Source of the DNA: a virus
Lineage: Duplodnaviria; Heunggongvirae; Uroviricota; Caudoviricetes
IMG/VR virus record: IMGVR_UViG_2671180847_000011
Length of the DNA: 20,048 nt
Reading direction: 5' to 3' (one strand)
Part shown: positions 1 through 20,048 of the stretch, piece by piece
Position numbering within the stretch: position 1 is the first letter of the stretch
Layout of the letters: every line of letters begins with the position of its first letter
Program-made: the position numbers and the translations under genes
Notes under the pieces: generated by a model
Seen by the model: the letters and a program-made list of their open reading frames with translations, nothing else
The model's database searches: none
What the model was told of the DNA's origin: nothing

Positions 1-201
1 TTACCCATTGGCGCGGCTTAAGAGCTTATTTTTGAATTCACAATGGTCACGATATAACCATCTTGCTCGCCCGTGGATAACTTTGGCTTTTGGCAGGTCG
101 CCGGACTTAATCCGGTCATAGATGAAGGTCTTACCGAAGCCAGTATCAGCCATGATGAATTTCAAATCAACCAGTGAATCAGGTTGTAGTTCGTGTTGCA
201 T
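1..201 (-). CDS. xis: Excisionase / AlpA-family small DNA-binding protein (Xis-like), 66 aa
   Basis: Complete ORF at the left edge, at the distal end of the leftward operon; small basic protein (MQHELQPD...GRARWLYRDHCEF) typical of prophage excisionase/AlpA regulators. Integrase would lie beyond the window. Confidence 0.6.
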   Translation of the reverse strand: MQHELQPDSLVDLKFIMADTGFGKTFIYDRIKSGDLPKAKVIHGRARWLYRDHCEFKNKLLSRANG

Positions 202-243
202 GAGTGCTATCTCCGAATAGGGAATCGAACCTGCAAATCAGGC

Positions 244-266
244 AATAAAAAACCGCCATCAGGCGG
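244..266 (-). terminator. Rho-independent terminator for leftward transcripts
   Basis: Stem ccgcc(253-257)/ggcgg(262-266) with loop atca; on the minus strand the hairpin is followed by TTTTTTATT (forward A-run 244-252). Confidence 0.5.
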
Positions 267-332
267 CTTGGTGTTCTTTCAGTTCTTCAATTCGAATATT
301 GGTTACATTGTTTTCATATATGAATAAATAAA

Positions 333-512
333 TTAGCTTTTTTCGTTGCCTTCGCTTTCTTTATTAATTTTAACAAACTCGTTTTTACCACGCTCTCCAA
401 ATGCGTCTTTAGAGTCGTTGTATCCGCAATCGCAGCACACATAATCTCCAGACCATCCACGCATTGTTTTTTCTTTTGCAATATTTCCAGAACCGCATTT
501 TGGACAAGACAT
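333..512 (-). CDS. Small zinc-ribbon protein (CPKCG...CCDCG), 59 aa
   Basis: Two Cys pairs; an internal ATG at 512 is preceded by GGAGG at 7-nt spacing, so the true start is probably shorter than the track ORF (333-545). Confidence 0.5.
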   Translation of the reverse strand: MSCPKCGSGNIAKEKTMRGWSGDYVCCDCGYNDSKDAFGERGKNEFVKINKESEGNEKS

Positions 513-608
513 ATCACTACCTCCAAAGCATGAGTGAGATGACAACGTAACATTGATTGGAGATTAACAATAGATTGCTGATGTAAAAGATATGTATAAG
601 CTTCGCTT

Positions 609-1268
609 TCAAAGTGGAGGCTCTGGTAGCCGCATCCAGTGTGACGGCTCACATACCCCCTCAACACCATTCATGTAAAAGAATTGAAATAACCCTTTAC
701 CTTTGTGAAACCCTACCATCTGCTCTTTAGTGTCTGAGCAATAAACCAAAACATCTTCTTCGTTTGGCATTCGATCACTACAGCTTATCCAACCATCAGG
801 AGTTACCGGAGAGTTGCCACCGGGAATATTTTCCGGAATATTTTGTTGTGCGTTTTGTGGTTGTTCGGATTTACCCTGAAGCATGGCGGCGCGGCAGGCG
901 TTCCAGCCAGCTGTTCGCCCAAGCGCGTAAACTTCAGATGGCTCAAGATAATCAATGTCATGCCCATCCTCATCGTCGTTCTCAGGTAATGCAGCAGGTA
1001 CTACCGGTACTGGCGGAGCGGCGTAGACTTCAATAATCCCATTATCAATAGGCCATTCCCCATCCTTGATGTAGTCACTTGTGCCGTCAACTTGCTGTTC
1101 TGCAATGTGGAATGCGCCAATAGGCTCTGCTTCCAGCGATGCCAGTGCAATACGCAGGGCAGCCAGGATATTCCCCTGGTAATCATCAAGCCCGAAAGGA
1201 AGCTCATCACGAACGCTTTCATAATCGTTGATAGCCTGCTGCAGCCATTCTCTTGTGATAGTGCTCAT
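609..1268 (-). CDS. Hypothetical phage protein with C-terminal DUF551-like domain, 219 aa
   Basis: C-terminus ...GWISCSDRMPNEEDVLVY...HWMRLPEPPL resembles the DUF551 signature of prophage early genes; start ATG overlaps the upstream stop (ATGA). Confidence 0.6.
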   Translation of the reverse strand: MSTITREWLQQAINDYESVRDELPFGLDDYQGNILAALRIALASLEAEPIGAFHIAEQQVDGTSDYIKDGEWPIDNGIIEVYAAPPVPVVPAALPENDDEDGHDIDYLEPSEVYALGRTAGWNACRAAMLQGKSEQPQNAQQNIPENIPGGNSPVTPDGWISCSDRMPNEEDVLVYCSDTKEQMVGFHKGKGLFQFFYMNGVEGVCEPSHWMRLPEPPL

Positions 1269-1870
1269 GATGCCTCTCCTTTACATGCTTCGGTGACGTT
1301 TATTCCAGCGTTGTGCAGTGCCTCAAGAACCTGATGCTGCCTGTAAACCATTTCAGTGTGGTAAGGCTCGTCAAAATCGACGCGATGCAACATGCTATAG
1401 CATTGCGGAAGCACAACCTCCCGCAACTCCAGCTCAGCAATGCGCTTCTCTGCGGCTTCCAGCTTCTCGCGCATATCGTCAACGTACTCGACCAGAGATC
1501 CGCCAGCAGGAATTTCGCACTCCTCGACCAGTTGGAAGTAGATATCAGCTGCGGCCCGTGTGTTGCTATGCCTAGCGTCGCCCATCTCACCTTCACGAAG
1601 AGCATCGCGTTCGGCGGTAAGATTGGCTATTTTGCTGTCTTTGCCTTCCAGCTCAACGCGCAGCTTCCCTACCGTTAGCGCAATTTCCTCGTTCTCCTGG
1701 TCGCGGGATTTGATGTATTGCTGGTTCCTTTCCCGTTCATCCAGTAGTGCCAGCACAACCTGAGGTGTGACCTTCATACGAAATGCCAGCAATTTTTGTG
1801 GTGTGGCTGCTATTTTTATTGCTTCTGCCGCATCACGCAGTGCCTGATAGTCAATTGTCATTCTCGCCAT
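1265..1870 (-). CDS. Hypothetical coiled-coil protein (possibly Ead/Ea22-like), 201 aa
   Basis: Long ORF with heptad-like charged segments (ELEGKDSKIANLTAERDALREGE...), coupled to both flanking genes by overlaps. Confidence 0.55.
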   Translation of the reverse strand: MARMTIDYQALRDAAEAIKIAATPQKLLAFRMKVTPQVVLALLDERERNQQYIKSRDQENEEIALTVGKLRVELEGKDSKIANLTAERDALREGEMGDARHSNTRAAADIYFQLVEECEIPAGGSLVEYVDDMREKLEAAEKRIAELELREVVLPQCYSMLHRVDFDEPYHTEMVYRQHQVLEALHNAGINVTEACKGEAS

Positions 1871-2502
1871 CCTTCACAGTTGTAATCACTACAGCCTTCA
1901 AAATCATATGGGCTGTACTGCCAGGAGATTTTTCCGCAATGCGGACAATTCCAACGCACCTTCCCGCTTCGCGACTTCTTTCTTCTGTTCTGCTCTTTCA
2001 ACCAGTCAGGCATGACCAAACCTGCGCCCTGAACCATTGTTCTGCGGTTAAAGTTATTGATATTGAACGTCCTGCGCTTTGCTGCATCAGCAATGGAAAA
2101 TGGCAACCAAACTATTCCTGGTTCGTTTTTGTTGGCGACGCTAAAGATGGTCGCTTTACTGAAGTCATCTGTTGGCAATCCACCGTGTTGAAGCCAGTAA
2201 ACATCGTTGCCGTTCCAGCTACCTTTTTTGTAGGCCACATACGCAGTGCAATCTGACTCAATCAGGCTTTCTGTAGGGATGTACTGGCAATCAACGTGCC
2301 ACACTGCCATTGCATCCACGCTATCAGCGCAAACAGGCTGATCGATATCTCGCCCACAATTCCAGGCTTTTTGGGCTTCTTCCAGCGTGTAAACATGAGC
2401 GCGATCGATATCAGAACTGTAACCATTGCCGTTATGGCAATGGAATGAAGCGTTATTGCCCACAGTTTCACGCGAGCACATCATGTAAAAACGGTTAGTC
2501 AC
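1858..2502 (-). CDS. Hypothetical Cys-rich protein, about 214 aa
   Basis: Track ORF 1858-2523 begins at a GTG; AGGAGG lies 6 nt upstream of an internal GTG at 2502, the more likely start. C-terminus has CPHCG...CSDYNCEGW, a possible zinc-binding motif. Confidence 0.55.
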
Positions 2503-2666
2503 TGGCTGCCTCCTTTGCGCCACATCGCATTCAGATATTTGTTTTCATTCACTGATGGAAAAGAATTTCTCTTAAGTAATTCCTCTCTCGATGGCATTGG
2601 CTTTACGCGTTGGCGAATAATCATTTCTGCCGGAAGAATGCCGGGATTGTATGCAAGTCCTCTCAT
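2499..2666 (-). CDS. Small hypothetical protein, 55 aa
   Basis: My own translation ([20 protein letters not shown]...); below the track size cutoff. ATG overlaps the stop of the upstream reading frame (ATGA); GGAG 9 nt upstream. Confidence 0.35.
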
Positions 2667-2954
2667 GATTTACTCTCCACGAACTGGTCAATAGCCATGC
2701 TAAGTGACATACCTAAAGCTTCGATATGCTGCTGAATATCCTGTAGCGTCCGTGCCTGAGATAACAGAATTTCACGGTTGCATAACTCTTTAACCAGATG
2801 CTCAAACTTGCTGTAATAACCGATACGGCTTAGTGTTTCTTTCCCTGCATTCTCGCCTTCTTTGATAATTCCTCTTTCGCTAAGAATCAGATCGTGTTTG
2901 GTTCCGGTAATAACGTATTTTTCCGAGGTCGATGTTTAGCTTCATTGTTTTCAT
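2664..2954 (-). pseudogene. Frameshift-interrupted gene of about 95 codons
   Basis: ATG at 2954 with GAGGAA RBS opens MKTMKLNIDLGK..., which stops at 2880; a different frame stays open from 2935 down to the TGA at 2664 (YVITGTKHDLILSERGIIKEGENAGKETLSRIGYYSKFEHLVKELCNREILLSQ...) but has no start codon. The frames switch at a 5-A run near 2915-2920. Confidence 0.35.
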
Positions 2955-2964
2955 TGTTAATTCC

Positions 2965-3261
2965 TCAGTCATTACTGATAGCGCCATAGCGTGAGCGGTA
3001 ATTACGCAGGCGCGGGTCGATATATTCAGGGAAGTGGGTATATGTGGCTTTGCGGAATGGTCGGATTGATGTCTGGTAAATTCGCTCGCGTTCTTCTTTC
3101 TCTGCAAGCCATATACAGTGGCGAAATTCCTTTTCCTCTTTCGTTTCCTGCGGTAGCGACATTATCCGGTCGTAGTTTTTCCTGAATTTATCCAGCACCT
3201 CCGATACGGAATTGCCGGAACAGCGGCGTGGGTCATCCGCACCATACAGAGGCGCTGGCAT
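2965..3261 (-). CDS. Hypothetical early protein, 98 aa (position fits an anti-RecBCD Abc-like gene; unverified)
   Basis: ORF with AAGGA RBS 7 nt upstream of ATG 3261; sits immediately downstream of the erf-ssb recombination genes. Confidence 0.5.
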   Translation of the reverse strand: MPAPLYGADDPRRCSGNSVSEVLDKFRKNYDRIMSLPQETKEEKEFRHCIWLAEKEERERIYQTSIRPFRKATYTHFPEYIDPRLRNYRSRYGAISND

Positions 3262-3284
3262 AATTAAATCCTTATTTTTCTAAA

Positions 3285-3668
3285 TCAGAATGGGATGGAA
3301 TCGTCGTATACAGGAGTGTTCTGCTGGTTACTACTTTGCTGCTGCGGGCCATTTCCTGAAGCTGCAAATCCAATCTTTGCATTCAGTAATTCAAGAGTGA
3401 TTGATTGACCATTTTGCCCCTGATAAACATCAACCCTGATGTTTTCTCCGGTAATTTCCACAATGCCACCTTCAACAAGAACACTACGGTAGTAATCCGC
3501 TTGCGCTCCCGGCTTGGCAAATACAACGGCGCTGTAGTTTGTCCATTCTTTCTTTTTTGTCTGGCGATCGTAATACTGAACGCCAGCACGGATGTTGAAT
3601 CCGATATTTTCCCCGGCCTGAAACTCTCTTGCGGGCTTGTTTAGTCTTACAGTAATCGAATGTGCCAT
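3285..3668 (-). CDS. ssb: Single-stranded DNA-binding protein-like, 127 aa
   Basis: Gly/Gln-rich tail ending in the SSB acidic tip ...PVYDDSIPF; start ATG at 3668 shares a base with the erf stop (TAATG). The track ORF extends further (to 3758) but overlaps erf. Confidence 0.65.
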   Translation of the reverse strand: MAHSITVRLNKPAREFQAGENIGFNIRAGVQYYDRQTKKKEWTNYSAVVFAKPGAQADYYRSVLVEGGIVEITGENIRVDVYQGQNGQSITLELLNAKIGFAASGNGPQQQSSNQQNTPVYDDSIPF

Positions 3669-4273
3669 TAAGCAGCCGCTCCTTCTAATTCGTCTCGTCT
3701 GATGTTGTAAACGTCCTGCGCTTTGTGCTGCTCCGGTGTGCCTTCGAGCATCTTCCACGCTTTGGCGAACGCCTGTTTAAGCTCTTCTACGGTGTTTTTC
3801 TGCATTGCTGCGTCAGTGAATGCTTTTAGAACCTGTTCAGGTGTAGGTGATGGTTTTGATTGCTTTGCTGCTGCGTTCTGCTGATGTTTATGCTCGTTTG
3901 TATCTGCATCTTTCGCATCATCAATGCCGAACAAACCATTGAGGCAATACTTGCGTGCATAAGAGCTTGTGGCTCCAGTAACTTGTGCAGAATCCATTCC
4001 TTTCTTGCTTTCTTCCTCTCGTGCAAGAGCGGTTGCCGTATGACTGTTTTCGCCATCGGTAATAGTTGCCGTGGCTTTCACGTAATACCGATCACCAATC
4101 AACACAACTTCATCGCTGATTGATAAAAACAGGCCATTCAGTAACGGCTTAACGCCTTCAAGAATGTCTTCGCAGCTTCTGTATTTATATTTACCGAATG
4201 AGTTGTACTGATTCTTTGGCGCGTTCAGATTCTCCTGAATAGCTGCCAGTCTTGCGTAAAATTCTTTGCTCAT
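3668..4273 (-). CDS. erf: Erf-family single-strand annealing protein, about 201 aa
   Basis: MSKEFYARLAAIQENLNAPKNQYNSFGKYKYRSCEDILEGVKPLL...ARKYCLNGLFGIDD closely matches my memory of P22 Erf; start set at the ATG at 4273 rather than the upstream TTG used by the track. Confidence 0.8.
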   Translation of the reverse strand: MSKEFYARLAAIQENLNAPKNQYNSFGKYKYRSCEDILEGVKPLLNGLFLSISDEVVLIGDRYYVKATATITDGENSHTATALAREEESKKGMDSAQVTGATSSYARKYCLNGLFGIDDAKDADTNEHKHQQNAAAKQSKPSPTPEQVLKAFTDAAMQKNTVEELKQAFAKAWKMLEGTPEQHKAQDVYNIRRDELEGAAA

Positions 4274-4283
4274 ATGATTGTTC

Positions 4284-4454
4284 TCAGAACGGACACGGCC
4301 CAAGGAAATAACGCTGATTTAATACTTCAGTCTTTGCCGCATTTAAAAATACGCGAACACCTTCACGATCTCCCTTCTGGCGATACATTAACGCCTGCTG
4401 CGTGTACATGCGTCTCTGTAACTTGCTCTCCTTCACTGTGGTTGCAAGTGACAT
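4284..4454 (-). CDS. Small hypothetical protein, 56 aa
   Basis: My own translation (MSLATTVKESKLQRRMYTQQ...); ATG at 4454 is preceded by AGGAG at 6-nt spacing. Overlaps the next ORF (4363-4533) in another frame, so one of the two is doubtful. Confidence 0.3.
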   Translation of the reverse strand: MSLATTVKESKLQRRMYTQQALMYRQKGDREGVRVFLNAAKTEVLNQRYFLGPCPF

Positions 4455-4533
4455 GAATATCTCCTTCGTTACCGATTAATTCTTTCATCTGACGAATGAA
4501 TTCTTCGTCTGACCAGTTATCCGTAAAACTCAT
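4363..4533 (-). CDS. Small acidic hypothetical protein, 56 aa
   Basis: MSFTDNWSDEEFIRQMKELIGNEGDIH...; ATG at 4533 overlaps the stop of the upstream small gene (ATGA). The C-terminal half overlaps ORF 4284-4454. Confidence 0.3.
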   Translation of the reverse strand: MSFTDNWSDEEFIRQMKELIGNEGDIHVTCNHSEGEQVTETHVHAAGVNVSPEGRS

Positions 4534-4682
4534 TTCCTGCGATACCACGGAAGGTTGATAGCTGATTTCATCGCTTTATTTGCTTCAAGCCACATTTTTG
4601 AATCACCAATAAATCGGGCTATTACTGCTTTGTTCTGTGCAGCACGAAGCATCTGGTGATTGATGGCTATTTCATTGCGCAT
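4530..4682 (-). CDS. Small protein in the kil position, 50 aa
   Basis: My own translation (MRNEIAINHQMLRAAQNKAVIARFIGDSKMWLEANK...); GAGG RBS 7 nt upstream; directly downstream of cIII, where lambda carries kil. Family not verified. Confidence 0.4.
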   Translation of the reverse strand: MRNEIAINHQMLRAAQNKAVIARFIGDSKMWLEANKAMKSAINLPWYRRK

Positions 4683-4798
4683 AATAAGACCTCAAATCTT
4701 TTCCATCCGTCACGTAATTTACGGGTGATTCGTTCAAGTAAAGATTCATTTAATTGGAAGGCACCCATGCGAGCGCCTCCCGCGATTGCGTAAATCAT
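4667..4798 (-). CDS. cIII: CIII-like protein (FtsH inhibitor), 43 aa
   Basis: My own translation MIYAIAGGARMGAFQLNESLLERITRKLRDGWKRFEVLLCAMK contains the conserved CIII core ESLLERITRKLRDGWKR; AAGGAA RBS 6 nt upstream of ATG 4798. Confidence 0.7.
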   Translation of the reverse strand: MIYAIAGGARMGAFQLNESLLERITRKLRDGWKRFEVLLCAMK

Positions 4799-4822
4799 GG
4801 GTGGTTCCTTATGTTGGTTTTA

Positions 4823-5791
4823 TTAGTAGGTTATTTTTGTTGCGAATACTTCGCCTTTTACGATGGCTGTTATGATATTTTTAGCAACATCTTCTGATGC
4901 GCCAACCTTGATAAGGTCAGCAAGTATTTTGTTATTTACTTCTTTCCGGTGAGCTTTATCCTTTGCTCTACGCTCTTCTTCGTCCTTGATTCTTTTTTCT
5001 TCTGCTATTCTGGCTTGCTCTTTTGCTTCAGCCTCGCGCCGGATTCGTTCAGCCTCCTCCTGTGCTTTTCGGCGTTCTGCTTCAATTGCCGCCTGCTTTT
5101 CTCTTTCAGCTCGTTCTGCTGCCTCTTTTGCTTCGCGCTGTGCTCGTTGCTCGGCTTCAATGCGTTCACGCTCTGCACGTTCCGCTGCGGCCTTAGCTTC
5201 TGCTTCTCGCCTTGCTGCTGCTTCAATTTCGGCTTTTGCCTTTGCTTCGGCTTCAGATCTGGCTTTCTCTTCAGCTTCTCTTTTTAAGCGTTCTTCATGC
5301 TCTCGCTTTTCCTGCTCCGCTTTGAGTCTTGCCTCTTCTCTTTGGCGGTCAAATTCGCGATCCATCAAAATCGCTATTTCATGGTCAGACTCAATTTGCT
5401 TTGCGAGAGCTTCAGCTGCTGCCTTAGCTTCTTCTTCGGCTTTAATCCGCGCCTGCTCCTCCTCATAATCAGTAAGAGGCTGGCGCGCCTTGGCTTTCAG
5501 TTCATCAAGGCGATCACGCACTGTCTTGCGGTTGGCATCAATTAGCTTTGGAATTTCCTTAAGTTCAGCAACAAGGTCTTTGCCAAGACCATCGAGATAT
5601 GTTTTCGTCTGCGCAACTTTATACGCCAGAGAAGCGATCTCCTTTCTGCCCTTTGCCGTTGTGATATCAGGCACAAAGGACATAACTTCACGTTCAACCT
5701 TTTGAAGGATTTCTTCAATCTGGTCGGCAGACTGAAATACAGTCATTGCATTTGCTTTTTCAATAACAACTAAATCTGTTACTTCACTCAT
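4823..5791 (-). CDS. Hypothetical protein with a long E/A/K/R-rich repeat region, 322 aa
   Basis: Globular N- and C-terminal parts flank about 150 residues of EAKAKAEIEAAARREAEAK-type repeats; GGAGGA RBS immediately upstream of the ATG. Confidence 0.65.
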   Translation of the reverse strand: MSEVTDLVVIEKANAMTVFQSADQIEEILQKVEREVMSFVPDITTAKGRKEIASLAYKVAQTKTYLDGLGKDLVAELKEIPKLIDANRKTVRDRLDELKAKARQPLTDYEEEQARIKAEEEAKAAAEALAKQIESDHEIAILMDREFDRQREEARLKAEQEKREHEERLKREAEEKARSEAEAKAKAEIEAAARREAEAKAAAERAERERIEAEQRAQREAKEAAERAEREKQAAIEAERRKAQEEAERIRREAEAKEQARIAEEKRIKDEEERRAKDKAHRKEVNNKILADLIKVGASEDVAKNIITAIVKGEVFATKITY

Positions 5792-5803
5792 ATATCCTCC
5801 ATC

Positions 5804-5832
5804 AAAAAAATTGCCCTCACATTAGAGGGCAA
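5804..5832 (-). terminator. Rho-independent terminator inside the leftward operon
   Basis: Stem ttgccctc(5811-5818)/gagggcaa(5825-5832), loop acatta; on the minus strand it is followed by a T7 run (forward A-run 5804-5810). Lies 13 nt upstream of the 322-aa gene start. Confidence 0.55.
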
Positions 5833-5925
5833 AGAAGATTTCCAATAATCAGAACAAGTCGGCTCCTGTTTAGTTACGAGCGACATTGCTCCGTGTATTC
5901 ATTCCAACGAGTGAATACACAGTGC

Positions 5926-6114
5926 TTATTCGTCATGCATTTCAGGTAATTCTTCGTATTCGACTCCCCATACGTTTTTACACCAACTAACTCGCTCATA
6001 TCTTTTACAAAAATCAGACCACATAACTTGTGTTCCATCATGGTTTGTTATTACTTCTGTAATATCACCAACACTAACAAAACTGGTATTAGAAGCAGTT
6101 ATTTTTACTTTCAT
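5926..6114 (-). CDS. Small hypothetical protein, 62 aa
   Basis: Track ORF; start ATG shares a base with the stop of the 44-aa ORF upstream (TAATG). Confidence 0.45.
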   Translation of the reverse strand: MKVKITASNTSFVSVGDITEVITNHDGTQVMWSDFCKRYERVSWCKNVWGVEYEELPEMHDE

Positions 6115-6248
6115 TACTCACCTCCAAGAGCATTTGCAGCCTCTTTTGCTTTGTGAATCCATAGCAGAGCCATGTAGTACACAGCCTTTTCGTCGGCTCC
6201 TGTGATATCTTGCTCTGCCATCCATTTTGTAAATTCAACTGCGTTCAT
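6114..6248 (-). CDS. Small hypothetical protein, 44 aa
   Basis: My own translation (MNAVEFTKWMAEQDITGADEKAVYYMALLWIHKAKEAANALGGE); GAGGTGA RBS upstream of ATG 6248. Confidence 0.4.
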   Translation of the reverse strand: MNAVEFTKWMAEQDITGADEKAVYYMALLWIHKAKEAANALGGE

Positions 6249-6285
6249 ATTCACCTCTGTTGTTTATGCCAAAAATAAAGGCCGA

Positions 6286-6909
6286 CTATGCGACCTCGGA
6301 AGGAAGTCCAATCATCTTATTCAAATCTTCTACCCGTAAAGCAGGAAGTGCTGTACTTGCTTTATCTGCTTCTTTTGGTAGCAATTCTTTGCTTTCAGGC
6401 CAAACTTCAATAAGTCGCTTAACTGTTGTGACTGAGTTCAAAGCAGCCCATACATTTGATTCGATATCCTTTTTCTTGGCTTCAAGTTTTTGTTGCAATG
6501 CGCAGATTTCATCAAACCTTTTTGTTATTTCGTGTTCTGCGTCAAACATGCATTTATCTTTTTCTGGGGTGGGGAGCAATATATCTTCACCGTTGCCGTC
6601 TTTTCCGTATGAATGCCAGCCAACCCTTCTTCCAGATACAGTCAGATAAATCGAAGTAGAACGAACATCGCATGAGTAAAATGAACATCCCATCTTCTCA
6701 AGTTCTTCACTTATAGCTGCTAACTTGGATGATAACCGATCCACTTCCTCAGTTTTCTTTTTACCGCCAAACGCAATAACTCTGGCGTCAAGTGCAAGCT
6801 GGTTCTTTAACTTTGTTACTTCTTCAAGTTCAGTGAAAACCCCAGACTTAATTAAAGCGTTACGAGCGATTTCCTCTTTCATTCTCGTAGTTAAGCGGAT
6901 TGATGACAT
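6286..6909 (-). CDS. Hypothetical protein, about 207 aa
   Basis: Start set at the internal ATG at 6909 (MSSIRLTTRMKEE...), which has a GAGAGGAA RBS; the track ORF begins earlier at 6969. No recognisable family. Confidence 0.55.
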   Translation of the reverse strand: MSSIRLTTRMKEEIARNALIKSGVFTELEEVTKLKNQLALDARVIAFGGKKKTEEVDRLSSKLAAISEELEKMGCSFYSCDVRSTSIYLTVSGRRVGWHSYGKDGNGEDILLPTPEKDKCMFDAEHEITKRFDEICALQQKLEAKKKDIESNVWAALNSVTTVKRLIEVWPESKELLPKEADKASTALPALRVEDLNKMIGLPSEVA

Positions 6910-7022
6910 ATTAATTCCTCTCAAATAAGTGGTTTGCTGCCTAATTTCATTTTCTGGCGACCAACACAAGTCACCCCCATTTCACTGCGTGGCTTGCGGT
7001 AGTAAATTAGGTTTGTTCAGAC

Positions 7023-7045
7023 AATAAAAAACCCACCGAAGTGGG
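7023..7045 (-). terminator. Rho-independent terminator (tL1-like) after the N-proximal genes
   Basis: Stem cccac(7032-7036)/gtggg(7041-7045), loop cgaa; on the minus strand it is followed by TTTTTTATT. Directly abuts the stop of the 7046-7384 gene. Confidence 0.6.
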
Positions 7046-7384
7046 CTATGACCATTTTTTATTTGGATTTCGTTGGTGAGCGTGATTAACAACTCTGTGC
7101 ATTACATCCTCATATTTTTCATCTTCAATTTTTTCGACATCGCGAGGAAATGGTGTTGCTAATGCTTTGTCAACTTTGTCCATTGGTTCTTCATTAATCT
7201 TATATTCAGGGCCATCATCTATAGCATTAAATCCAGGTGTTACACCGTTTTTTAATGCATATGCTATCCTTTTTTCCCATCTCGCTATTCTCCTCCTGTC
7301 TCGAGATGTAAGACCTCTATCAGATACTTTTCTGTTTTGTCCGCGGTCAGGATTAACATAAATAGTCTTTTTCACCATAAGCAT
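7046..7384 (-). CDS. Hypothetical basic protein, about 113 aa
   Basis: ORF immediately downstream of N; start uncertain (ATG at 7384 or 7378; the track uses a TTG at 7390). Confidence 0.5.
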   Translation of the reverse strand: MLMVKKTIYVNPDRGQNRKVSDRGLTSRDRRRIARWEKRIAYALKNGVTPGFNAIDDGPEYKINEEPMDKVDKALATPFPRDVEKIEDEKYEDVMHRVVNHAHQRNPNKKWS

Positions 7385-7386
7385 AC

Positions 7387-7692
7387 TCAATAAGCACCGT
7401 ACGGTAGTTTACTGTACAATTTTATTTTTTGGACTGCATGTATTTTGTTTCCTAATGGGTTTGAATCTTTGTAATAAATACTTCTATTTTTTCGAACGAC
7501 TTCTTCTTTCTTCTTGCAGCAAAGGCTTCCTAGCGATGCCGCTTTGTCTGCTCTGACGCAACCAGAGAGCTTTAGCGCAATTTTTCTCGCCAGTGCTTCA
7601 TTACTGCGTCGCTCGGCAATAAGTTCTGCTCTGCGAGCTTTGTAGCGGCTTTTTGCCGTACCTTTGGATTCTTTCCAGACAATGGTTACCAT
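7387..7692 (-). CDS. N: N-type transcription antiterminator with phage-21-type arginine-rich motif
   Basis: Contains GTAKSRYKARRAELIAERR, matching the phage 21 N boxB-binding motif as I remember it; first gene after pL/nutL; start taken at MVTIVWKESK (ATG 7692). Confidence 0.75.
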   Translation of the reverse strand: MVTIVWKESKGTAKSRYKARRAELIAERRSNEALARKIALKLSGCVRADKAASLGSLCCKKKEEVVRKNRSIYYKDSNPLGNKIHAVQKIKLYSKLPYGAY

Positions 7693-7802
7693 GATGGTCT
7701 CCTTTAAGTGGCTTTGGCGCATGACGCGTCGAGGTGCTTATCTTCTCGATCGCTGTCTTGCAGCTGCAATTCGCGCCATCCCCAAAACCACTCAAGTTCT
7801 GG

Positions 7803-7842
7803 TCTCAACGGTTAGGTTGAGAGTCCGTCGATGTTAAAGAGC
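7803..7842 (-). promoter_or_regulatory. nutL (boxA plus boxB)
   Basis: Minus strand reads GCTCTTTAACA (boxA, 7832-7842), then after 9 nt the hairpin tctcaac-ctaacc-gttgaga (boxB, 7803-7822). The same boxA sequence recurs at nutR. Confidence 0.7.
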
Positions 7843-7888
7843 CTGCCAATCTGTTCCGTTTGGCTTCCAGCGTCCTGCTGATGGCTTA

Positions 7889-7917
7889 AATTTAAGACTT
7901 CTTAATTTATTGGTCAA
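7889..7917 (-). promoter_or_regulatory. pL promoter with OL operators
   Basis: Minus strand -35 TTGACC (7912-7917), about 16-17 nt spacer, -10 TTAAAT/TAAATT (about 7889-7895). Operator-like palindrome ATTTAAGACTTCTTAATT at 7890-7907 lies between the -35 and -10; a second partial copy sits upstream near 7925-7945. Confidence 0.5.
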
Positions 7918-7980
7918 GTGCATTTTTGAAGAAAACTTAATTTTATGGGCGTGAATTTAGTTTGTCTTTGATTTTTAACG

Positions 7981-8008
7981 GGAAATAAAAAAGGGGCGAA
8001 AGCCCCTT
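7981..8008 (-). terminator. Rho-independent terminator immediately after the repressor gene
   Basis: Stem aaggggc(7991-7997)/gcccctt(8002-8008), loop gaaa; on the minus strand followed by TTTTTTTATTT. Overlaps the repressor stop codon. Confidence 0.65.
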
Positions 8009-8657
8009 AAGGAAGGTTTGCTAGCTTGGCATCAACGACAACGCCAATGATTTTACAGTTCCCATTGATTTCAATCATTGGGTATTGTGGATTGAGTGGT
8101 TTCAGGAATTTTCTACCGGCATCAATAACTAACTTTTTGAATGTCGCCTCGTTTTCTCCTTCAAGTTTGGCGACTACCAACTTTCCATTACGTGGTTCGA
8201 CTTCTGGGTCGACGAGAATAATCATCCCCTCAGGAATACTCAGTCCTGCCGGGGCAGTCATTGAATCGCCTTTAACGTCGAGCCAAAAAGAGTCTTCAGA
8301 ACAATCTACCGTTGTGTCGTACCAGTTATCTATTGCACGCCTATGATATGGCTCTACAGCTTCCATCCAACATCCTGCGCTTACCCAACTAATTAGAGGA
8401 TACGAACCTCTTGGATCATGCCTGCTGTGATAGGCAATGTTTGAAAGACTATCCTCTCCTTTCAACAGGTAATCAGGGGAGCACTGCAAAGCCTTGGCTA
8501 AGGCCAATAGGTTTTCGCCATTGGGCTCAGTTTCAGATCGCTCCCATTGGGAAATAGCAACATTAGACACGCCAACCATCTTGCCAAGGGCAGCCTGCCT
8601 AATCTTGAGTTCTTTTCTGCGAGCGCGAATACGCTCACCCATCAGTTGTGTATTCAT
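8007..8657 (-). CDS. c2: CI-type repressor (P22 C2-like; HTH plus LexA-like S24 autopeptidase), 216 aa
   Basis: N-terminal XRE-type helix-turn-helix (QAALGKMVGVSNVAISQWER); C-terminal domain with an Ala-Gly site (VSAGCW), Ser (GDSM) and Lys (KLVVAKL). Matches P22 C2 over its length as I remember it. Confidence 0.9.
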   Translation of the reverse strand: MNTQLMGERIRARRKELKIRQAALGKMVGVSNVAISQWERSETEPNGENLLALAKALQCSPDYLLKGEDSLSNIAYHSRHDPRGSYPLISWVSAGCWMEAVEPYHRRAIDNWYDTTVDCSEDSFWLDVKGDSMTAPAGLSIPEGMIILVDPEVEPRNGKLVVAKLEGENEATFKKLVIDAGRKFLKPLNPQYPMIEINGNCKIIGVVVDAKLANLP

Positions 8658-8737
8658 AGTTAAGACATCTTAAATAAACTTGACTTAAGATTCCTTTGGT
8701 GGATAATTTAAGTGTTCTTTAATTTCGGAGCGAGTCT
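8658..8737 (+). promoter_or_regulatory. OR operators with pR (and divergent pRM)
   Basis: pR -35 TTGACT (8690-8695), 16-nt spacer, -10 GATAAT (8712-8717), GGAG RBS before cro. P22-type operator palindromes: AGTTAAGACATCTTAAAT (8658-8675) and ATTTAAGTGTTCTTTAAT (8715-8732, overlapping the -10 and start site). Confidence 0.55.
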
Positions 8738-8923
8738 ATGTACAAAAAAGATGTTATTGACCACTTCGGAACCCAGCGTGCTGTTGCTAAAGCACTAGGC
8801 ATTAGCGATGCAGCAGTCTCTCAGTGGAAAGAAGTTATCCCAGAGAAAGACGCCTATCGATTGGAAATCGTTACAGCTGGCGCCCTGAAGTATCAAGAAA
8901 GTGCTTACCGCCAAGCGGCATAA
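8738..8923 (+). CDS. cro: Cro repressor (P22 Cro-like), 61 aa
   Basis: MYKKDVIDHFGTQRAVAKALGISDAAVSQWKEV... is a small HTH protein divergent from the repressor gene; near-identical to P22 Cro from memory. Confidence 0.85.
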   Translation: MYKKDVIDHFGTQRAVAKALGISDAAVSQWKEVIPEKDAYRLEIVTAGALKYQESAYRQAA

Positions 8924-8930
8924 GCAAATT

Positions 8931-8970
8931 GCTCTTTAACAGTTCTGGCCTTTCACCTCTAACCGGGTGA
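8931..8970 (+). promoter_or_regulatory. nutR (boxA plus boxB)
   Basis: GCTCTTTAACA (8931-8941) followed by the hairpin tcacc-tctaaccg-ggtga (8953-8970); same boxA as nutL and a shared CTAACC loop motif. Confidence 0.7.
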
Positions 8971-9038
8971 GCAAACATCAGCGGCAAATCCATTGGGTGT
9001 GCCGCTATAACTCAATATCAATATAGGAAAATTAACAA

Positions 9039-9335
9039 ATGGCACAAGCAAGCTACAGCAAGCCAACACAGCGAGAAATTGATCGCGCTGAAACTGATTT
9101 ACTCATCAACCTGTCAACGCTTACCCAGCGCGGTCTGGCAAAGATGATTGGCTGTCATGAATCGAAGATAAGCAGAACGGACTGGAGATTTATTGCTTCG
9201 GTCTTGTGTGCTTTCGGAATGGCATCAGACATCAGTCCGATTAGCAGGGCTTTTAAGTATGCGCTTGATGAAATCACAAAGAAAAAATCCCCGGCCGCCA
9301 CCGAGGATTTTAAGCAAATTGATATGCAATTCTGA
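9039..9335 (+). CDS. cII: CII-like transcriptional activator (P22 C1-like), 98 aa
   Basis: Homologous to lambda CII in my recollection, including the C-terminal [18 protein letters not shown] (lambda: KKRPAATERSEQIQMEF); sits after cro/nutR. Confidence 0.8.
9048..9061 (-). promoter_or_regulatory. CII-binding direct repeat TTGC-N6-TTGC (pRE-like)
   Basis: Minus strand reads TTGCtgtagcTTGC inside the 5' end of cII, the same location and orientation as lambda pRE. Confidence 0.45.
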
Positions 9336-9367
9336 GGGAATTACTGGATCAATCCACAGGAGTAATT

Positions 9368-9514
9368 ATGACAAAACAACTCAGTCCTTACCAGGACAAA
9401 ATTCACAAACACATACTACGTGATCGCTTCCTGTCCAGCTTCAAGCAGCCTGGTCGATTCCGGGCTGAGTTGGAAAAAGTGAAGCTGATGCAGAAGGAGA
9501 AAGGTCATGAGTAA
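9368..9514 (+). CDS. Small ORF between cII and O, 48 aa (position matches P22 orf48)
   Basis: My own translation ([48 protein letters not shown]); AGGAG RBS 5-6 nt upstream; its 3' end overlaps the O start. Confidence 0.45.
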
Positions 9515-10367
9515 TCTTGCAACCGTAACACATTTAAGGCCTTCACAACGGCCTGTGGAGCGTCGTGTGGCAGAAGTTGAAGATGGTTATACCCGTCTTG
9601 CAAATGCCCTGTATGAAGAGCTTATCGGCGCAGATTTAACGAAAAATCAGAGCAAGGTTGCCCACGCCATATGCCGTAAAACATACGGCTACGGTAAAAA
9701 GATGGATCGCATCTCTGATAGTCAGTTAGCTCAAATTACCAGGCTGCCAAGACAGAAGGTAAACAAGGCCAAGAATGAGCTTATCGCGATGAAGGTTATC
9801 CTTCGCGAAGGCCAGCAAATCGGGCCTAACAAGAACATCGAGGAATGGCAAATAGAAGGGTGTCACTACTCTGGTGATAATGTCACTGCATTGGTGACAA
9901 AAAGTGTCACCAAAACGGTGACAGCGCTGTCACCAAAACAGGGACACACAAAAGAAACTATTACAAAAGAAAAAAGAAATAATAAAAACACTATGTCCGA
10001 AAGTGTTCGGACGGAGTGTGAAAAATCACATGACCGTCACGAAGAAACCGACAAGGCATTCGAGGAAATATTCTGGTGTGCAGGCATGCGGAAAGCCGGG
10101 AAGAAAAACGCAGCTTCGGCATTCAGAACACAGTTCAGGGAATGGCGTAAAACTACCAGGGGTACGGCAAGCGAGTTTGCCACGATGCTGGCAGAAGACA
10201 TCGCATGCAGGAATGGTAAGCAGTTCGGATTCGACAGGTTGTTACCATCGAGCTACCTGAACGGTCAACGCTGGAACGACGAGAAGCCAGAAACTATTCA
10301 ACCACAATCCAAACCATCATCCGCAATCACCGTATCGAAAACTGGCTACGTGTTTTTCGACAGGTGA
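9507..10367 (+). CDS. O: Replication initiator, lambda O-like, 286 aa
   Basis: N-terminal domain alignable to lambda O ([14 protein letters not shown]...[11 protein letters not shown]...[25 protein letters not shown]); the origin iterons lie inside the gene. Confidence 0.85.
9861..9990 (+). repeat. Replication origin: four 19-bp iterons plus A+T-rich region
   Basis: Iterons TGTCAC-N7-(G)GTGACA/GGGACA starting at 9861, 9881, 9905 and 9928, each an internal inverted repeat, followed by an A/T-rich stretch at about 9951-9990. Same architecture as ori-lambda within O. Confidence 0.65.
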
Positions 10368-10370
10368 ACC

Positions 10371-10478
10371 ATGAAATCAAAAATCAAATCGCTACTGGTC
10401 GCTGGTTATAACCACGGCTGGTTAAGTATTTCGTTTGTCGATTTCTGGTTTAAAAATCTCAATCTGAGGGAATCATGA
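10371..10478 (+). CDS. Small ORF between O and the helicase gene, 35 aa
   Basis: My own translation (MKSKIKSLLVAGYNHGWLSISFVDFWFKNLNLRES); AGGTGA upstream; stop overlaps the helicase ATG (ATGA). May instead be a non-coding linker. Confidence 0.3.
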   Translation: MKSKIKSLLVAGYNHGWLSISFVDFWFKNLNLRES

Positions 10479-12355
10479 CGCCAAGTGAACTTAGCGACCT
10501 GCTTTGGGCGCAGGTTGACAGGGTGGCTCCGCACCTGTTGCCAAACGGCAAGAAAGAGGGGCATGAGTGGGTTGCCGGTAACGTCAATGGTGACAAGGGA
10601 AACAGCCTTAAGGTCAACCTTAGCGGCAAGAAAAAATGGGCTGATTTCGCTGAGGGAGACGGCGGTGACATGCTTGATTTGTGGATGGCATGTCGTGGAA
10701 TTAACCTGCATCAGGCTATGCAGGAAGCGAAAGCATTTCTCGGTATCAAGGATGACGATCACCATTTCGATGCCAAACGTGAGAAAAAATTCTCCAGACC
10801 TGATCGCAAGAAAATCGCCCGCTACGTTACCAGAACAGAATCCCATCTTGAGTACCTGCAATCGCGTGGCATATCGCCAGAAGTCGTAAAGCGCTACGAG
10901 GTTGTCAGCGGCAAGGTGTGGAATGGAGAACGAGAACTTGATGCACTGGTGCTTCCGTACAAACGCGATGGTGAGTTGTTGCAGGTCAAGCGAATCAGCA
11001 CTGAGCGCCCGGACGGGAAGAAAGTCATTATGGCAGAAGGTGATTGCGAACCTTGTCTGTTCGGATGGCAGGCTCTGGACGCTGGCGTAAGGGCGGTTGT
11101 ACTTTGCGAAGGCGAAATTGATTGTATGAGCTATGCGCAATACGGCATCTCGGCGTTATCCGTGCCGTTTGGTGGCGGGAAAGGCGCTAAGCAACAGTGG
11201 ATTGAGTTTGAGTATCACAACCTCGACAGGTTTGAGGAAATATTCATCTCGATGGACGTTGATGATGTTGGTCGTGAAGCCGCAAGGGAAATCGCAAGCC
11301 GACTCGGTGAACATCGTTGCCGTCTTGTTACTCTGCCGTACAAAGACATCAACGAATGCCTGATGAACGGTGTTACCGAGGATGAAATCTGGCAGTACAT
11401 CGGCACGGCATCCTACTTCGATCCTGAAGAACTCTACAGCGCGCGAGAGTTTTACCAGGACACTATCAACGCTTTCTACGGCAAGCAGCAGTATCTGTTT
11501 AATCCACCGTGGGAATCTCTGGCAGATAAATTCCAGTTCCGTGAGGCCGAGTTGACGCTGGTCAATGGTGTGAACGGTCACGGAAAAACGGAGGTTGTCG
11601 GGCATATGGCACTTGAGGCAATGCGTCAGGGTGTGAAGACATGCATCGCGTCACTTGAGCTGAAGCCTGGTATTCTCCTTAAGCGCCTTACCCGTCAGGC
11701 GACGTGCTGCAAGATGCCGCCAGTGCTGGAAATTGACTCTGCATTTAAATTTTATGACGAAAGACTTTGGGTGTTTGGCCTGACCGGAACGGCGAAAGCC
11801 GATAGGCTGATCGAAATATTCGACTACGCTCGCCGCCGATACGGGATCCAGTTATTCATCATCGACAGCCTGATGAAATGTGGCATAGGCGACGATGACT
11901 ATAACGGGCAGAAGGCGTTTGTTGACTCGATTTGCGACTTCAAAAACAAAACAAACTCCCACGTCATTCTCGTTACTCACTCCAGAAAAGGAGACAGCGA
12001 AGAAAAACCAACCGGGAAAATGGACGTAAAAGGCTCTGGAGCGATAACAGACCTGACAGACAACCTTTTCATCATCTGGCGTAACAAGGCTCGCGAGAGA
12101 GCGTTACAGAGGGTTCAGAGTGGTGAAAAGATGTCAGAGAAGGACGAACAGCTACTGGCATCTCCGGCATCTGTTTTGATGCTTGAAAAACAACGTAACG
12201 GCGAAGGTTGGGAAGGTGGTGTCCCGTTGTTCCTTGACGAGCAATCGCACCAGTTCCTGCAACTTGAATCAGGATCGCCATATAGCTACATCGCCAATAT
12301 GCCGAAATCGGAATATGACGAGGCGTGGCGACAGGAAAACGTGACGGAGTATTAA
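10475..12355 (+). CDS. Bifunctional primase-helicase (Toprim domain plus DnaB-like ATPase), 626 aa
   Basis: Toprim-like acidic motifs (VLCEGEIDCMSYAQ; DVDDVGREAA) in the N-terminal half; Walker A GVNGHGKT and Walker B LFIIDSLMK in the C-terminal half. Occupies the lambda P position. Confidence 0.8.
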   Translation: MTPSELSDLLWAQVDRVAPHLLPNGKKEGHEWVAGNVNGDKGNSLKVNLSGKKKWADFAEGDGGDMLDLWMACRGINLHQAMQEAKAFLGIKDDDHHFDAKREKKFSRPDRKKIARYVTRTESHLEYLQSRGISPEVVKRYEVVSGKVWNGERELDALVLPYKRDGELLQVKRISTERPDGKKVIMAEGDCEPCLFGWQALDAGVRAVVLCEGEIDCMSYAQYGISALSVPFGGGKGAKQQWIEFEYHNLDRFEEIFISMDVDDVGREAAREIASRLGEHRCRLVTLPYKDINECLMNGVTEDEIWQYIGTASYFDPEELYSAREFYQDTINAFYGKQQYLFNPPWESLADKFQFREAELTLVNGVNGHGKTEVVGHMALEAMRQGVKTCIASLELKPGILLKRLTRQATCCKMPPVLEIDSAFKFYDERLWVFGLTGTAKADRLIEIFDYARRRYGIQLFIIDSLMKCGIGDDDYNGQKAFVDSICDFKNKTNSHVILVTHSRKGDSEEKPTGKMDVKGSGAITDLTDNLFIIWRNKARERALQRVQSGEKMSEKDEQLLASPASVLMLEKQRNGEGWEGGVPLFLDEQSHQFLQLESGSPYSYIANMPKSEYDEAWRQENVTEY

Positions 12356-12384
12356 ATGACCATCTACATCACTGAGCTAATAAC

Positions 12385-12417
12385 AGGCCTGCTGGTAATC
12401 GCAGGCCTTTTTATTTG
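12385..12417 (+). terminator. Rho-independent terminator (tR2-like) after the replication genes
   Basis: Stem aggcctgc(12385-12392)/gcaggcct(12401-12408), 8-nt loop, then TTTTATTTG. Confidence 0.6.
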
Positions 12418-12431
12418 GGGGAGAGTAAATC

Positions 12432-12638
12432 GTGGCTGAGTTTATGCTCGTCGCATTCAAATGCGTTGGCGTTGGATGGATTCTTCTGACGTTTTTTATT
12501 GTTCTGCATAGCTACATTCGTCTTGTTAATGACGGTAAAGACCCATGGTATACGTTGTTTGGCGCTGCATTTGTCTGGGTGATTATCGGTGTTATGCCTG
12601 TCGCTGTAGCAAAAATGGCGTGGCGTTTTGTGAGTTGA
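12432..12638 (+). CDS. Small membrane protein, 68 aa
   Basis: GTG start with GGGGGAGAG RBS; two hydrophobic helices (VAFKCVGVGWILLTFFIVL; LFGAAFVWVIIGVMPVAVA). Confidence 0.5.
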   Translation: MAEFMLVAFKCVGVGWILLTFFIVLHSYIRLVNDGKDPWYTLFGAAFVWVIIGVMPVAVAKMAWRFVS

Positions 12639-12655
12639 ACTGAGGGTAAGTATCG

Positions 12656-12913
12656 ATGGACGAATCAAGAAAGCAGTTTGAGGCGTGGTTCAAATCAGAT
12701 TATCACCCAGACAAGGTAGGGCCATATATCAAAGATATTTTGTTCTTTTCGTGGCAGGCATCGCGAGCAGCTATCGAGATTGAGTGTCTTGGAAAAAGAG
12801 AGCGTGAGGCATTTTCTACCGATTTCGAGGATGGGGTCACATTTGGTTATAACGACGCAATTAGTGAATGCGAAGGACGGATTCGCGCTGCTGGAGTCAA
12901 AGTGAAGGAGTGA
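12656..12913 (+). CDS. Hypothetical nin-region protein, 85 aa
   Basis: ORF with GAGGGTAAG RBS; no family recognised. Confidence 0.55.
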   Translation: MDESRKQFEAWFKSDYHPDKVGPYIKDILFFSWQASRAAIEIECLGKREREAFSTDFEDGVTFGYNDAISECEGRIRAAGVKVKE

Positions 12914-12915
12914 GT

Positions 12916-13101
12916 ATGAGTCGACGAAGTAGCTTTTTGGGGTTTGTAATATTCCTGTTCTGCACTGGTTACATCGTAATCTGGTCAATTTCGAACATTG
13001 ACCGTGGCGTGGCATATCTCATTGTAATGTTCTTTCCTTTGTTTCTTGGGTGGTACGCCGCAAGGTTGCTGGAAGAATGGGGTTACAGGCATAAAAAATA
13101 A
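12916..13101 (+). CDS. Small membrane protein, 61 aa
   Basis: ATG at 12916 preceded by AAGGAG at 5-nt spacing; hydrophobic segments (FLGFVIFLFCTGYIVIW; AYLIVMFFPLFLGWYAA). The track ORF starts earlier (12868) in the overlap with the previous gene. Confidence 0.45.
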   Translation: MSRRSSFLGFVIFLFCTGYIVIWSISNIDRGVAYLIVMFFPLFLGWYAARLLEEWGYRHKK

Positions 13102-13112
13102 AGGAGTATTCA

Positions 13113-13523
13113 GTGAAGCAAACAATCTTCCTCCGAACTAAGCAACAACAGCAAGCTGCAATAAATGCCATCCTCGCAACACCACTCGATAAAGACAAGC
13201 CAGTCACCATCCGCATTATTGACTACAAGCGCAACCTTGATCAGAACGCAAAATTTCACGCGATGCTGGCGGATATCGCACGTCAGGTTCAATGGTGCGG
13301 CAAATGGTTAAAACCGGAACAATGGAAGGTTTTGTTGATCAGCGGTCATGCAGTGGCAACAAAACAGGAAGCTGATGTTTTGCCAGGCCTTGAAGGCGAA
13401 TACGTCAACATTCGCGAAAGCAGCGCGCAGATGAGCGTGAAGCGTATGGCAAGTCTGATTGAGTACACGACAGCATGGGCTATTGGTCAGGGTGTCAGAT
13501 TTACCGACAGGAGGTACGAATGA
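13113..13523 (+). CDS. ninB: NinB (Orf-family recombination mediator), 136 aa
   Basis: GTG start with AAGGAG RBS; alignable to lambda NinB from memory ([25 protein letters not shown]). Confidence 0.8.
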
Positions 13524-13702
13524 GACGACAGCGACGAAGTATCACCGACATCATCTGCGAAAACTGCAAATACCTTCCAACGAAACGCTCCAGAAATAAA
13601 CGCAAGCCAATCCCAAAAGAATCTGACGTAAAAACCTTCAACTACACGGCTCACCTGTGGGATATCCGGTGGCTAAGACATCGTGCGAGGAATACAAGGT
13701 GA
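13520..13702 (+). CDS. ninE: NinE-like protein, 60 aa
   Basis: [60 protein letters not shown] matches lambdoid NinE as I remember it; ATG overlaps the ninB stop (ATGA). Confidence 0.7.
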
Positions 13703-13869
13703 TTGACCCAAATCGAAGTTACGAACAAGAAAGCGTCGAGCGGGCTTTAACGTGCGCTAACTGCGGTCAGAAGCTGCATGTGCTGGAAGTTCATGTGTGT
13801 GAGCACTGCTGCGCAGAACTGATGAGCGATCCGAATAGCTCAATGTACGAGAAAGAAGACGATGAATGA
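13699..13869 (+). CDS. ninF: NinF-like protein, 56 aa
   Basis: GTG start overlapping the ninE stop; ...[46 protein letters not shown] matches lambda NinF from memory. Confidence 0.6.
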
Positions 13870-14584
13870 GTTAATAAATGGCAATGCCATCAAAATGACA
13901 AGCATTGAAATCGCTGAGTTGGTTGGTAAGCGTCATGACAATGTGAAACGTACCATCGAAACGCTGGCTAAAAATGGTGTTATCCGGCTTCCTCAAATTG
14001 AGGATTGTGGAAGAATCAATGGGTTAGGCTTAAATCAAAGTTTTTGTGTGTATGTATTCGAAGGCGAACAAGGAAAGCGAGACAGTATTGTCGTTGTTGC
14101 CCAGTTGTCGCCAGAGTTCACCGCTCGCCTTGTTGACCGTTGGCGAGAGCTTGAAGAAGCTGCGGTTAATATCCCCAAAACGCTACCGGAAGCGTTGCGC
14201 CTTGCTGCTGACCTTGCTGAGCAGAAAATGCAACTGGAAAACCAGCTCGCAATTGCCGCACCTAAAGTTGAGTTTGCCGATCGCGTTGGCGAGGCCAGCG
14301 GAATTTTGATTGGAAACTTTGCAAAGGTTGTTGGAATTGGTCCAAACAAACTGTTTGCGTGGATGCGCGATCACAAAATCCTTATTGCTTCAGGTTCCCG
14401 GCGAAATGTGCCAATGCAGGAATATATGGAGCGCGGCTATTTCACAGTGAAAGAAACAGCGGTCAACACAAATCACGGAATACAGATATCGTTCACCACA
14501 AAAATCACCGGGCGTGGTCAACAGTGGCTGACCAGAAAGCTGCTCGATAACGGAATGCTGAAAGTAACAGGGGAGGCTGCTTAA
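13862..14584 (+). CDS. Rha / KilA-C family phage regulatory protein (antirepressor-like), 240 aa
   Basis: N-terminal Rha-type region (IEIAELVGKRHDNVKRTIETL) and C-terminal KilA-C/ANT-like region; occupies the lambda ninG slot. Confidence 0.75.
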   Translation: MNELINGNAIKMTSIEIAELVGKRHDNVKRTIETLAKNGVIRLPQIEDCGRINGLGLNQSFCVYVFEGEQGKRDSIVVVAQLSPEFTARLVDRWRELEEAAVNIPKTLPEALRLAADLAEQKMQLENQLAIAAPKVEFADRVGEASGILIGNFAKVVGIGPNKLFAWMRDHKILIASGSRRNVPMQEYMERGYFTVKETAVNTNHGIQISFTTKITGRGQQWLTRKLLDNGMLKVTGEAA

Positions 14585-14874
14585 TGGCTAATCTACGCAA
14601 AGAAGCACGCGGCAGAGAATGCCAGGTACGTATTTACGGCGTATGCAATGGTAATCCTGAAACTACAGTTCTGGCACATTACCGGATGGCTGGAATTTGT
14701 GGAACGGGGATGAAGCCTGACGACCTGATCGGCGCATGGGCTTGTTGCGCGTGTCACGATGAAATCGACCGACGCACCCATAACCTCGACAACAAAGACG
14801 CCAGACTTTACCACCTCGAAGGCGTGATCAGGACGCAGGCGATACTGCTGAAGGAGGGGAAGATTAAGTCATGA
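14584..14874 (+). CDS. DUF1364 (YbcO-like) protein, 96 aa
   Basis: MANLRKEARGRECQVRIYGVCNGNPETTVLAHYR...CCACHDEIDRR resembles DLP12 YbcO with conserved Cys/His; start overlaps the upstream stop. Confidence 0.75.
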   Translation: MANLRKEARGRECQVRIYGVCNGNPETTVLAHYRMAGICGTGMKPDDLIGAWACCACHDEIDRRTHNLDNKDARLYHLEGVIRTQAILLKEGKIKS

Positions 14875-15233
14875 ACGAATATCAGTTTGTGCTTCCATAC
14901 CCGCCGTCGGTGAATACCTACTGGCGAAGACGGGGAAGCCAATACTACATCAGCGATAAAGGCCAGAAATACCGAAAAGACGTTCAGCAAATCATCCGCC
15001 AACTTAAGTTAGACATTTTCACCAAATCACGACTCCGCATCAAAGTCATCGCAGACGTTCCAGACTCCCGCCGCCGAGACCTCGATAACATCCTGAAAGG
15101 TTTACTCGACTCCCTTATCCACGCCGGATTTGCGGAAGACGACGAGCAATTCGATGACATTCGCGTAATTCGTGGTGTGAAAGTACCAGGCGGACGGCTT
15201 GGAATAAAAATCACCGAACTGGAGAACGTATGA
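14871..15233 (+). CDS. rusA: RusA Holliday-junction resolvase, 120 aa
   Basis: Strong match to the RusA family (LPYPPSVNTYWRRRG...DSRRRDLDNILKGLLDSL...GGRLGIKITE). Confidence 0.85.
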   Translation: MNEYQFVLPYPPSVNTYWRRRGSQYYISDKGQKYRKDVQQIIRQLKLDIFTKSRLRIKVIADVPDSRRRDLDNILKGLLDSLIHAGFAEDDEQFDDIRVIRGVKVPGGRLGIKITELENV

Positions 15234-15418
15234 ACGCCACAATTCAAACGATACCAGAGCTTCTTATCCAGACACGAGGCAATCAGACCGAAGTGGCGAG
15301 GATGCTTTCCTGCGCAAGAGGAACAGTGCTCAAGTACAACCGAGACAGCAAAGGCGAGCGTCACGTAATAGTTAACGGTGTCCTGATGGTCAAACAGGGC
15401 AAAAGGGGAAGGCCATGA
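15230..15418 (+). CDS. ninH: NinH, 62 aa
   Basis: KTIPELLIQTRGNQTEVARMLSCARGTVLKYNRD resembles lambda NinH. Confidence 0.7.
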   Translation: MNATIQTIPELLIQTRGNQTEVARMLSCARGTVLKYNRDSKGERHVIVNGVLMVKQGKRGRP

Positions 15419-16038
15419 GACTCGAAAGCGTAGCTAAATTTCATTCGCCAAAAAGCCCGATGATGAGTGACTCGCCACGGGCCACGGCTTCTGACTCTCT
15501 TTCCGGTACTGATGTGATGGCTGCTATGGGGATGGCGCAATCACAAGCCGGATTCGGTATGGCTGCATTCTGCGGTAAGCATGAACTCAGCCAGAACGAC
15601 AAACAAAAAGCCATCAACTATCTGATGCAATTTGCACACAAGGTATCGGGGAAATACCGTGGTGTGGCAAAGCTCGAAGGAAATACTAAGGCAAAGGTAC
15701 TGCAAGTGCTTGCAACATTTGCTTATGCGGATTATTGCCGTAGTGCCGCGACGCCGGGCGCAAGATGCAGAGATTGCCACGGTACAGGTCGGGCAGTTGA
15801 TATAGCCAAAACAGAGCTGTGGGGGAGAGTTGTTGAGAAAGAATGCGGAAGATGCAAAGGTGTCGGTTATTCAAGGATGCCTGCAAGCGCAGCATATCGC
15901 GCTGTGACAATGCTAATCCCAAACCTTACCCAACCCACCTGGTCACGCACTGTTAAGCCGCTGTATGACGCTCTGGTGGTGCAATGCCACAAGGAAGAGT
16001 CAATCGCAGACAACATTTTGAACGCGGTCACACGTTAG
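15415..16038 (+). CDS. Q: Late-gene antiterminator Q (lambda-type), 207 aa
   Basis: Sequence agrees with lambda Q essentially along its length from memory (MRLESVAKFHSPKSPMMSD...CRDCHGTGRAVD...CGRCKGVGY). Confidence 0.9.
   Translation: MRLESVAKFHSPKSPMMSDSPRATASDSLSGTDVMAAMGMAQSQAGFGMAAFCGKHELSQNDKQKAINYLMQFAHKVSGKYRGVAKLEGNTKAKVLQVLATFAYADYCRSAATPGARCRDCHGTGRAVDIAKTELWGRVVEKECGRCKGVGYSRMPASAAYRAVTMLIPNLTQPTWSRTVKPLYDALVVQCHKEESIADNILNAVTR
15702..15715 (-). promoter_or_regulatory. CII-binding TTGC-N6-TTGC repeat inside Q (paQ-like antisense promoter)
   Basis: Minus strand reads TTGCaagcacTTGC; lambda has its CII-dependent paQ inside Q. Confidence 0.4.
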
Positions 16039-16080
16039 CAGCATGATTGCCACGGATGGCAACATATTAACGGCATAATA

Positions 16081-16120
16081 TTGACTTATTGAATAAAGTT
16101 GGGTAAATTTGACTCAACGA
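16081..16120 (+). promoter_or_regulatory. Late promoter PR-prime with overlapping qut site
   Basis: -35 TTGACT (16081-16086), 17-nt spacer, -10 TAAATT (16104-16109); immediately after Q, as in lambda. Confidence 0.65.
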
Positions 16121-16310
16121 TGGGTTAATTCGCTCGTTGTGGTAGTGAGATAAAAAGAGGCGGCGCTTACTACCGATTCCGCCTAGTTGGTCACTTCGAC
16201 GTATCGTCTGGAACTCCAACCATCGCAGGCTGAGAGGTCTGCAAATGCAATCCCGAAACAGTTCGCAGGTAATAGTTAGAGCCTGCATAACGGTTTCGGG
16301 ATTTTTTATT
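16116..16310 (+). ncRNA. Short late leader transcript (lambda 6S-like) ending at tR-prime
   Basis: Hairpin cccgaaac(16252-16259)...gtttcggg(16293-16300) followed by TTTTTT at 16302-16307 (tR-prime). Start inferred from the PR-prime -10; the transcript is an inference. Confidence 0.55.
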
Positions 16311-16311
16311 T

Positions 16312-16386
16312 GGGTCAGTCGTATAAAGGTCATTACGGAAGGCTGTTAACCTTCTTATCGTGGTTCGAGTCCACGCTGTCCCGCCA
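16312..16386 (+). tRNA. tRNA-like gene, anticodon GUU (Asn) by manual fold, 75 nt
   Basis: Acceptor gggtcag/ctgtccc (one T-T mismatch), anticodon stem gaagg/ccttc with loop ctGTTaa, T arm cgtgg-TTCGAGT-ccacg, 3' GCCA. The D arm pairs poorly, so it may be degenerate. Confidence 0.45.
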
Positions 16387-16391
16387 AACAT

Positions 16392-16467
16392 GCTGGTTTA
16401 GCTCCAATGGTAGAGCAGTCGCCTTGTAAGCGAATGGGTAGCGGTTCAAGTCCGTTAACCAGCACCA
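16392..16467 (+). tRNA. tRNA-like gene, anticodon UGU (Thr) by manual fold, 76 nt
   Basis: Perfect 7-bp acceptor gctggtt/aaccagc, D stem gctc/gagc, anticodon loop ctTGTaa, T arm agcgg-TTCAAGT-ccgtt, discriminator A plus CCA. Confidence 0.6.
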
Positions 16468-16709
16468 TTACTGAGCCGTAGCCACTGGCTATCCTGAATT
16501 CATCAGTGATAGTTATGCTGCGGCCTTCTACACATGACCTTCGTGAAAGAGGGTGGCAGGAGGTTGCGCTAACAACCTCCTGCCGTTTTGCCCGTGCATA
16601 TCGGTCACGAACAAATCTGATTACTAAACACAGTAGACTGGATTTGTTCTATCAGTAATCGACCTTATTCCTAATTAAATAGAGCAAATCCCCTTATTGG
16701 GGGTAAGAC

Positions 16710-17033
16710 ATGAAGATGCCAGAAAAACATGACCTGTTAGCCGCCATTCTCGCGGCAAAGGAACAAGGCATCGGGGCAATCCTTGCGTTTGCAATGGCGT
16801 ACCTTCGCGGCAGATATAATGGCGGTGCGTTTACAAAAACAGTAATCGACGCAACGATGTGCGCCATTATCGCCTGGTTCATTCGTGACCTTCTCGACTT
16901 CGCCGGACTAAGTAGCAATCTCGCTTATATAACGAGCGTGTTCATCGGCTACATCGGTACTGACTCGATTGGTTCGCTTATCAAACGCTTCGCTGCTAAA
17001 AAAGCCGGAGTAGAAGATGGTGGAAATCAATAA
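16710..17033 (+). CDS. S: Holin S (lambda-type, dual-start), 107 aa
   Basis: [34 protein letters not shown]... matches lambda S from memory, with Met1 and Met3 both available as starts. Confidence 0.9.
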
Positions 17034-17493
17034 TCAACGTAAGGCGTTTCTCGATATGCTGGCGTGGTCAGAGGGGACTGATAACGGACGGCAGAAAACC
17101 AGAAATCATGGTTATGACGTCATTGTTGGCGGAGAGCTATTCACTGATTACTCAGATCACCCTCGCAAACTTGTCACGCTAAACCCCAAACTCAAATCAA
17201 CAGCTGCAGGCCGTTACCAGCTTCTTTCCCGTTGGTGGGATGCCTATCGTAAGCAGCTTGGCCTGAAAGATTTCTCTCCGAAAAGCCAGGACGCTGTGGC
17301 ATTGCAACAGATTAAAGAGCGTGGCGCTTTACCGATGATTGATCGCGGTGATATTCGTCAGGCTATCGACCGTTGCAGCAATATCTGGGCTTCACTGCCT
17401 GGCGCTGGTTATGGCCAGTTCGAGCATAAGGCTGACAGCCTGATTGCAAAATTCAAAGAGGCTGGCGGAGCGGTCAGAGAGATTGAGGTATGA
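17017..17493 (+). CDS. R: Endolysin R (lambda-type lytic transglycosylase), 158 aa
   Basis: [39 protein letters not shown]... matches lambda R; its start overlaps the end of S. Confidence 0.9.
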
Positions 17494-17927
17494 ACAGAGT
17501 AACCGCGATTATCTCCGCTCTGGTTATCTGCATCATCGTCTGCCTGTCGTGGGCTGTTAATCATTACCGTGATAACGCCATGACCTACAAAGAGCAGCGC
17601 GATAAGGCCGCATCCACAATCGCTGACATGCAGAAGCGTCAACGTGATGTAGCAGAACTTGACGCCAGATACACGAAGGAGCTTGCTGATGCTAACGCGA
17701 CTATCGAAAGTCTCCGTGCTGATGTTTCTGCTGGGCGTAAGCGCCTGCAAGTCGCCGCCACCTGTGCAAAGTCAACGACCGGAGCCAGCAGCATGGGCGA
17801 TGGAGAAAGCCCAAGACTTACAGCAGATGCTGAACTCAATTATTACCGTCTCCGAAGTGGAATCGACAAGATAACCGCGCAGGTTAACTACCTGCAGGAG
17901 TACATCAGGACTCAGTGCTTAAAATAA
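17490..17927 (+). CDS. Rz: Spanin inner-membrane subunit Rz (i-spanin), 145 aa
   Basis: N-terminal transmembrane segment ([20 protein letters not shown]) then a coiled-coil periplasmic domain; alignable to lambda Rz. Confidence 0.85.
17689..17874 (+). CDS. Rz1: Spanin outer-membrane lipoprotein Rz1 (o-spanin), embedded in the +1 frame of Rz
   Basis: [20 protein letters not shown] has a lipobox Cys at position 20, followed by a Pro-rich segment ([16 protein letters not shown]), as in lambda Rz1; lies wholly inside Rz. Confidence 0.6.
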
Positions 17928-18179
17928 TTTTAACTTCACTGAAATTTAACCTCAGCTACTGGCGAGAATTGAACGCCTTGAACAGCACGGGCAAACCGTA
18001 ATCCCCGGACTCACCAATTAACGGCAGTACCGCGAAACAACCCAAGCCAGAAAGTGGGGAAATAACACTGGCAGCCACTGAAAGATGAACCTCCTGCCTG
18101 ATGGCAAAAAAGATTCTTTGTGGTGGCGGACTGATGGAAAGACATCCTAATCAAGCAACTACTCTACAGGGTCATAATT

Positions 18180-18560
18180 ATGAACGACCAGCAAATCGAA
18201 AAAGAAATCGTTGAGAAAGGCAAAACGGCACCGCGAATCACTCCGCAGCACATCGAAGACGTGATTAAAAGCGAGCATTACTTTACTGCTTATGATGGAC
18301 GAAATGGTGCCATTTCCAGCAACGAATATTGTGGCAGGGAAAAACCAGAAGAAGGCGATCGTGATTTATCACCATTGAAGTTGCTCACTTTCTGCGTACT
18401 GGTGCTGAAGAATGGCTTCACCGTCACCGGAGAGAGTGCCTGTGCAAGCCCGGAAAACTTTGATGCAGAAATTGGTCGGAAGATTGCCCGGCAAAATGCT
18501 GTAAACAAAATCTGGATGCTCGAAGGTTACTTGCTGAAGCAGAAGCTAAGCGAACAGTAG
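18180..18560 (+). CDS. Hypothetical protein, 126 aa
   Basis: ORF with upstream RBS, first gene after the lysis cassette; family not recognised. Confidence 0.6.
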   Translation: MNDQQIEKEIVEKGKTAPRITPQHIEDVIKSEHYFTAYDGRNGAISSNEYCGREKPEEGDRDLSPLKLLTFCVLVLKNGFTVTGESACASPENFDAEIGRKIARQNAVNKIWMLEGYLLKQKLSEQ

Positions 18561-18663
18561 TTATTACAAAAGCCATTCCCTACAGAGTGGCTTTGATAAT
18601 GGCTTATACCCTACACGGGATAACTTAACTGATATCCCTTTTAACGGATAAACGGAGCCAACA

Positions 18664-18906
18664 ATGGCAGAGATTATTCCCATGACTGAAGAACAGAAAT
18701 TCCAGCTAGAGATTTACAAACTGGTCATGAACCAGAACGCAGCCGCAGAGGAAGCATTTCAATTCATCGGCACTGACGAACTGAAGCTTGAGCTATTCAA
18801 AATTCACTTCCAGTCAGGCGGCGCTAATTCAGATATCACGACCCGCACTATCGAAGCGGTGCGTAAATCGAAGGAAGCGTTAGACCTGTTCACCACCGGA
18901 GCATGA
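18664..18906 (+). CDS. Hypothetical protein, 80 aa
   Basis: ORF with ACGGAG RBS upstream of the ATG. Confidence 0.55.
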   Translation: MAEIIPMTEEQKFQLEIYKLVMNQNAAAEEAFQFIGTDELKLELFKIHFQSGGANSDITTRTIEAVRKSKEALDLFTTGA

Positions 18907-18907
18907 T

Positions 18908-19087
18908 GTGAGCTGCGTAATCAATTTGGGTAAGGAAAAGAAATTCCCAATTACTCAAGAGCTATACGAGCGGTTGGAAAGCGCCATCCATGATTACGAT
19001 GGTGAAATCAGTTTATGTGAGGCGATTGGCACACTCGAATTGCTGAAGCAGTCACTGATTGAAGGCGCGAAAGAGTCCTTAACCTGA
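18908..19087 (+). CDS. Small hypothetical protein, 59 aa (GTG start)
   Basis: My own translation (VSCVINLGKEKKFPITQELYERLESAIHDYDGEISLCEAIGTLELLKQSLIEGAKESLT); GTG at 18908 with GGAG 6-7 nt upstream, adjacent to the previous stop. Confidence 0.35.
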   Translation: MSCVINLGKEKKFPITQELYERLESAIHDYDGEISLCEAIGTLELLKQSLIEGAKESLT

Positions 19088-19112
19088 AATAACGATTAAG
19101 TGAGATGAATAT

Positions 19113-19147
19113 GGCAGCACTCAACATGCTGCCTTTTATCGTTTATT
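19113..19147 (+). terminator. Rho-independent terminator after the 18180-19087 gene trio
   Basis: Stem ggcagca(19113-19119)/tgctgcc(19127-19133), 7-nt loop, followed by TTTTATCGTTTATT. Confidence 0.5.
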
Positions 19148-19150
19148 AGT

Positions 19151-19390
19151 TTAACCGCGAGCTTCACGACCGTTTTCGTCTTCAGGCACACGGAAACGCC
19201 AGTACTTATCTGGCTTAACCCAAACAACACTTTCACCGCTATCAACCCTGAATTTATTAATCACTTTTGTTGATAGCGCTTGGTTGCCATCCGCATTTTC
19301 TTTGAGGTGCTGCTCGTTATGTTGTTTAACGAGATAATCCACAACATCCTGCTGATAAAGGCAACCCTCTGTTGATAAAACGGACATCAT
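19151..19390 (-). CDS. Hypothetical protein, 79 aa, opposite strand to the late genes
   Basis: Track ORF; no convincing RBS; lies between the late-strand terminator and the DUF2158-like gene. Confidence 0.45.
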   Translation of the reverse strand: MMSVLSTEGCLYQQDVVDYLVKQHNEQHLKENADGNQALSTKVINKFRVDSGESVVWVKPDKYWRFRVPEDENGREARG

Positions 19391-19434
19391 CCATGATGAA
19401 ATATCATCAAGAGTTAAGGTTGGTGTGTTTGGGG

Positions 19435-19617
19435 CTATGGCTTTGGGGTAACGCGCTCAAGAGATTCCGGTTTGAAATATCCTTGCTCAAGCTTCTTGCC
19501 AGCAAACCATTGACAAAGAAAAGAGTTACCTTGGGTAGATGAAAATAACCTGATAGTCATGTCAGGTCCGCCTGATTTCAGTTTAACAATGTCACCTGCT
19601 TTAAAGTCATTGTTCAT
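19435..19617 (-). CDS. DUF2158-like (YodC-like) small protein, about 60 aa
   Basis: MNNDFKAGDIVKLKSGGPDMTI... resembles the YodC/DUF2158 signature; ATG at 19617 is preceded by AAGGAG at 6-nt spacing (the track ORF starts further upstream at 19650). Confidence 0.6.
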   Translation of the reverse strand: MNNDFKAGDIVKLKSGGPDMTIRLFSSTQGNSFLCQWFAGKKLEQGYFKPESLERVTPKP

Positions 19618-19643
19618 AACAATCTCCTTATGGGAAGTAAAAA

Positions 19644-20048
19644 ATGGCACTCACCGACAAACAAGAAATGTTCTGTCGCGAGTACCTCATCGATTTAAAT
19701 GCCACGCAAGCGGCTATTCGGGCGGGGTACAGCGCAAAGACAGCTAACCGTACCGCATCCGAAAACCTGTCAAAACCTGACATCAAGTTAAGAATCTCCG
19801 AACTGAAAGCGCAACGCAATGATCTTGTTGGTATTAATGCAGAATATGTACTTAATCGCCTTATTGAAATCGACCAGATGGATGTGCTTGACATTCTCCT
19901 GCAAAGCGGTGAGCTAAAACCCATTAAAGACTGGCCTAAGGTATGGCGCACAACGTTATCAGGAATGGATGTCGTGGAGATGGCATCCGCAGATAGCGCC
20001 GCACTCCTGAAGAAAATCAAATGGCCTGTGTCACGAACGGTGCAATAG
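19644..20048 (+). CDS. terS: Terminase small subunit (TerS), 134 aa
   Basis: MALTDKQEMFCREYLIDLNATQAAIRAGYSAKTA... is a characteristic N-terminal HTH of one terminase small-subunit family; the stop falls on the last three bases of the window. Confidence 0.7.
   Translation: MALTDKQEMFCREYLIDLNATQAAIRAGYSAKTANRTASENLSKPDIKLRISELKAQRNDLVGINAEYVLNRLIEIDQMDVLDILLQSGELKPIKDWPKVWRTTLSGMDVVEMASADSAALLKKIKWPVSRTVQ

Follow-up and report, generated by a model that had tools for sequence, protein, structure and literature searches.

In lambdoid and P22-like prophages, abc2 and the genes for DUF5405 and DUF2737 proteins form part of the early-left operon, downstream of erf, kil and cIII. RefSeq annotates the homologous regions in the order phage anti-RecBCD protein (abc2), DUF5405 family protein, DUF2737 family protein. 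The homologues of phage 186 and P2 are located close upstream of replication gene A, and in P2 the two genes are adjacent. Several DUF5405 homologues in RefSeq (NC_005344, NC_006949; Sf6, ES18, HK446 and others) carry the PHROG-derived label "replication initiation protein". No support for this label was found for DUF5405 homologues, and as a description of phrog_154 it appears unsupported. No mention of the family was found in the literature with regard to its function, and the literature on P2 orf83 likewise yielded nothing relevant. Among PDB structures no credible relative was obtained (the top match was prefoldin, E = 0.09), and searches against NCBIfam and PADLOC gave no significant matches.

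The locus described here lies in a stretch of 20,048 nucleotides of a virus of the class Caudoviricetes (IMG/VR record IMGVR_UViG_2671180847_000011), referred to below as the window. The element is a lambdoid or P22-like E. coli prophage integrated beside dsdC, with the gene placed in the early-left (PL-side) operon. In this copy, a run of four A's in the DUF5405 gene is replaced by a run of five, and the locus is very probably a young frameshift pseudogene specific to one lineage, derived from an accessory gene of the DUF5405 family by insertion of one A into the A4 run. Comparison of sequences demonstrates the insertion itself, its restriction to one lineage and its inheritance.

Organization of the split gene

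The coordinates of all features are given in Table 1. On the minus strand, the sequence reads GAGGAA (2966-2961) and, after a spacer of 6 nt, ATG (2954-2952). The frame opened by this ATG encodes MKTMKLNIDLGKIRYYRNQTRSDS and is closed after 24 codons by TAG at 2882-2880. Another frame of the same strand is open from 2935 to TGA at 2665-2663, which corresponds to 90 sense codons, and is directly preceded by TAA at 2938-2936. In this frame no ATG, GTG or TTG occurs before the ATG at 2710-2708, codon 76 of 90, from which only 15 residues could be made. The terminal TGA overlaps the ATG of the next gene (2666-2664) as ATGA. The junction between the two frames is a stretch of five A's at 2918-2922 (T5 on the plus strand), where the codon context is GGA AAA AUA CGU. 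Deletion of one A from the 292 nt of the window copy gives an ORF of 291 nt, with 96 codons and a stop.

Most of this arrangement had been described in a first-pass annotation made from the sequence alone. Its ribosome-binding site GAGGAA with an ATG at 2954 opening a 24-codon frame, and its start-less frame of about 90 codons ending in an ATGA overlap, were both confirmed by the sequence. The meeting of the frames at a 5-A run and their fusion upon removal of one A also stood, while the details required correction: the run had been placed near 2915-2920, the fused frame had been given as about 95 codons, and the end of the gene had been set at 2664 instead of 2663.

Table 1. Features of the DUF5405 locus and its neighbours (positions in the window)
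Feature	Positions	Strand	Basis
Probable DUF5405-family pseudogene, whole (homologue of Sf6 gene 24 and P2 Orf83)	2663-2954	minus	Identity to Sf6, Pfam, PHROG
Shine-Dalgarno-like GAGGAA, overlapping the abc2 stop TGA (2967-2965)	2961-2966	minus	Sequence; junction the same in homologues
Frame-0 remnant, ATG and 23 codons followed by TAG; only the first 12 residues native	2880-2954	minus	
A5 run with one A inserted	2918-2922	minus	All homologues outside the carrier lineage have A4
Downstream-frame remnant, 84 native codons (YVITGTKHDL...FVESKS) and TGA; no usable start	2663-2917	minus	
abc2, phage anti-RecBCD, 98 aa, intact; upstream neighbour	2965-3261	minus	Pfam Anti-RecBCD_p2, E = 4e-62; RefSeq
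DUF2737 gene, 55 aa, intact; downstream neighbour	2499-2666	minus	Pfam DUF2737, E = 1e-32

An 801-nt region matched 1,383 complete-genome E. coli records and 238 phage records. In a four-way DNA alignment comprising the gene with about 20 nt upstream and about 10 nt downstream, the sole difference of the window from Sf6 gene 24 and from the gene of E. coli Br_167_kylling (WP_000855561.1) was the extra A, an agreement well beyond what chance would give. The repaired 96-aa protein scored 25.1 bits with Pfam DUF5405 (PF17399; cut-off 21.6 bits; E = 2.5e-5) and matched phrog_154 with E = 2.1e-32 over residues 1-95. With the same protein as a tblastn query, 161 records of the phage collection were matched, and at least 80% of the query was covered in 158 of them. 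Each of the phage matches listed, including ES18 gp45, P2 Orf83 and the phage 186 homologue, consisted of a single alignment piece, and the matches extended from residues 3-7 through 80-96.

The position of the A run within the family was evident from an alignment of seven proteins. Invariant residues were found in 17 columns on both sides of the run, among them I8 and G11 on its N-terminal side and V14 and T16 on its C-terminal side. The N-termini of the homologues from Sf6, ES18 (gp45), Hafnia phage yong1, P2 (Orf83) and phage 186 align from residues 1-6, and the proteins start at the position of M1 or M4, upstream of the run. The downstream-frame remnant of the window aligns to residues 13-96 of the intact homologues. 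Since invariant columns flank the site and the N-termini lie upstream of it, a single ORF reads through the run in the DUF5405 family, with no independent start for the downstream frame. That homologues might start this frame on their own had been raised by the first-pass annotation, and the alignment speaks against it. As regards family membership, the window copy shows both the profile match and full-length collinear alignment and lacks an intact translatable ORF; with a 24-codon ORF and a start-less frame, it is to be regarded as a pseudogene member of DUF5405 and not as a functional one.

The same data bear on the possibility that nothing is broken at this locus, either because the downstream frame is an independent gene with a non-canonical start or because the mRNA is corrected by transcriptional slippage. 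The codons ATT, CTG and ATC do occur in the downstream frame, and RNA polymerases can slip on A/T runs (PMC5009743). However, the homologues begin upstream of the run, the invariant I8 and G11 belong to frame 0, no Shine-Dalgarno-like sequence was seen before the earliest near-cognate start (ATT at 2911), and gene callers place no gene between abc2 and DUF2737 in the assemblies carrying the lesion. For productive transcriptional slippage, runs of about 8-9 or more are needed, and five A's are too few. Taken together, an unbroken locus is hardly conceivable.

Distribution and inheritance of the A5 allele

Both alleles were searched for in several collections. An 81-mer containing A5 had an exact match in none of 304 E. 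coli records and none of 13 phage records, and the E. coli matches listed for this 81-nt query all span 80 nt. A shorter A5 query, the 38-mer AAACATCGACCTCGGAAAAATACGTTATTACCGGAACC, gave no match by megablast in 5,426 complete E. coli genomes; megablast needs an exact word of 28 nt, so the 38-mer cannot seed on A4 copies. The corresponding A4 37-mer, used as a control on the same 5,426 genomes, returned 170 records, of which 163 were exact. With a pattern accepting either allele, A4 was found in 112 of 112 IMG/VR contigs and 32 of 32 metagenome contigs. Neither allele was found in the GTDB species-representative genomes, a collection from which the gene is evidently absent, and that scan is uninformative. 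When the whole window was used as a megablast query, no complete E. coli genome covered more than 62% of it.

Carriers of A5 were identified by exact-protein look-ups with two rarer products of the window, the Nmad5-family protein (6286-6909) and a 201-aa Ead/Ea22 protein (1265-1870). A look-up with the 214-aa neighbour, which is too widespread a protein, returned only lesion-free prophages. One carrier, GCA_001609745.1 (contig LODB01000279.1), is 100% identical to the window over 1-12909 (matches 1-11870 and 286-12909). The run of five was also present in GCA_048061955.1, GCA_048061995.1 and GCA_048062315.1, so that two unrelated accession series together supply at least four distinct draft assemblies with A5; one further similar place was counted besides these. 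In all cases, the prophage occupies one chromosomal site, adjoining dsdC/dsdX/dsdA and emrYK-evgAS, and the interval from abc2 to DUF2737 is left without a gene call. The carriers differ from the window by 1-7 SNPs in approximately 15 kb that comprise the arms and the host flank (more than 99.9% identity). Three different immunity modules (repressor/cro/cII) were found among them, replacing approximately 7001-9343 of the window. The immunity region has thus been swapped recently, at least twice, within one lineage, with the arms left nearly unchanged.

The Nmad5-family protein is a putative nucleotide-modification protein of 207 aa, encoded on the minus strand in the early-left region, where its gene adjoins an N-like gene. 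It was found in about 250 blocks of a public contig collection, in varied lambdoid contexts.

A homopolymer miscall over a true A4 genome would have to be weighed against this distribution. Some platforms are notorious for homopolymer indels, all other copies in large collections have A4, and broken-looking gene calls also occur in other related draft assemblies, such as GCA_000176555.2. On the other hand, A5 is present in at least four assemblies of the series LODB... and JBLTM..., which differ by SNPs and by the three immunity modules, and for systematic miscalling five A's make a short run. The base call is founded on assemblies that concur, though the JBLTM* series accounts for three of the four, and these may share a sequencing method. 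That a miscall should recur in this group of related strains alone, and never among about 300 others, is not credible. Because A5 is common to assemblies that differ in SNPs and in immunity modules, it is an inherited insertion and not a read or assembly error, and a miscall is accordingly rated as very improbable.

The quality of the rest of the window was evaluated in the same way. The indel at the A run is backed by 96 of 96 high-identity comparators, and no other uncompensated indel with comparable support was found in the approximately 18 kb of the window that could be compared with relatives. The other uncompensated candidates were single-base differences at 13109 and 16243, each resting on 2 comparators and located outside genes annotated in relatives. 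By this comparison, the window does not look error-prone.

Two further places with altered reading frame were observed. In the gene for a KilAC antirepressor (ORF 13862-14584, plus strand), a paired single-base gain and loss at 14036-14050 distinguishes the window from 3 of 3 high-identity relatives. In the Nmad5-family gene (ORF 6286-6909, minus strand), such a pair at 6563-6565 distinguishes it from 5-6 of 6 high-identity relatives. Both represent short compensated frame changes.

Unusual gene calls were also noted in the drafts GCA_000176555.2 and GCA_002109845.1, where the 214-aa gene is called as two pieces of 109 and 59 aa and a 107-aa ORF overlaps the end of abc2; in GCA_002109845.1 the DUF2737 gene is not called. 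These probably represent further frameshifts or assembly errors in other copies.

The only run lengths seen were four, in all copies elsewhere, and five, in one lineage, with exactly five in 4 of 4 carrier assemblies. A phase-variable or transcriptional-slippage locus is recognized by a homopolymer of about 8-9 nt or more with coexisting length variants among close relatives, a description that the 5-nt run does not fit. The extra A, located in codons 11-13, most likely arose by replication slippage in the A4 run.

Predicted consequences for translation

Ribosomes starting at the normal ATG would synthesize 12 native residues, continue in the wrong frame and stop after 24 codons, and the remaining 84 native codons, having no start codon, would stay untranslated. 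With termination 215 nt upstream, the ATGA coupling to the DUF2737 gene would be lost, and a polar effect might follow. The DUF2737 gene is itself provided with a GGAG, 8 nt before its ATG. The genes downstream of the pseudogene are all intact, and the lengths of the neighbouring genes all agree with the annotation in relatives.

The sequence of the site itself suggests one way in which the full-length protein might still be made. The codon following AAA is AUA, a sense codon; of the 85 Ile codons in the adjacent genes only 13 are AUA, fewer than for either of its synonyms. AUA is rare in E. coli. A shift by +1 would move the tRNA from AAA onto AAA (A-AAA-A) with perfect re-pairing of tRNA-Lys, the next codon would be UAC, encoding the native Tyr13, and the product would be identical to the wild type. 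According to the review by Atkins et al. (PMC5009743), the single tRNA-Lys of E. coli is prone to shifting, +1 shifts are promoted by slow codons in the A site, and compensation of indels at a low level is documented in other cases. The downstream frame, moreover, contains no second lesion. These features would suit functional +1 frameshifting, whether programmed or compensatory (a "savior indel"), which would restore the wild-type 96-aa protein at a reduced but possibly useful level.

Several observations stand against such a function. Conservation of the two-frame layout is lacking: outside a single near-clonal lineage, hundreds of copies and all distant homologues are single ORFs. No Shine-Dalgarno-like stimulator was found directly 5' of the site, where the upstream sequence reads ...ATCGACCTCGG and has CTCGG in place of a GGAGG- or AGGGGG-like element. 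The 86 nt from just upstream of the run fold no better than shuffled controls (z = 0.04), and Rfam gave no match. AUA, although infrequent, is not a stop and does not count as a starved codon. With 1-7 SNPs per approximately 15 kb among the carriers, no further decay would be expected of a recent mutation in any case. Functional frameshifting at this run is thus considered very unlikely. There is also only a slight chance that A5 is an attenuated, translationally rescued allele, with a low and possibly growth-state-dependent supply of wild-type protein and with reduced expression being tolerated or useful.

Rare accidental +1 slippage of tRNA-Lys before AUA is a different matter, and considering the codons involved, it is possible that low-level wild-type protein is produced in this way. 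Some slippage at A-AAA-AUA is mechanistically plausible, which is a point against the reading as a pseudogene: A5 may be a leaky allele and not a null one. That the downstream frame has decayed no further agrees with a recent event, but continued selection for a rescued product would leave the same picture.

Among the causes that the first-pass annotation proposed for the two frames, a pseudogene is strongly favoured, with A5 inherited and the homologues having A4. At least four assemblies speak against a sequencing error, and the confinement to one lineage and the lack of a stimulator against a programmed shift. The annotation had also considered a run of four A's in the actual genome; independent assemblies agree on five. 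Its principal claim, that a frameshift at a 5-A run interrupts the gene, holds, as the alignment shows the intact homologues to have A4 and to form one ORF.

A frameshift pseudogene is also compatible with the optional nature of the gene. Of the 1,383 E. coli records with a match to the abc2-DUF2737 region, just 304 carry DUF5405. In three relatives lacking it, the abc2 stop, a 10-nt spacer GGAATTTACC and the DUF2737 ATG are joined directly, and this spacer is the same as that preceding DUF5405 in the window (window 2663-2964 compared). To judge from these junctions, the gene behaves as a precise presence/absence cassette. The record of the phage 186 homologue is annotated "not essential". The comparison of genomes thus shows a gene that can be dispensed with, and because it is dispensable, its loss probably costs the phage or prophage little.

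For annotation, the locus should be labelled as a frameshifted DUF5405 pseudogene rather than left blank or split into short ORFs. The A5 lesion is a handy clonal marker for one prophage and host lineage. Since a shifted ribosome would make the wild-type protein here, the site would also serve as a clean natural example on which to measure accidental +1 slippage at A-AAA-AUA. Beyond correct annotation the finding is of little importance: it concerns a known accessory phage gene family and an ordinary recent pseudogene.

Comparison with described systems

The closest described gene is Sf6 gene 24 (NP_958200.1; cf. WP_000855561.1). It occupies the same slot between abc2 and DUF2737 and has the same ribosome-binding site, start codon and ATGA overlap. 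The difference lies in the run, which is A4 in Sf6 and A5 in the window, where the copy is not translatable as one ORF. P2 Orf83 (NP_046794.1) and its phage 186 counterpart (NP_052287.1) are about 33% identical over nearly the full length, and their N-terminal motif I-x-x-G...V-x-T spans the frameshift site. Unlike the window copy, these genes belong to Peduoviridae, are found in another operon context (upstream of replication gene A) and are intact.

With regard to recoding, the site can be compared with +1 sites of the prfB (RF2) type. In both, the P-site tRNA can re-pair perfectly in the +1 frame (principles in PMC5009743); the codon that follows here, AUA, may be a relatively slow one. In contrast to prfB, the A-site codon here is not a stop, no Shine-Dalgarno-like or other stimulatory element was found, no regulatory logic is apparent and the arrangement is not conserved. 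"Savior" indels, such as the G-run indels of the herpesvirus thymidine kinase (PMC5009743), resemble the present case in that an indel in a homopolymer is potentially offset by frameshifting on the run. They differ in that the run of the window has only 5 nt and that any benefit or rescued product would here be hypothetical.

Follow-up and report, generated by a model that had tools for sequence, protein, structure and literature searches.

In phage lambda, the CIII peptide inhibits the host protease FtsH and stabilises CII, and Kil blocks assembly of the FtsZ ring and causes filamentation. On the lambda map kil is followed by gam-bet-exo, without the pair of small genes that is called 42.1 and 42 in HK022. 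The P22 map runs c3-kil-arf-erf-abc1-abc2, and its Arf (47 aa; PF17585; phrog_2445) has been defined genetically as stimulating Erf-dependent recombination and phage growth, as related where PMC12315714 cites Poteete et al. (1991). The molecular role of Arf itself is reported as not known (PMC12315714). In HK620, HkaM (NP_112046) was described by Hutinet et al. as an orphan without assigned function (PMC5928155).

Overlapping ORFs between kil and a recombinase gene have been annotated in HK022 (42.1 and 42), in Sf6 (genes 30 and 29, 'similar to HK97 42.1 and 42') and in mEp213 (mEp213_041 and mEp213_040). These three phages share with the stretch of 20,048 nt analysed here (the window) DNA of 94–99% identity, the order cIII-kil-42.1-42-recombinase and the two-frame overlap, which measures 92 nt or, in Sf6, 80 nt. 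Nothing substantive sets the window apart from them; it has the HK022-type gp42 allele (…QQALMYRQKGDREGVRVFLNAAKTEV…) and a 42.1 of 56 aa. Unlike the window, Sf6 carries the other gp42 allele, a 52-aa 42.1 and a Rad52-like recombinase. The four genes of the window are ordinary ones that have already been annotated in reference phages; the HK97/HK022 and Sf6 genome descriptions already included these ORFs in this order and with this overlap. The segment is probably the cIII-kil-42.1-42 block of an HK022/mEp213-like PL operon in which all four are genes, with 42 and 42.1 as probable recombination accessories.

Layout of the locus and the cIII and kil genes

The 20-kb window represents a lambdoid early region, from a prophage or a phage. 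Its early genes comprise an Ea22-like gene, abc2, a phage SSB gene (3285–3674), erf and then the four small genes, and it further encodes a 322-aa charged protein, an Nmad5-domain protein, Nun-like and N-like proteins, a cI-type repressor, cII (9039–9335; Pfam Phage_CII, 2.7e-33), O and a primase-helicase. The four small chained genes are located between the 322-aa gene and erf. The latter (4273..3668, minus strand, ATG at 4273) matches Pfam ERF at 1.5e-44 and specifies a P22-Erf-type single-strand annealing protein; the Erf annotation is also carried by mEp213, HK022 and HK97. The segment would belong to an N-antiterminated early-left (PL) operon transcribed leftward into erf-ssb-abc2, and all four small ORFs would be translated.

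The first-pass annotation of this DNA had reported four small ORFs chained by overlaps, and all of them are present on the minus strand with their coordinates confirmed. As read from the sequence, cIII and kil overlap by 16 nt. A single ATGA holds both the kil stop and the 42.1 start, an overlap of 4 nt. Between 42.1 and 42 the overlap is 92 nt, and relative to 42.1 the reading frame of gene 42 is +1. A 10-nt spacer separates gene 42 from erf, with which it does not overlap. An Rfam scan of the whole window returned two tRNAs only, both far from this region, and NCBIfam gave zero matches for any of the five proteins examined.

Phage records each cover at most about half of the 20-kb window, as expected because the genome is mosaic. 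Over the 700 bp around the four genes, identity is 99% to mEp213, mEp043 and HK633 and 94–98% to HK544, CUS-3, Sf101 and Sf6. The 250-bp 42.1/42 segment is present in about a fifth of complete E. coli genomes (1105/5426). In public databases the exact gp42 protein occurs on at least 1000 contigs and the exact 42.1 protein on 166, both under labels such as 'hypothetical protein' or 'putative gp42.1'. The gene arrangement is conserved far beyond chance.

The 43-aa cIII product (4798..4667, minus strand), which contains ESLLERITRKLRDGWKR, is indeed absent from the ORF track, as had been remarked, because it is shorter than the usual ORF-length cut-off; it appears once the minimum length is set to 20 aa. 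An AAGGA is located 8 nt 5' of its ATG. The peptide matches Pfam Lambda_CIII (PF02061) over residues 2–35 (E = 6.4e-15; 55.4 bits against a cut-off of 25.7), is assigned to phrog_550 and is annotated as CIII in mEp213, HK022 and Sf6, so that it is predicted to be an FtsH-inhibitor and lysogeny-establishment peptide. The 50-aa kil product (4682..4530, minus strand) matches Pfam Lambda_Kil (PF06301) at E = 1.7e-20 (72.6 bits against a cut-off of 27.6) and phrog_2055 at 1.2e-35, and is annotated as Kil in mEp213, HK022 and HK97; a lambda-Kil-type septation (FtsZ) inhibitor is predicted. Like their lambda counterparts, both score well over the Pfam gathering cut-offs and hold the same early-left operon position, and they differ from them in being of the HK97/HK022 sequence type. 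cIII and kil would supply the well-known lysogeny and cell-division peptides.

It had also been proposed that kil-type genes lie at this position. For 4530–4682 the proposal stands (Lambda_Kil, 73 bits), and it does not extend to 42.1 and 42, which have no Kil match. Considering 42.1 and 42 as extra kil-type peptides that kill the host or inhibit its division would agree with their position adjoining kil in the early-left operon, with the small size of both products and with the frequent co-transfer of kil with recombination genes (PMC9836094). Such a role is nevertheless quite unlikely, since neither protein matches Lambda_Kil or any Kil PHROG, and gp42 tracks the recombinase gene and not kil, occurring also in loci that have no kil or a different type of it. 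By these profile matches, kil alone among the four genes is kil-type.

Gene 42.1 and the two-frame overlap

Gene 42.1 (4533..4363, minus strand) encodes 56 aa counted from its ATG; a GTG at 4548 is also in frame, and the ATG is the conserved start. The product matches phrog_2123 at 4e-40 over residues 1–52. Its conserved module is acidic and aromatic and spans residues 1 to about 22 (4533 to about 4468), taking the forms MSFTDNWSDEEFIRQMKELIG, MSIADTWSEDAFVRLMQDLIG, VSIADTWTDDAFIRLMKDLIS and MSFTDNWSDETFIRLMNEMLS across lineages, beyond which the sequences are unalignable. Residues 27–56, including the peptide HVTCNHSEGEQVTETHVHAAGVNVSPEGR, are a non-conserved tail encoded across the start of gene 42. 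AlphaFold2 predicts one helix (residues 9–20), with the remainder at a pLDDT of about 50.

The origin of the tail is illustrated by 80 viral contigs, in which the C-termini of 42.1 behind one identical kil protein give lengths of 56, 52 or 35 aa. The 56-aa form goes with an HK022-type gene 42 downstream, the 52-aa form with an Sf6-type gene 42, and the 35-aa form with a 102-aa gene and recT and no gene 42. Three types of C-terminus after the same kil place a mosaic joint inside 42.1, just past the conserved module.

Whether 42.1 is a gene at all may be asked, given that one of the two overlapping frames had been suspected of being spurious. On such a reading 42.1 would be a frame that happens to be open in the interval from kil to gene 42, and gp42 the sole gene. 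The 42.1 tail is indeed not conserved and open at chance level only, no Pfam or NCBIfam model matches 42.1, and the NCBI pipeline often leaves 42.1 uncalled, as in L182, where PGAP has no 42.1 annotation. Among E. coli prophages, the N-terminal region holds 13 non-synonymous (one nonsense) against 5 synonymous polymorphisms, and truncated copies occur in 2 of 80 loci; therefore, 42.1 may be dispensable or decaying in prophages. Against this stands the pattern of divergence over the N-terminal 20 codons, which is biased to third positions (differences at codon positions 1/2/3 of, e.g., 4/3/11, 5/4/11 and 5/1/10), with dN/dS at about 0.1–0.3 and synonymous sites near saturation in deep lineage comparisons. 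The start of 42.1 keeps its overlap with the stop of the preceding gene both after kil and after a cIII-like gene (ATGA; GTG in L096), the N-terminal part occurs in three different module contexts, heading a free-standing 35-aa gene without gene 42 in the RecT-type modules of Louie, HK140 and L085, and its sequence recalls the N-terminus of P22 Arf, which has been defined by genetics. A spurious 42.1 is accordingly improbable, and the divergence data indicate that 42.1 is a real gene, constrained at its N-terminus only.

The overlap between the 42.1 tail and the N-terminal helix of gene 42 (4454..4363, minus strand), put at about 90 nt in the first-pass annotation, measures 92 nt. Frame counts were taken from a kil-anchored sample of 80 viral loci, which is unbiased for the overlap and replaced 80 loci that had been chosen on 100% gp42 identity and were therefore biased. 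In this sample, 11 sites segregate within the overlap: 7 are synonymous and 4 non-synonymous in the gp42 frame, and the same 11 are all non-synonymous in the 42.1 frame (0 synonymous), none of them falling at the 42.1 wobble position. Register-preserving comparisons of the 26 codons of the overlap between the window and Sf6, an Enterobacter phage and a Pseudocitrobacter prophage gave 11–19/26 identical codons in the gp42 frame and 4–8/26 in the 42.1 frame. In L051, a natural C-to-T change turns codon 37 of 42.1 into a stop, and the gp42 protein is unaltered.

The 42.1 frame is open for 80–95 nt into gene 42. Synonymous-codon resampling placed this openness within chance, at P = 0.18 for the window and 0.12–0.42 for four other lineages, and in two loci without any 42.1 the same frame is open for 113 and 128 nt. 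Selection keeping the frame open was therefore rejected as an explanation, the lineages giving P = 0.12–0.42 and the loci that lack 42.1 being open longer still. These data indicate that inside the overlap selection and conservation are found only in the gp42 frame, and that the 42.1 tail is unconstrained and predicted to be disordered. Thus, the tail appears to be a read-through by-product ending at the first stop and not a selected second reading. Conservation of one frame only had been put forward as grounds for doubting the pair; it holds within the overlap, where the gp42 frame alone is conserved, and fails outside it, where the 42.1 N-terminus shows a coding signature. A terminator-like hairpin at the 42.1 stop (4367–4342) was considered as well, and is not conserved in Sf6-type loci, L087 or L096; it was taken to be lineage-specific or due to chance.

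Taken as a real gene, 42.1 would start by termination-reinitiation at the kil stop (ATGA), and selection on it would be limited to the first 22 or so residues and their one helix. Ribosomes translating 42.1 would continue across the ribosome-binding site and start of gene 42 and halt at the first out-of-frame stop, and the disordered tail, with its sequence and its length (35, 52 or 56 aa), would be a by-product of the downstream DNA. For annotation, the C-terminal 30 residues of 42.1 would be best marked as an unselected read-through tail.

The 90-nt overlap had also been taken to mean that either one ORF is spurious or there is a second frameshift. Neither is the case: the two genes have independent starts, each is found without the other, and there is no conserved slippery site. 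A programmed +1 (or −2) frameshift or a frameshift mutation, with a fusion of about 82 aa as functional product, draws on HK97, which has an 83-aa in-frame fusion of 42.1(1–43) and gp42(17–56), and on several fused proteins of 70–82 aa in databases. The HK97 form accounts for only one of the 80 kil-anchored loci, and the database proteins switch frame at differing residues, nearly all of them being clusters of one sequence that come from draft assemblies. In addition, five diverged lineages retain the two-frame layout, and no slippery or shift-prone motif common to their overlaps was found, and gp42 has an optimal ribosome-binding site and start of its own and lives without 42.1 in HK620, L084, L097, L098, L186 and L187. 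A frameshift is very unlikely on this evidence, and both ORFs should be retained, with no frameshift and no pseudogene call.

Gene 42 and its linkage to recombinase genes

Gene 42 (4454..4284, minus strand; 56 aa) is preceded by an AAGGAG Shine-Dalgarno sequence at 4466–4461 on the same strand, with a 6-nt spacer to its ATG; this AAGGAG lies within 42.1 codons 23–24. The product matches phrog_1723 at 4.5e-34 over residues 1–56, and no Pfam model matches it. In the non-overlapping part of the gene, 11 synonymous against 4 non-synonymous sites segregate in the Sf6-type group of the kil-anchored sample, a pattern of purifying selection. As judged from the sequence, gp42 is the product of a real gene with a near-ideal ribosome-binding site of its own, and gene 42 would initiate independently at this strong AAGGAG-N6-ATG. 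Near its start the RNA shows no evident structure (fold z-score −0.42), and at this value there is no support for a fold that masks the ribosome-binding site until translation of 42.1 opens it.

Homologues of gp42 are full-length (54–62 aa), with identity down to about 35–45%, and come from phages and prophages of Escherichia, Salmonella, Enterobacter, Pseudocitrobacter, Kluyvera and Yersinia. An exhaustive profile search of 1.84 billion cluster representatives gave 23 matches at E ≤ 0.001, of which about 17 are small proteins of the gp42 family; therefore, the family is small and narrow. Among 19 aligned members, F50, P55 and F56 do not vary. The family pattern is 54–62 aa, two helices and a C-terminus …F(L/I)(G/A)x1-5PF, to which gp42 conforms with the motif FLGxxPF. 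AlphaFold2 gives gp42 a confident helical hairpin (pLDDT 88.6; helices 7–27 and 30–49) with a less ordered C-terminal FLGPCPF. A fold search with this model against the PDB returned only generic helical hairpins (best E = 1.4), and among PDB sequences a profile search matched nothing but a designed repeat protein.

HkaM of HK620 belongs here: it matches phrog_1723 at 1.4e-31, is of the same size class, ends in …FL(G/A)…PF and lies directly 5' of the recombinase gene. It differs from gp42 in having about 35% identity and 62 aa, in following kil directly without 42.1, and in its partner, which is Sak4 and not Erf.

Wherever the downstream gene is readable (more than a dozen loci), gene 42 is directly 5' of a recombinase gene, often without 42.1. 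The partner is Erf in the window, HK022, L097, L098, L186, L187 and L188; a Rad52-like protein in Sf6, L084 and L182; and a Sak4/AAA_24 ATPase in HK620, L087, L096 and L184. Gene 42 occurs without 42.1 in HK620 (directly after kil), L084, L097, L098, L186 and L187. The gap to the recombinase gene is 10 nt in the window and 49 nt in L184, and it is 8–10 nt or replaced by an overlap in Sf6, HK022, L084, L087, L096, L097, L098, L186, L187 and HK620; the gene 42 stop codon is usually inside the ribosome-binding site of the recombinase gene. Gene 42 would be linked translationally to the recombinase gene across the 8–10-nt gap. The gp42/HkaM peptide is narrowly distributed and tied to three unrelated recombinase families.

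Possible relation to P22 Arf and candidate functions

Comparison with the kil-arf region of P22, which had been recommended, places gp42 in the 'arf position'. The slot is the same, with 42.1 and 42 between kil and erf in the PL operon as Arf is, and the N-terminus of 42.1 is weakly Arf-like: its first 23 or so residues align with the Arf N-terminus (WSDEEFI in the one, FSDEEFI in the other). The comparison fails for gp42, which has no significant similarity to Arf. An hhalign comparison of 42.1 with the P22 Arf family gave E = 3e-4 and a probability of 40% over the N-terminal 23 columns only, and PHROG cross-matches between 42.1 and Arf are reciprocal and weak (E = 0.007–0.05). A Klebsiella Arf homologue, MSAAEKWNDDEFIQLMSDAIG…, bridges the two and matches phrog_2123 at 0.007. 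Pfam Phage_Arf (PF17585) matched neither 42.1 nor gp42 nor the HK97 fusion even at E ≤ 10, the controls scoring 121 bits for P22 Arf and 52 bits for the Klebsiella homologue. From these similarities, 42.1 may be related to P22 Arf. The two differ in that the C-terminal half of Arf (…NLAAERQNP.I.WDEFAG) is not found in 42.1, and in that P22 has a single ORF and the window two overlapping ones.

A likeness between NLAAER and LNLARxE, together with the HK97 fusion, had prompted the notion that Arf consists of the 42.1 N-module and the gp42 C-terminus. For the C-terminal half of Arf this was rejected, since an hhalign comparison of gp42 and Arf reached E = 0.28 when 9 sequences were used and E = 0.49 when 19 were used.

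From conserved position and weak similarity, gene 42, and probably 42.1, would encode small peptides that assist or regulate the recombination module and are not host-killing. For HK620, sak4 and ssb alone reproduced the activity of the whole module, and HkaM was dispensable for SSB stimulation of Sak4 recombineering (PMC5928155); a direct annealing role is therefore unsupported by the only experiment available. Literature searches on HkaM and on SSB-tail mimics returned nothing beyond PMC5928155, and those for ribosome-profiling or proteomic data on the 42.1 and 42 ORFs found none in the papers covered. As cheap targets, 42.1 and gp42 lend themselves to genetic study in recombineering systems based on Erf, Sak4 and RecT, which are widely used.

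The tip of the SSB tail, …D(I/L)PF, docks bacterial and phage SSBs onto recombination and repair proteins. The flexible tails of the gp42 family all end in an invariant Pro-Phe-COOH (…FLGPCPF, …GEPPF, …SELPF) after the helical hairpin, and the Pro-Phe end recalls the …IPF tip of SSB tails. A gp42-family gene always comes before the recombinase gene, of whichever family, and is usually found near a phage ssb. It is conceivable, with a low probability in our estimate, that gp42/HkaM imitates the C-terminal tail of SSB or competes with it; if so, by blocking or redirecting the pocket in which a host protein, or the phage recombinase, binds that tail, gp42 would bias break processing to the phage pathway. 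The phage SSB of the window itself ends in …DDSIPF.

Genes 42.1 and 42 in one frame and in two

In the HK97 reference genome (NC_002167), unlike in HK022, Sf6 and the window, genes 42.1 and 42 share a single reading frame (1201-1452), which encodes an 83-aa fusion and has a second start nested in frame. Because HK97 is alone in this among the 80 viral loci sampled through kil, the fusion reflects either a frameshift specific to its lineage or an old error in sequencing. An Sf6-type cIII-kil-42.1-42 cluster, of a kind typical of enterobacterial phages, was also found on a 3.9-kb contig (JAFADF010000066.1) that is labeled 'MAG: Actinomycetes bacterium'. The contig is probably a binning contaminant.

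Within gene 42, the minus strand of the window holds a terminator-like hairpin followed by a T-run (4342-4367), located exactly at the stop codon of 42.1. This hairpin is not conserved among Sf6-type or more distant homologues. In the HK620 record, a terminator named 'tL2D' is annotated inside hkaM, at a place similar to that of the window hairpin. All members of the gp42/HkaM family end in Pro-Phe (for instance, GPCPF, GEPPF and SELPF; 4284-4304 on the minus strand of the window), and alignment of 19 sequences revealed F50, P55 and F56 as invariant.

Neighboring genes of the early-left operon

On the minus strand, the operon contains both an N-like antiterminator gene (7387-7722; phrog_271, 1e-31) and, immediately after it, a gene for a Nun-like transcription-termination (exclusion) factor (7046-7390; phrog_5632, 9e-71). 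A 207-aa protein encoded on the same strand (6286-6909) matches Pfam Nmad5 (2.7e-71), the nucleotide modification associated domain 5, and its gene lies upstream of that for a 322-aa protein (4823-5791, minus strand; phrog_1376). The latter has no match in Pfam, and its very long middle part, rich in E, A, K and R, presumably forms a coiled-coil. Homologues of the 322-aa protein are encoded directly before gp42 in a Kluyvera locus and in a further gp42 locus that lacks 42.1 (L186), and in a Klebsiella phage one is located ahead of kil/Arf-like genes.

After erf, a 129-aa protein (3285-3674, minus strand) was assigned to the PHROG SSB family phrog_44 (8e-28), while no match was found in Pfam. 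Its C-terminus, VYDDSIPF, resembles the tails of bacterial SSB proteins. The homologue in HK022 is annotated there as 'likely analog of P22 Abc1'.

tRNA genes of the late-regulatory region

In the late-regulatory region, the plus strand carries a tRNA gene for Asn(gtt) and, adjacent to it, one for Thr(tgt) (16312-16467).

Follow-up and report, generated by a model that had tools for sequence, protein, structure and literature searches.

The Red, Erf, RecT and Sak4 recombination modules of phages underlie both recombineering and the mosaicism of phage genomes, and the genes in them are considered well catalogued. According to a 2025 survey, which covered the Rec modules of 325 lambdoid genomes, very few genes within a canonical recombination module are without a predictable function (PMC12315714). 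The early-left operon of P22 carries arf and abc1, which encode small accessory proteins that assist recombination by Erf through mechanisms not yet explained (PMC12315714), as well as gene 17, whose place is upstream of c3 and behind a terminator, and which is annotated as permitting growth on a Fels-2 lysogen. In Firmicutes phages the slot upstream of erf or sak4 holds Mu-Gam-like, DUF2483, DUF1351 or Gp157 genes, taken by the authors as functional analogues, and DUF1351 (PF07083), Sipho_Gp157 and DUF2483 are found directly upstream of erf, sak4 or recT whichever type of annealing protein is present (PMC8093625). Here we describe a gene of a lambdoid prophage that lies in the same early-left operon as P22 arf, abc1 and gene 17 do, at the position that gene 17 takes in P22, and without sequence similarity to them. 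Its family goes unmentioned in the main text of the 2025 survey (PMC12315714), and our search of the searchable literature found no study of the 322-aa protein or of its relatives.

A common early-left gene behind a terminator

The gene occupies positions 4823-5791 of the minus strand (ATG at 5791-5789, TAA at 4825-4823) in a window of 20,048 nucleotides, the whole stretch of DNA that was analysed, and its coordinates and length of 322 aa are as given in the original prediction. The product is 100% identical to mEp043_044 (gene 44 of phage mEp043) and to the product of an E. coli B7A prophage gene, and Sf6 gene 33 is a homologue; at the DNA level the window gene is 98-100% identical to Sf6 gene 33 and mEp043 gene 44, which makes the relation one of direct membership. 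The protein also belongs to PHROG 1376, whose HMM it matches over its full length (E 1.5e-110; residues 1-322 aligned to positions 1-362 of the 362 in the profile). Nothing sets the 322-aa protein apart from these entries as a family member, and none of them carries a function. The gene is present in 530 of 5,426 complete E. coli genomes (~10%), and the family amounts to 3,390 clusters at 50% identity (E<1e-30), carried by prophages of alpha-, beta- and gamma-proteobacteria with the same architecture throughout; a locus search of the viral collection, with an alignment as query, returned mostly near-identical E. coli loci. This is a genuine, very common and uncharacterised temperate-phage gene.

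The gene lies in the phage pL operon, between N and cIII, and the order in the window is X-cIII-kil-orf56-erf-orf157-abc2, where X is the 322-aa gene. Directly downstream in the same operon is cIII (4667-4798, minus strand; coordinates mapped from the mEp043 annotation), followed by kil (4530-4682, minus strand; Lambda_Kil, E 1.7e-20), by erf (3668-4303, minus strand; ERF, E 1.7e-44), whose product is the recombination module's single-strand annealing protein, and, beyond erf, by abc2 (2965-3261; Anti-RecBCD_p2, E 4e-62). In E. coli phages, cIII and kil separate the 322-aa gene from erf.

A Shine-Dalgarno sequence, GGAGG, stands at 5796-5800 of the minus strand, 4 nt before the ATG, and GGAGGATAT-ATG is conserved across E. 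coli-type loci. Upstream of it, at 5804-5832 of the same strand, is an intrinsic terminator with an 8-bp stem (5 G-C pairs), a 6-nt loop and a U7 tract: the hairpin UUGCCCUC-UAAUGU-GAGGGCAA spans 5832-5811 and the U7 follows at 5810-5804. Together with its flanks (5792-5850) it folds with -19.5 kcal/mol (z = -3.4), and the Sf6 and mEp234 records annotate the same terminator. The terminator had been predicted here, and this stands apart from its spacing, as the stem ends 10 nt before GGAGG and not 13. About 49 of 63 close relatives have it, also when their sequence farther upstream is unrelated; in about 11 of the 63 a P22 gene-17-like gene abuts the ORF in its place, and the terminator is therefore not obligatory. 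Further upstream lie a gene for an N antiterminator with an arginine-rich motif of the phage-21 type (7387-7722, minus strand) and nutL (boxA at 7832-7842, boxB hairpin at 7803-7823), and three terminator-like hairpins intervene between N/nutL and the 322-aa gene. Because the gene lies behind intrinsic terminators with N and nutL upstream, its expression should depend on N, as was proposed when the sequence was first read; it would then be a delayed-early gene transcribed from pL.

Linkage to recombination modules

The gene is consistently linked to phage recombination modules and stands almost always at their head, a linkage that the original prediction, sound in part as an interpretation of the whole gene, had overlooked. 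Neighbouring ORFs were taken on the same strand by a simple longest-ORF rule, and the first downstream ORF was counted as the first of at least 130 aa. Across 75 species this ORF encodes an annealing protein in 40 cases (ERF 28, RecT 6, AAA_24/Sak4 3, Rad52 3) and a recombination nuclease or SSB in about 15 more, the matches apart from annealing proteins being DUF3799 (9), YqaJ (3), PDDEXK_1 (1), SSB (2) and RNase_T (2); the second downstream ORF continues the pattern with YqaJ 23, SSB 7, RecT 4, DUF3799 3 and AAA_24 3. On the upstream side the nearest ORF is a recombination gene in only about 10 of 60 loci. A recombination gene lies within 3 kb at 64 of 78 loci, downstream in 56 of those, and at about 14 of the 78 no recognised recombination gene was found within that distance; one homologue adjoins tail genes. 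At many loci the stop codon is separated from the start of the next gene by 0-12 nt. Loci inspected one by one fit the linkage as well.

Modules built on ERF, RecT, Sak4 and Redbeta are all accompanied by the family, and even a single subtype of its C-terminal domain is found with all of them. We looked for co-variation of the C-domain subtype with the type of annealing protein and did not see it; the subtypes track host lineage instead. In GC-rich genomes, long antisense ORFs span the low-complexity core of the gene. Synteny is not function, and the early-left operon also holds anti-defence and host-takeover genes.

The family shares with DUF1351 its position directly upstream of the annealing-protein gene. 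The DUF1351 Pfam model, with which a genuine DUF1351 protein scores 67 bits, matched neither the whole protein nor its separate domains up to E 10, nor any of 130 sequences (the window protein and 129 members). An hhalign comparison of the two families returned a probability of 8.7% (E 0.0039) over 72 columns, N-terminus to N-terminus, the DUF1351 alignment being that of a single Enterococcus phage clade; unlike the family described here, this clade has a middle domain rich in aromatic residues in place of the ER/K helix, and its C-terminus differs. ORF15 of staphylococcal phage 80alpha, considered as a DUF1351 protein, was rejected since it is DUF2483.

Predicted architecture of the protein

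The analysis shows a product built of three modules: an N-terminal helical domain, conserved and about 110 aa long, a long stretch predicted to form a rigid alpha-helix of the ER/K type, and a conserved C-terminal mini-domain of 42 aa that ends in an almost invariant Tyr. We read it, with slightly less than even confidence in the reading as a whole, as a soluble, all-helical phage early protein. The two small globular ends that had been predicted correspond to residues 1-110 and 281-322, each of which is conserved in thousands of homologues. The N-terminal domain (residues 1-110; 5462-5791, minus strand) is modelled by AF2 as two short helices packed on the start of the long helix (pLDDT 88), and it carries the family motif VPD.(S/T)T.KGR..IAS.A.KV...K..LD..GK.L....K.....D..R...R..LD.....R.PL..(W/Y)E.E, in which D42, T45, G48, R49, S54, K63, D67, G70, K71, D85, R88, R92, R103 and P105 are near-invariant. 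It is seen by tblastn in Pseudomonas, Vibrio and Klebsiella phages, and the matches to a search with this domain only are mostly truncated fragments.

The C-terminal mini-domain (residues 281-322, 42 aa; 4826-4951, minus strand) has the motif H(R/K)..(I/V)N......L...G.....AK..(I/V).AI..G.(I/V)....I.Y-COOH, which the representatives listed retain. Conservation of H281 and Y322 reaches 90% or more, and of 134 representatives with a length of 285 aa or more, 121 end in Tyr and 8 in Phe. Two members, P0115 and P0117, are reciprocal chimeras, so the end domains reassort independently. Scans of Pfam, NCBIfam and PADLOC with the whole protein, with each end domain, as had been proposed earlier, and with 129 diverse family members gave nothing meaningful, and sequence and profile searches of the PDB gave compositional matches only, for example to ensconsin and zuotin. 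A Phage_Arf match in Pfam (E 0.6) to the C-domain of a Pseudomonas homologue was rejected on comparison with the P22 Arf sequence.

Between the end domains lies a linker of 170 aa (family median 174 aa, interquartile range 160-192 aa), residues 111-280, of which 85% are E, A, K, R or Q; the earlier description of about 150 residues rich in E/A/K/R was right. Its first part, residues 111-160 (5312-5461, minus strand), is a helical segment (pLDDT 84-91) with the semi-conserved motif QIESDHEIAILMDREFDR, common to Klebsiella and Vibrio homologues. The purest part is a core of 120 aa, residues 161-280 (4952-5311, minus strand), with 91% E/A/K/R/Q (E 30%, A 27%, R 18%, K 12%), 5.8% large hydrophobic residues (ILVMFWY) and no Pro or Gly. 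Within this core, pairs of opposite charge at i/i+4 number 48 against 22.2±3.6 in shuffles, and pairs of the same charge 2 against 21.8±3.6. The pattern holds family-wide (115 sequences: 114 representatives and the window protein), with a median z of 5.0 for opposite charges, 91% of sequences exceeding 3, and of -4.1 for like charges. The power of the 3.5-residue (heptad) periodicity of ILVMFWY is not above that of shuffles in residues 161-280 or in 111-280. AF2 predicts helix over residues 46-175 and 183-295 (mean pLDDT 80; 82-90 over 200-300), with a low-confidence break at 176-182, the place where partial sequences in the input alignment end.

Single alpha-helix (SAH) domains of the ER/K type include the lever-arm extensions of myosin VI and X, as well as segments of caldesmon and drebrin (the latter in PMC12203971). 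The core resembles them in being high in E, K and R, poor in hydrophobic residues and enriched in opposite-charge i/i+4 pairs without a heptad pattern, and the uninterrupted helix predicted for the protein likewise separates two domains. It differs from the classical E4K4-type helices in being richer in Ala (27%) and Arg, and from the known ER/K domains in belonging to a phage early protein. The composition, the i/i+4 charge pairing and the absence of 3.5-residue periodicity in residues 161-280 are all those of an SAH. On its sequence pattern and structure prediction the core is a putative ER/K single alpha-helix, neither a classical coiled coil nor a clean tandem repeat, and this helix is presumably monomeric; the original prediction of a single long charged helix or coiled coil is borne out as to the long helix, by AF2 and the charge pattern, and not as to the classical coiled coil. 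The linker would measure ~25 nm if fully helical, and the purest 120-aa ER/K stretch ~18 nm. Alanine and hydrophobic residues taken together recur every 3.67 residues (a strength reached by 0 of 2,000 shuffles for 111-280; p ~0.002 for 161-280), a stripe that could support helix-helix packing instead of a lone helix.

The DNA of the gene was expected to be repetitive in units of the GCTTCnGCTTC type, with a repeat number open to change by slippage. TRF reported no more than a GCTTCT signal of period 6 (score 32, 63% matches) and a 15-mer present twice, and a repeat search gave imperfect families of 27-37 nt with 67-89% identity; the DNA is less repetitive than described. The repetitiveness is one of biased codon composition (GAA-GCx on the other strand) and not of a tandem array. 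Length does vary within the core, homologues ranging from 245 to 333 aa, without gain or loss of copies of a repeat unit: what separates the variants are single deletions, in frame, that remove 1 to 77 aa at scattered positions, and one 11-aa duplication, with 0-11 nt of microhomology at the junctions. Eight of 11 deletions and the duplication lie wholly inside residues 161-280, and the other three deletions begin in 111-160. By far the commonest length is 322 aa, shared by Enterobacter, Cronobacter and Salmonella homologues at 77-79% identity, and of the 530 E. coli genomes with the gene, 496 have it near full length. The length of the helix is not strictly fixed, since natural variants of 245 to 333 aa persist.

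Possible roles and alternatives

That the gene almost always heads recombination genes suggests an overlooked accessory recombination factor. It is plausible, if tentative, and in our judgement not far short of an even chance, that the product serves as an accessory factor or tether of the recombination module or of recombination-dependent replication. Across proteobacterial temperate phages the gene is the promoter-proximal one of a Rec module of the order X, single-strand annealing protein, exonuclease and/or SSB; its helix would act as a spacer or tether that keeps two binding activities at a fixed distance. The protein may work with any type of annealing protein; since the family accompanies ERF, RecT, Sak4 and Redbeta modules, the likelier partners are DNA or a conserved component of the host, and less so the annealing protein. 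A broader reading, which we regard as doubtful, would make it a nearly universal and previously unrecognised component of the Rec module in proteobacterial temperate phages, in which the ER/K helix is a spacer of ~20-25 nm between an N-domain that is highly conserved and a C-domain specific to the lineage. The contact at one end would be with DNA or a universal target, and at the other with a host component such as the replisome, SSB or a nuclease, so that annealing-protein and exonuclease activity might be placed at replication forks or DNA ends, or shielded there. If true, phage DNA metabolism would have its first described ER/K helical ‘ruler’. A family of more than 3,000 clusters, absent from Pfam, that heads these modules whichever annealing protein they use is an easily testable candidate for a missing accessory, and it offers a natural bacterial and phage ER/K helix with ready-made variants of 245 to 333 aa for the ruler idea.

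It is also conceivable, though we consider it unlikely, that the gene is merely a neighbour of the recombination genes in the early-left operon and that its product serves anti-defence or host takeover, say by inhibiting a host nuclease or an SMC-type defence complex or by acting as its decoy; it would then be a counterpart of Gam, Abc2 and Ral, which are also early-left. The Mu-Gam-like and other genes in the corresponding Firmicutes slot (PMC8093625) and the Fels-2 annotation of P22 gene 17 point this way, the tracking of host lineage by the C-domain subtypes fits a host target, and the core has a negative net charge (median -10). Yet the overall charge of the 322-aa protein is near neutral, so that it is no DNA mimic, and there is no match to PADLOC or to any known anti-defence family, nor was sequence or fold similarity found in comparisons with lambda Gam, GamL, Mu Gam and Abc2. 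The family co-occurs with Abc2 in the window and, in phage Mulock, with a GamL-like gene whose annotation is that of a host-nuclease inhibitor, so it is no simple replacement for a RecBCD inhibitor. Close coupling to the annealing-protein gene (0-12 nt), seen in many distant lineages, is more typical of a functional partner.

The TolA-like cell-envelope protein of the NCBI annotation is highly improbable. The original prediction expected this label, and it is exactly the name that NCBI gives. The Ala/Glu/Lys-rich composition does resemble TolA domain II, likewise a long helical spacer between terminal domains, but with the tolA_full model (TIGR02794) the protein reaches 9 bits (E 0.72), where the cutoff is 59.45. 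There is no counterpart of the domain I membrane anchor, as the 19-residue Kyte-Doolittle mean peaks at 1.03 (residue 293), against a threshold of ~1.6, and the N-terminus is charged. Domain III was not found at the C-terminus, where the conserved domain is only 42 aa, Pfam gave no match at all, and the gene lies in a phage early operon and not in tol-pal. These prophage genes, which are systematically misnamed, should no longer carry the label ‘cell envelope biogenesis protein TolA’. A reading that concerns the helix itself, and that we hold to be rather unlikely, is that it pairs, either with itself, as an antiparallel hairpin joining the N- and C-domains, or in a dimer, as an alanine-stripe coiled coil, in the manner of SMC/Rad50 or Gam. 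The AF2 break at 176-182 is near the middle of the protein, the 3.67-residue periodicity of Ala and hydrophobic residues is significant, and the helix at 46-110 is clearly amphipathic (periodicity 3.5-3.67 residues, p <=0.005). Against this, the break matches the ends of partial sequences, the core has few large hydrophobic residues, no 3.5-residue signal and no Gly or Pro for a turn, and its excess of i/i+4 salt bridges with a near-absence of same-charge pairs is the signature of a monomeric ER/K helix. Moreover, variants exist that lack 13 to 77 aa at no fixed place, and in these a hairpin would be out of register.

Two end domains on a charged helical linker

The 322-aa ORF originally predicted at 4823..5791 holds up: it lies on the minus strand of a lambdoid prophage and starts with ATG, with GGAGG 4 nt before it. 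Its sequence is already known, from identical public records and as a member of PHROG 1376 (phrog_1376, an entry without a function label). An E. coli B7A prophage carries the CDS at 100% identity, the 1.25-kb region around the gene is 100% identical to phage mEp043 c-1 over the 95% that matched, and its identity to Sf6 (gene 33), CUS-3, HK544, mEp213, mEp234 and Stx1a phages is about 98%. As had been foreseen, automated annotation resorts to TolA: NCBI labels are 'cell envelope biogenesis protein TolA', 'coiled-coil domain-containing protein' or hypothetical. A TolA identity was rejected, as the tolA_full HMM scores 9 bits where 59.45 is the cutoff. Pfam returned no match for the protein, its separate domains or any of 130 sequences scanned, and PDB searches by sequence or profile gave compositional matches only. 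No membrane segment was found in the 322-aa protein (top 19-residue hydropathy 1.03).

The long charged helix proposed between globular ends is largely right. Residues 111-280 are 85% E/A/K/R/Q, and the purest core (161-280) reaches 91%, with 5.8% large hydrophobics and neither Pro nor Gly. The order of charges in this core is non-random, since it holds 48 opposite-charge and 2 same-charge i/i+4 pairs, where shuffling its residues gives 22.2±3.6 and 21.8±3.6. A 3.5-residue periodicity of large hydrophobics was sought in the core and none was seen. Such a pattern is characteristic of ER/K single alpha-helices and not of a canonical coiled coil, and the core is predicted to be a monomeric helix; of the single long helix or coiled coil offered at the outset, the former is favoured. 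Packing of one helix against another, instead of a lone helix, is retained as a rival because Ala and hydrophobic residues taken together do form a 3.67-residue stripe. AlphaFold2 places helices at 12-20, 22-38, 46-175, 183-295 and then 300-311 (mean pLDDT 80), and the low-confidence break at 176-182 is the point where partial sequences of the input alignment end. Modelled by itself, the N-domain (residues 1-110) reaches a pLDDT of 88.

Searching 1.84 billion representative proteins with a family profile yielded 3,390 clusters at E<1e-30, the best 150 of which are mostly 290-380 aa long; hosts are gamma-, beta- and alphaproteobacteria and a few other MAGs. The representatives listed share an N-domain motif, VPD.ST.KGRKEIAS.A.KV..SKT.LD..GK.LV..K..PK.(I/V)D..RK..R..LD.L....R.PL..WE.E, a charged helical linker and a C-domain motif, H(R/K)..(I/V)N......L...G.....AK..(I/V).AI..G.(I/V)....I.Y, whose final Tyr (or Phe) closes the protein chain. 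Across 115 sequences (114 representatives and the window protein) the linker has a median length of 174 aa (interquartile 160-192, full range 141-218). Charged residues make up 50% of it and Ala 23%, the median number of Pro or Gly is one, and the i/i+4 charge pattern has z > 3 in 91%. It is this property of the linker that is conserved, not its sequence. Aligned with the window protein, two homologous proteins, P0115 and P0117, prove to be reciprocal chimeras built from two subtypes of each end domain: P0115 joins a window-type N-domain to a C-domain of the type found in Klebsiella phage Mulock, P0117 has the opposite combination, and the crossover falls within the low-complexity core. This makes the end domains separable modules and the core a crossover zone.

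The predicted change of repeat number by slippage fared less well. There is no tandem array in the gene, as Tandem Repeats Finder (TRF) gave nothing beyond a weak signal of period 6 (score 32) and a 15-mer in two copies, and the direct-repeat families are imperfect (67-89% identity). The core does vary in length in-frame: E. coli proteins of 245, 275, 287, 290, 296, 300, 302, 304, 306, 309, 321 and 333 aa are 98-100% identical outside the length difference. Relative to the 322-aa form, variants carry a single in-frame deletion of 1-77 aa at differing sites within residues 119-240, inside the E/A/K/R/Q-rich stretch, and an 11-aa tandem duplication, RERIEAEQRAQ, occurs in one. In the window DNA the junctions show 0-11 nt of microhomology, values that the aligner's gap placement may inflate; random in-frame deletions average 1.5 nt, with 5 nt as the 95th percentile. 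Such microhomology is compatible with slippage or with illegitimate recombination between short imperfect repeats. The variants are rare among E. coli carriers: the gene occurs in 530 of 5,426 complete genomes and is near full length in 496 of the 530. A length of exactly 322 aa recurs in the homologues from Enterobacter, Cronobacter, Citrobacter and Salmonella, which are 77-79% identical.

Position beside recombination genes

Synteny was counted over 78 loci, each from another species, using ORFs on the same strand with a minimum length of 130 aa. A recognised recombination gene lies within 3 kb in 64 of the 78, downstream in 56 of these 64, and in many loci 0-12 nt separate the stop codon from the next gene start. 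Annealing proteins are frequent as the first downstream ORF (75 loci: ERF 28, RecT 6, AAA_24 3, Rad52 3), together with DUF3799 (9), YqaJ (3), PDDEXK_1 (1), SSB (2) and RNase_T (2); the second (73 loci) is YqaJ in 23, SSB in 7, RecT in 4, DUF3799 in 3 and AAA_24 in 3. The nearest upstream ORF is a recombination gene in only about 10 of 60 loci, with CI-type repressors among the rest. Writing X for the homologue, the order is X-gam-bet-exo in Klebsiella phage Mulock, X-ERF-YqaJ in Pseudomonas phage JBD44 and at the P0248 locus, X-HNH-ERF-YqaJ at P0272, Sak4-SSB-orf-X with RdgC further downstream at P0199, and DUF3799, a 312-aa ORF, X, an ORF and SSB at P0240; Vibrio phage Seahorse has a Sak4-like ATPase (a weak AAA_24 match, under the Pfam cutoff), an ORF and X. 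One C-domain subtype adjoins ERF-YqaJ, DUF3799-Sak4 and DUF3799-RecT modules alike, which ties the family to the module and not to one kind of annealing protein. Exceptions are a homologue that adjoins tail genes and E. coli phages, in which cIII and kil separate the 322-aa gene from erf. In mEp043 the order is N, small ORFs, the 322-aa gene, cIII, kil, a small ORF, erf, an HK97 gp40-like gene and abc2; Pfam confirmed Kil, ERF and Abc2 in the window.

We tentatively favour the reading that the family serves the recombination module as a tether-like accessory factor. Its main rival, an anti-defence or host-directed protein that shares an operon with recombination genes, seems rather unlikely to us; a PADLOC scan of the 322-aa protein gave no match. 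In Firmicutes phages the slot upstream of erf/sak4/recT is held by Mu-Gam-like, DUF2483, DUF1351 or Gp157 genes, which are suggested to be functional analogues (PMC8093625). A Pfam-confirmed DUF1351 member from Enterococcus phage LG62, aligned with its relatives, gave a weak N-terminal profile match to the family (hhalign probability 8.7%, E 0.0039); its middle region and C-terminus are unlike those found here. The 2025 survey of lambdoid Rec modules covers SSBs, nucleases, annealing proteins, RecBCD inhibitors, Abc1, Arf and a few others, and its main text does not include the family (PMC12315714). As far as we searched, both the architecture of two end domains and an ER/K helix, conserved across Proteobacteria, and the position heading recombination modules there are undescribed.

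Sixteen same-strand upstream neighbours are CI-type repressors (HTH_3 and Peptidase_S24; loci L097, L098, L100, L109-L112, L115, L121, L124, L125, L131, L137, L143, L157 and L162), so that in many non-enteric prophages the gene lies a few small ORFs 3' of the repressor on the same strand.

Terminator and transcription from pL

The intrinsic terminator proposed upstream of the ribosome-binding site is present as a good minus-strand hairpin (5832-5811) followed by U7; with its flanks (5792-5850) it folds at -19.5 kcal/mol (z = -3.4), and the annotations of Sf6 and mEp234 mark it as a terminator. It recurs in about 49 of 63 close relatives, including loci with unrelated DNA further upstream, which makes it part of the gene-carrying mosaic unit. 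In about 11 of the 63 its place is taken by a gene that resembles P22 gene 17 and directly adjoins the ORF, which shows an alternative mosaic junction at the same spot. The abutting product ends in ...RKYIESLKEETSAA, like P22 gene 17 (L013, L014, L016, L049, L055, L065, L067 and other loci).

Two further terminator-like hairpins lie upstream (7047-7030 and 6297-6278), as do a pL-like promoter, the N gene (7387-7722, minus; phage-21-type arginine-rich motif GTAKSRYKARRAELIAERR) and a minus-strand nutL with rrn-like boxA (7832-7842, GCTCTTTAACA) and boxB hairpin (7803-7823, CTCAAC-CTAACC-GTTGAG). Between these elements and the gene no promoter-like site was found on the coding strand. Expression of the 322-aa gene is predicted to be N-dependent, as follows from established lambda biology.

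In the minimum-free-energy fold of 5792-5850 (minus), AUCUUCU pairs with the Shine-Dalgarno GGAGGAU and lengthens the terminator stem, so the ribosome-binding site of read-through transcripts could be partly hidden. An inverted repeat with a 12-bp stem (5893-5920, GTGTATTCA...TGAATACAC) and no U-run after it lies a few nt past the stop of a 62-aa ORF, and could represent a processing site or else the lambdoid 'boundary sequence' annotated bsq4 in Sf6.

Other observations in and around the gene

Between N and the 322-aa gene, the pL operon holds a 227-aa ORF (6289-6969, minus) matching Pfam Nmad5, nucleotide modification associated domain 5 (E 3.8e-71); the small ORFs that mEp043 has there are different. 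A 626-aa ORF at 10475-12355 (plus) follows the replication O gene; its mEp043 equivalent is annotated as similar to ES18 gp61. A 3.9-kb contig (L093, JAFADF010000066.1) from a MAG labelled 'Actinomycetes bacterium' carries the gene at 100% identity to the E. coli phage gene; mis-binning or contamination is the probable explanation. Long antisense ORFs (82-160 aa) cross the gene at 4949-5287, 4986-5468 and 5297-5545 (all plus) and are by-products of its low-complexity GAA/GCx coding sequence; in GC-rich homologues they can exceed the real gene in length and mislead simple gene callers.

Follow-up and report, generated by a model that had tools for sequence, protein, structure and literature searches.

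Gene content of the interval

Three open reading frames, encoding 207, 44 and 62 amino acids, occupy the minus strand of the interval 5804–7045 of the window, by which we mean the whole stretch of 20,048 nucleotides that was analysed (Table 1). The largest is taken to start at the ATG at 6909, with the sequence GAGAGG 7 nt 5′ of it; a program-made list of open reading frames had lengthened it to a TTG at 6969. The 44-residue frame is also counted from its ATG, where the same list starts at a GTG at 6254. Its TAA stop codon (6116–6114) and the ATG of the 62-residue frame (6114–6112) have one base in common, and GGAGGTGAG lies shortly 5′ of this TAATG overlap. The three frames are genuine genes and not chance reading frames, since they are supported by the Pfam match of the largest product, by PHROG matches of all three, and by RefSeq, which calls the identical three coding sequences in a prophage with 100% identity. 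An annotated E. coli genome contains the exact 984-bp block of three genes, again with 100% identity. An initial sequence-only reading of this DNA was correct about the three minus-strand genes, the coupling of the two small ones, and the U-run hairpins at both ends of the interval. We refer to the products as Nmad5, p44 and p62.

Table 1. Features of the interval 5804–7045 and of the surrounding leftward operon, in the direction of transcription.
Feature	Position	Strand	Details
pL-like promoter	7889–7917	-	TTGACC, 17 nt, TAAATT; consensus scan, 9/12 matches
nutL-like site	7803–7842	-	letters read directly from the sequence
N-type antiterminator gene	7387–7722	-	phrog_271, E 1e-31; weak Pfam N_peptide match
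Nun-like transcription termination factor gene	7046–7390	-	phrog_5632, E 9e-71, full length; Nun-like in the mEp235 annotation
Intrinsic terminator, upstream boundary	7023–7047	-	stem 7047–7030, then UUUUUUAUU; -10.3 kcal/mol, z -3.2
3′ remnant of a lambda-type N gene	6921–7004	-	translation ends in YYRKPRSEMGVTCVGRQKMKLGSKPLI; cut off by an in-frame stop
Nmad5-family gene (207 aa)	6286–6909	-	Pfam PF18757; phrog_1965, E 2.6e-83; RefSeq name
Weak hairpin over the Nmad5 stop codon	6278–6297	-	followed by UUUAUUUUU; -8.3 kcal/mol, z -1.3, not significant
p44, acidic small gene (44 aa)	6114–6248	-	phrog_24660, E 3.8e-35; pI 4.9
p62, acidic small gene (62 aa)	5926–6114	-	phrog_10407, E 2.9e-46; start overlaps the p44 stop
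Strong hairpin without U-tract	5888–5925	-	-17.6 kcal/mol, z -5.6; directly 3′ of p62
Intrinsic terminator, downstream boundary	5804–5832	-	stem 5832–5811, then UUUUUUU; -14.5 kcal/mol, z -4.9
cc322, coiled-coil gene (322 aa)	4823–5791	-	phrog_1376; first gene of the conserved part of the operon
cIII	4667–4798		Pfam Lambda_CIII
kil	4530–4682		Pfam Lambda_Kil
erf	3668–4303		Pfam ERF
abc2	2965–3261		Pfam Anti-RecBCD_p2

Operon context and boundaries

The pL-like promoter, which adjoins a cI-type repressor gene and its terminator on the downstream side, would, judging from its sequence, drive the entire leftward operon. The next element combines a boxA-like GCTCTTTAACA (7842–7832) with a boxB-like hairpin, TCTCAAC-CTAACC-GTTGAGA (7822–7803), which we infer to be nutL. 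mEp235 has repressor, N and Nun proteins with 100% identity to those of the window, and its annotation includes a nut boxA in the corresponding region. The longest frame of the N-type gene encodes 111 residues (101 in the mEp235 annotation), and the Nun-like gene (112 or 114 residues) is the 113-residue neighbor that the first reading had placed beside N. The proposed position of the three genes, after N and this neighbor in an early-left operon, is upheld.

The upstream terminator directly follows the stop codon of the Nun-like gene. In several relatives it travels with that gene, whose end lies 140 nt before Nmad5; at loci where Nmad5 follows an intact N gene, the terminator is absent and only 11 nt separate the N stop codon from the Nmad5 start. 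On this sequence comparison, the terminator is the Nun-like gene's own. Between it and Nmad5 lie ~85 nt that correspond to the last ~28 codons of a foreign N allele and carry the ribosome-binding site of Nmad5; in two related loci the same DNA forms the end of an intact N reading frame. The position of this remnant right behind the Nun terminator marks a recombination joint.

The downstream terminator is part of a conserved linker that is present with or without cargo, as seen in two relatives. Both boundary terminators have at least six U after the stem, and the 4.5-kb region contains 12 terminator-like sites, compared to 5.3 ± 2.5 in shuffled sequences. Of the two remaining hairpins, neither of which the first reading mentions, the weak, terminator-like one is the 3′ linker of the Nmad5 module and is kept in four related loci, and the strong one forms the right edge of the variable slot. 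The center of the latter is inverted here, the element being carried with the opposite loop orientation by 70 related loci. An Rfam scan of 4500–9500 at E values up to 1 gave no relevant match, so no catalogued RNA accounts for this conserved hairpin.

The three genes are not inherited as a unit

Comparison of gene content at this slot across related prophages shows that the three genes do not travel together. Among 80 close IMG/VR loci, defined by an Nmad5 at 94% identity or more, p44 and p62 follow Nmad5 in one, and p62 alone follows it in one other. Of the complete E. coli genomes surveyed, 5426 in all, 211 have the Nmad5 gene, 27 have the p44–p62 pair, and two have all three genes, contiguous and unbroken. 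Larger BLAST counts have a different meaning: a count of 2248 genomes stems from the conserved flanking linkers and not from the prevalence of Nmad5, and a count of 513 genomes is likewise inflated, probably via short linker matches. Downstream of Nmad5 we find ~40 different three-gene arrangements, with cIII or cc322 directly next in about one-third of the loci. Strains E-93 and UMNK88 carry the pair in the absence of Nmad5, and p62 itself is more often coupled to another upstream gene than to p44, the alignment showing the same GGAG-TGAGTAATG junction in either case. In the alignment, p44–p62 appears as a clean insertion between conserved linkers.

The slot around them is variable, as had been suspected at the outset. 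A prophage with essentially the same repressor/N/Nun region holds genes of phrog_2471, phrog_1273 and phrog_6949 there, and relatives with the same flanks hold other small genes to which no function is assigned. The interval is very probably a mosaic of separate pieces and not one unit, and the idea of a three-gene cassette is abandoned on these counts. Its description as terminator-bounded holds for the terminators themselves and fails for the insulation that they seemed to provide, as the upstream one belongs to the Nun-like gene and a piece of N intervenes; the terminator-bounded look reflects mosaic history. A variable slot between N and cIII, filled by mosaic lambdoid exchange, is an ordinary and already known arrangement.

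Proposed expression of the interval

We propose that the interval belongs to a lambdoid prophage of the P22/HK620 type and is a section of its early-left (pL) operon, which N would antiterminate. Recombination would have brought two independently mobile accessory modules together there, in the variable slot that separates N/Nun from the conserved cc322-cIII-kil-erf-abc2 block. The first module would consist of the Nmad5 gene with the final ~28 codons of its usual upstream neighbor, a lambda-type N gene, and the second of the small acidic pair p44 and p62. Transcripts would start at pL, acquire the N modification at nutL and read through the terminators at 7030–7047 and 5811–5832. A consensus scan at a strict threshold, which does not reach weak or non-sigma-70 promoters, detected no sigma-70-like promoter on the coding strand within 5804–7045. 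With a start at pL, N-dependent read-through and no promoter of their own, the three genes would be delayed-early lytic genes, silent in the repressed prophage. Both the read-through and the silence in the lysogen are modeled on the biology of lambda. The genes probably serve N-dependent lytic growth and not prophage defence. The explanation as a whole, including the functions discussed below, is one that we favor with moderate confidence.

The first reading had instead seen a candidate accessory or defence module between terminators; in its full form, this would be a self-contained, terminator-insulated set of three genes that the prophage expresses to protect its host by defence or superinfection exclusion. 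Terminators do flank the interval, and lambda carries sieB, and rexAB in the neighboring immunity region, near the corresponding position. Additionally, “NMAD” domains of unspecified type occur together with nucleotide-modifying enzymes in E. coli defence systems, both predicted and validated (PMC13092281). We nevertheless regard such a module as highly improbable. The genes are not inherited together, the scan of the interval offers no promoter-like site on their strand, and the upstream terminator is that of the Nun-like gene and stands beside a recombination scar. No model of PADLOC-DB 2.0 matches any of the three proteins or Nun at E values up to 1, the sole match being a chance-level one of LmuB (E 0.026) to the neighboring coiled-coil protein. 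Furthermore, relatives of Nmad5 are found in virulent N4-like, M6-like and Dhillonvirus phages, and relatives of p62 in virulent Krischvirus phages; in such strictly virulent phages a role in prophage defence is impossible. The proposed role in defence or exclusion is thus left without support from the PADLOC scan, the promoter scan or the homologues.

The Nmad5 protein

The proposal that none of the three proteins matches a recognizable family fails for the largest and holds, as far as Pfam is concerned, for p44 and p62. The 207-residue protein matches Pfam PF18757 (“Nucleotide modification associated domain 5”) over its full length, residues 4–203 aligning with positions 1–206 of the 206-position profile (240.3 bits against a cut-off of 27, E 2.7e-71), and RefSeq names it “Nmad5 family putative nucleotide modification protein”. 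The Nmad domains were reportedly named in a paper of 2013. At E 0.001 or better the family comprises 2293 cluster representatives, and the protein of the window belongs to its class of ~200-residue stand-alone members.

In an alignment of 64 sequences that extends to members with 25% identity, Trp170, Pro171, Glu172, Leu176, Pro178, Leu196, Asn197 and Gly201 are invariant or nearly so. They lie in a conserved C-terminal segment of the family (WPE..EL.P ... LPA...DLN..IGLP), and residues 162–201 hold eight of the 15 invariant or near-invariant positions. The AlphaFold2 model has a mean pLDDT of 84.8, with values below 56 for residues 183–207; from this one model, the last 25 residues of the segment are predicted to be disordered. 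The pI is near neutral (6.2), and nothing in it points to direct DNA binding.

Several searches address a possible enzymatic activity. A profile search against the sequences of solved structures returned coiled-coil noise at E 0.3 or worse, and Foldseek comparison with viral models gave significant matches essentially only to other Nmad5-family or unannotated phage proteins. We read no conserved acidic/histidine or nucleotide-binding pattern in the near-invariant positions of the alignments. An NCBIfam scan of the three proteins gave no match, none of the papers searched cites PF18757, and the terms searched in a paper on a phage accessory-gene screen (PMC12373910) returned nothing on this locus.

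The family name invites the view that Nmad5 takes part in a pathway of DNA base modification that shields phage DNA from restriction. In M6-like phages such as SN1, Nmad5 does lie inside a thymidine hypermodification cluster whose members include aGPT-Pplase, nucleotide kinase, radical-SAM and PLP enzymes (PMC9476957), and in N4-like phages it adjoins ThyX. In contrast, the left operon of the window lacks a hydroxymethylase, aGPT-Pplase, 5-hmdU kinase, glycosyltransferase or thymidylate synthase, its protein matches being just N, Nun, cIII, Kil, ERF, Abc2, Ead/Ea22 and DUF551. For a closely related prophage, the annotation of the right arm lists none of these enzymes either; it gives replication, nin and lysis genes. 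Across 27 distant, non-redundant contexts of the family, the tallies of the top 25 neighboring families contain no dedicated hypermodification enzyme, but do include one Thy1 thymidylate synthase and one MT-A70 methyltransferase. Moreover, Nmad5 shows neither a catalytic signature nor a solved or predicted enzyme fold. As partner enzymes are missing here, we consider participation of this Nmad5 in base modification very unlikely. The name records an association in some phages, with the activity putative, and probably misleads for the many phages without modification enzymes.

DNA-metabolism adaptor or counter-defence

We tentatively propose that Nmad5 is a non-essential, non-enzymatic helical adaptor in phage DNA replication or recombination, which would dock on a partner via its conserved C-terminal segment. 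In the 27 contexts, the dominant neighbors of distant Nmad5 genes are DUF2800 and other PD-(D/E)XK nucleases, the Enc34-type ssDNA-binding protein, AAA_24 (Sak4-type ATPase domain), DNA polymerase A, and primases/helicases. The order DUF2800, ssDNA-binding protein, Nmad5, polymerase A recurs, and N4-like phages have the order polymerase A, ThyX, Nmad5, exonuclease, primase, Sak4, SSB. A scan of a genome collection for distant Nmad5 loci yielded at least 10, all in Enterobacterales. The association may be a mere early-gene effect, as early regions are rich in such genes. A lone Nmad5-domain gene on the opposite strand among the head genes of Dhillonvirus phages also does not fit a replication-module role. 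Deletion of that gene leaves the phage viable (PMC11846954), in line with a non-essential role.

Neither p44 nor p62 matches a Pfam-A family at E values up to 1. For p44 we find 17 relatives, mostly from E. coli, with one named Cronobacter. Homologues of p62 with 57–61% identity occur in virulent Krischvirus phages, in Salmonella 9NA and SP069, and in an Aeromonas phage. The predicted model of p62 (pLDDT 89) is a small β-barrel with one helix. Under the explanation that we favor, both would be small accessory proteins of the lytic cycle that serve host take-over or counter-defence.

A broader alternative is that the interval is counter-defence cargo as such, with at least one of the proteins inhibiting host immunity during lytic growth and some perhaps being sensed by other defences. 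The variable slot right after N, with its alternative small genes, would suit such cargo, as would the dispensability and patchy distribution of the three genes, the small size and acidity of p44 and p62, and the location of the p62 relatives of virulent RB49-type phages inside a cluster of small hypothetical genes. One missense change in the Dhillonvirus nmad5 gene (K296E or K216E) allows escape from Tmn, and the gene is apparently toxic to clone (PMC11846954). However, deletion of the same gene left sensitivity to Tmn unchanged (PMC11846954), so that the wild-type protein does not clearly act as a trigger or as an inhibitor. The Dhillonvirus protein is, moreover, homologous to the Nmad5 of the window over the C-terminal half only, and no Pfam match links the three proteins to Ral or other named anti-restriction families. 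We regard this alternative as rather unlikely.

A more specific version combines the two lines. The slot between N and cIII would be an anti-defence island, in which the disordered motif of Nmad5 docks on a conserved host protein of DNA metabolism or immunity; such docking would explain how a single missense change in a relative can defeat Tmn. In the same scheme p62 would be structurally related, at a distance, to Gp54 of phage Bas11, a protein that inhibits one host defence and that a CapRel-type sensor can in turn detect. We consider this version unlikely. If it were true, lambdoid prophages would offer tractable genetics toward a first function for Nmad5, a family of more than 2000 cluster representatives.

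As a discovery the locus is of little value: Pfam and RefSeq already name the family of its largest gene, an annotated genome already contains the exact block, and the arrangement arose as a by-product of mosaic exchange, which is well known from lambdoid early regions. Its interest lies in providing a copy of a large phage family of putative activity in a dispensable and easily engineered position. The conserved C-terminal motif, predicted to be disordered, is a concrete handle toward a partner, and p62, whose predicted fold weakly matches that of a known CapRel trigger, offers an inexpensive lead.

Comparison with known systems

The content between N and cIII in lambda, the ral/sieB region, is variable, dispensable and read through by the N-modified polymerase. 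The interval described here appears analogous, lying after N and before cIII, with content that would likewise be variable, dispensable and transcribed by read-through. Ral acts against host immunity in this slot of lambda. Membership of the Ral or SieB families finds no support in Pfam, in a release assumed to include both models, where the 207-residue protein matches significantly only Nmad5 and the small proteins match nothing. Lambda sieB has its own promoter, unlike the genes of this interval, where none was detected.

With the Pfam Nmad5 family, the protein shares the end-to-end profile match, the ~200-residue length class and the C-terminal motif. Its setting differs, as no modification enzymes lie nearby and the gene precedes the recombination genes in the pL operon of a lambdoid prophage.

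The Dhillonvirus Nmad5-domain proteins (PhiSMS22 CDS6 and PhiSMA8 CDS7) are homologous over residues ~103–203 with 31–35% identity, and the gene is non-essential (PMC11846954), as proposed for Nmad5 of the window. In contrast, they are longer, with an unrelated N-terminal part, and are encoded by a lone opposite-strand gene among head genes; the connection to Tmn concerns a gain-of-function missense allele and not the wild-type protein.

Gp54 of Bas11 (PDB 9AXB), a direct trigger of CapRelSJ46, is a weak fold match to the predicted model of p62, with a sixth strand where the model has a helix, and hhalign detects no sequence similarity between the two. Finally, the Nmad5 proteins of the Enc34-like and N4-like replication modules belong to the same family (27–40% identity) and are likewise products of early genes amid genes of DNA metabolism. 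Those genes have an ssDNA-binding protein or ThyX on one side and a DNA polymerase or exonuclease on the other, whereas Nmad5 of the window lies between antiterminator genes and cIII/kil/erf.

Gene content and setting of the interval

The window corresponds to the early region of an E. coli prophage of lambdoid type (P22/HK620/mEp235-like). Its repressor, N and Nun each share 100% identity with their counterparts in phage mEp235. The interval under study belongs to a leftward operon, to which cro and cII are oriented oppositely. Downstream, the 322-aa coiled-coil protein is highly charged, with EAEAKAK-type repeats, and matches no Pfam family at E up to 1; its database labels, "TolA" or "Smchd1", are probably due to low-complexity composition. 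In many relatives, too, its gene comes after the slot. Between the repressor and N lies a further variable slot, which is empty in the window; E. coli UMNK88 (locus L166, 4957-5958) has an "SDH family Clp fold serine proteinase" there, and strain 20AR0354 a hypothetical gene of 103 aa.

Features in and around the interval
Feature	Position	Strand	Remarks
cI-type repressor	8007-8657	minus	LexA-family; own terminator
pL-like promoter	7917-7889	minus	
boxA-like GCTCTTTAACA and boxB-like hairpin	7842-7803	minus	
N-type antiterminator	7387-7722	minus	
Nun-like termination factor	7046-7390	minus	
Interval under study	5804-7045	minus	between Nun-like gene and coiled-coil gene
N-gene 3' stub	6921-7004		between Nun terminator and Nmad5; about 85 nt translating to ...YYRKPRSEMGVTCVGRQKMKLGSKPLI*; 28 codons after in-frame stop
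Nmad5	6286-6909	minus	207 aa
p44	6114-6248	minus	44 aa
p62	5926-6114	minus	62 aa
Hairpin	5893-5920		28 nt, just 3' of p62
Coiled-coil gene	4823-5791	minus	322 aa; followed by cIII, kil, erf, abc2

The three ORFs, the TAATG overlap and the two terminators described in the sequence-only reading are each found in the window. Profile matches, RefSeq calls in a 100%-identical prophage and diverged homologues support the ORFs as genes. The reading had placed none of the proteins in a recognised family, which does not hold for the 207-aa protein: this main gene already belongs to a named family, with a full-length match to Pfam PF18757, "Nucleotide modification associated domain 5" (240 bits, cut-off 27), and the same Nmad5 name in RefSeq. 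The two small proteins, p44 and p62, fall into PHROG families 24660 and 10407, respectively, and none of the three matched an NCBIfam model. When 1.84 billion cluster representatives were searched with a profile, 2293 matched Nmad5 at E ≤0.001, and almost all of the best 150 are stand-alone proteins of ~200 aa. In many Stx2a-converting phage records (e.g. LC616058.1, 11132-11653), the Nmad5 match begins only at residue 34, at two places per record, which suggests that the N-terminus is diverged or disrupted in this lineage.

Inheritance of the three genes

The proposed three-gene cassette is contradicted by the distribution of its members, which are not inherited together. Among 80 viral-contig loci chosen for an Nmad5 at least 94% identical, p44 and p62 follow Nmad5 in one (L004), and p62 alone does so in one (L034). 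Downstream of Nmad5 there are about 40 different three-gene arrangements, with cIII or the coiled-coil gene immediately next in roughly one third of the loci. The Nmad5 gene is present in 211 of 5426 complete E. coli genomes, the p44-p62 pair in 27 (p62 without p44 is commoner) and the unbroken block in two. Without Nmad5, the pair lies directly after N in strain E-93 and after an unrelated 156-aa gene in UMNK88. Alignment shows the pair as a clean insertion with conserved linker on either side. The idea of a variable slot after N is borne out, as a prophage with essentially the same repressor-N-Nun region holds three other small genes there. The TAATG overlap is present but is no argument for a p44-p62 partnership, since p62 retains its ribosome-binding site and this junction when a different gene lies upstream.

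Likewise, both terminators exist but do not delimit a cassette. The upstream one belongs to the Nun-like gene, and the downstream one, together with the preceding hairpin, is part of a linker conserved with or without cargo. Parts of the 1.4-kb interval are matched in 2248 genomes, ten times the number of Nmad5 carriers, which we attribute to the conserved flanking linkers. In two related loci (L007 and L003) and in E. coli 20AR0354, the DNA of the stub upstream of Nmad5 forms the 3' end of a complete N gene of the lambda type; in L007 and 20AR0354, the N stop codon is 11 nt before the Nmad5 start. Thus, Nmad5 normally follows N without a terminator. The stub marks the joint of two early-region modules, at which Nmad5, with the remnant of that N gene, was placed behind a different N-Nun module.

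The coding strand of the 28-nt hairpin reads GTGTATTCA-CTCGTTGGAA-TGAATACAC. Its centre is the exact reverse complement in 70 related loci (TTCCAACGAG or a one-base variant), indicating an in-place inversion of a quasi-palindrome in the window, by which a U-G pair in the RNA stem becomes a C-A mismatch.

Possible roles of the proteins

The name Nmad5 derives from where the gene lies in M6-like phages, namely in thymidine-hypermodification clusters (PMC9476957). No thymidine-hypermodification enzymes were detected by Pfam in the left operon of the window or are annotated in the right arm of a closely related prophage. In 27 non-redundant contexts of distant relatives (27-40% identity), the main neighbours are DUF2800 and other PD-(D/E)XK nucleases, an Enc34-type ssDNA-binding protein, AAA_24 (Sak4-type) ATPases, DNA polymerase A, primases and helicases, with a recurrent order of nuclease, ssDNA-binding protein, Nmad5 and polymerase. 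N4-like phages have the order polymerase, ThyX, Nmad5, exonuclease, primase, Sak4 and SSB. A large group of related loci (L084-L136 generally, e.g. L095 5173-10771; including Xenorhabdus, Limnobaculum and Izhakiella genomes) shares a conserved order: a protein of ~300 aa, DUF2800 nuclease (~433 aa), Enc34-type ssDNA-binding protein (~182 aa), Nmad5 (~212 aa) and DNA polymerase A (~700 aa).

In its AlphaFold2 model (pLDDT 84.8), Nmad5 folds into a bundle of helices with a small β-meander and one long helix. No relative was found among solved structures, and significant matches in a viral structure library are almost without exception further Nmad5-family members or phage proteins that carry no annotation. 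In the alignments, the conserved residues form no constellation that looks catalytic. They are concentrated towards the C-terminus (segment 162-203), and disorder is predicted for the last 25 residues of this segment, a pattern typical of a docking motif. Based on the neighbours, the lack of a catalytic pattern and this tail, we favor, with modest confidence, the view that Nmad5 is a non-enzymatic adaptor with a link to phage DNA metabolism. A caveat comes from Dhillonvirus, in which the homologous domain is encoded singly, on the opposite strand, amid head genes. An accessory or counter-defence role fits at least as well: it suits this location, as well as the dispensability of Dhillonvirus nmad5 and its missense allele, which escapes Tmn defence while the deletion does not (PMC11846954).

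Both p44 and p62 are acidic. Relatives of p62 (57-61% identity) occur in virulent RB49-type (Krischvirus) phages, where they make up the C-terminal portion of a 119-aa protein (RB49p076 in RB49, L170 2312-2671) whose gene belongs to a cluster of small hypothetical genes; this small lambdoid prophage gene is thus shared with T-even-like phages. The p62 model (pLDDT 89) is a small β-barrel with one helix. Its apparent likeness to Gp54 of phage Bas11 (PDB 9AXB), a direct trigger of CapRelSJ46, is only a lead, and hhalign detected no sequence similarity between the two.

The suggestion of a defence module is not upheld: none of the three proteins matched a PADLOC model, and homologues of Nmad5 and p62 occur in strictly virulent phages. 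The latter leads us to argue, from sequence comparison, for a probable lytic-cycle role rather than prophage-borne defence.

Expression and comparison with lambdoid phages

Within the interval, a consensus promoter scan identified no σ70-like site on the coding strand. Given that pL, a nut-like site and N all lie upstream, the lambda scheme is the simplest model: by analogy, N-modified polymerase would read through both terminators, and Nmad5, p44 and p62 would consequently be delayed-early lytic genes.

An N-type antiterminator and, directly 3' of it, a full-length Nun-like termination factor are present in one phage (7046-7722). The Nun-like factor matches phrog_5632 over its full length (E 9e-71), and its arginine-rich N-terminal stretch, SRDRRRIARWEKRIAYALKNG, resembles the RNA-binding motif of HK022 Nun. 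Since Nun is known to exclude lambda, this gene, just outside the interval, may be the one actually responsible for exclusion in the region. Overall, the original observation is confirmed and its interpretation partly supported; the arrangement of the interval is ordinary for a lambdoid early region.

Follow-up and report, generated by a model that had tools for sequence, protein, structure and literature searches.

Positions 7387 to 8970 of the viral DNA analyzed here (20,048 nucleotides; this whole stretch is called the window) make up coliphage 21's classical control region for immunity and N antitermination, which is already known and contains no new combination of elements. Taken together with nun at its left and cII at its right, and as judged from sequence, the region is almost certainly the imm21 control module of a lambdoid prophage; the evidence consists of sequence identity to phage 21, domain content, the anatomy of operators and nut sites, and the boundaries of homology. 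The main value of the analysis lies in a correction: the apparent hybrid of a “P22 repressor” with a “phage 21 N” is textbook imm21, which phage 21 and lambda imm21 carry, as do DE3 in BL21(DE3) and many other E. coli prophages, and no new regulatory combination or specificity need be proposed. The region looks like a P22/phage 21 hybrid because the repressor, Cro and operators of phage 21 are themselves relatives of those of P22.

Identity and anatomy of the control region

Boundaries of homology were established from MAFFT alignments of pieces of up to 3 kb against P22, phage 21 and lambda. Window positions 7511 to 9270 aligned without gaps to phage 21 (OL657228) at 99 to 100% identity, and megablast returned a single gap-free segment (7470 to 9378, 97.6% identity) against phage 21, DE3 and lambda imm21, and a single segment across 7000 to 9400 (99.5% identity) against mEp235. 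The first-pass annotation had taken the region for a new mosaic of a P22 module and a phage 21 module, to be abandoned were the whole collinear with one known phage; it is collinear with phage 21 over 7470 to 9378 and with mEp235 over 7000 to 9400, and the “P22-like” repressor and Cro are phage 21's own proteins. At least 80% of window 7000 to 9400 was found in 176 of 5,426 complete E. coli genomes. Equating the entire window with one known phage was rejected, the best phage record covering at most 51% of it (mEp235 just 43%). The features annotated in the phage 21 record (pL, OL1 to OL3, the three OR operators, boxA-L and boxA-R, and the nutL and nutR stem-loops) map onto the window with a constant offset of 26248. 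The features of the region are as follows:

7030–7047: nun terminator
7046–7384, minus strand: nun, an HK022-type transcription-arrest (lambda exclusion) gene, starting 2 nt past the N stop codon
7387–7692, minus strand: N antiterminator gene (101 aa), with AAGGAG preceding the ATG (7692) by 7 nt
7411–7416 and 7434–7439: −10 and −35, respectively, of the annotated nun promoter, which maps inside the 3′ end of N
7803–7822, minus strand: boxB-L of nutL, 7-bp stem UCUCAAC/GUUGAGA, loop CUAACC (identical to the phage 21 nutL stem-loop, OL657228 34051–34070)
7831–7841, minus strand: boxA-L of nutL, GCTCTTTAACA
7889–7917, minus strand: pL promoter, TTGACC-17-TAAATT, overlapping OL1 (start annotated at 34130 in phage 21, window 7882)
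7890–7907, 7925–7942 and 7954–7971: OL1, OL2 and OL3, 18 bp each, by alignment to the phage 21 annotation
7991–8008, minus strand: intrinsic terminator hairpin directly 3′ of the repressor gene (−12.1 kcal/mol, z = −3.07), where phage 21 annotates a terminator
8007–8657, minus strand: prophage repressor (phage 21 cI, homologue of P22 C2), 216 aa, with HTH_3 and Peptidase_S24 Pfam domains
8658–8675, 8683–8700 and 8706–8723: OR3, OR2 and OR1, 18 bp each, by alignment to the phage 21 annotation
about 8667–8695, minus strand: PRM, by alignment to the P22 annotation
8680–8707, plus strand: pR, TTGACT-16-GATAAT
8738–8923, plus strand: cro (P22_Cro family, PF14549; PDB 1RZS), 61 aa
8931–8941, plus strand: boxA-R of nutR, GCTCTTTAACA (phage 21 boxA-R, 35179–35186, falls at 8931–8938)
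8953–8970, plus strand: boxB-R of nutR, stem UCACCU/GGGUGA, loop CUAACC (identical to the phage 21 stem-loop at 35201–35218)
9039–9335, plus strand: cII, lysogeny activator, with a Phage_CII domain
9284–9311, minus strand: oop terminator, on the strand opposite cII

The repressor is identical to the full phage 21 open reading frame in all 216 residues (650 of 651 nt) and Cro in all 61 (186 of 186 nt). Both are also close to their P22 counterparts, as had been read from the sequence beforehand (202 of 216 residues shared with C2, 93.5%; 60 of 61 shared with Cro, 98%), and the helix-turn-helix region of the repressor (residues 21 to 40) is identical in P22 C2, for which N-terminal-domain structures are available (1ADR and 2R1J). 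The Peptidase_S24 match is strong (E = 1.2e-30) and the motifs VSAG/CW, GDSM and FKKL are those of C2, save a change from Q to C just past the Ala-Gly site; with its S24 domain, Ala-Gly site and Ser/Lys dyad, the protein appears to be a LexA-like self-cleaving repressor. All six operators are identical to the phage 21 sites. The palindromes also fit the P22 consensus, as previously suggested: ATTTAAG-N4-CTTAAAT, with up to three mismatches, matched five times against 1.18 expected, a count reached in none of 100 shuffles, and four of the five matches sit in OL or OR. Relative to P22, OL1 and OR1 are identical, OL2 differs by one base and OL3 by four, and the OR region matches phage 21 at 80 of 80 positions versus 76 of 80 for P22.

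The antitermination elements are likewise those of phage 21, which bears out the earlier reading of the N motif and the nut sites. Residues 8 to 29 of N, ESKGTAKSRYKARRAELIAERR, match the arginine-rich motif of the phage 21 N peptide in PDB 1NYB chain A at all 22 positions, and a boxA with a CUAACC-loop boxB hairpin is present downstream of both pL and pR. OL, OR, boxA and boxB show 100% identity to phage 21 on both sides. The significance of the boxB hairpins rests on this identity to annotated nut sites, since their fold energies did not differ from those of shuffled sequence (z = 0.09 and −1.13). At the gathering threshold, an Rfam scan of the window returned two tRNAs alone, with no nut, boxB or oop family, and so lends the nut sites no independent support.

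N, nun and the ends of the phage 21 homology

N shares 77 of 98 aligned residues with phage 21 N; residues 1 to 57 are identical and every difference falls after residue 57, beyond which only some one aligned residue in two matches, and nucleotide identity over the 3′ end of the gene (7387 to 7469) is about 49%. Identity to phage 21 N does not extend along the whole protein to its C-terminal part, and the Pfam N_peptide match was weak and under its cut-off. The gene is a variant allele of the mEp235/mEpX1 type that has the phage 21 RNA-binding end. As its last third (from about residue 58; 7387 to about 7510) departs from the phage 21 allele, the protein could contact RNA polymerase differently.

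The neighboring Nun is identical to PDB 6ALG chain N in 107 of 109 residues and to 1HJI chain B in all 26 residues of the arginine-rich motif, and has the C-terminal ...KKWS end. Homology to HK022 and O276 spans window 7030 to 7504 (96.6% identity) and covers nun and the roughly 120 bp in front of it, in which the annotated nun promoter lies. The alignments place the left joint within the 3′ third of N (about 7470 to 7510), where the HK022 Nun cassette starts; the recombination joint proposed by the first-pass annotation between N and the repressor terminator was not borne out. That the prophage carries the HK022 Nun exclusion factor beside N is of minor interest; this Nun would be expected to exclude lambda by arrest at the lambda nut sites, a mechanism described in PMC5386594.

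It is conceivable, if rather improbable, that N is a natural chimera, with the RNA-binding and central part of phage 21 N (residues 1 to about 62) followed by about 39 C-terminal residues whose DNA corresponds to the non-coding stretch ahead of nun in HK022, nun promoter included. Were this so, the HK022 nun leader would be a relic of the 3′ end of an N gene, and HK022 would descend from a phage with both N and Nun in which put RNA had replaced the 5′ part of N. A single stretch of DNA would then serve as N coding sequence and as a nun promoter active in the prophage, and an N-using phage would tolerate Nun because its own boxB, with a CUAACC loop, is unlike Nun's target, the lambda boxB. The arrangement of this N with nun is already in GenBank (mEp235, mEpX1 and Kapi1), and literature searches found no papers discussing it.

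The C-terminus unlike that of phage 21 also allows a less favorable reading, in which the region belongs to a cryptic prophage and has decayed beyond function, N being inactive as a result of its chimeric 3′ end and the nut sites and operators being relics; in keeping with this, coverage of the window by any one phage or complete E. coli genome in the collections searched reaches 62% at most, so that the prophage as a whole is not a known viable phage. However, the open reading frames of N, nun, the repressor, cro and cII are all full length and intact, as are the flanking replication, nin, Q, lysis and terminase genes, and the same N allele with the nun cassette (99.2 to 99.6% identity) is carried by the plaque-forming phages mEp235 and mEpX1. 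Decay is therefore very unlikely.

At the other end, cII matches phage 21 cII at 88 of 98 residues and P22 c1 at 19 of 89, and is of the phage 21/lambda type, not the P22 c1 type. Phage 21 homology decays over the last ∼50 nt of the gene, placing the right joint, by alignment, at the 3′ end of cII (about 9280). Further right, lambda identity starts exactly at the Q start codon (15415), a third true joint, in agreement with the joint previously proposed after the nin region and with the lambda-type assignment of Q and the lysis genes (207 of 207 residues identical to lambda in Q, 106 of 107 in S, 155 of 158 in R). The type of cII, the N/nun joint and the end of P22 homology at boxA-R had been overlooked in the first-pass annotation.

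Kinship with P22

The repressor, Cro and operators of phage 21 have long been known as close relatives of those of P22. Botstein and Herskowitz are said to have described, in 1974, an immunity specificity common to P22 immC and phage 21. In literature searches no explicit statement of homoimmunity between the two was found, just a citation of Poteete et al. 1980.

P22 (immC, NC_002371 30816 to 31970) aligns collinearly with the window between boxA-L (∼7826) and boxA-R (∼8940) and nowhere beyond: identity climbs at boxA-L from some 25% to some 86%, lies between 81% (c2) and 95% (OR) within the aligned span, and stops at boxA-R on the right. Codon differences from P22 are mostly silent, with 97 synonymous versus 14 non-synonymous in the repressor gene and 16 versus 1 in cro, a pattern that points to ancient divergence under purifying selection. 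The likeness to P22 stems from an old common origin of imm21 and P22 immC. Recent import from P22 was rejected on these two grounds (81 to 95% nucleotide identity, substitutions mostly synonymous), and neither the near-identity to P22 DNA nor the linkage to P22 gene 24, nut sites and c1 that would mark a P22-derived segment was found.

The mosaic reading, already refuted by collinearity with phage 21, takes the region for the product of recent recombination that set a P22-derived block of repressor, cro and operators between phage 21-derived N and nut elements to give a new combination of immunity and antitermination specificities. It can draw on the protein identities to P22, on the identity of OR1 and OL1, and on the end of P22 homology at boxA on both sides, the trace expected of a cassette exchange there, but the block is 99.8 to 100% identical to phage 21 and merely 81 to 95% to P22 at the nucleotide level, phage 21 identity does not fall at either boxA, the largely synonymous differences from P22 are therefore old, and the same arrangement exists in phage 21 (isolated in the 1950s), DE3, lambda imm21, HK629 and mEp235. 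Any exchange at boxA is older than phage 21 itself.

Proposed working and comparison with known phages

As an imm21 module, the region would be expected to work as follows, with DNA binding, immunity specificity and N-dependent readthrough predicted from the biology of phage 21, P22 and lambda. The 216-aa repressor, with a helix-turn-helix N-terminal domain and a putatively self-cleaving S24 C-terminal domain, would bind the three 18-bp operators at OR and the three at OL, shutting off pL and pR while allowing its own transcription from PRM; during lytic growth Cro would occupy the same operators. After induction, the transcripts from pL and pR would each bear boxA and a boxB hairpin with the CUAACC loop, and N, made from the pL transcript, would bind boxB through its arginine-rich motif and, with host Nus factors, allow RNA polymerase to read through downstream terminators. 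The prophage is predicted to use phage 21-type N/nut antitermination, and identity of proteins and operators suggests that it would be homoimmune with phage 21 and lambda imm21; homoimmunity with P22 immC is predicted as well.

Among known systems, P22 parts from the window outside the immunity core: its gene 24 antiterminator (26 of 76 residues identical to the window N) is not alignable, and neither are its two boxB hairpins or c1. HK022 (X16093, AF069308; O276, MH547045) lacks an N gene, relying on putL RNA in its place, and its 120 bp upstream of nun are not an intact open reading frame, whereas in the window they encode the C-terminus of an intact N. In phage 21 (OL657228), lambda imm21 (OM418625) and DE3 of BL21(DE3) (EU078592), the gene order N-nutL-pL/OL-cI-OR/pR-cro-nutR-cII matches that of the window. 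Phage 21 differs in having ral/ea10 at the left of N, where the window has nun, in the last ∼15 codons of cII, and in its lambda-type replication genes O and P, in place of which the window has an O-like protein and a Toprim/DnaB-like protein. The arrangement was also seen in HK629. Sequenced in 2012, mEp235 (JQ182731/NC_019708) differs from the window in its replication genes, part of the nin region and its early-left genes, which are other modules, and shares with it nun, the same N allele, the imm21 core, cII and a DUF2740 open reading frame, as well as lambda-type Q, S and R.

Identity of the immunity region

Features of positions 7000-9400 were established from an ORF listing and by direct reading of the sequence:

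7046-7384 (-), nun
7387-7692 (-), N, with AAGGAG 7 nt before the ATG
7803-7822 (-), left boxB hairpin
7831-7841 (-), left boxA
7889-7917 (-), pL, in agreement with the promoter scan
7890-7971, three left operators (OL)
7991-8008 (-), strong hairpin terminator after the repressor gene, in agreement with the terminator scan
8007-8657 (-), repressor gene, 216 aa
8658-8723, three right operators (OR)
8680-8707, pR (TTGACT-16-GATAAT), among the OR operators, in agreement with the promoter scan
8738-8923, cro, rightward
8931-8941, right boxA, rightward
8953-8970, right boxB, rightward
9039-9335, cII, rightward

Terminators were also called after nun and at the oop position. It is unlikely that N begins at the in-frame ATG found at 7722.

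The first-pass annotation had read this region as a mosaic in which a P22-type repressor, Cro and operators were joined to phage 21-type N and nut sites, and each of these likenesses was borne out. The repressor (Pfam HTH_3 and Peptidase_S24) shares 202 of 216 residues with P22 C2, and Cro (Pfam P22_Cro) shares 60 of 61 with P22 Cro; among solved structures, the nearest to the repressor is the N-terminal domain of P22 C2, and the nearest to Cro is that of P22 Cro. The P22 operator consensus ATTTAAG-N4-CTTAAAT (≤3 mismatches) occurs five times in the window versus 1.18 expected (0 of 100 shuffles reached five), with four of the matches within OL/OR. At all 22 positions, residues 8-29 of N, which include the arginine-rich motif, match the phage 21 N peptide of PDB 1NYB, a crystal structure with boxB RNA. 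Both nut sites carry the same boxA, GCTCTTTAACA, followed by a hairpin with the loop CUAACC; hairpin energy alone was not significant against shuffled sequence (z = 0.09 and -1.13).

The mosaic itself did not hold, as alignment showed the region to be collinear with one known phage, phage 21, the outcome that the annotation had named as speaking against it. When positions 7000-9400 were searched by megablast against 50,697 phage records, mEp235 matched the entire query in one ungapped stretch (99.5% identity); another such stretch, 7470-9378, was shared with coliphage 21 itself (OL657228; 97.6%) and likewise with lambda imm21, lambda h434 imm21 and the DE3 prophage. Measured segment by segment in a four-way alignment, 7511-9270 had 99-100% identity to phage 21 (repressor, 650/651 nt; cro, 186/186 nt; OL, OR and both copies of boxA and boxB, 100%). 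The repressor (216/216 aa) and Cro (61/61 aa) are the same as the products of the phage 21 ORFs, N agrees with its phage 21 counterpart throughout residues 1-57, and cII matches at 88 of 98 residues. The elements pL, OL1-3, three OR operators, boxA-L/R, nutL/nutR stem-loops and tR1, annotated in the curated phage 21 record, all map onto the window by one constant offset, 26248. Given these alignments, protein identities and annotations, the region is imm21, the defining immunity and N/nut module of phage 21. It is unlikely that this module is a decayed cryptic remnant, since every gene is intact, and plaque-forming mEp phages carry this N allele and nun as well. In OL657228, the annotated repressor starts at an internal Met and has 190 aa; the entire ORF (34255-34905, 216 aa) is open there, equals that of the window and is co-linear with P22 C2, including the start of the helix-turn-helix.

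Relation to P22

P22 could be aligned only from boxA-L (∼7826) through boxA-R (∼8940), with identities of 84% (OL), 81% (c2), 95% (OR) and 90% (cro); P22 gene 24 (26/76), both boxB hairpins and c1 (19/89) could not be aligned with the window. Identity to phage 21 showed no discontinuity at boxA-L or boxA-R. Codons differing from P22 were mostly synonymous (repressor, 97 versus 14 non-synonymous; cro, 16 versus 1), so that the P22 likeness reflects ancient homology under purifying selection and no recent transfer. The pattern of identity to the two phages rules out a recent recombination between P22 and phage 21. An immunity specificity common to P22 and phage 21 was reportedly described by Botstein and Herskowitz in 1974. 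The repressor helix-turn-helix (residues 21-40), OR1 and OL1 are identical to those of P22, in agreement with the classical finding that P22 and phage 21 operators are equivalent.

Left joint and predicted regulation

Identity to phage 21 falls off at 7470-7510, inside N after codon ∼57-62. Leftward, positions 7504 to 7030 share 96.6% identity with HK022 and with O276, a hybrid of it, and 99.2-99.6% with mEp235 and mEpX1; the same nun cassette occurs in Kapi1 and Lambdavirus PDP110P1, and at 92.7% in PA28 and Stx1a phages. A short AGAAGTCG, common to all three phages, lies at the junction. The block holds an intact HK022-type nun 2 nt downstream of N (107/109 residues shared with the Nun chain in PDB 6ALG, arginine-rich motif identical to 1HJI); N and Nun are thus both present in this phage. 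It also holds the nun terminator and ∼120 bp 5′ of nun that reach into the N ORF; the nun promoter annotated in O276 falls within these ∼120 bp and maps to 7411-7416 (-10) and 7434-7439 (-35). Because HK022 homology extends into N, DNA that serves in HK022 as non-coding nun leader here encodes the C-terminal ∼39 residues of N. Just left of the nun terminator, a 227-aa ORF (6286-6969, -), an accessory gene of the early-left operon, is a full-length match to Pfam Nmad5 (“nucleotide modification associated domain 5”; E = 3.8e-71).

By identity to phage 21, P22 and lambda, repressor dimers on OR1/OR2 and OL1/OL2 would keep pR and pL off in the prophage and drive PRM. Induction would follow RecA-stimulated self-cleavage of the repressor at Ala-Gly via its S24 domain, after which Cro would occupy the same operators. 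Transcripts from pL and pR would display boxA and boxB, the latter bound by the N arginine-rich motif, and N with NusA/B/E/G would render RNA polymerase terminator resistant, allowing expression past tR1/tL. cII would activate pRE; in the phage 21 annotation, the pRE binding site lies across the start of cII. Nun binds lambda boxB and arrests polymerase (PMC5386594). By analogy with HK022, Nun may be made in the lysogen and arrest polymerase on superinfecting lambda via lambda boxB; the resident phage, whose own boxB has a different loop, is predicted to be unaffected by the Nun it makes.

Right joints and comparison with known phages

Identity to phage 21 falls off over the final ∼50 nt of cII, starting near 9280, and the replication genes differ from those of phage 21. 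This module (9507-12355, +) encodes a Phage_rep_O protein (286 aa), then a 626-aa Toprim plus DnaB-like/AAA_25 primase-helicase; it is neither lambda O/P nor P22 18/12, and is common to Sf101, mEp043 and phiv205-1. Upstream of Q lie RusA (14871-15233) and ninH (15230-15418), without the NinI phosphatase, unlike lambda. The proposed joint after the nin region was located precisely, with lambda identity beginning at the Q ATG (15415), and the lambda-type assignment of Q and lysis genes was likewise upheld (Q, 207/207; S, 106/107; R, 155/158 identical). Between Q and S, tRNA-Asn(GTT) and tRNA-Thr(TGT) (16312-16467, +) lie in a segment (about 16290-16470) with the same sequence as the tRNA pair that follows pR′ in phage 21. 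The segment sits right after the lambda-type pR′/qut/6S-RNA terminator, replacing part of the lambda orf-64 region, and lambda identity resumes to its right. The lambda-type late control region thus contains a second patch of phage 21 type.

At least 80% of the 2.4-kb stretch was found in 176 of 5426 complete E. coli genomes, and 180 records matched at ≥99% identity; it also occurs in mEp235, Kapi1, phiv205-1, HK629, DE3 and phage 21. The whole 20-kb window was covered to ≤51% by any phage record and to ≤62% by any complete E. coli genome. It is a typical unique lambdoid mosaic, whose modules (HK620/Sf101/mEp043-like early genes, imm21, lambda Q and lysis) are known singly and whose assortment is unique; the imm21 control module here is an already known one.

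Follow-up and report, generated by a model that had tools for sequence, protein, structure and literature searches.

In bacteriophage lambda, the replication origin lies inside the initiator gene O, where four 19-bp iterons of dyad symmetry (annotated in NC_001416 at 39034, 39054, 39078 and 39101, i.e. spaced 20, 24 and 23 bp apart) are followed by an A-rich block. The genetics of lambda/phi80 and lambda/82 hybrid phages assigned origin specificity to the N-terminus of O and partner specificity to its C-terminus, the partner of lambda O being the P protein together with host DnaB. The N-terminal 162 residues of lambda O bind the origin (Wickner and Zahn (1986), as cited in PMC2629481), and other lambdoid O-type origins, those of the Stx phages included, have been described (PMC8022706, PMC7466680). 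In-gene iterons, an A-rich block and a Phage_rep_O N-terminal domain are found in P22 gene 18, HK97/HK446, phi80 gene 15, L gene 18, Stx 933W and P27, and ES18 carries four lambda-type iterons (ATCCCTCAAAAYGAGGGA) annotated as a rep_origin 'similar to lambda ori'. Note that the P-type loader defines lambda proper and not the wider kind of origin, because the partner varies, as in P22 (gp12) and ES18 (gp61).

The locus reported here lies in a mosaic P22-like lambdoid genome, of which the best single phage record covers at most 51%; the whole 20,048-bp stretch of DNA that was analyzed is hereafter called the window, and positions refer to it. The locus resembles the lambda origin in its position inside an O-type gene (the array starts 354 nt into the gene, vs 348 nt in lambda), in its four 19-bp dyad-symmetric iterons, whose 20/24/23 spacing is that of lambda, and in the homologous A-rich block that follows them. 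The N-terminal domains of the two initiators, both Phage_rep_O, are about 53% identical. The differences concern (i) the arms of the iterons, TGTCAC/GTGACA instead of TCCCTC/GAGGGA; (ii) the start of the recognition helix, LPRQKVN instead of LPVKRCN; (iii) the C-terminal domain of O, which is unrelated to that of lambda; (iv) the partner, a phage primase-helicase instead of P and host DnaB; and (v) the palindrome on the right-hand side, which differs from that of lambda. The right-hand part of the module is that of ES18, epsilon34 and g341c, which have the C-terminal half of O in common with the window (93–95% DNA identity from nucleotide 428 of the gene). The ES18 module, whose O-like protein is gp59, also shares the right-hand palindrome, a 35-aa ORF (gp60) and the 626-aa primase-helicase (gp61). 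The lambda-type iterons of ES18 sit at the exact position of the window's array, but its N-terminal domain is of the lambda type, whereas that of the window is of the Sf101 type and goes with TGTCAC iterons. In Sf101, mEp043, SEN22 and vB_EcoP-720R6, the O gene and the origin are 98.6–99.9% identical to those of the window, with essentially no differences.

Four iterons within the O-type gene

A search of the whole 20,048-bp window for TGTCACNNNNNNNGTGACA with at most one mismatch returned exactly four sites, all on the + strand:

Iteron 1: 9861–9879, + strand; TGTCACTACTCTGGTGATA, one mismatch, in the right arm; codon phase 0
Iteron 2: 9881–9899, + strand; TGTCACTGCATTGGTGACA, no mismatch, perfect dyad; codon phase 2
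Iteron 3: 9905–9923, + strand; TGTCACCAAAACGGTGACA, no mismatch, perfect dyad, CAAAAC center as in lambda; codon phase 2
Iteron 4: 9928–9946, + strand; TGTCACCAAAACAGGGACA, one mismatch, in the right arm; codon phase 1

The mean number of TGTCAC-N7-GTGACA sites expected by chance is 0.02, and none of 100 dinucleotide-preserving shuffles contained four or more sites. A previous, sequence-only reading of this DNA had reported four 19-bp repeats starting at 9861, 9881, 9905 and 9928, spaced 20–24 bp apart, each an inverted repeat, with an A/T-rich block behind them. The pattern search bears out the repeats and their spacing, the measured start-to-start distances being 20, 24 and 23 bp, and the block is there as well (44 nt, 9947–9990, with 31 A and 5 T). 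As regards symmetry, the description fits the central iterons 2 and 3, which are the only perfect inverted repeats, but has to be corrected for the outer iterons 1 and 4, which deviate by one right-arm base each. The central CAAAAC tract is present in iterons 3 and 4 only, whereas in lambda the center is A-rich in every one of the four iterons, so that intrinsic bending may differ from that of lambda. Besides the iterons, no other family of closely spaced direct repeats was found in the replication module (8600–12600), and no DnaA box (TTATNCACA) was found in the whole window.

The array is flanked on its right by two further elements:

A-rich block with purine asymmetry, presumed to be the DNA unwinding element: 9947–9990, + strand; low GC content, low stability, homology to lambda and ES18
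Palindrome flanking the A/T block on the right: 9988–10019, no strand; arms 9988–10001 and 10006–10019, 86% complementary, part of the ES18-type right-hand module

The 44 nt of the A-rich block comprise 31 A, 5 T, 3 G and 5 C, and its GC fraction is 0.15–0.28. More specifically, in the 40-mer 9950–9989 the GC content is 15% and purines make up 80% of the + strand; its nearest-neighbor ΔG is −40.7 kcal/mol vs a window mean of −53.9 kcal/mol (sd 3.7), i.e. 3.5 sd above the mean. Only one 40-mer of the window is less stable, and none within the gene is. The sequence after iteron 4, ACACAAAAGA(A/C)ACTATTACAAAAGAAAAAAGAAA, is identical to that of lambda at 34 of 35 positions, as read from the alignment; because of this identity, the block can be considered homologous to that of lambda and not merely similar in composition. 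The right-hand palindrome is common to the window and ES18 and is not that of lambda or PhiR12_1.

The O-type initiator and its neighborhood

The array lies inside an ORF that encodes an O-type initiator, whose parts are the following:

O-type replication initiator gene, 286 aa, containing the origin: 9507–10367, + strand; Pfam PF04492, TIGR01610
N-terminal winged-helix DNA-binding domain (predicted), residues 1–118: 9507–9860, + strand; AlphaFold2 and Foldseek, predicted recognition helix at residues 82–94
C-terminal domain of the ES18 type, about residues 157–286, presumed to recruit the partner: 9975–10367, + strand; phrog_33384, phrog_270

Residues 20–114 match Pfam PF04492 Phage_rep_O (E 1e-37), the protein also matches TIGR01610 phage_O_Nterm (E 2e-30), and the gene shares 99.9% identity with its counterpart in phage Sf101, annotated 'replication protein O'. 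The array begins 354 nt into the ORF, right after the Phage_rep_O match, and separates the regions coding for the N- and C-terminal domains. Searching the PDB by sequence gave no solved structure related to O. Single-sequence AlphaFold2 modeling of the whole protein gave a mean pLDDT of only 42.8, but modeling of the N-terminal 157 residues with a 66-sequence alignment yielded a pLDDT of 70–91 for residues 28–110, with helices at 46–60, 71–78 and 82–94 and a hairpin at 98–107. The linker for which the iterons and the A/T block code (residues 119–157) is V-T-rich and has a pLDDT of about 41–55. The top Foldseek matches of the N-terminal model in the PDB are all winged-helix DNA binders (CRP/FNR, MarR/SlyA and GntR; E 0.014–0.07); as none reaches an E-value of 0.001 or lower, these matches were used for the fold class alone. 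Altogether, the model suggests that the N-terminal domain of O has a winged-helix topology.

The genes and signals around the initiator gene are arranged as follows:

P22-c2-like repressor: 8007–8657, − strand; upstream of the O gene
pR-like promoter upstream of cro: 8680–8707, + strand; sigma-70 consensus match (10/12), placed as in P22 and lambda
P22-type cro: 8738–8923; upstream of the O gene
cII/c1 homologue: 9039–9335; upstream of the O gene
oop-like terminator: 9311–9284, − strand; from a consensus scan
35-aa ORF between the O and primase-helicase genes, counterpart of ES18 gp60: 10371–10478, + strand; phrog_21848, E 4e-26
626-aa primase-helicase (Toprim + DnaB-family ATPase), presumed helicase loaded at the origin: 10475–12355, + strand

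A lambda-P-type loader is absent downstream of O, where the gene encodes a Toprim + DnaB-like primase-helicase, as in ES18. This 626-aa protein contains the Pfam domains Toprim_2, AAA_25 and DnaB_C and belongs to phrog_239, 'DNA primase/helicase' (E 2e-171); the annotation of its ES18 relative, gp61, describes that protein as T7 gene 4-like.

The iterons go with the N-terminal domain, the partner gene with the C-terminal domain

Scanning IMG/VR for two adjacent perfect iterons retrieved at least 120 loci. Among the matches listed, the motif lies inside an O-like ORF in 109 of 120 loci, and in all 109 the N-terminal domain is nearest to the Sf101 reference, the Proteus V3 reference or, in one case, the phiEt88 reference, with roughly 65–100% identity; the lambda and P22 types are the nearest in none of the 109. 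The remaining 11 listed IMG/VR loci bear the TGTCAC motif outside O genes, and in unrelated phages this half-site turns up in arrays between genes. These counts are to be read as numbers of sequences and not of independent events, since many of the loci are near-identical prophages. The matches listed comprise 88 distinct arrays, 81 with four iterons, six with six and one with three, and the 20, 24 and 23 spacings recur across these related arrays. Six-iteron variants thus occur in the TGTCAC clade as they do in Stx phages. The reverse test gave the same association: in 80 of 80 IMG/VR loci whose N-terminal domain is at least 99% identical to that of the window, the array is found at the same offset. 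In the phage collection, 13 records contain this N-terminal domain and 13 the ori segment at 99% identity or more, the latter including Sf101, mEp043, SEN22 and vB_EcoP-720R6. Proteus phage vB_BPM-V3 is a further match in that collection, with four TGTCAC iterons and an N-terminal domain about 71% identical.

The C-terminal half of the protein behaves differently. At least four types of C-terminal domain (ES18, lambda, P22 and phiEt88) are found in iteron-bearing O ORFs, and some of these domains match no reference. Each of the three common types is followed by its own kind of partner gene among the matches listed: a primase-helicase after the ES18-type domain (32 of 32 loci), a gp12-like DnaB-type helicase after the P22-type domain (20 of 20) and P after the lambda-type domain (13 of 13). 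The exchange is well illustrated by the PhiR12 phages, in which megablast aligned nucleotides 1–473 of the gene (the N-terminal domain, the iterons and most of the A/T block) at 99.8% identity: PhiR12_1 has the Sf101-type N-terminal domain and TGTCAC iterons, then a lambda-type O C-terminal domain and a P gene. A natural two-by-two combination results, the Sf101-type N-terminal domain with TGTCAC iterons occurring both with the lambda-type C-terminal domain and P (PhiR12_1) and with the ES18-type C-terminal domain and primase-helicase (the window), and the lambda-type N-terminal domain with lambda iterons likewise occurring with both types of C-terminal domain (lambda and ES18). This two-way covariation of iterons and N-terminal domain, along with the natural domain-swap chimeras, lends support to the proposal, put forward from the sequence before, that the iterons would define the specificity of the initiator.

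The segment LPRQKVN (residues 80–86, comprising a turn and the start of the predicted recognition helix) shows no variation among 56 distinct TGTCAC-linked N-terminal domains of 61–99% identity, and it is replaced in the O types that go with other iterons, namely lambda, P22, HK446, PhiR26_1, phi80 and phiEt88. The pairs are:

Window and Proteus V3: helix LPRQKVN; half-sites TGTCAC / GTGACA
phiEt88: helix ISRSKAN; half-sites TGTTAC / GTAACA
lambda: helix LPVKRCN; half-sites TCCCTC / GAGGGA
P22: helix MAPTKCS; half-sites TTTACC / GGTAAA
PhiR26_1: helix ILPHKCS; half-sites TTTACC / GGTAAA
HK446: helix IHHTHVC; half-sites TTAGCT / AGCTAA
phi80: helix LSDTHVS; half-sites TTCCCG / CGGGAA

The half-site of phiEt88 differs from that of the window by a symmetric one-base change in both arms, as expected for a dimer reading two half-sites. 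The iteron half-site of phage L gene 18, TGTCCAACGGA, is also unlike that of the window. Two other assignments were considered and rejected: the iterons are not of the phi80 type, the sites of phi80 gp15 being TTCCCGAAAACGGGAA, and the array is not a plasmid-type iteron origin (RepA/RepE/Pi), as its iterons are palindromic and not non-palindromic direct repeats, the window lacks a DnaA box, and the initiator is Phage_rep_O and not a plasmid Rep.

Selection on the DNA and alternative readings of the array

Conservation was assessed on 75 distinct four-iteron arrays, in which iterons 1 and 4 had been filtered loosely (at most three mismatches in 12); the corresponding figures for iterons 2 and 3 are circular, because the scan required two perfect adjacent iterons. 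In these arrays, among the matches listed, the left arm is 99–100% conserved in both iteron 1 and iteron 4, wobble positions included, vs a wobble identity of 61.5% in the 120 coding nucleotides that immediately precede the array, whereas the 7-nt iteron centers vary like ordinary coding sequence. Within the gene, the iterons begin at offsets 354, 374, 398 and 421, corresponding to codon phases 0, 2, 2 and 1. The use of three codon phases and the conservation at wobble positions indicate that selection acts on the DNA. On this ground, it is extremely unlikely that the repeats are the by-product of a repeated linker peptide and have no function as DNA, even if residues 119–157 form a V-T-rich linker of low model confidence in which in-frame reading of GTCAC and GTGACA yields Val-Thr. 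Four copies in three phases leave no single peptide unit, every copy forms a palindrome in the DNA, both the centers and the encoded residues vary while the arms are conserved at wobble positions, and lambda, ES18, P22, HK446, phi80 and PhiR26_1 hold different palindromes at the same place. Since one DNA unit is translated in three frames, the V-T-rich peptide appears as a consequence of the repeats and not as their cause. Conservation extends beyond the arms: iteron 4 and the start of the A/T block are near-invariant in the same 75 arrays (among the matches listed), and the block is conserved beyond coding constraint. Conservation then falls to about 49% past roughly position 9990, a drop that marks a module boundary, and the crossover points between modules fall inside the conserved A/T block.

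A function of the DNA other than replication initiation has also to be weighed. Dyad-symmetric 19-mers are typical of operators, the half-site recurs in the intergenic arrays of unrelated phages mentioned above, and a consensus scan returned three minus-strand terminator-like hairpins (9935–9916, 9923–9905 and 10012–9995), so that the palindromes might be operators of another regulator, involved in immunity or in the establishment of lysogeny, or antisense terminators. We consider this very unlikely: the terminator-like hits arise because a palindrome adjoins an A-run, and the array stays with the O N-terminal domain, with whose clade it covaries both ways, while the immunity genes change, the window having P22-type c2 and cro and the repressor and cro of Sf101 and PhiR12_1 differing in length. 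The array might otherwise be a true O-binding site that serves copy-number control, exclusion or incompatibility by titration or handcuffing, replication starting elsewhere. Some primase-helicases of other elements, e.g. P4 alpha, recognize their own origins, which speaks for such an arrangement. Cloned lambda iterons, moreover, inhibit the replication of rep-lambda phages, an effect that needs ITN3-4 and not the A/T block (PMC3349717). Against it stand the lack of any other iteron-like family in 8600–12600, the homologous A/T unwinding block, which abuts iteron 4 and is more conserved than coding would require, and the tracking of the primase-helicase by the C-terminal domain type in 32 of 32 loci (among the matches listed), which argues that both act together at the site of the array. 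Binding without initiation at this site is thus quite unlikely as well. The array is very probably the site at which theta replication of a lambdoid (P22-like) phage or prophage begins, an origin that follows the ori-lambda plan; the in-gene position, the four dyads at 20/24/23 and the A-rich block homologous to that of lambda, all read from sequence comparison, back the earlier assignment to the ori-lambda architecture.

Discussion

By analogy with the biochemistry of lambda and Stx-phage origins (summarized in PMC7466680 and PMC3349717), binding, O-some formation, unwinding, helicase recruitment and firing could proceed as follows. Dimers of the O-type initiator would bind the four iterons through their N-terminal winged-helix domain, the recognition helix (about residues 82–94) reading the TGTCAC half-sites; the four bound dimers would form an O-some and distort the DNA; the strain exerted by the O-some would melt the adjoining A-rich block (9947–9990); and the C-terminal domain of O would recruit the 626-aa primase-helicase of the phage itself, and not lambda P and host DnaB. 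A transcript from the pR-like promoter would traverse the origin, so that rightward transcription probably crosses it, as in lambda. The hand-off to the primase-helicase is the least secure step of this scheme, and we know of no biochemical work on the O/primase-helicase pairing of the ES18-type module.

One can go a step further and picture the O N-terminal domain and the TGTCAC iterons as a self-contained and portable cassette of specificity, in which the invariant helix reads the half-site by a simple code and which hands the origin off to a phage primase-helicase. Two comparisons point to a simple code: phiEt88, the nearest clade, combines RSKANIAK with TGTTAC/GTAACA, and P22 and PhiR26_1 share both P-x-K-C-S-x-A-K and TTTACC/GGTAAA. 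Taken as a whole, we regard this picture as tentative, with the balance tilting slightly against it.

The element itself is a textbook lambda-style origin, and the understanding of lambdoid replication is unchanged by it. Its iteron sequence, TGTCAC-N7-GTGACA, is widespread among prophages of enterobacteria. As to the iteron type, TGTCAC iterons were compared with those of lambda, phi80, P22, HK97/HK446 and L, and are distinct from all of them. A literature search for the TGTCAC-type iteron string found no mention, the paper on the Sf101 genome is silent on the origin, and a search on the PhiR12 phages with their hybrid O gene found nothing relevant. The type is therefore new only in the sense that no description was found, and the pre-1990 literature on phage 82 or 21 may hold one.

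The main practical value of the finding lies in annotation. Of 5426 complete E. coli genomes, 175 (about 3%) contain the ori segment, in prophages and always under 'replication protein', and none of the related GenBank/RefSeq records examined has an origin annotated at this site. The locus also adds a clean case to the classical two-module picture of O, with a single clade of N-terminal domains and iterons joined to at least four helicase-recruitment domains. The pairs of iterons and helices listed here (lambda, phi80, P22/PhiR26_1, HK446, phiEt88 and Sf101) could guide experiments on initiator specificity, as well as work on replication-based exclusion between co-resident prophages. If the portable-cassette reading is true, initiation would require none of host DnaB, DnaC and DnaG, and the O modules of lambdoid phages would supply natural pairs of origin and initiator that are orthogonal to one another, as well as a tractable model of the evolution of initiator specificity.

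Genes flanking the probable origin

The immunity region of the window (8007–9335) is of the P22 type, with a 216-aa c2-like repressor and a 61-aa P22 Cro. The origin of the window also occurs in Sf101 and PhiR12_1, together with repressor and cro genes whose lengths differ from those here; such mosaicism, with a junction between cII and O, is typical of lambdoid phages. The O gene itself is flanked by two small ORFs:

9368–9514, plus strand: 48-aa ORF, overlapping the start of O by 8 nt
10371–10478, plus strand: conserved 35-aa ORF between the O and primase–helicase genes (phrog_21848, E 4e-26)

The upstream ORF, which has the same length and position as orf48 of P22, is labelled 'tail protein' by both PHROG 1913 and RefSeq; this label looks wrong because the 48-aa gene sits in the early right operon. 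The downstream ORF, whose counterpart in ES18 is gp60, has a stop codon that overlaps the start of the primase–helicase gene, and it may be part of the replication module.

Elsewhere in the window, the hexamer GCTTCT is repeated about 10 times in an array (5196–5254), and there is a 20-nt tandem duplication (6655–6693); no 40-mer in the window is less stable than the one at 296–335 (GC 0.15).

Iterons and related palindromes

A consensus scan called three hairpins that run antisense to the O gene, have T-runs and resemble intrinsic terminators:

9905–9923, minus strand: terminator-like hairpin
9916–9935, minus strand: terminator-like hairpin
9995–10012, minus strand: terminator-like hairpin

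They arise from palindromes lying next to the A-run (those of the iterons and the one on the right) and are probably by-products of the origin structure.

The number of iterons varies within this origin type: among the matches listed, five loci (L010, L018, L024, L050 and L057) contain six iterons instead of four, the two additional TGTCAC-type copies being located on the upstream side with spacings of 24 and 18. These loci parallel the Stx phages 933W and P27, which differ from lambda in having six-iteron origins. The nearest clade with a different iteron is represented by the O protein of Erwinia phage phiEt88 (gene at 1501–2592 of locus L006), the N-domain of which displays 59.5% identity. 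In the phiEt88 iteron, TGTTAC-N7-GTAACA, one base is changed symmetrically in both half-sites, and the predicted recognition helix reads RSKANIAK, as compared with RQKVNKAK in the O protein of the window. The phiEt88 difference is a candidate for a minimal specificity switch.

Finally, tandem TGTCAC-N7-GTGACA palindromes (3–5 copies, period of about 21–23 bp) are also present outside any O-like ORF among the IMG/VR matches listed, namely in L033, L035, L055, L056, L059 and L069, as well as in L075, L097, L101, L103 and L110. The contigs that host these arrays belong to apparently unrelated phages, with GC contents ranging from 0.38 to 0.59. The TGTCAC/GTGACA half-site seems to be reused by other DNA-binding proteins or origins.

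Follow-up and report, generated by a model that had tools for sequence, protein, structure and literature searches.

A T7 gene 4-type primase-helicase in the lambda P slot of an ES18-type lambdoid replication module

In phage lambda (O/P) and phage P22 (gene 18/gene 12), an initiator with an iteron origin is followed by a gene that supplies the helicase. For example, lambda P, a helicase loader, takes over host DnaB, and P22 gp12 is itself a helicase of the DnaB type that has no primase (PMC10307801). The locus studied here has the same slot and the same logic, but the gene in this slot encodes a fusion of a primase with an SF4 helicase; the question is what this protein does in the replication of the phage and how far it replaces host DnaB and DnaG. 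The window (the whole stretch of DNA that was analysed, 20,048 nt) was scanned for ORFs and is the early part of a P22-like lambdoid phage or prophage, whose features are collected in Table 1. The synteny of cII, DUF2740, O-like initiator, 35-aa ORF, primase-helicase and NinB indicates that the large ORF occupies the slot of lambda P. Because the 35-aa ORF begins at position 10371, the interval 10371-12355 covers two ORFs.

Table 1. Positions of the features found in the window
Feature	Position	Strand	Remark
abc2	2965-3261		
erf	3668-4303		
Nmad5 protein	6286-6969		inside low-GC insert
Nun-like and N-like genes	7046-7722		
C2/LexA-type repressor	8007-8657		
P22-type cro	8738-8923		
cII	9039-9335		
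DUF2740 ORF	9368-9514		
Lambda O-like origin-binding initiator, 286 aa	9507-10367	+	Pfam Phage_rep_O
Four iterons, putative origin	9861-9946		within O-like gene
A-rich tract, putative DNA-unwinding element	9950-9993		read off the sequence
Conserved 35-codon ORF	10371-10478	+	ES18 gp60 family, phrog_21848
Primase-helicase ORF, 626 aa	10475-12355	+	
Residues 1-92, DnaG-type zinc-binding-domain fold without zinc ligands	10475-10750	+	
Residues ~105-190, N-terminal subdomain of primase RNA-polymerase domain	10787-11044	+	
Residues ~205-300, TOPRIM subdomain	11087-11374	+	acidic active site intact
Residues ~346-586, SF4 RecA-fold helicase domain	11510-12232	+	
Residues 587-626 and stop, acidic tail	12233-12355	+	predicted disordered
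Terminator-like hairpin	12385-12408	+	30 nt 3' of primase-helicase stop
Small ORFs flanking the primase-helicase	10371-10478 and 12432-13101		no assigned function
ninB	13113-13523		followed by antirepressor, YbcO, RusA, Q and lysis genes
Q	15415-16038		

The Pfam search gave a Toprim_2 match at residues 209-296 (E 3e-12) and matches to AAA_25 and DnaB_C that span residues 355-594, and PHROG 239, "DNA primase/helicase", aligned with the protein end to end (residues 2-622, E 1.9e-171). These matches agree with the Toprim-like N-terminal half and the Walker A/B RecA-fold C-terminal half that the sequence-only reading had claimed, and the N-terminal half does carry a Toprim fold. The best PDB sequence matches were T7 gp4 (E ~1e-23) and Twinkle (E 6.5e-14). 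When the profile of 62 relatives was searched (alignment A3, family relatives with 34-60% identity to the query), T7 gp4 was found at E 5e-48, with profile positions 101-533 aligned to T7 residues 55-507, and T7 gp4 and Twinkle were the top matches of the profile-profile comparison with a probability of 99.9. The full AlphaFold model had a mean pLDDT of 68.5 and a pTM of 0.42, with values of 77-93 in the N-terminal half and moderate confidence in the helicase half; its Foldseek matches were T7 gp4 (E 1e-22), Twinkle, Aquifex DnaG and the T7 primase fragment. The family holds 853 cluster representatives at E <= 1e-30, most of them with the full architecture from residue 1. Close relatives are named "bifunctional DNA primase/helicase" by NCBI, and some of them "Twinkle protein" by UniRef and JGI. 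The protein had no similarity to lambda P (BLASTP best E 0.81; no P-like Pfam or PHROG match), and the scanned ORFs of the window included no P-, DnaC-, DnaB-like or polymerase gene and, apart from the O-like initiator, no other replication gene. In the 626-aa protein, a DnaG-type primase is joined to an SF4 helicase of the T7 gp4/Twinkle type, and the protein's place behind an O-type initiator, in a window without a P-, DnaC- or DnaB-like gene, bears out the earlier claim that such a fusion stands in for lambda P. We believe, with a probability of roughly 0.78, that this T7 gene 4-type bifunctional enzyme provides the phage with a replicative helicase and a lagging-strand primase of its own, within a lambdoid module of the ES18 type.

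T7 gp4 (PDB 1q57, 5ikn, 6n7i, 1nui) has the same domain order, in which a zinc-binding domain is followed by the N-subdomain and TOPRIM, a linker and the SF4 helicase, and it was the best fold match; the two proteins share about 23% identity. The catalytic residues were mapped by profile-profile alignment to T7 gp4A, and all mapped residues were kept. In the primase, T7 R84, K122 and K128 correspond to R131, K172 and K182, and the TOPRIM residues E157, D207/D209 and D237 correspond to E212, D261/D263 and D291. In the helicase, Walker A (H1) K318 corresponds to K371 (with T372), H1a E343 to E395, Walker B (H2) D424 to D464, and H3 H465 and K467 to H502 and K505; H4 reads DVKGSGA here and DLRGSGA in T7, so that K519 stands where T7 has R487 (motif 4). 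Alignment A3 showed that K371, E395, D464, H502, K505 and G520 are invariant. Further downstream, K572 and R574 of a KQRNG motif are at least 90% conserved and resemble K520-C-R522, the arginine-finger motif of T7, a likeness seen by inspection, as the profile alignment stops at 538.

The acidic tail (pLDDT below 50) ends in ...SEYDEAWRQENVTEY, with an aromatic residue at its end as in T7 gp4. It is kept within the close clade and not across the family. A T7 gp4-like acidic and aromatic tail was considered as a family-wide feature and was dropped as a weak tendency, since an aromatic residue lies in the last three positions in 46 of 128 family sequences; the last 20 residues are net negative in 69 of the 128. 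There was no evidence in this gene of an internal start for a short helicase-only form.

The first 150 residues had been described as free of recognised motifs and as a possible novel domain. The first part of this description stands, because no Pfam family matched residues 1-150 above threshold; the second does not. The Pfam family Zn_ribbon_DnaG aligned residues 26-92 with profile positions 26-92 in exact register at a sub-threshold E of 0.083, and the NCBIfam model dnaG matched residues 26-143 (E 9e-10). Residues 1-200 were also modelled separately with 17 homologues (mean pLDDT 84.9), and the structure prediction returned known DnaG-type folds, namely two well-defined domains, with a linker of low confidence between them at 95-102, of which the first has the fold of the DnaG zinc-binding domain and the second that of the N-subdomain of the catalytic core. 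Residues 1-92 are therefore a DnaG-type zinc-binding domain without zinc, and residues ~105-190 are the N-subdomain of the primase core. All four zinc ligands are absent; in the alignment, D57 and E60 face the second CxxC of Aquifex DnaG, and no conserved set of Cys or His residues was found among 129 family sequences. S44 is invariant, and G35, G39, G42, G51, D57, F58, G64, D65 and L69 are at least 90% conserved. The idea that an origin- or initiator-interaction domain of a new kind was grafted onto a Toprim-helicase core could draw on the lack of a Pfam match, on the strong conservation of the region, and on the loss of the zinc ligands, which in principle would allow the re-use of the domain for protein contacts; given the DnaG-type folds, we regard it as very unlikely.

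Twinkle (PDB 7t8b, 8e2l) has the same architecture and gave strong matches in both sequence and fold. Metazoan Twinkle carries a zinc-binding-like domain without zinc ligands, and it has lost the catalytic residues of the primase. The missing ligands therefore do not exclude membership in the T7 gp4/Twinkle type. They do bear on the function of the primase. The zinc motif of T7 gp4 is required for template-directed primer synthesis, so primase activity or sequence specificity may differ here. A rival explanation is that only the helicase is active and that the primase is dead as in metazoan Twinkle, in which case the protein would replace DnaB, and host DnaG would do the priming. The absence of zinc ligands in all 129 family members would fit this, and there is a precedent in P22 gp12, a phage helicase that works with host DnaG (PMC8022706). 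However, the primase catalytic residues lost in metazoan Twinkle are conserved here: the N-terminal subdomain with its conserved basic residues is present, E212, D261, D263, D291, K172 and R131 are each at least 90% conserved or invariant in alignment A3, and K182, below the 90% cut-off, matches only the alignment consensus GKK. Such conservation of TOPRIM and basic residues is not expected of a decayed active site. The zinc-less domain is itself strongly constrained, for instance at S44, D57, F58, G64 and D65. We consider a dead primase unlikely, and the bifunctional enzyme remains our preferred reading.

The upstream initiator matched the Pfam family Phage_rep_O at residues 20-114 (E 1e-37) and TIGR01610 (E 1.6e-30), and it is 49% identical to lambda O over residues 1-157. 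Its residues ~158-286 had no similarity to lambda O, in which this part is the P-binding domain; this C-terminal domain, unrelated to that of lambda, belongs to phrog_33384. The iterons are 19 bp long with the pattern TGTCAC-N7-GTGACA (repeat family D1) and start at 9861, 9881, 9905 and 9928. With up to two mismatches allowed, the pattern had five matches in the window, four in the O-like gene and a fifth at 10577-10595, against a chance expectation of 0.79, and five or more matches were reached in none of 100 shuffles. Directly to the right of the iterons lies the A-rich tract, with 84% A+T (7 G/C in 44 nt); the lambda ori has an A-rich tract in the same position relative to its iterons. The equivalent stretch is annotated as ori, similar to lambda ori, in the ES18 and epsilon34 records.

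The initiator varies among relatives. The comparison set comprised 16 loci with a primase-helicase of at least 60% identity. An initiator of the Phage_rep_O type is found in the window, ES18, epsilon34, Proteus, Xenorhabdus and others. In phiXuzhou21-Stx2a and locus L011, an HTH_36 N-terminal domain stands in front of the C-terminal 126 aa of the O-like protein of the window, with more than 95% identity in this part, while L012 and L015 have the HTH_36 type without that C-terminal domain. Proteins of 310-337 aa without a Pfam match take the initiator position in L016-L018 and L040, and an unrelated protein of 372 aa takes it in L005. The natural domain swap in the Stx2a phages suggests that, as in lambda O, partner specificity lies in the C-terminal domain. 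The domain is not universal, however: among 15 related loci with both the primase-helicase and the small ORF, 5 are without it.

The sequence-only reading had also pointed to a possible coupled ORF of 35 aa upstream of the primase-helicase, and this was confirmed. The ORF starts 3 nt past the stop of the O-like gene behind AGGTGA, and its TGA overlaps the ATG of the primase-helicase as ATGA. It matches phrog_21848 (E 4e-26) and ES18 gp60, from which it differs at 2 nucleotides. Nine diverged versions have a constant length of 35 aa and align without gaps. Compared with the Proteus and Xenorhabdus versions, there are 36-38 nucleotide differences per 105, with 16-17 of them in third and 7 in second codon positions, and none of the other frames is open. 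It lies upstream of 15 of the 16 primase-helicase genes with at least 60% identity, regardless of the type of initiator, and where present its stop either overlaps the start of the helicase gene or lies directly next to it. One 73%-identical relative lacks the ORF, and it was not detected in relatives at 44% identity or below; in most of the latter loci the initiator stop codon directly overlaps the helicase start. The conserved length, the gap-free alignment and the third-position bias show that it is a real gene, specific to this clade, that stays with the helicase, and the overlap of stop and start couples its translation to that of the helicase gene.

Of three other explanations of the 35-aa ORF, two were rejected and one found no support. 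A chance ORF or a pure DNA or RNA element does not agree with the kept length and frame, the third-position bias and the closed other frames. A tie to the C-terminal domain of the O-like protein does not hold either, as four loci without that domain (L012, L015, L016 and L018) have the ORF. No support was found for an origin as a split-off C-terminal tail of the initiators of distant relatives: an HMM of the peptides, searched against six-frame translations of 22 loci, gave a best E of 1.3. The peptide accompanies the helicase in loci with at least four types of initiator. We tentatively speculate, as a possibility that we would not rate high, that it is a dedicated accessory subunit, an adaptor or ring-loading factor for interchangeable origin-binding proteins, and that the zinc-less domain may have been re-used as a docking site for the peptide or the initiator.

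The same module is found in known phages. Salmonella phage ES18 (gp59-gp60-gp61), Sf101, mEp043, SEN22 and epsilon34 (gp50-52) have an identical gene order, and the order shared by the ES18 group and the window is an O-like initiator with internal ori, the 35-aa ORF and the 626-aa primase-helicase. The DNA identity of the module is 99% with Sf101 and mEp043, 92% with SEN22 and about 89% with ES18. Compared with ES18, the module itself is essentially alike, whereas the downstream region 12432-13101 differs from ES18 gp62/NinA. In the ES18 record, gp61 is labelled "putative primase/helicase; similar to phage T7 gene 4", the 35-aa ORF is gp60, and the gpO-like protein, whose gene has an internal ori, is gp59.

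Stx phages of the replication type "Eru5" (reference Stx2a_F403, AP012529; Min27, 24B, phiXuzhou21) carry the same primase-helicase with about 97% DNA identity outside an insertion, the same 35-aa ORF (71% amino-acid identity) and the same C-terminal domain of the initiator. They differ from the window in that the N-terminal domain of the initiator is HTH_36, not Phage_rep_O, and in that the helicase contains an intein with Hint and LAGLIDADG domains after K371. Among Stx phages, it is this gene with its intein that defines the type Eru5. In these close relatives, the Walker A loop is the site of a homing intein; the typical location of inteins is a conserved motif at the active site of an essential protein. 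For the Eru-type, non-lambdoid modules of Stx phages, to which Eru5 belongs, the replication proteins have been stated to be unstudied (PMC8951638), and in the literature we found no published biochemical or genetic experiments on this primase-helicase module.

What was observed directly is the anatomy: the order of the genes and the iterons, the architecture of the domains with their catalytic residues intact, and a window without another helicase, loader or polymerase gene. The mechanism that we propose takes all of its steps from lambda O/P and T7 gp4. By homology with lambda O, the initiator would bind the four iterons within its own gene and would open the adjoining A-rich tract. It would then recruit the primase-helicase directly, with no need of a P- or DnaC-type loader, and host DnaB would be left unused. 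The SF4 ring would unwind the DNA, and its own DnaG-type primase domain would make the primers for host Pol III. Unlike T7, which relies on a phage polymerase and on origins primed by RNA polymerase, the phage would use an O-type origin-binding initiator and presumably host Pol III. Independence from host DnaB loading and probably from DnaG had been proposed for this locus before. Judged from the sequence, the former is plausible, and the lack of zinc ligands in the zinc-binding domain makes the latter less certain.

The small ORFs on both sides of the gene leave room for another arrangement, in which the 626-aa protein would be an accessory or exclusion factor and host DnaB would be loaded by an unrecognised phage factor, such as the 35-aa peptide or the C-terminal domain of the O-like protein. 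We find this scarcely credible. In every relative examined, the primase-helicase takes the obligatory second position of the replication module and usually overlaps the upstream gene stop to start; its catalytic residues are intact, and the window holds no P-, DnaC- or DnaB-like sequence.

It is known that the replication modules of lambdoid phages are mosaic and that the helicase function can come from a loader as in lambda (P), from a helicase of the DnaB type as in P22 (gp12) or from a T7-like primase-helicase as in the ES18 type. The primase-helicase is already recognised in the literature as a type of lambdoid replication module, and annotations of the gene in ES18 and many relatives date back to 2005. 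The finding is thus real, though ordinary. The module is common: the primase-helicase gene was found in 296 of 5426 complete E. coli genomes (about 5%), in addition to the Stx2a "Eru5" phages. As public annotation and publications already contain both the gene and this interpretation, we add nothing as a discovery. The one mildly new point is that the 35-aa ORF stays with the primase-helicase clade whatever the initiator, and this conserved partner gene is the only, modest, lead.

Two minor observations concern the surroundings of the coding sequence. The terminator-like hairpin downstream has a stem of 8 bp with 6 G-C pairs followed by TTTTATTT, which is a consensus match only. On the - strand, an antisense ORF of 244 aa (10406-11140) lies wholly within the conserved coding sequence of the primase-helicase, and it was treated as mechanical.

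The Walker A loop of the primase-helicase (GHGK|T) is occupied in close relatives, from Stx2a phages and Cronobacter, by an intein of ~342 aa with Hint and LAGLIDADG domains. The insertion point in these relatives corresponds to window 11587/11588, immediately after K371, and the window itself carries an intein-free allele. Further members of the family have insertions before residue ~209. In the Min27 record, frameshifts split both the initiator and the primase-helicase, and the split primase-helicase was annotated as 'P' plus 'DNA primase'.

Features of the window and of related loci
Feature	Position	Strand	Remarks
Nmad5 ('nucleotide modification associated domain 5') protein, 227 aa	window 6286-6969	-	Pfam E 4e-71
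Nun-like transcription termination factor gene	window 7046-7390	-	phrog_5632, E 9e-71
N-like antiterminator gene	window 7387-7722	-	phrog_271
DUF2740 ORF, 48 aa, HK97 gp53-like	window 9368-9514; L001 (related locus) 3026-3172		overlaps O gene start
Hairpin, G+C-rich, then T-run	window 12385-12408	+	30 nt past primase-helicase stop
Three small ORFs, 68, 85, 77 aa	window 12432-13101	+	primase-helicase to ninB interval
Intein-bearing primase-helicase, Min27	L003 2881-5789
Intein-bearing primase-helicase, phiXuzhou21-Stx2a	L009 1882-4788
Intein-bearing primase-helicase relative	P0012

In helicase motif 4 (window 11987-12031, residues 505-519), the protein has K519 in DVKGSGA, whereas T7 has R487 in DLRGSGA; lysine at this position is the consensus across the whole family. 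The C-terminal tail (window 12233-12352, residues 587-626) is acidic, predicted to be disordered and ends in ...NVTEY, which is reminiscent of SSB tails and of the tail by which T7 gp4 binds its polymerase. Conservation of this tail is limited to the close clade, and an aromatic final residue is only a weak tendency across the family.

The initiators of L009 (995-1771) and of a second related locus, L011 (2138-2893), consist of an HTH_36 N-terminal domain joined to a C-terminal part of ~126 aa, which shares >95% identity with that of the O-like protein of the window (9507-10367). These natural domain swaps suggest that the C-terminal domain of the O-like initiator is the helicase-side module. 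RefSeq calls the DUF2740 ORF, which overlaps the O gene start, a 'tail protein' in Sf101, mEp043 and SEN22; this label is very probably an annotation error.

The hairpin behind the primase-helicase gene is a candidate tR2-like terminator where the nin region begins. Among the three small ORFs that follow, the first and the third are hydrophobic. ES18 has gp62/NinA at this place, and the window differs here from ES18 and from the majority of the other relatives. Of the listed phage records, vB_EcoP-720R6 gave the only match reaching into this interval, to about window 12683.

The Nun-like gene lies directly downstream of the N-like gene, with stop and start overlapping. An exclusion factor is here paired with an antitermination factor, which is unusual. 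Beyond these two genes, as seen from the repressor gene, the GC content falls to 0.39-0.40 (window 5500-7500), compared with about 0.46-0.50 elsewhere. This low-GC stretch, within which the Nmad5 protein is encoded, probably represents an insert of the moron or defence type.

Follow-up and report, generated by a model that had tools for sequence, protein, structure and literature searches.

What do two tRNA genes do in the late leader of a prophage that otherwise resembles lambda at this point, and are they intact genes or remnants? The window analysed here is the whole stretch of 20,048 nucleotides from a Caudoviricetes genome (IMG/VR record IMGVR_UViG_2671180847_000011), in which a first-pass annotation had proposed two tRNA-like genes at 16312-16467 with anticodons GUU and UGU, read by manual folding. 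Across the 20-kb window, ARAGORN detected two tRNA genes and no more, both on the plus strand: a tRNA-Asn (gtt) at 16312-16386 and a tRNA-Thr (tgt) at 16392-16467, matching the proposed coordinates to the base and the same two anticodons. Rfam agreed, with RF00005 scores of 55.3 bits (E = 1e-9) for tRNA-Asn and 61.5 bits (E = 2e-11) for tRNA-Thr against a gathering score of 29, E-values being computed for the whole window, and both sequences cover the full model (positions 1-71 of 71). A sensitive scan of the leader (15950-16750) returned no further RNA families at E <= 1 on either strand.

Both genes encode CCA and possess every cloverleaf stem, U8, A14, G18G19, U33, a 7-nt anticodon loop and a T-loop of the GTTCRA type (GTTCGA/GTTCAA in the two tRNAs). 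The tRNA-Asn carries anticodon GUU, discriminator G73 and a 4-nt variable loop, and the tRNA-Thr carries anticodon UGU, G1-C72, C2-G71 and A73. The identity elements of E. coli AsnRS are G34-U35-U36 and G73, those of ThrRS are G1-C72, C2-G71, G35 and U36, and all of them are found in the respective sequences. Both elements are genuine, functional-looking tRNA genes.

The tRNA-Asn is the less regular of the two. The weak D arm and acceptor mismatch described in the first-pass annotation were also flagged in the Rfam alignment, as the non-standard pairs U13·U22 (D stem) and U4·U69 (acceptor stem), and these had led to the suggestion that the element at 16312-16386 is either a degenerate copy of a tRNA or a remnant of a tRNA-derived attachment site. 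Such an origin would fit the two irregular pairs, the A-rich D loop and a single-sequence fold that is modestly better than shuffles (z = -1.7). However, the gene is full length, with G73, CCA and 55 bits across the full model. Among the 23 variants of this tRNA-Asn, which occurs in at least 120 viral contigs of IMG/VR, it is the most frequent, with 78 of 118 copies identical to it. The two mismatches are constant family traits (18/19 variants for U4·U69, 19/19 for U13·U22), with other pairs covarying around them. A truly degenerate relative looks different: the second element of ST64T scores 42 bits and has a 4-nt anticodon loop.

Comparison with host tRNA genes for attachment-site-like identity also spoke against a remnant. 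The tRNA-Asn is 58% identical to asnT and the tRNA-Thr 69% identical to thrU, neither with a common 3' block, and on these grounds copies of host tRNAs and att remnants were rejected for both genes. A distant BLAST of the pair gave matches in just 1043 of 5426 E. coli genomes, therefore the chromosomal asnT and thrU do not register as matches. Both full-length genes also lie between Q and S, and about 16 kb separate them from xis/int at the left end of the window, which is xis-like. We consider a degenerate or integration-derived origin of the tRNA-Asn very improbable.

Covariation among the viral copies, computed on gap-free variant sets, pointed in the same direction. In the tRNA-Asn, for which columns 10-40 are partly fixed by the search pattern, five pairs were changed on both sides (22 cells) and 90% of cells were paired; 0/500 shuffles matched the observed covariation score, one matched the count of double-changed pairs, and slid controls showed 0-2 pairs with both sides changed. 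The tRNA-Thr had six such pairs (21 cells) with 95% of cells paired, where 0/500 shuffles matched the observed values and slid controls were near zero. Compensatory double changes in excess of both shuffles and slid controls show selection on the four-helix cloverleaf of both tRNAs.

The surroundings of the pair are those of a lambda-type late leader (PR', qut, 6S RNA and tR' in lambda). Upstream, on the plus strand like all features that follow, is the late-gene antiterminator Q (15415..16038; PHROG phrog_127, 7.6e-83; Pfam Antiterm PF03589, 6e-58), which matches lambda Q at its 3' end with 98% identity. The late promoter PR' (16081..16109; -35 TTGACT, 17-nt spacer, -10 TAAATT) is the sole promoter-like site in 15900-16800. 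The end of its -10 hexamer corresponds to lambda 44580, which agrees with the known 6S RNA start, and transcripts would begin near 16116. The intrinsic terminator tR' (16249..16309), formed by a hairpin at 16249-16303 running into a T-run at 16302-16307, ends the 6S-like leader at a position identical to that of lambda tR'; its fold (16240-16312) has an energy of -29.3 kcal/mol (z = -5.6), with 0/200 shuffles as good. The tRNA-Asn begins 2 nt past the T-run, hence the pair does lie, as the first-pass annotation had it, right after tR'.

Alignment to lambda delimits the tRNA module as 160 bp (16310..16469), consisting of TT, tRNA-Asn, AACAT, tRNA-Thr and TT, with both boundaries set by BLAST. 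The left flank (15900-16309) is 98% identical to lambda (403/411), ending at 44781, and the right flank (16470-16800) is 97% identical (321/331), starting at 44946, which makes PR', tR' and the stretch before S alike in the two phages and bears out the lambda-like character claimed for both flanks. The module had further been described as inserted into this leader. The tRNA genes do stand in place of lambda DNA, but the word inserted is imprecise, since the 160 bp substitute 164 unrelated bp of lambda (44782-44945). ARAGORN found no tRNA in those 164 bp, and the idea that they are a decayed tRNA pair was rejected, as they share 83 identities with the module where shuffled sequence averages 83.2.

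Between the tRNAs and S there is a second terminator-like hairpin (16555..16590), with 12 perfect pairs followed by GUUUUG and a fold (16535-16600) of -33.6 kcal/mol (z = -5.2). This hairpin is common to lambda, lying inside the 97%-identical block, and falls under the T-run threshold of a simple terminator scan. The first late-operon protein genes 3' of the tRNAs are those of the lysis cassette (16710..17927; PHROGs phrog_126, phrog_90 and phrog_13; Pfam Phage_holin_3_1), namely the S holin (16710-17033), R endolysin (17017-17493) and Rz spanin (17490-17927). The locus is a clear-cut case of a compact tRNA module flanked by the tandem terminators of a late operon under Q control.

The pair itself is already well known from lambdoid and P22-like phages, being annotated in Sf6, SfI, mEp506, Kapi1, BTP1 and SPN9CC; one or both of its genes are also reported for ST64T, PS3 and phage 21. 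The genome paper of SfI (2013) described the pair and proposed an ACA codon bias (17.3% versus 7.1%) as its rationale. As it stands the present locus matters little: public records of phages and of E. coli already annotate the pair, which has been in print for more than a decade. The module of Sf6, SfI, BTP1, mEp506 and HK446 has near-identical genes (98–100%), Asn preceding Thr across a 5-nt spacer: the tRNA-Thr of Sf6 is 100% identical to that of the window, and the pairs of SfI, BTP1, SPN9CC and HK446 are 98–99% identical to it. In mEp506, Kapi1 and the viral contigs the layout is the same as in the window, with the pair between Q and the holin gene and after a terminator T-tract, and HK446, mEp506 and Kapi1 combine a lambda-type Q/PR'/tR' with the module with no essential difference from the window. 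The HK446 record has no tRNA annotation.

Beyond these phages, the pair covers at least 80% of the query in 59 phage records with Escherichia, Salmonella, Shigella and Klebsiella hosts. Among 5426 complete E. coli genomes, about 361 have the pair, its genes labelled tRNA-Asn and tRNA-Thr by PGAP. Asn-Thr arrays were detected in 91 of the at least 120 IMG/VR contigs with the tRNA-Asn. The module always adjoins a terminator T-tract but is found behind at least two types of tR'. The lambda-like PR'-tR' left flank was seen in only 15 of the 118 viral contigs sampled. The tRNA-bearing arrangement is common among the sampled relatives, mostly after a non-lambda tR'. By this distribution, the module is both widespread and mobile.

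The same slot may hold other tRNAs. Stx phages 933W and 2851 carry the cluster ileZ-argN-argO between Q and stx, after a Q-controlled terminator and upstream of the late and lysis genes, as in the window; these tRNAs differ from those of the window but likewise serve host-rare, phage-enriched codons (AUA, CGA and AGA). Across other phages, the Q-to-lysis slot was occupied by tRNA-Arg-UCU, Ile/Met-CAU, Arg-UCG and Gly-UCC, and the codons these read (AGA, AUA, CGA and GGA) are among the most phage-enriched. The pair is one occupant of a variable tRNA slot in lambdoid phages, the contents of which follow the codons that these phages over-use.

Persistence in such a slot could also come from linkage to the Q/lysis region, with the pair a neutral passenger or an RNA-processing element that does no decoding and offers at most RNase P/E sites at which leader and late mRNA are separated. 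The right flank is indeed tightly linked, 84 of the 91 Asn-Thr arrays being followed by the same TAACTGAGCCGTAG. Phages without the module, such as lambda, are fully viable, and decay occurs in relatives, with the second element of ST64T having a collapsed anticodon loop and phage 2851 retaining just a 24-nt 5' stub of this tRNA-Asn directly after the terminator T-run. However, all stems of both tRNAs are kept paired by compensatory changes, and their anticodon loops, identity elements and CCA have been conserved in different genera; an element used for processing alone would need neither an intact anticodon nor a discriminator base. The occurrence of the module behind different tR'/Q types also argues for selection on the module itself and not hitch-hiking. 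A passenger or processing element is, in our view, improbable.

Our preferred reading, which we consider reasonably probable, is that the pair is expressed from PR' by Q read-through and adds decoding capacity for codons over-used by the phage. The anatomy of the leader indicates that the pair is probably transcribed from PR' with read-through boosted by Q. This is the natural reading because there is no other promoter-like site near and none between tR' and S; no further promoter with at least 8/12 consensus matches, sense or antisense, was found in 16250-16760. RNA polymerase would start at PR', near 16116, and without Q most transcripts would end at tR', just short of the tRNAs. With Q, polymerase would pass tR', both tRNAs and the 16555-16590 hairpin and continue into S-R-Rz and the morphogenesis genes. 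Host RNase P would then cut at G1 of each tRNA, host 3' trimming would expose the encoded CCA, and host AsnRS and ThrRS would charge the phage tRNAs, which could raise the decoding of ACA and AAU/AAC during heavy late-protein synthesis. An RNA-seq paper on the Kapi1 lysogen mentions only antisense signal over the tRNAs.

Codon bias counts in favour of this role. The host rarely uses ACA, and the phage over-uses it about 3-fold: this codon makes up 78 of the 228 Thr codons in the window (34%) compared to 83 of 793 (10.5%) in host core genes (odds ratio 4.4, Fisher p = 7e-16), ranking fourth of 61 codons by enrichment, where the host baseline is 40 K-12 core genes and not the whole genome. AAU is modestly enriched in the window (rank 11-17) and approximately 1.8-fold enriched in the related phage Kapi1, whose late genes use it at 24.1 versus 12.6 per 1000, the third-largest absolute excess; no AAC enrichment was found in the codon comparison. 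Genome-wide, the host uses ACA at about 7/1000 and AAU at about 18/1000, and the phage excess is smaller when measured this way.

Several observations count against a decoding role in late expression. ACA is most enriched in the early genes, whose translation precedes the action of Q: the ACA share of Thr codons is 0.34 in the early genes of Kapi1 and 0.245 in its late genes, and 0.37 in the window up to Q and 0.20 in the few late ORFs present. The more enriched codons AGA, AGG and AUA have no cognate tRNA in the window. Furthermore, lambda and other lambdoid phages among the BLAST matches propagate without the module.

The two anticodons also raise an alternative of a different kind, in which the pair is a counter-defence cassette protecting the phage from tRNA-cleaving host nucleases, candidates being PARIS AriB, possibly P2 Old-type Toprim nucleases, and HEPN anticodon nucleases such as HepS. 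AriB cuts its target tRNAs between positions 40 and 41, beside a U36-A-A-U39 motif, and T5 variants of the three AriB-target tRNAs (Lys, Thr and Asn) rescue infection. The two tRNAs of the window have the anticodons of two of the three main PARIS/AriB targets, Thr(UGU) and Asn(GUU), and both differ from their host counterparts at positions 39 and 41 (UAAGCG versus UAAUCA for Thr, UAACCU versus UAAUCC for Asn). These substitutions are nearly universal in the viral contigs, with UAAGCG in 95 and G39 in 99 of 102 Thr copies, and UAACCU in 116 and C39 in all 118 of 118 Asn copies. The PARIS-neutralising tRNAs of T5 share two of three anticodons with the window and are substituted at the same positions 39 and 41, the tRNA-Thr of T5 also having G39 and its tRNA-Lys differing at both. 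PARIS is, moreover, reported to be protective against lambda, a phage without the module, and HepS of prophage Gifsy-1 also cleaves tRNA-Thr species.

The tandem recurs outside the lambdoid phages. P1 and a phage-plasmid carry the same anticodons in the same order with a 2-nt spacer, with a tRNA-Thr approximately 79% identical to that of the window, a tRNA-Asn of another lineage, and a context that is not the Q/late-leader slot. This recurrence with a different tRNA-Asn lineage counts for the counter-defence reading. In a narrower form of that reading, the Asn-Thr tandem, both lambdoid/P22-like and in its P1/phage-plasmid analogue, might be a dedicated cassette against Toprim-type tRNA nucleases, PARIS AriB and perhaps P2 Old, the classic lambda excluder. 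Variants with mutations at stem positions 39 and 41 would then stand in for two of the three AriB targets, and Q control would time the supply of resistant tRNAs to the very moment at which late proteins have to be made.

The parallel with T5 is incomplete, however. AriB targets tRNA-Lys(UUU) above all, and rescue requires the T5 Lys variant, yet tRNA-Lys(UUU) is absent from the window and from 119 of 120 arrays. T5 is also virulent, with about 25 tRNA genes, and its tRNAs are not close homologues of those in the window. The tRNA-Asn of P1 retains the host-like UAAUCA, a base other than U at position 39 is common in tRNAs generally, making two cases weak evidence, and the G39 variants are homologous and may share G39 by descent. 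The anticodon loops are identical to those of the host, thus offering no sequence evasion of a loop-reading nuclease such as HepS, and the literature examined holds no link between the lambdoid pair and any defence system. We give a counter-defence function limited credence, and regard the narrower form, a dedicated cassette against Toprim-type nucleases, as unlikely. A counter-defence role may, in any case, coexist with codon supplementation.

The match of the anticodons to two of the three PARIS/AriB targets, both with substitutions at the cleavage site, is the one forward-looking point of this locus and bears on whether small temperate phages employ a minimal set of tRNAs against defence systems.

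As a minor observation elsewhere in the window, the ORF at 18180-18560 was considered as a candidate for the Tad2-like Kapi1_043 and rejected (BLASTP E = 0.66); it belongs to the Phage_gp49_66 family.

ARAGORN, which the first-pass annotation had proposed as a check, detected exactly two tRNA genes in the entire 20,048-bp window, both on the + strand: a tRNA-Asn at 16312-16386 with anticodon GTT (GUU) and a tRNA-Thr at 16392-16467 with anticodon TGT (UGU), precisely the positions and anticodons proposed in that annotation. Rfam concurred, both genes matching RF00005 (gathering score 29) over the full model length at 55.3 bits (E 1e-9) and 61.5 bits (E 2e-11), respectively, with E-values calculated for the whole window, both strands and all 4227 families. 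A sensitive Rfam scan of 15950-16750 on both strands found no further RNA. Each tRNA possesses four stems, U8, A14, G18G19, U33, a 7-nt anticodon loop, a GTTCRA T-loop and a discriminator base followed by CCA, which is encoded in both genes as previously noted. E. coli AsnRS recognises G34-U35-U36 together with G73, and ThrRS recognises G1-C72, C2-G71, G35 and U36; all of these elements were found in the corresponding phage tRNA. The tRNA-Thr folds cleanly, as had been remarked, and the weak D arm and acceptor mismatch reported for the tRNA-Asn are the non-standard pairs U13·U22 and U4·U69.

These are real tRNA genes within a Q-controlled late leader, hence the main reading of the first-pass annotation holds. 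The leader is flanked by genes for Q (the late-gene antiterminator), S holin, R endolysin and Rz. BLAST bore out its lambda-like flanks: 15900-16309, spanning the 3' end of Q, the late promoter PR' and the hairpin and T-run of the terminator tR', matches lambda up to 44781 at 98% identity (403/411), and 16470-16800 matches it from 44946 into S at 97% (321/331). Between them, the tRNA module (16310-16469; TT, tRNA-Asn, AACAT, tRNA-Thr, TT) occupies 160 bp in place of 164 bp in lambda, in which ARAGORN finds no tRNA and which aligns to the module no better than shuffled sequence. Rather than being inserted into intact lambda sequence, the module substitutes for part of it in mosaic fashion, so “inserted” should read “substituted”. 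The tRNA-Asn does begin right after tR', 5 nt past the last T of its run. PR' (16081-16109; TTGACT, 17 nt, TAAATT) is the sole promoter-like site in the region, and a relaxed scan from tR' to S on both strands found none. The tR' fold reaches -29.3 kcal/mol (z = -5.6), and a second hairpin at 16555-16590 (a perfect 12 bp then GUUUUG, z = -5.2), common to lambda, is from its modelled fold likely a second late-leader terminator. With tR' upstream, the tRNAs are thus bracketed by two terminator-like structures. A further structured element at 16475-16524, between the tRNAs and S (z = -4.6), is conserved with lambda.

In lambda, PR' is constitutive and most transcripts end at tR' as 6S RNA. As the tRNA-Asn lies only 5 nt past the T-run, read-through and all Q-modified transcription beyond tR' would include both tRNAs. 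In the absence of Q, transcripts that pass tR' could end at the 16555-16590 hairpin, so that lysogens would contain the tRNAs at a low basal level. RNase P cleavage at G1 would form the 5' end of each tRNA, and removal of the 5-nt spacer and the 3' trailer would leave the encoded CCA as the 3' end. The only transcriptomic remark found in the literature on these tRNAs comes from the Kapi1 lysogen RNA-seq paper, which describes a clear signal antisense to them and a similar one in BTP1. No sigma-70-like promoter that might explain an antisense signal (window region 16300-16700) was found on the minus strand of 16250-16760.

The tRNA pair is an already known and annotated feature. In mEp506 and Kapi1, annotated copies lie between Q and the holin gene, and BTP1, SPN9CC and SfI also have the pair annotated; Sf6 carries an annotated tRNA-Thr 100% identical to that of the window, and HK446 matches the entire region at 98% identity, its record leaving the tRNAs unannotated. 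The SfI genome paper of 2013 (PMC3636060) describes the pair and adds that Sf6, ST64T, PS3 and phage 21 carry at least one of the two genes in the same place, with a 1991 paper as its source for phage 21; the Kapi1 paper likewise mentions the pair. Of 5426 complete E. coli genomes, 361 carry it, annotated by PGAP as tRNA-Asn and tRNA-Thr. The pairing of Asn and Thr anticodons also recurs beyond lambdoid phages, as P1 (1425-1578 of the extracted locus) and the phage-plasmid pWP4-S18-ESBL-07_2 (1473-1625 of the extracted locus) both encode tRNA-Asn(GUU) then tRNA-Thr(UGU) with a 2-nt spacer; their tRNA-Asn is of another lineage and their tRNA-Thr is ~79% identical to that of the module.

The suggestion that the tRNA-Asn is a degenerate copy or an integration remnant was rejected. 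Searching IMG/VR with its unusual D arm and anticodon arm returned at least 120 contigs, and ARAGORN on the matched loci gave at least 23 distinct variants of each tRNA; among the matches listed, the window carries the commonest variant of each. The stems covary. Across 19 tRNA-Asn variants, 90% of cells were paired with five double-change pairs (22 cells), although columns 10-40 of this set are partly fixed by the search pattern, and across 21 tRNA-Thr variants 95% were paired with six double-change pairs (21 cells); none of 500 shuffles reached either score. Slid-register controls for tRNA-Asn gave 0-2 double-change pairs, and its compensatory switches include 6-67 and 7-66 (A-U/G-C to G-C/A-U) and 28-42 (A-U to C-G). 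The tRNA-Asn mismatches are constant across the family (18/19 and 19/19 variants), hence they are lineage traits rather than decay. A genuinely degenerate or repurposed partner is found in ST64T (NC_004348), where the element after tRNA-Asn (1591-1659 of the extracted locus, unannotated in the record) is tRNA-like (Rfam 42.1 bits) with an anticodon loop collapsed to ~4 nt and no ARAGORN call.

Comparison with the host, the check proposed for attachment-site identity, showed 58% identity of tRNA-Asn to asnT and 69% of tRNA-Thr to thrU, with no att-like 3' block shared with either host gene. In a distant BLAST with the module, no more than 1043 of 5426 E. coli genomes gave a match; the asnT and thrU copies carried by every strain therefore do not register. 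The nearest relatives outside the module are other phage tRNAs, including tRNA-Thr of N4-like phages (85–87% identity over the full length), tRNA-Thr of P1 and P1-like phages (79%), and tRNA-Asn of T4-like and of jumbo phages (~82–85% over ~55 nt). By sequence comparison, the module tRNAs were not recently captured from the host, nor are they scars of integration. Separately, one IMG/VR contig (1279-1512 of the extracted locus) carries an array of Asn, a chimeric Thr whose first 26 nt are phage-type followed by ~50 nt identical to host thrU, and, 3 nt further, a Gly(UCC) matching host glyT at 74/75 positions, which suggests recombination of a phage array with the host thrU-tyrU-glyT-thrT operon.

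The slot between the Q-region terminator and the lysis genes varies in its contents. Among the IMG/VR matches listed, 118 viral-contig copies had enough upstream flank for a survey, and in these the tRNA-Asn almost always starts directly after the terminator T-tract (…TTTTTTATTT followed by GGGTCAG). Lambda-type PR'-tR' lies upstream in only 15 of the 118, and a different tR' (…GGCTTTTTTTATTT) in ~67 or more; these differing flanks indicate that the module moves among Q/tR' types. The lambda-like right flank TAACTGAGCCGTAG follows 84 of the 91 Asn-Thr arrays among the matches listed. Other contigs among these matches carry Asn-Gly(UCC) (n = 7), Asn alone (n = 6), Asn-Phe-Thr-Arg(UCU) (n = 5) or, for the remainder, other combinations, and larger arrays are annotated in a Klebsiella phage and a fruit-bat faecal virus. 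Carriage of tRNAs is common across the samples examined, and lambda is among the phages without the module. In Stx phages, the same slot holds Ile/Met(CAU)-Arg(UCG)-Arg(UCU). Phage 2851 (Stx2, FM180578; 2501-2534 of the extracted locus) retains a 24-nt tRNA-Asn 5' stub (GGGTCAATCGTATAAAGGTCATTA) directly after the T-run of its own Q-region terminator (…GGCTTTTTTTATTT), followed by unrelated sequence, the Ile/Met-Arg-Arg cluster and stx2; the stub looks like the scar of a replaced Asn-Thr module.

Codon usage supports a role for the slot in supplying tRNAs that would read over-used, host-rare codons. ACA makes up 34% (78/228) of Thr codons in the window vs 10.5% (83/793) in a K-12 sample of 40 core genes (Fisher p = 7e-16); ranked by enrichment among 61 codons, it is fourth in the window and fifth in Kapi1. 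AAU is ~1.8-fold enriched in Kapi1 and has the third-largest absolute excess among codons of its late genes, and no AAC enrichment was seen relative to the host sample. The window is 46% G+C vs 53% in that sample. The top phage-enriched codons are AGA, AGG, AUA, ACA, CGA and GGA, and all except AGG are read by slot tRNAs across lambdoid phages, in support of a general tRNA-supply logic. The SfI genome paper (PMC3636060) reported the same ACA bias but “no obvious bias” for tRNA-Asn(GUU), judged on CAA, a codon that GUU does not read; AAU/AAC were used in our recomputation. The decoding model has weak points: ACA is most enriched in early genes, translated before Q acts; the codons more enriched than ACA have no tRNA in the window; and the host baseline is a 40-gene sample.

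A counter-defence role against PARIS-type tRNA nucleases, compatible with decoding support, is a rather unlikely alternative. AriB, the PARIS nuclease, whose three main targets include Thr(UGU) and Asn(GUU), cuts between positions 40 and 41 beside a U36-A-A-U39 motif, and T5 tRNA-Lys/Thr/Asn variants substituted around this site rescue infection. At positions 36-41, host thrU reads UAAUCA, the window tRNA-Thr UAAGCG and T5 tRNA-Thr UAAGCA, and host asnT reads UAAUCC and the window tRNA-Asn UAACCU. However, position 39 is often something other than U in tRNAs at large, and shared ancestry may account for the G39 variants. P1 and a phage-plasmid also have the Asn-Thr tandem, but the P1 tRNA-Asn retains UAAUCA. 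PARIS reportedly protects against lambda, which lacks the module, and HepS, another prophage nuclease, also cuts tRNA-Thr species; yet no tRNA-Lys accompanies the pair, and the T5 Lys variant was required for rescue in the published experiments. This coincidence with PARIS targets is the only lead that could raise the interest of an otherwise known pair.

Taken as a whole, the window represents a mosaic lambdoid phage, with an excisionase-like ORF at one end and the small terminase gene at the other; the best matches of the window include P22-like (Lederbergvirus) phages such as Kapi1. After Rz, an ORF at 18180-18560 (+) matches Pfam Phage_gp49_66 (N4 gp49/Sf6 gene 66 family, 3.4e-35) and is unrelated to the Tad2-like, highly expressed Kapi1_043 at the equivalent Kapi1 position. 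The replication module (10475-12355, +) encodes a 626-aa primase/helicase fusion (phrog_239, 1.9e-171) instead of a lambda P-type or DnaB-type loader, an arrangement also found in Sf101 and mEp043.
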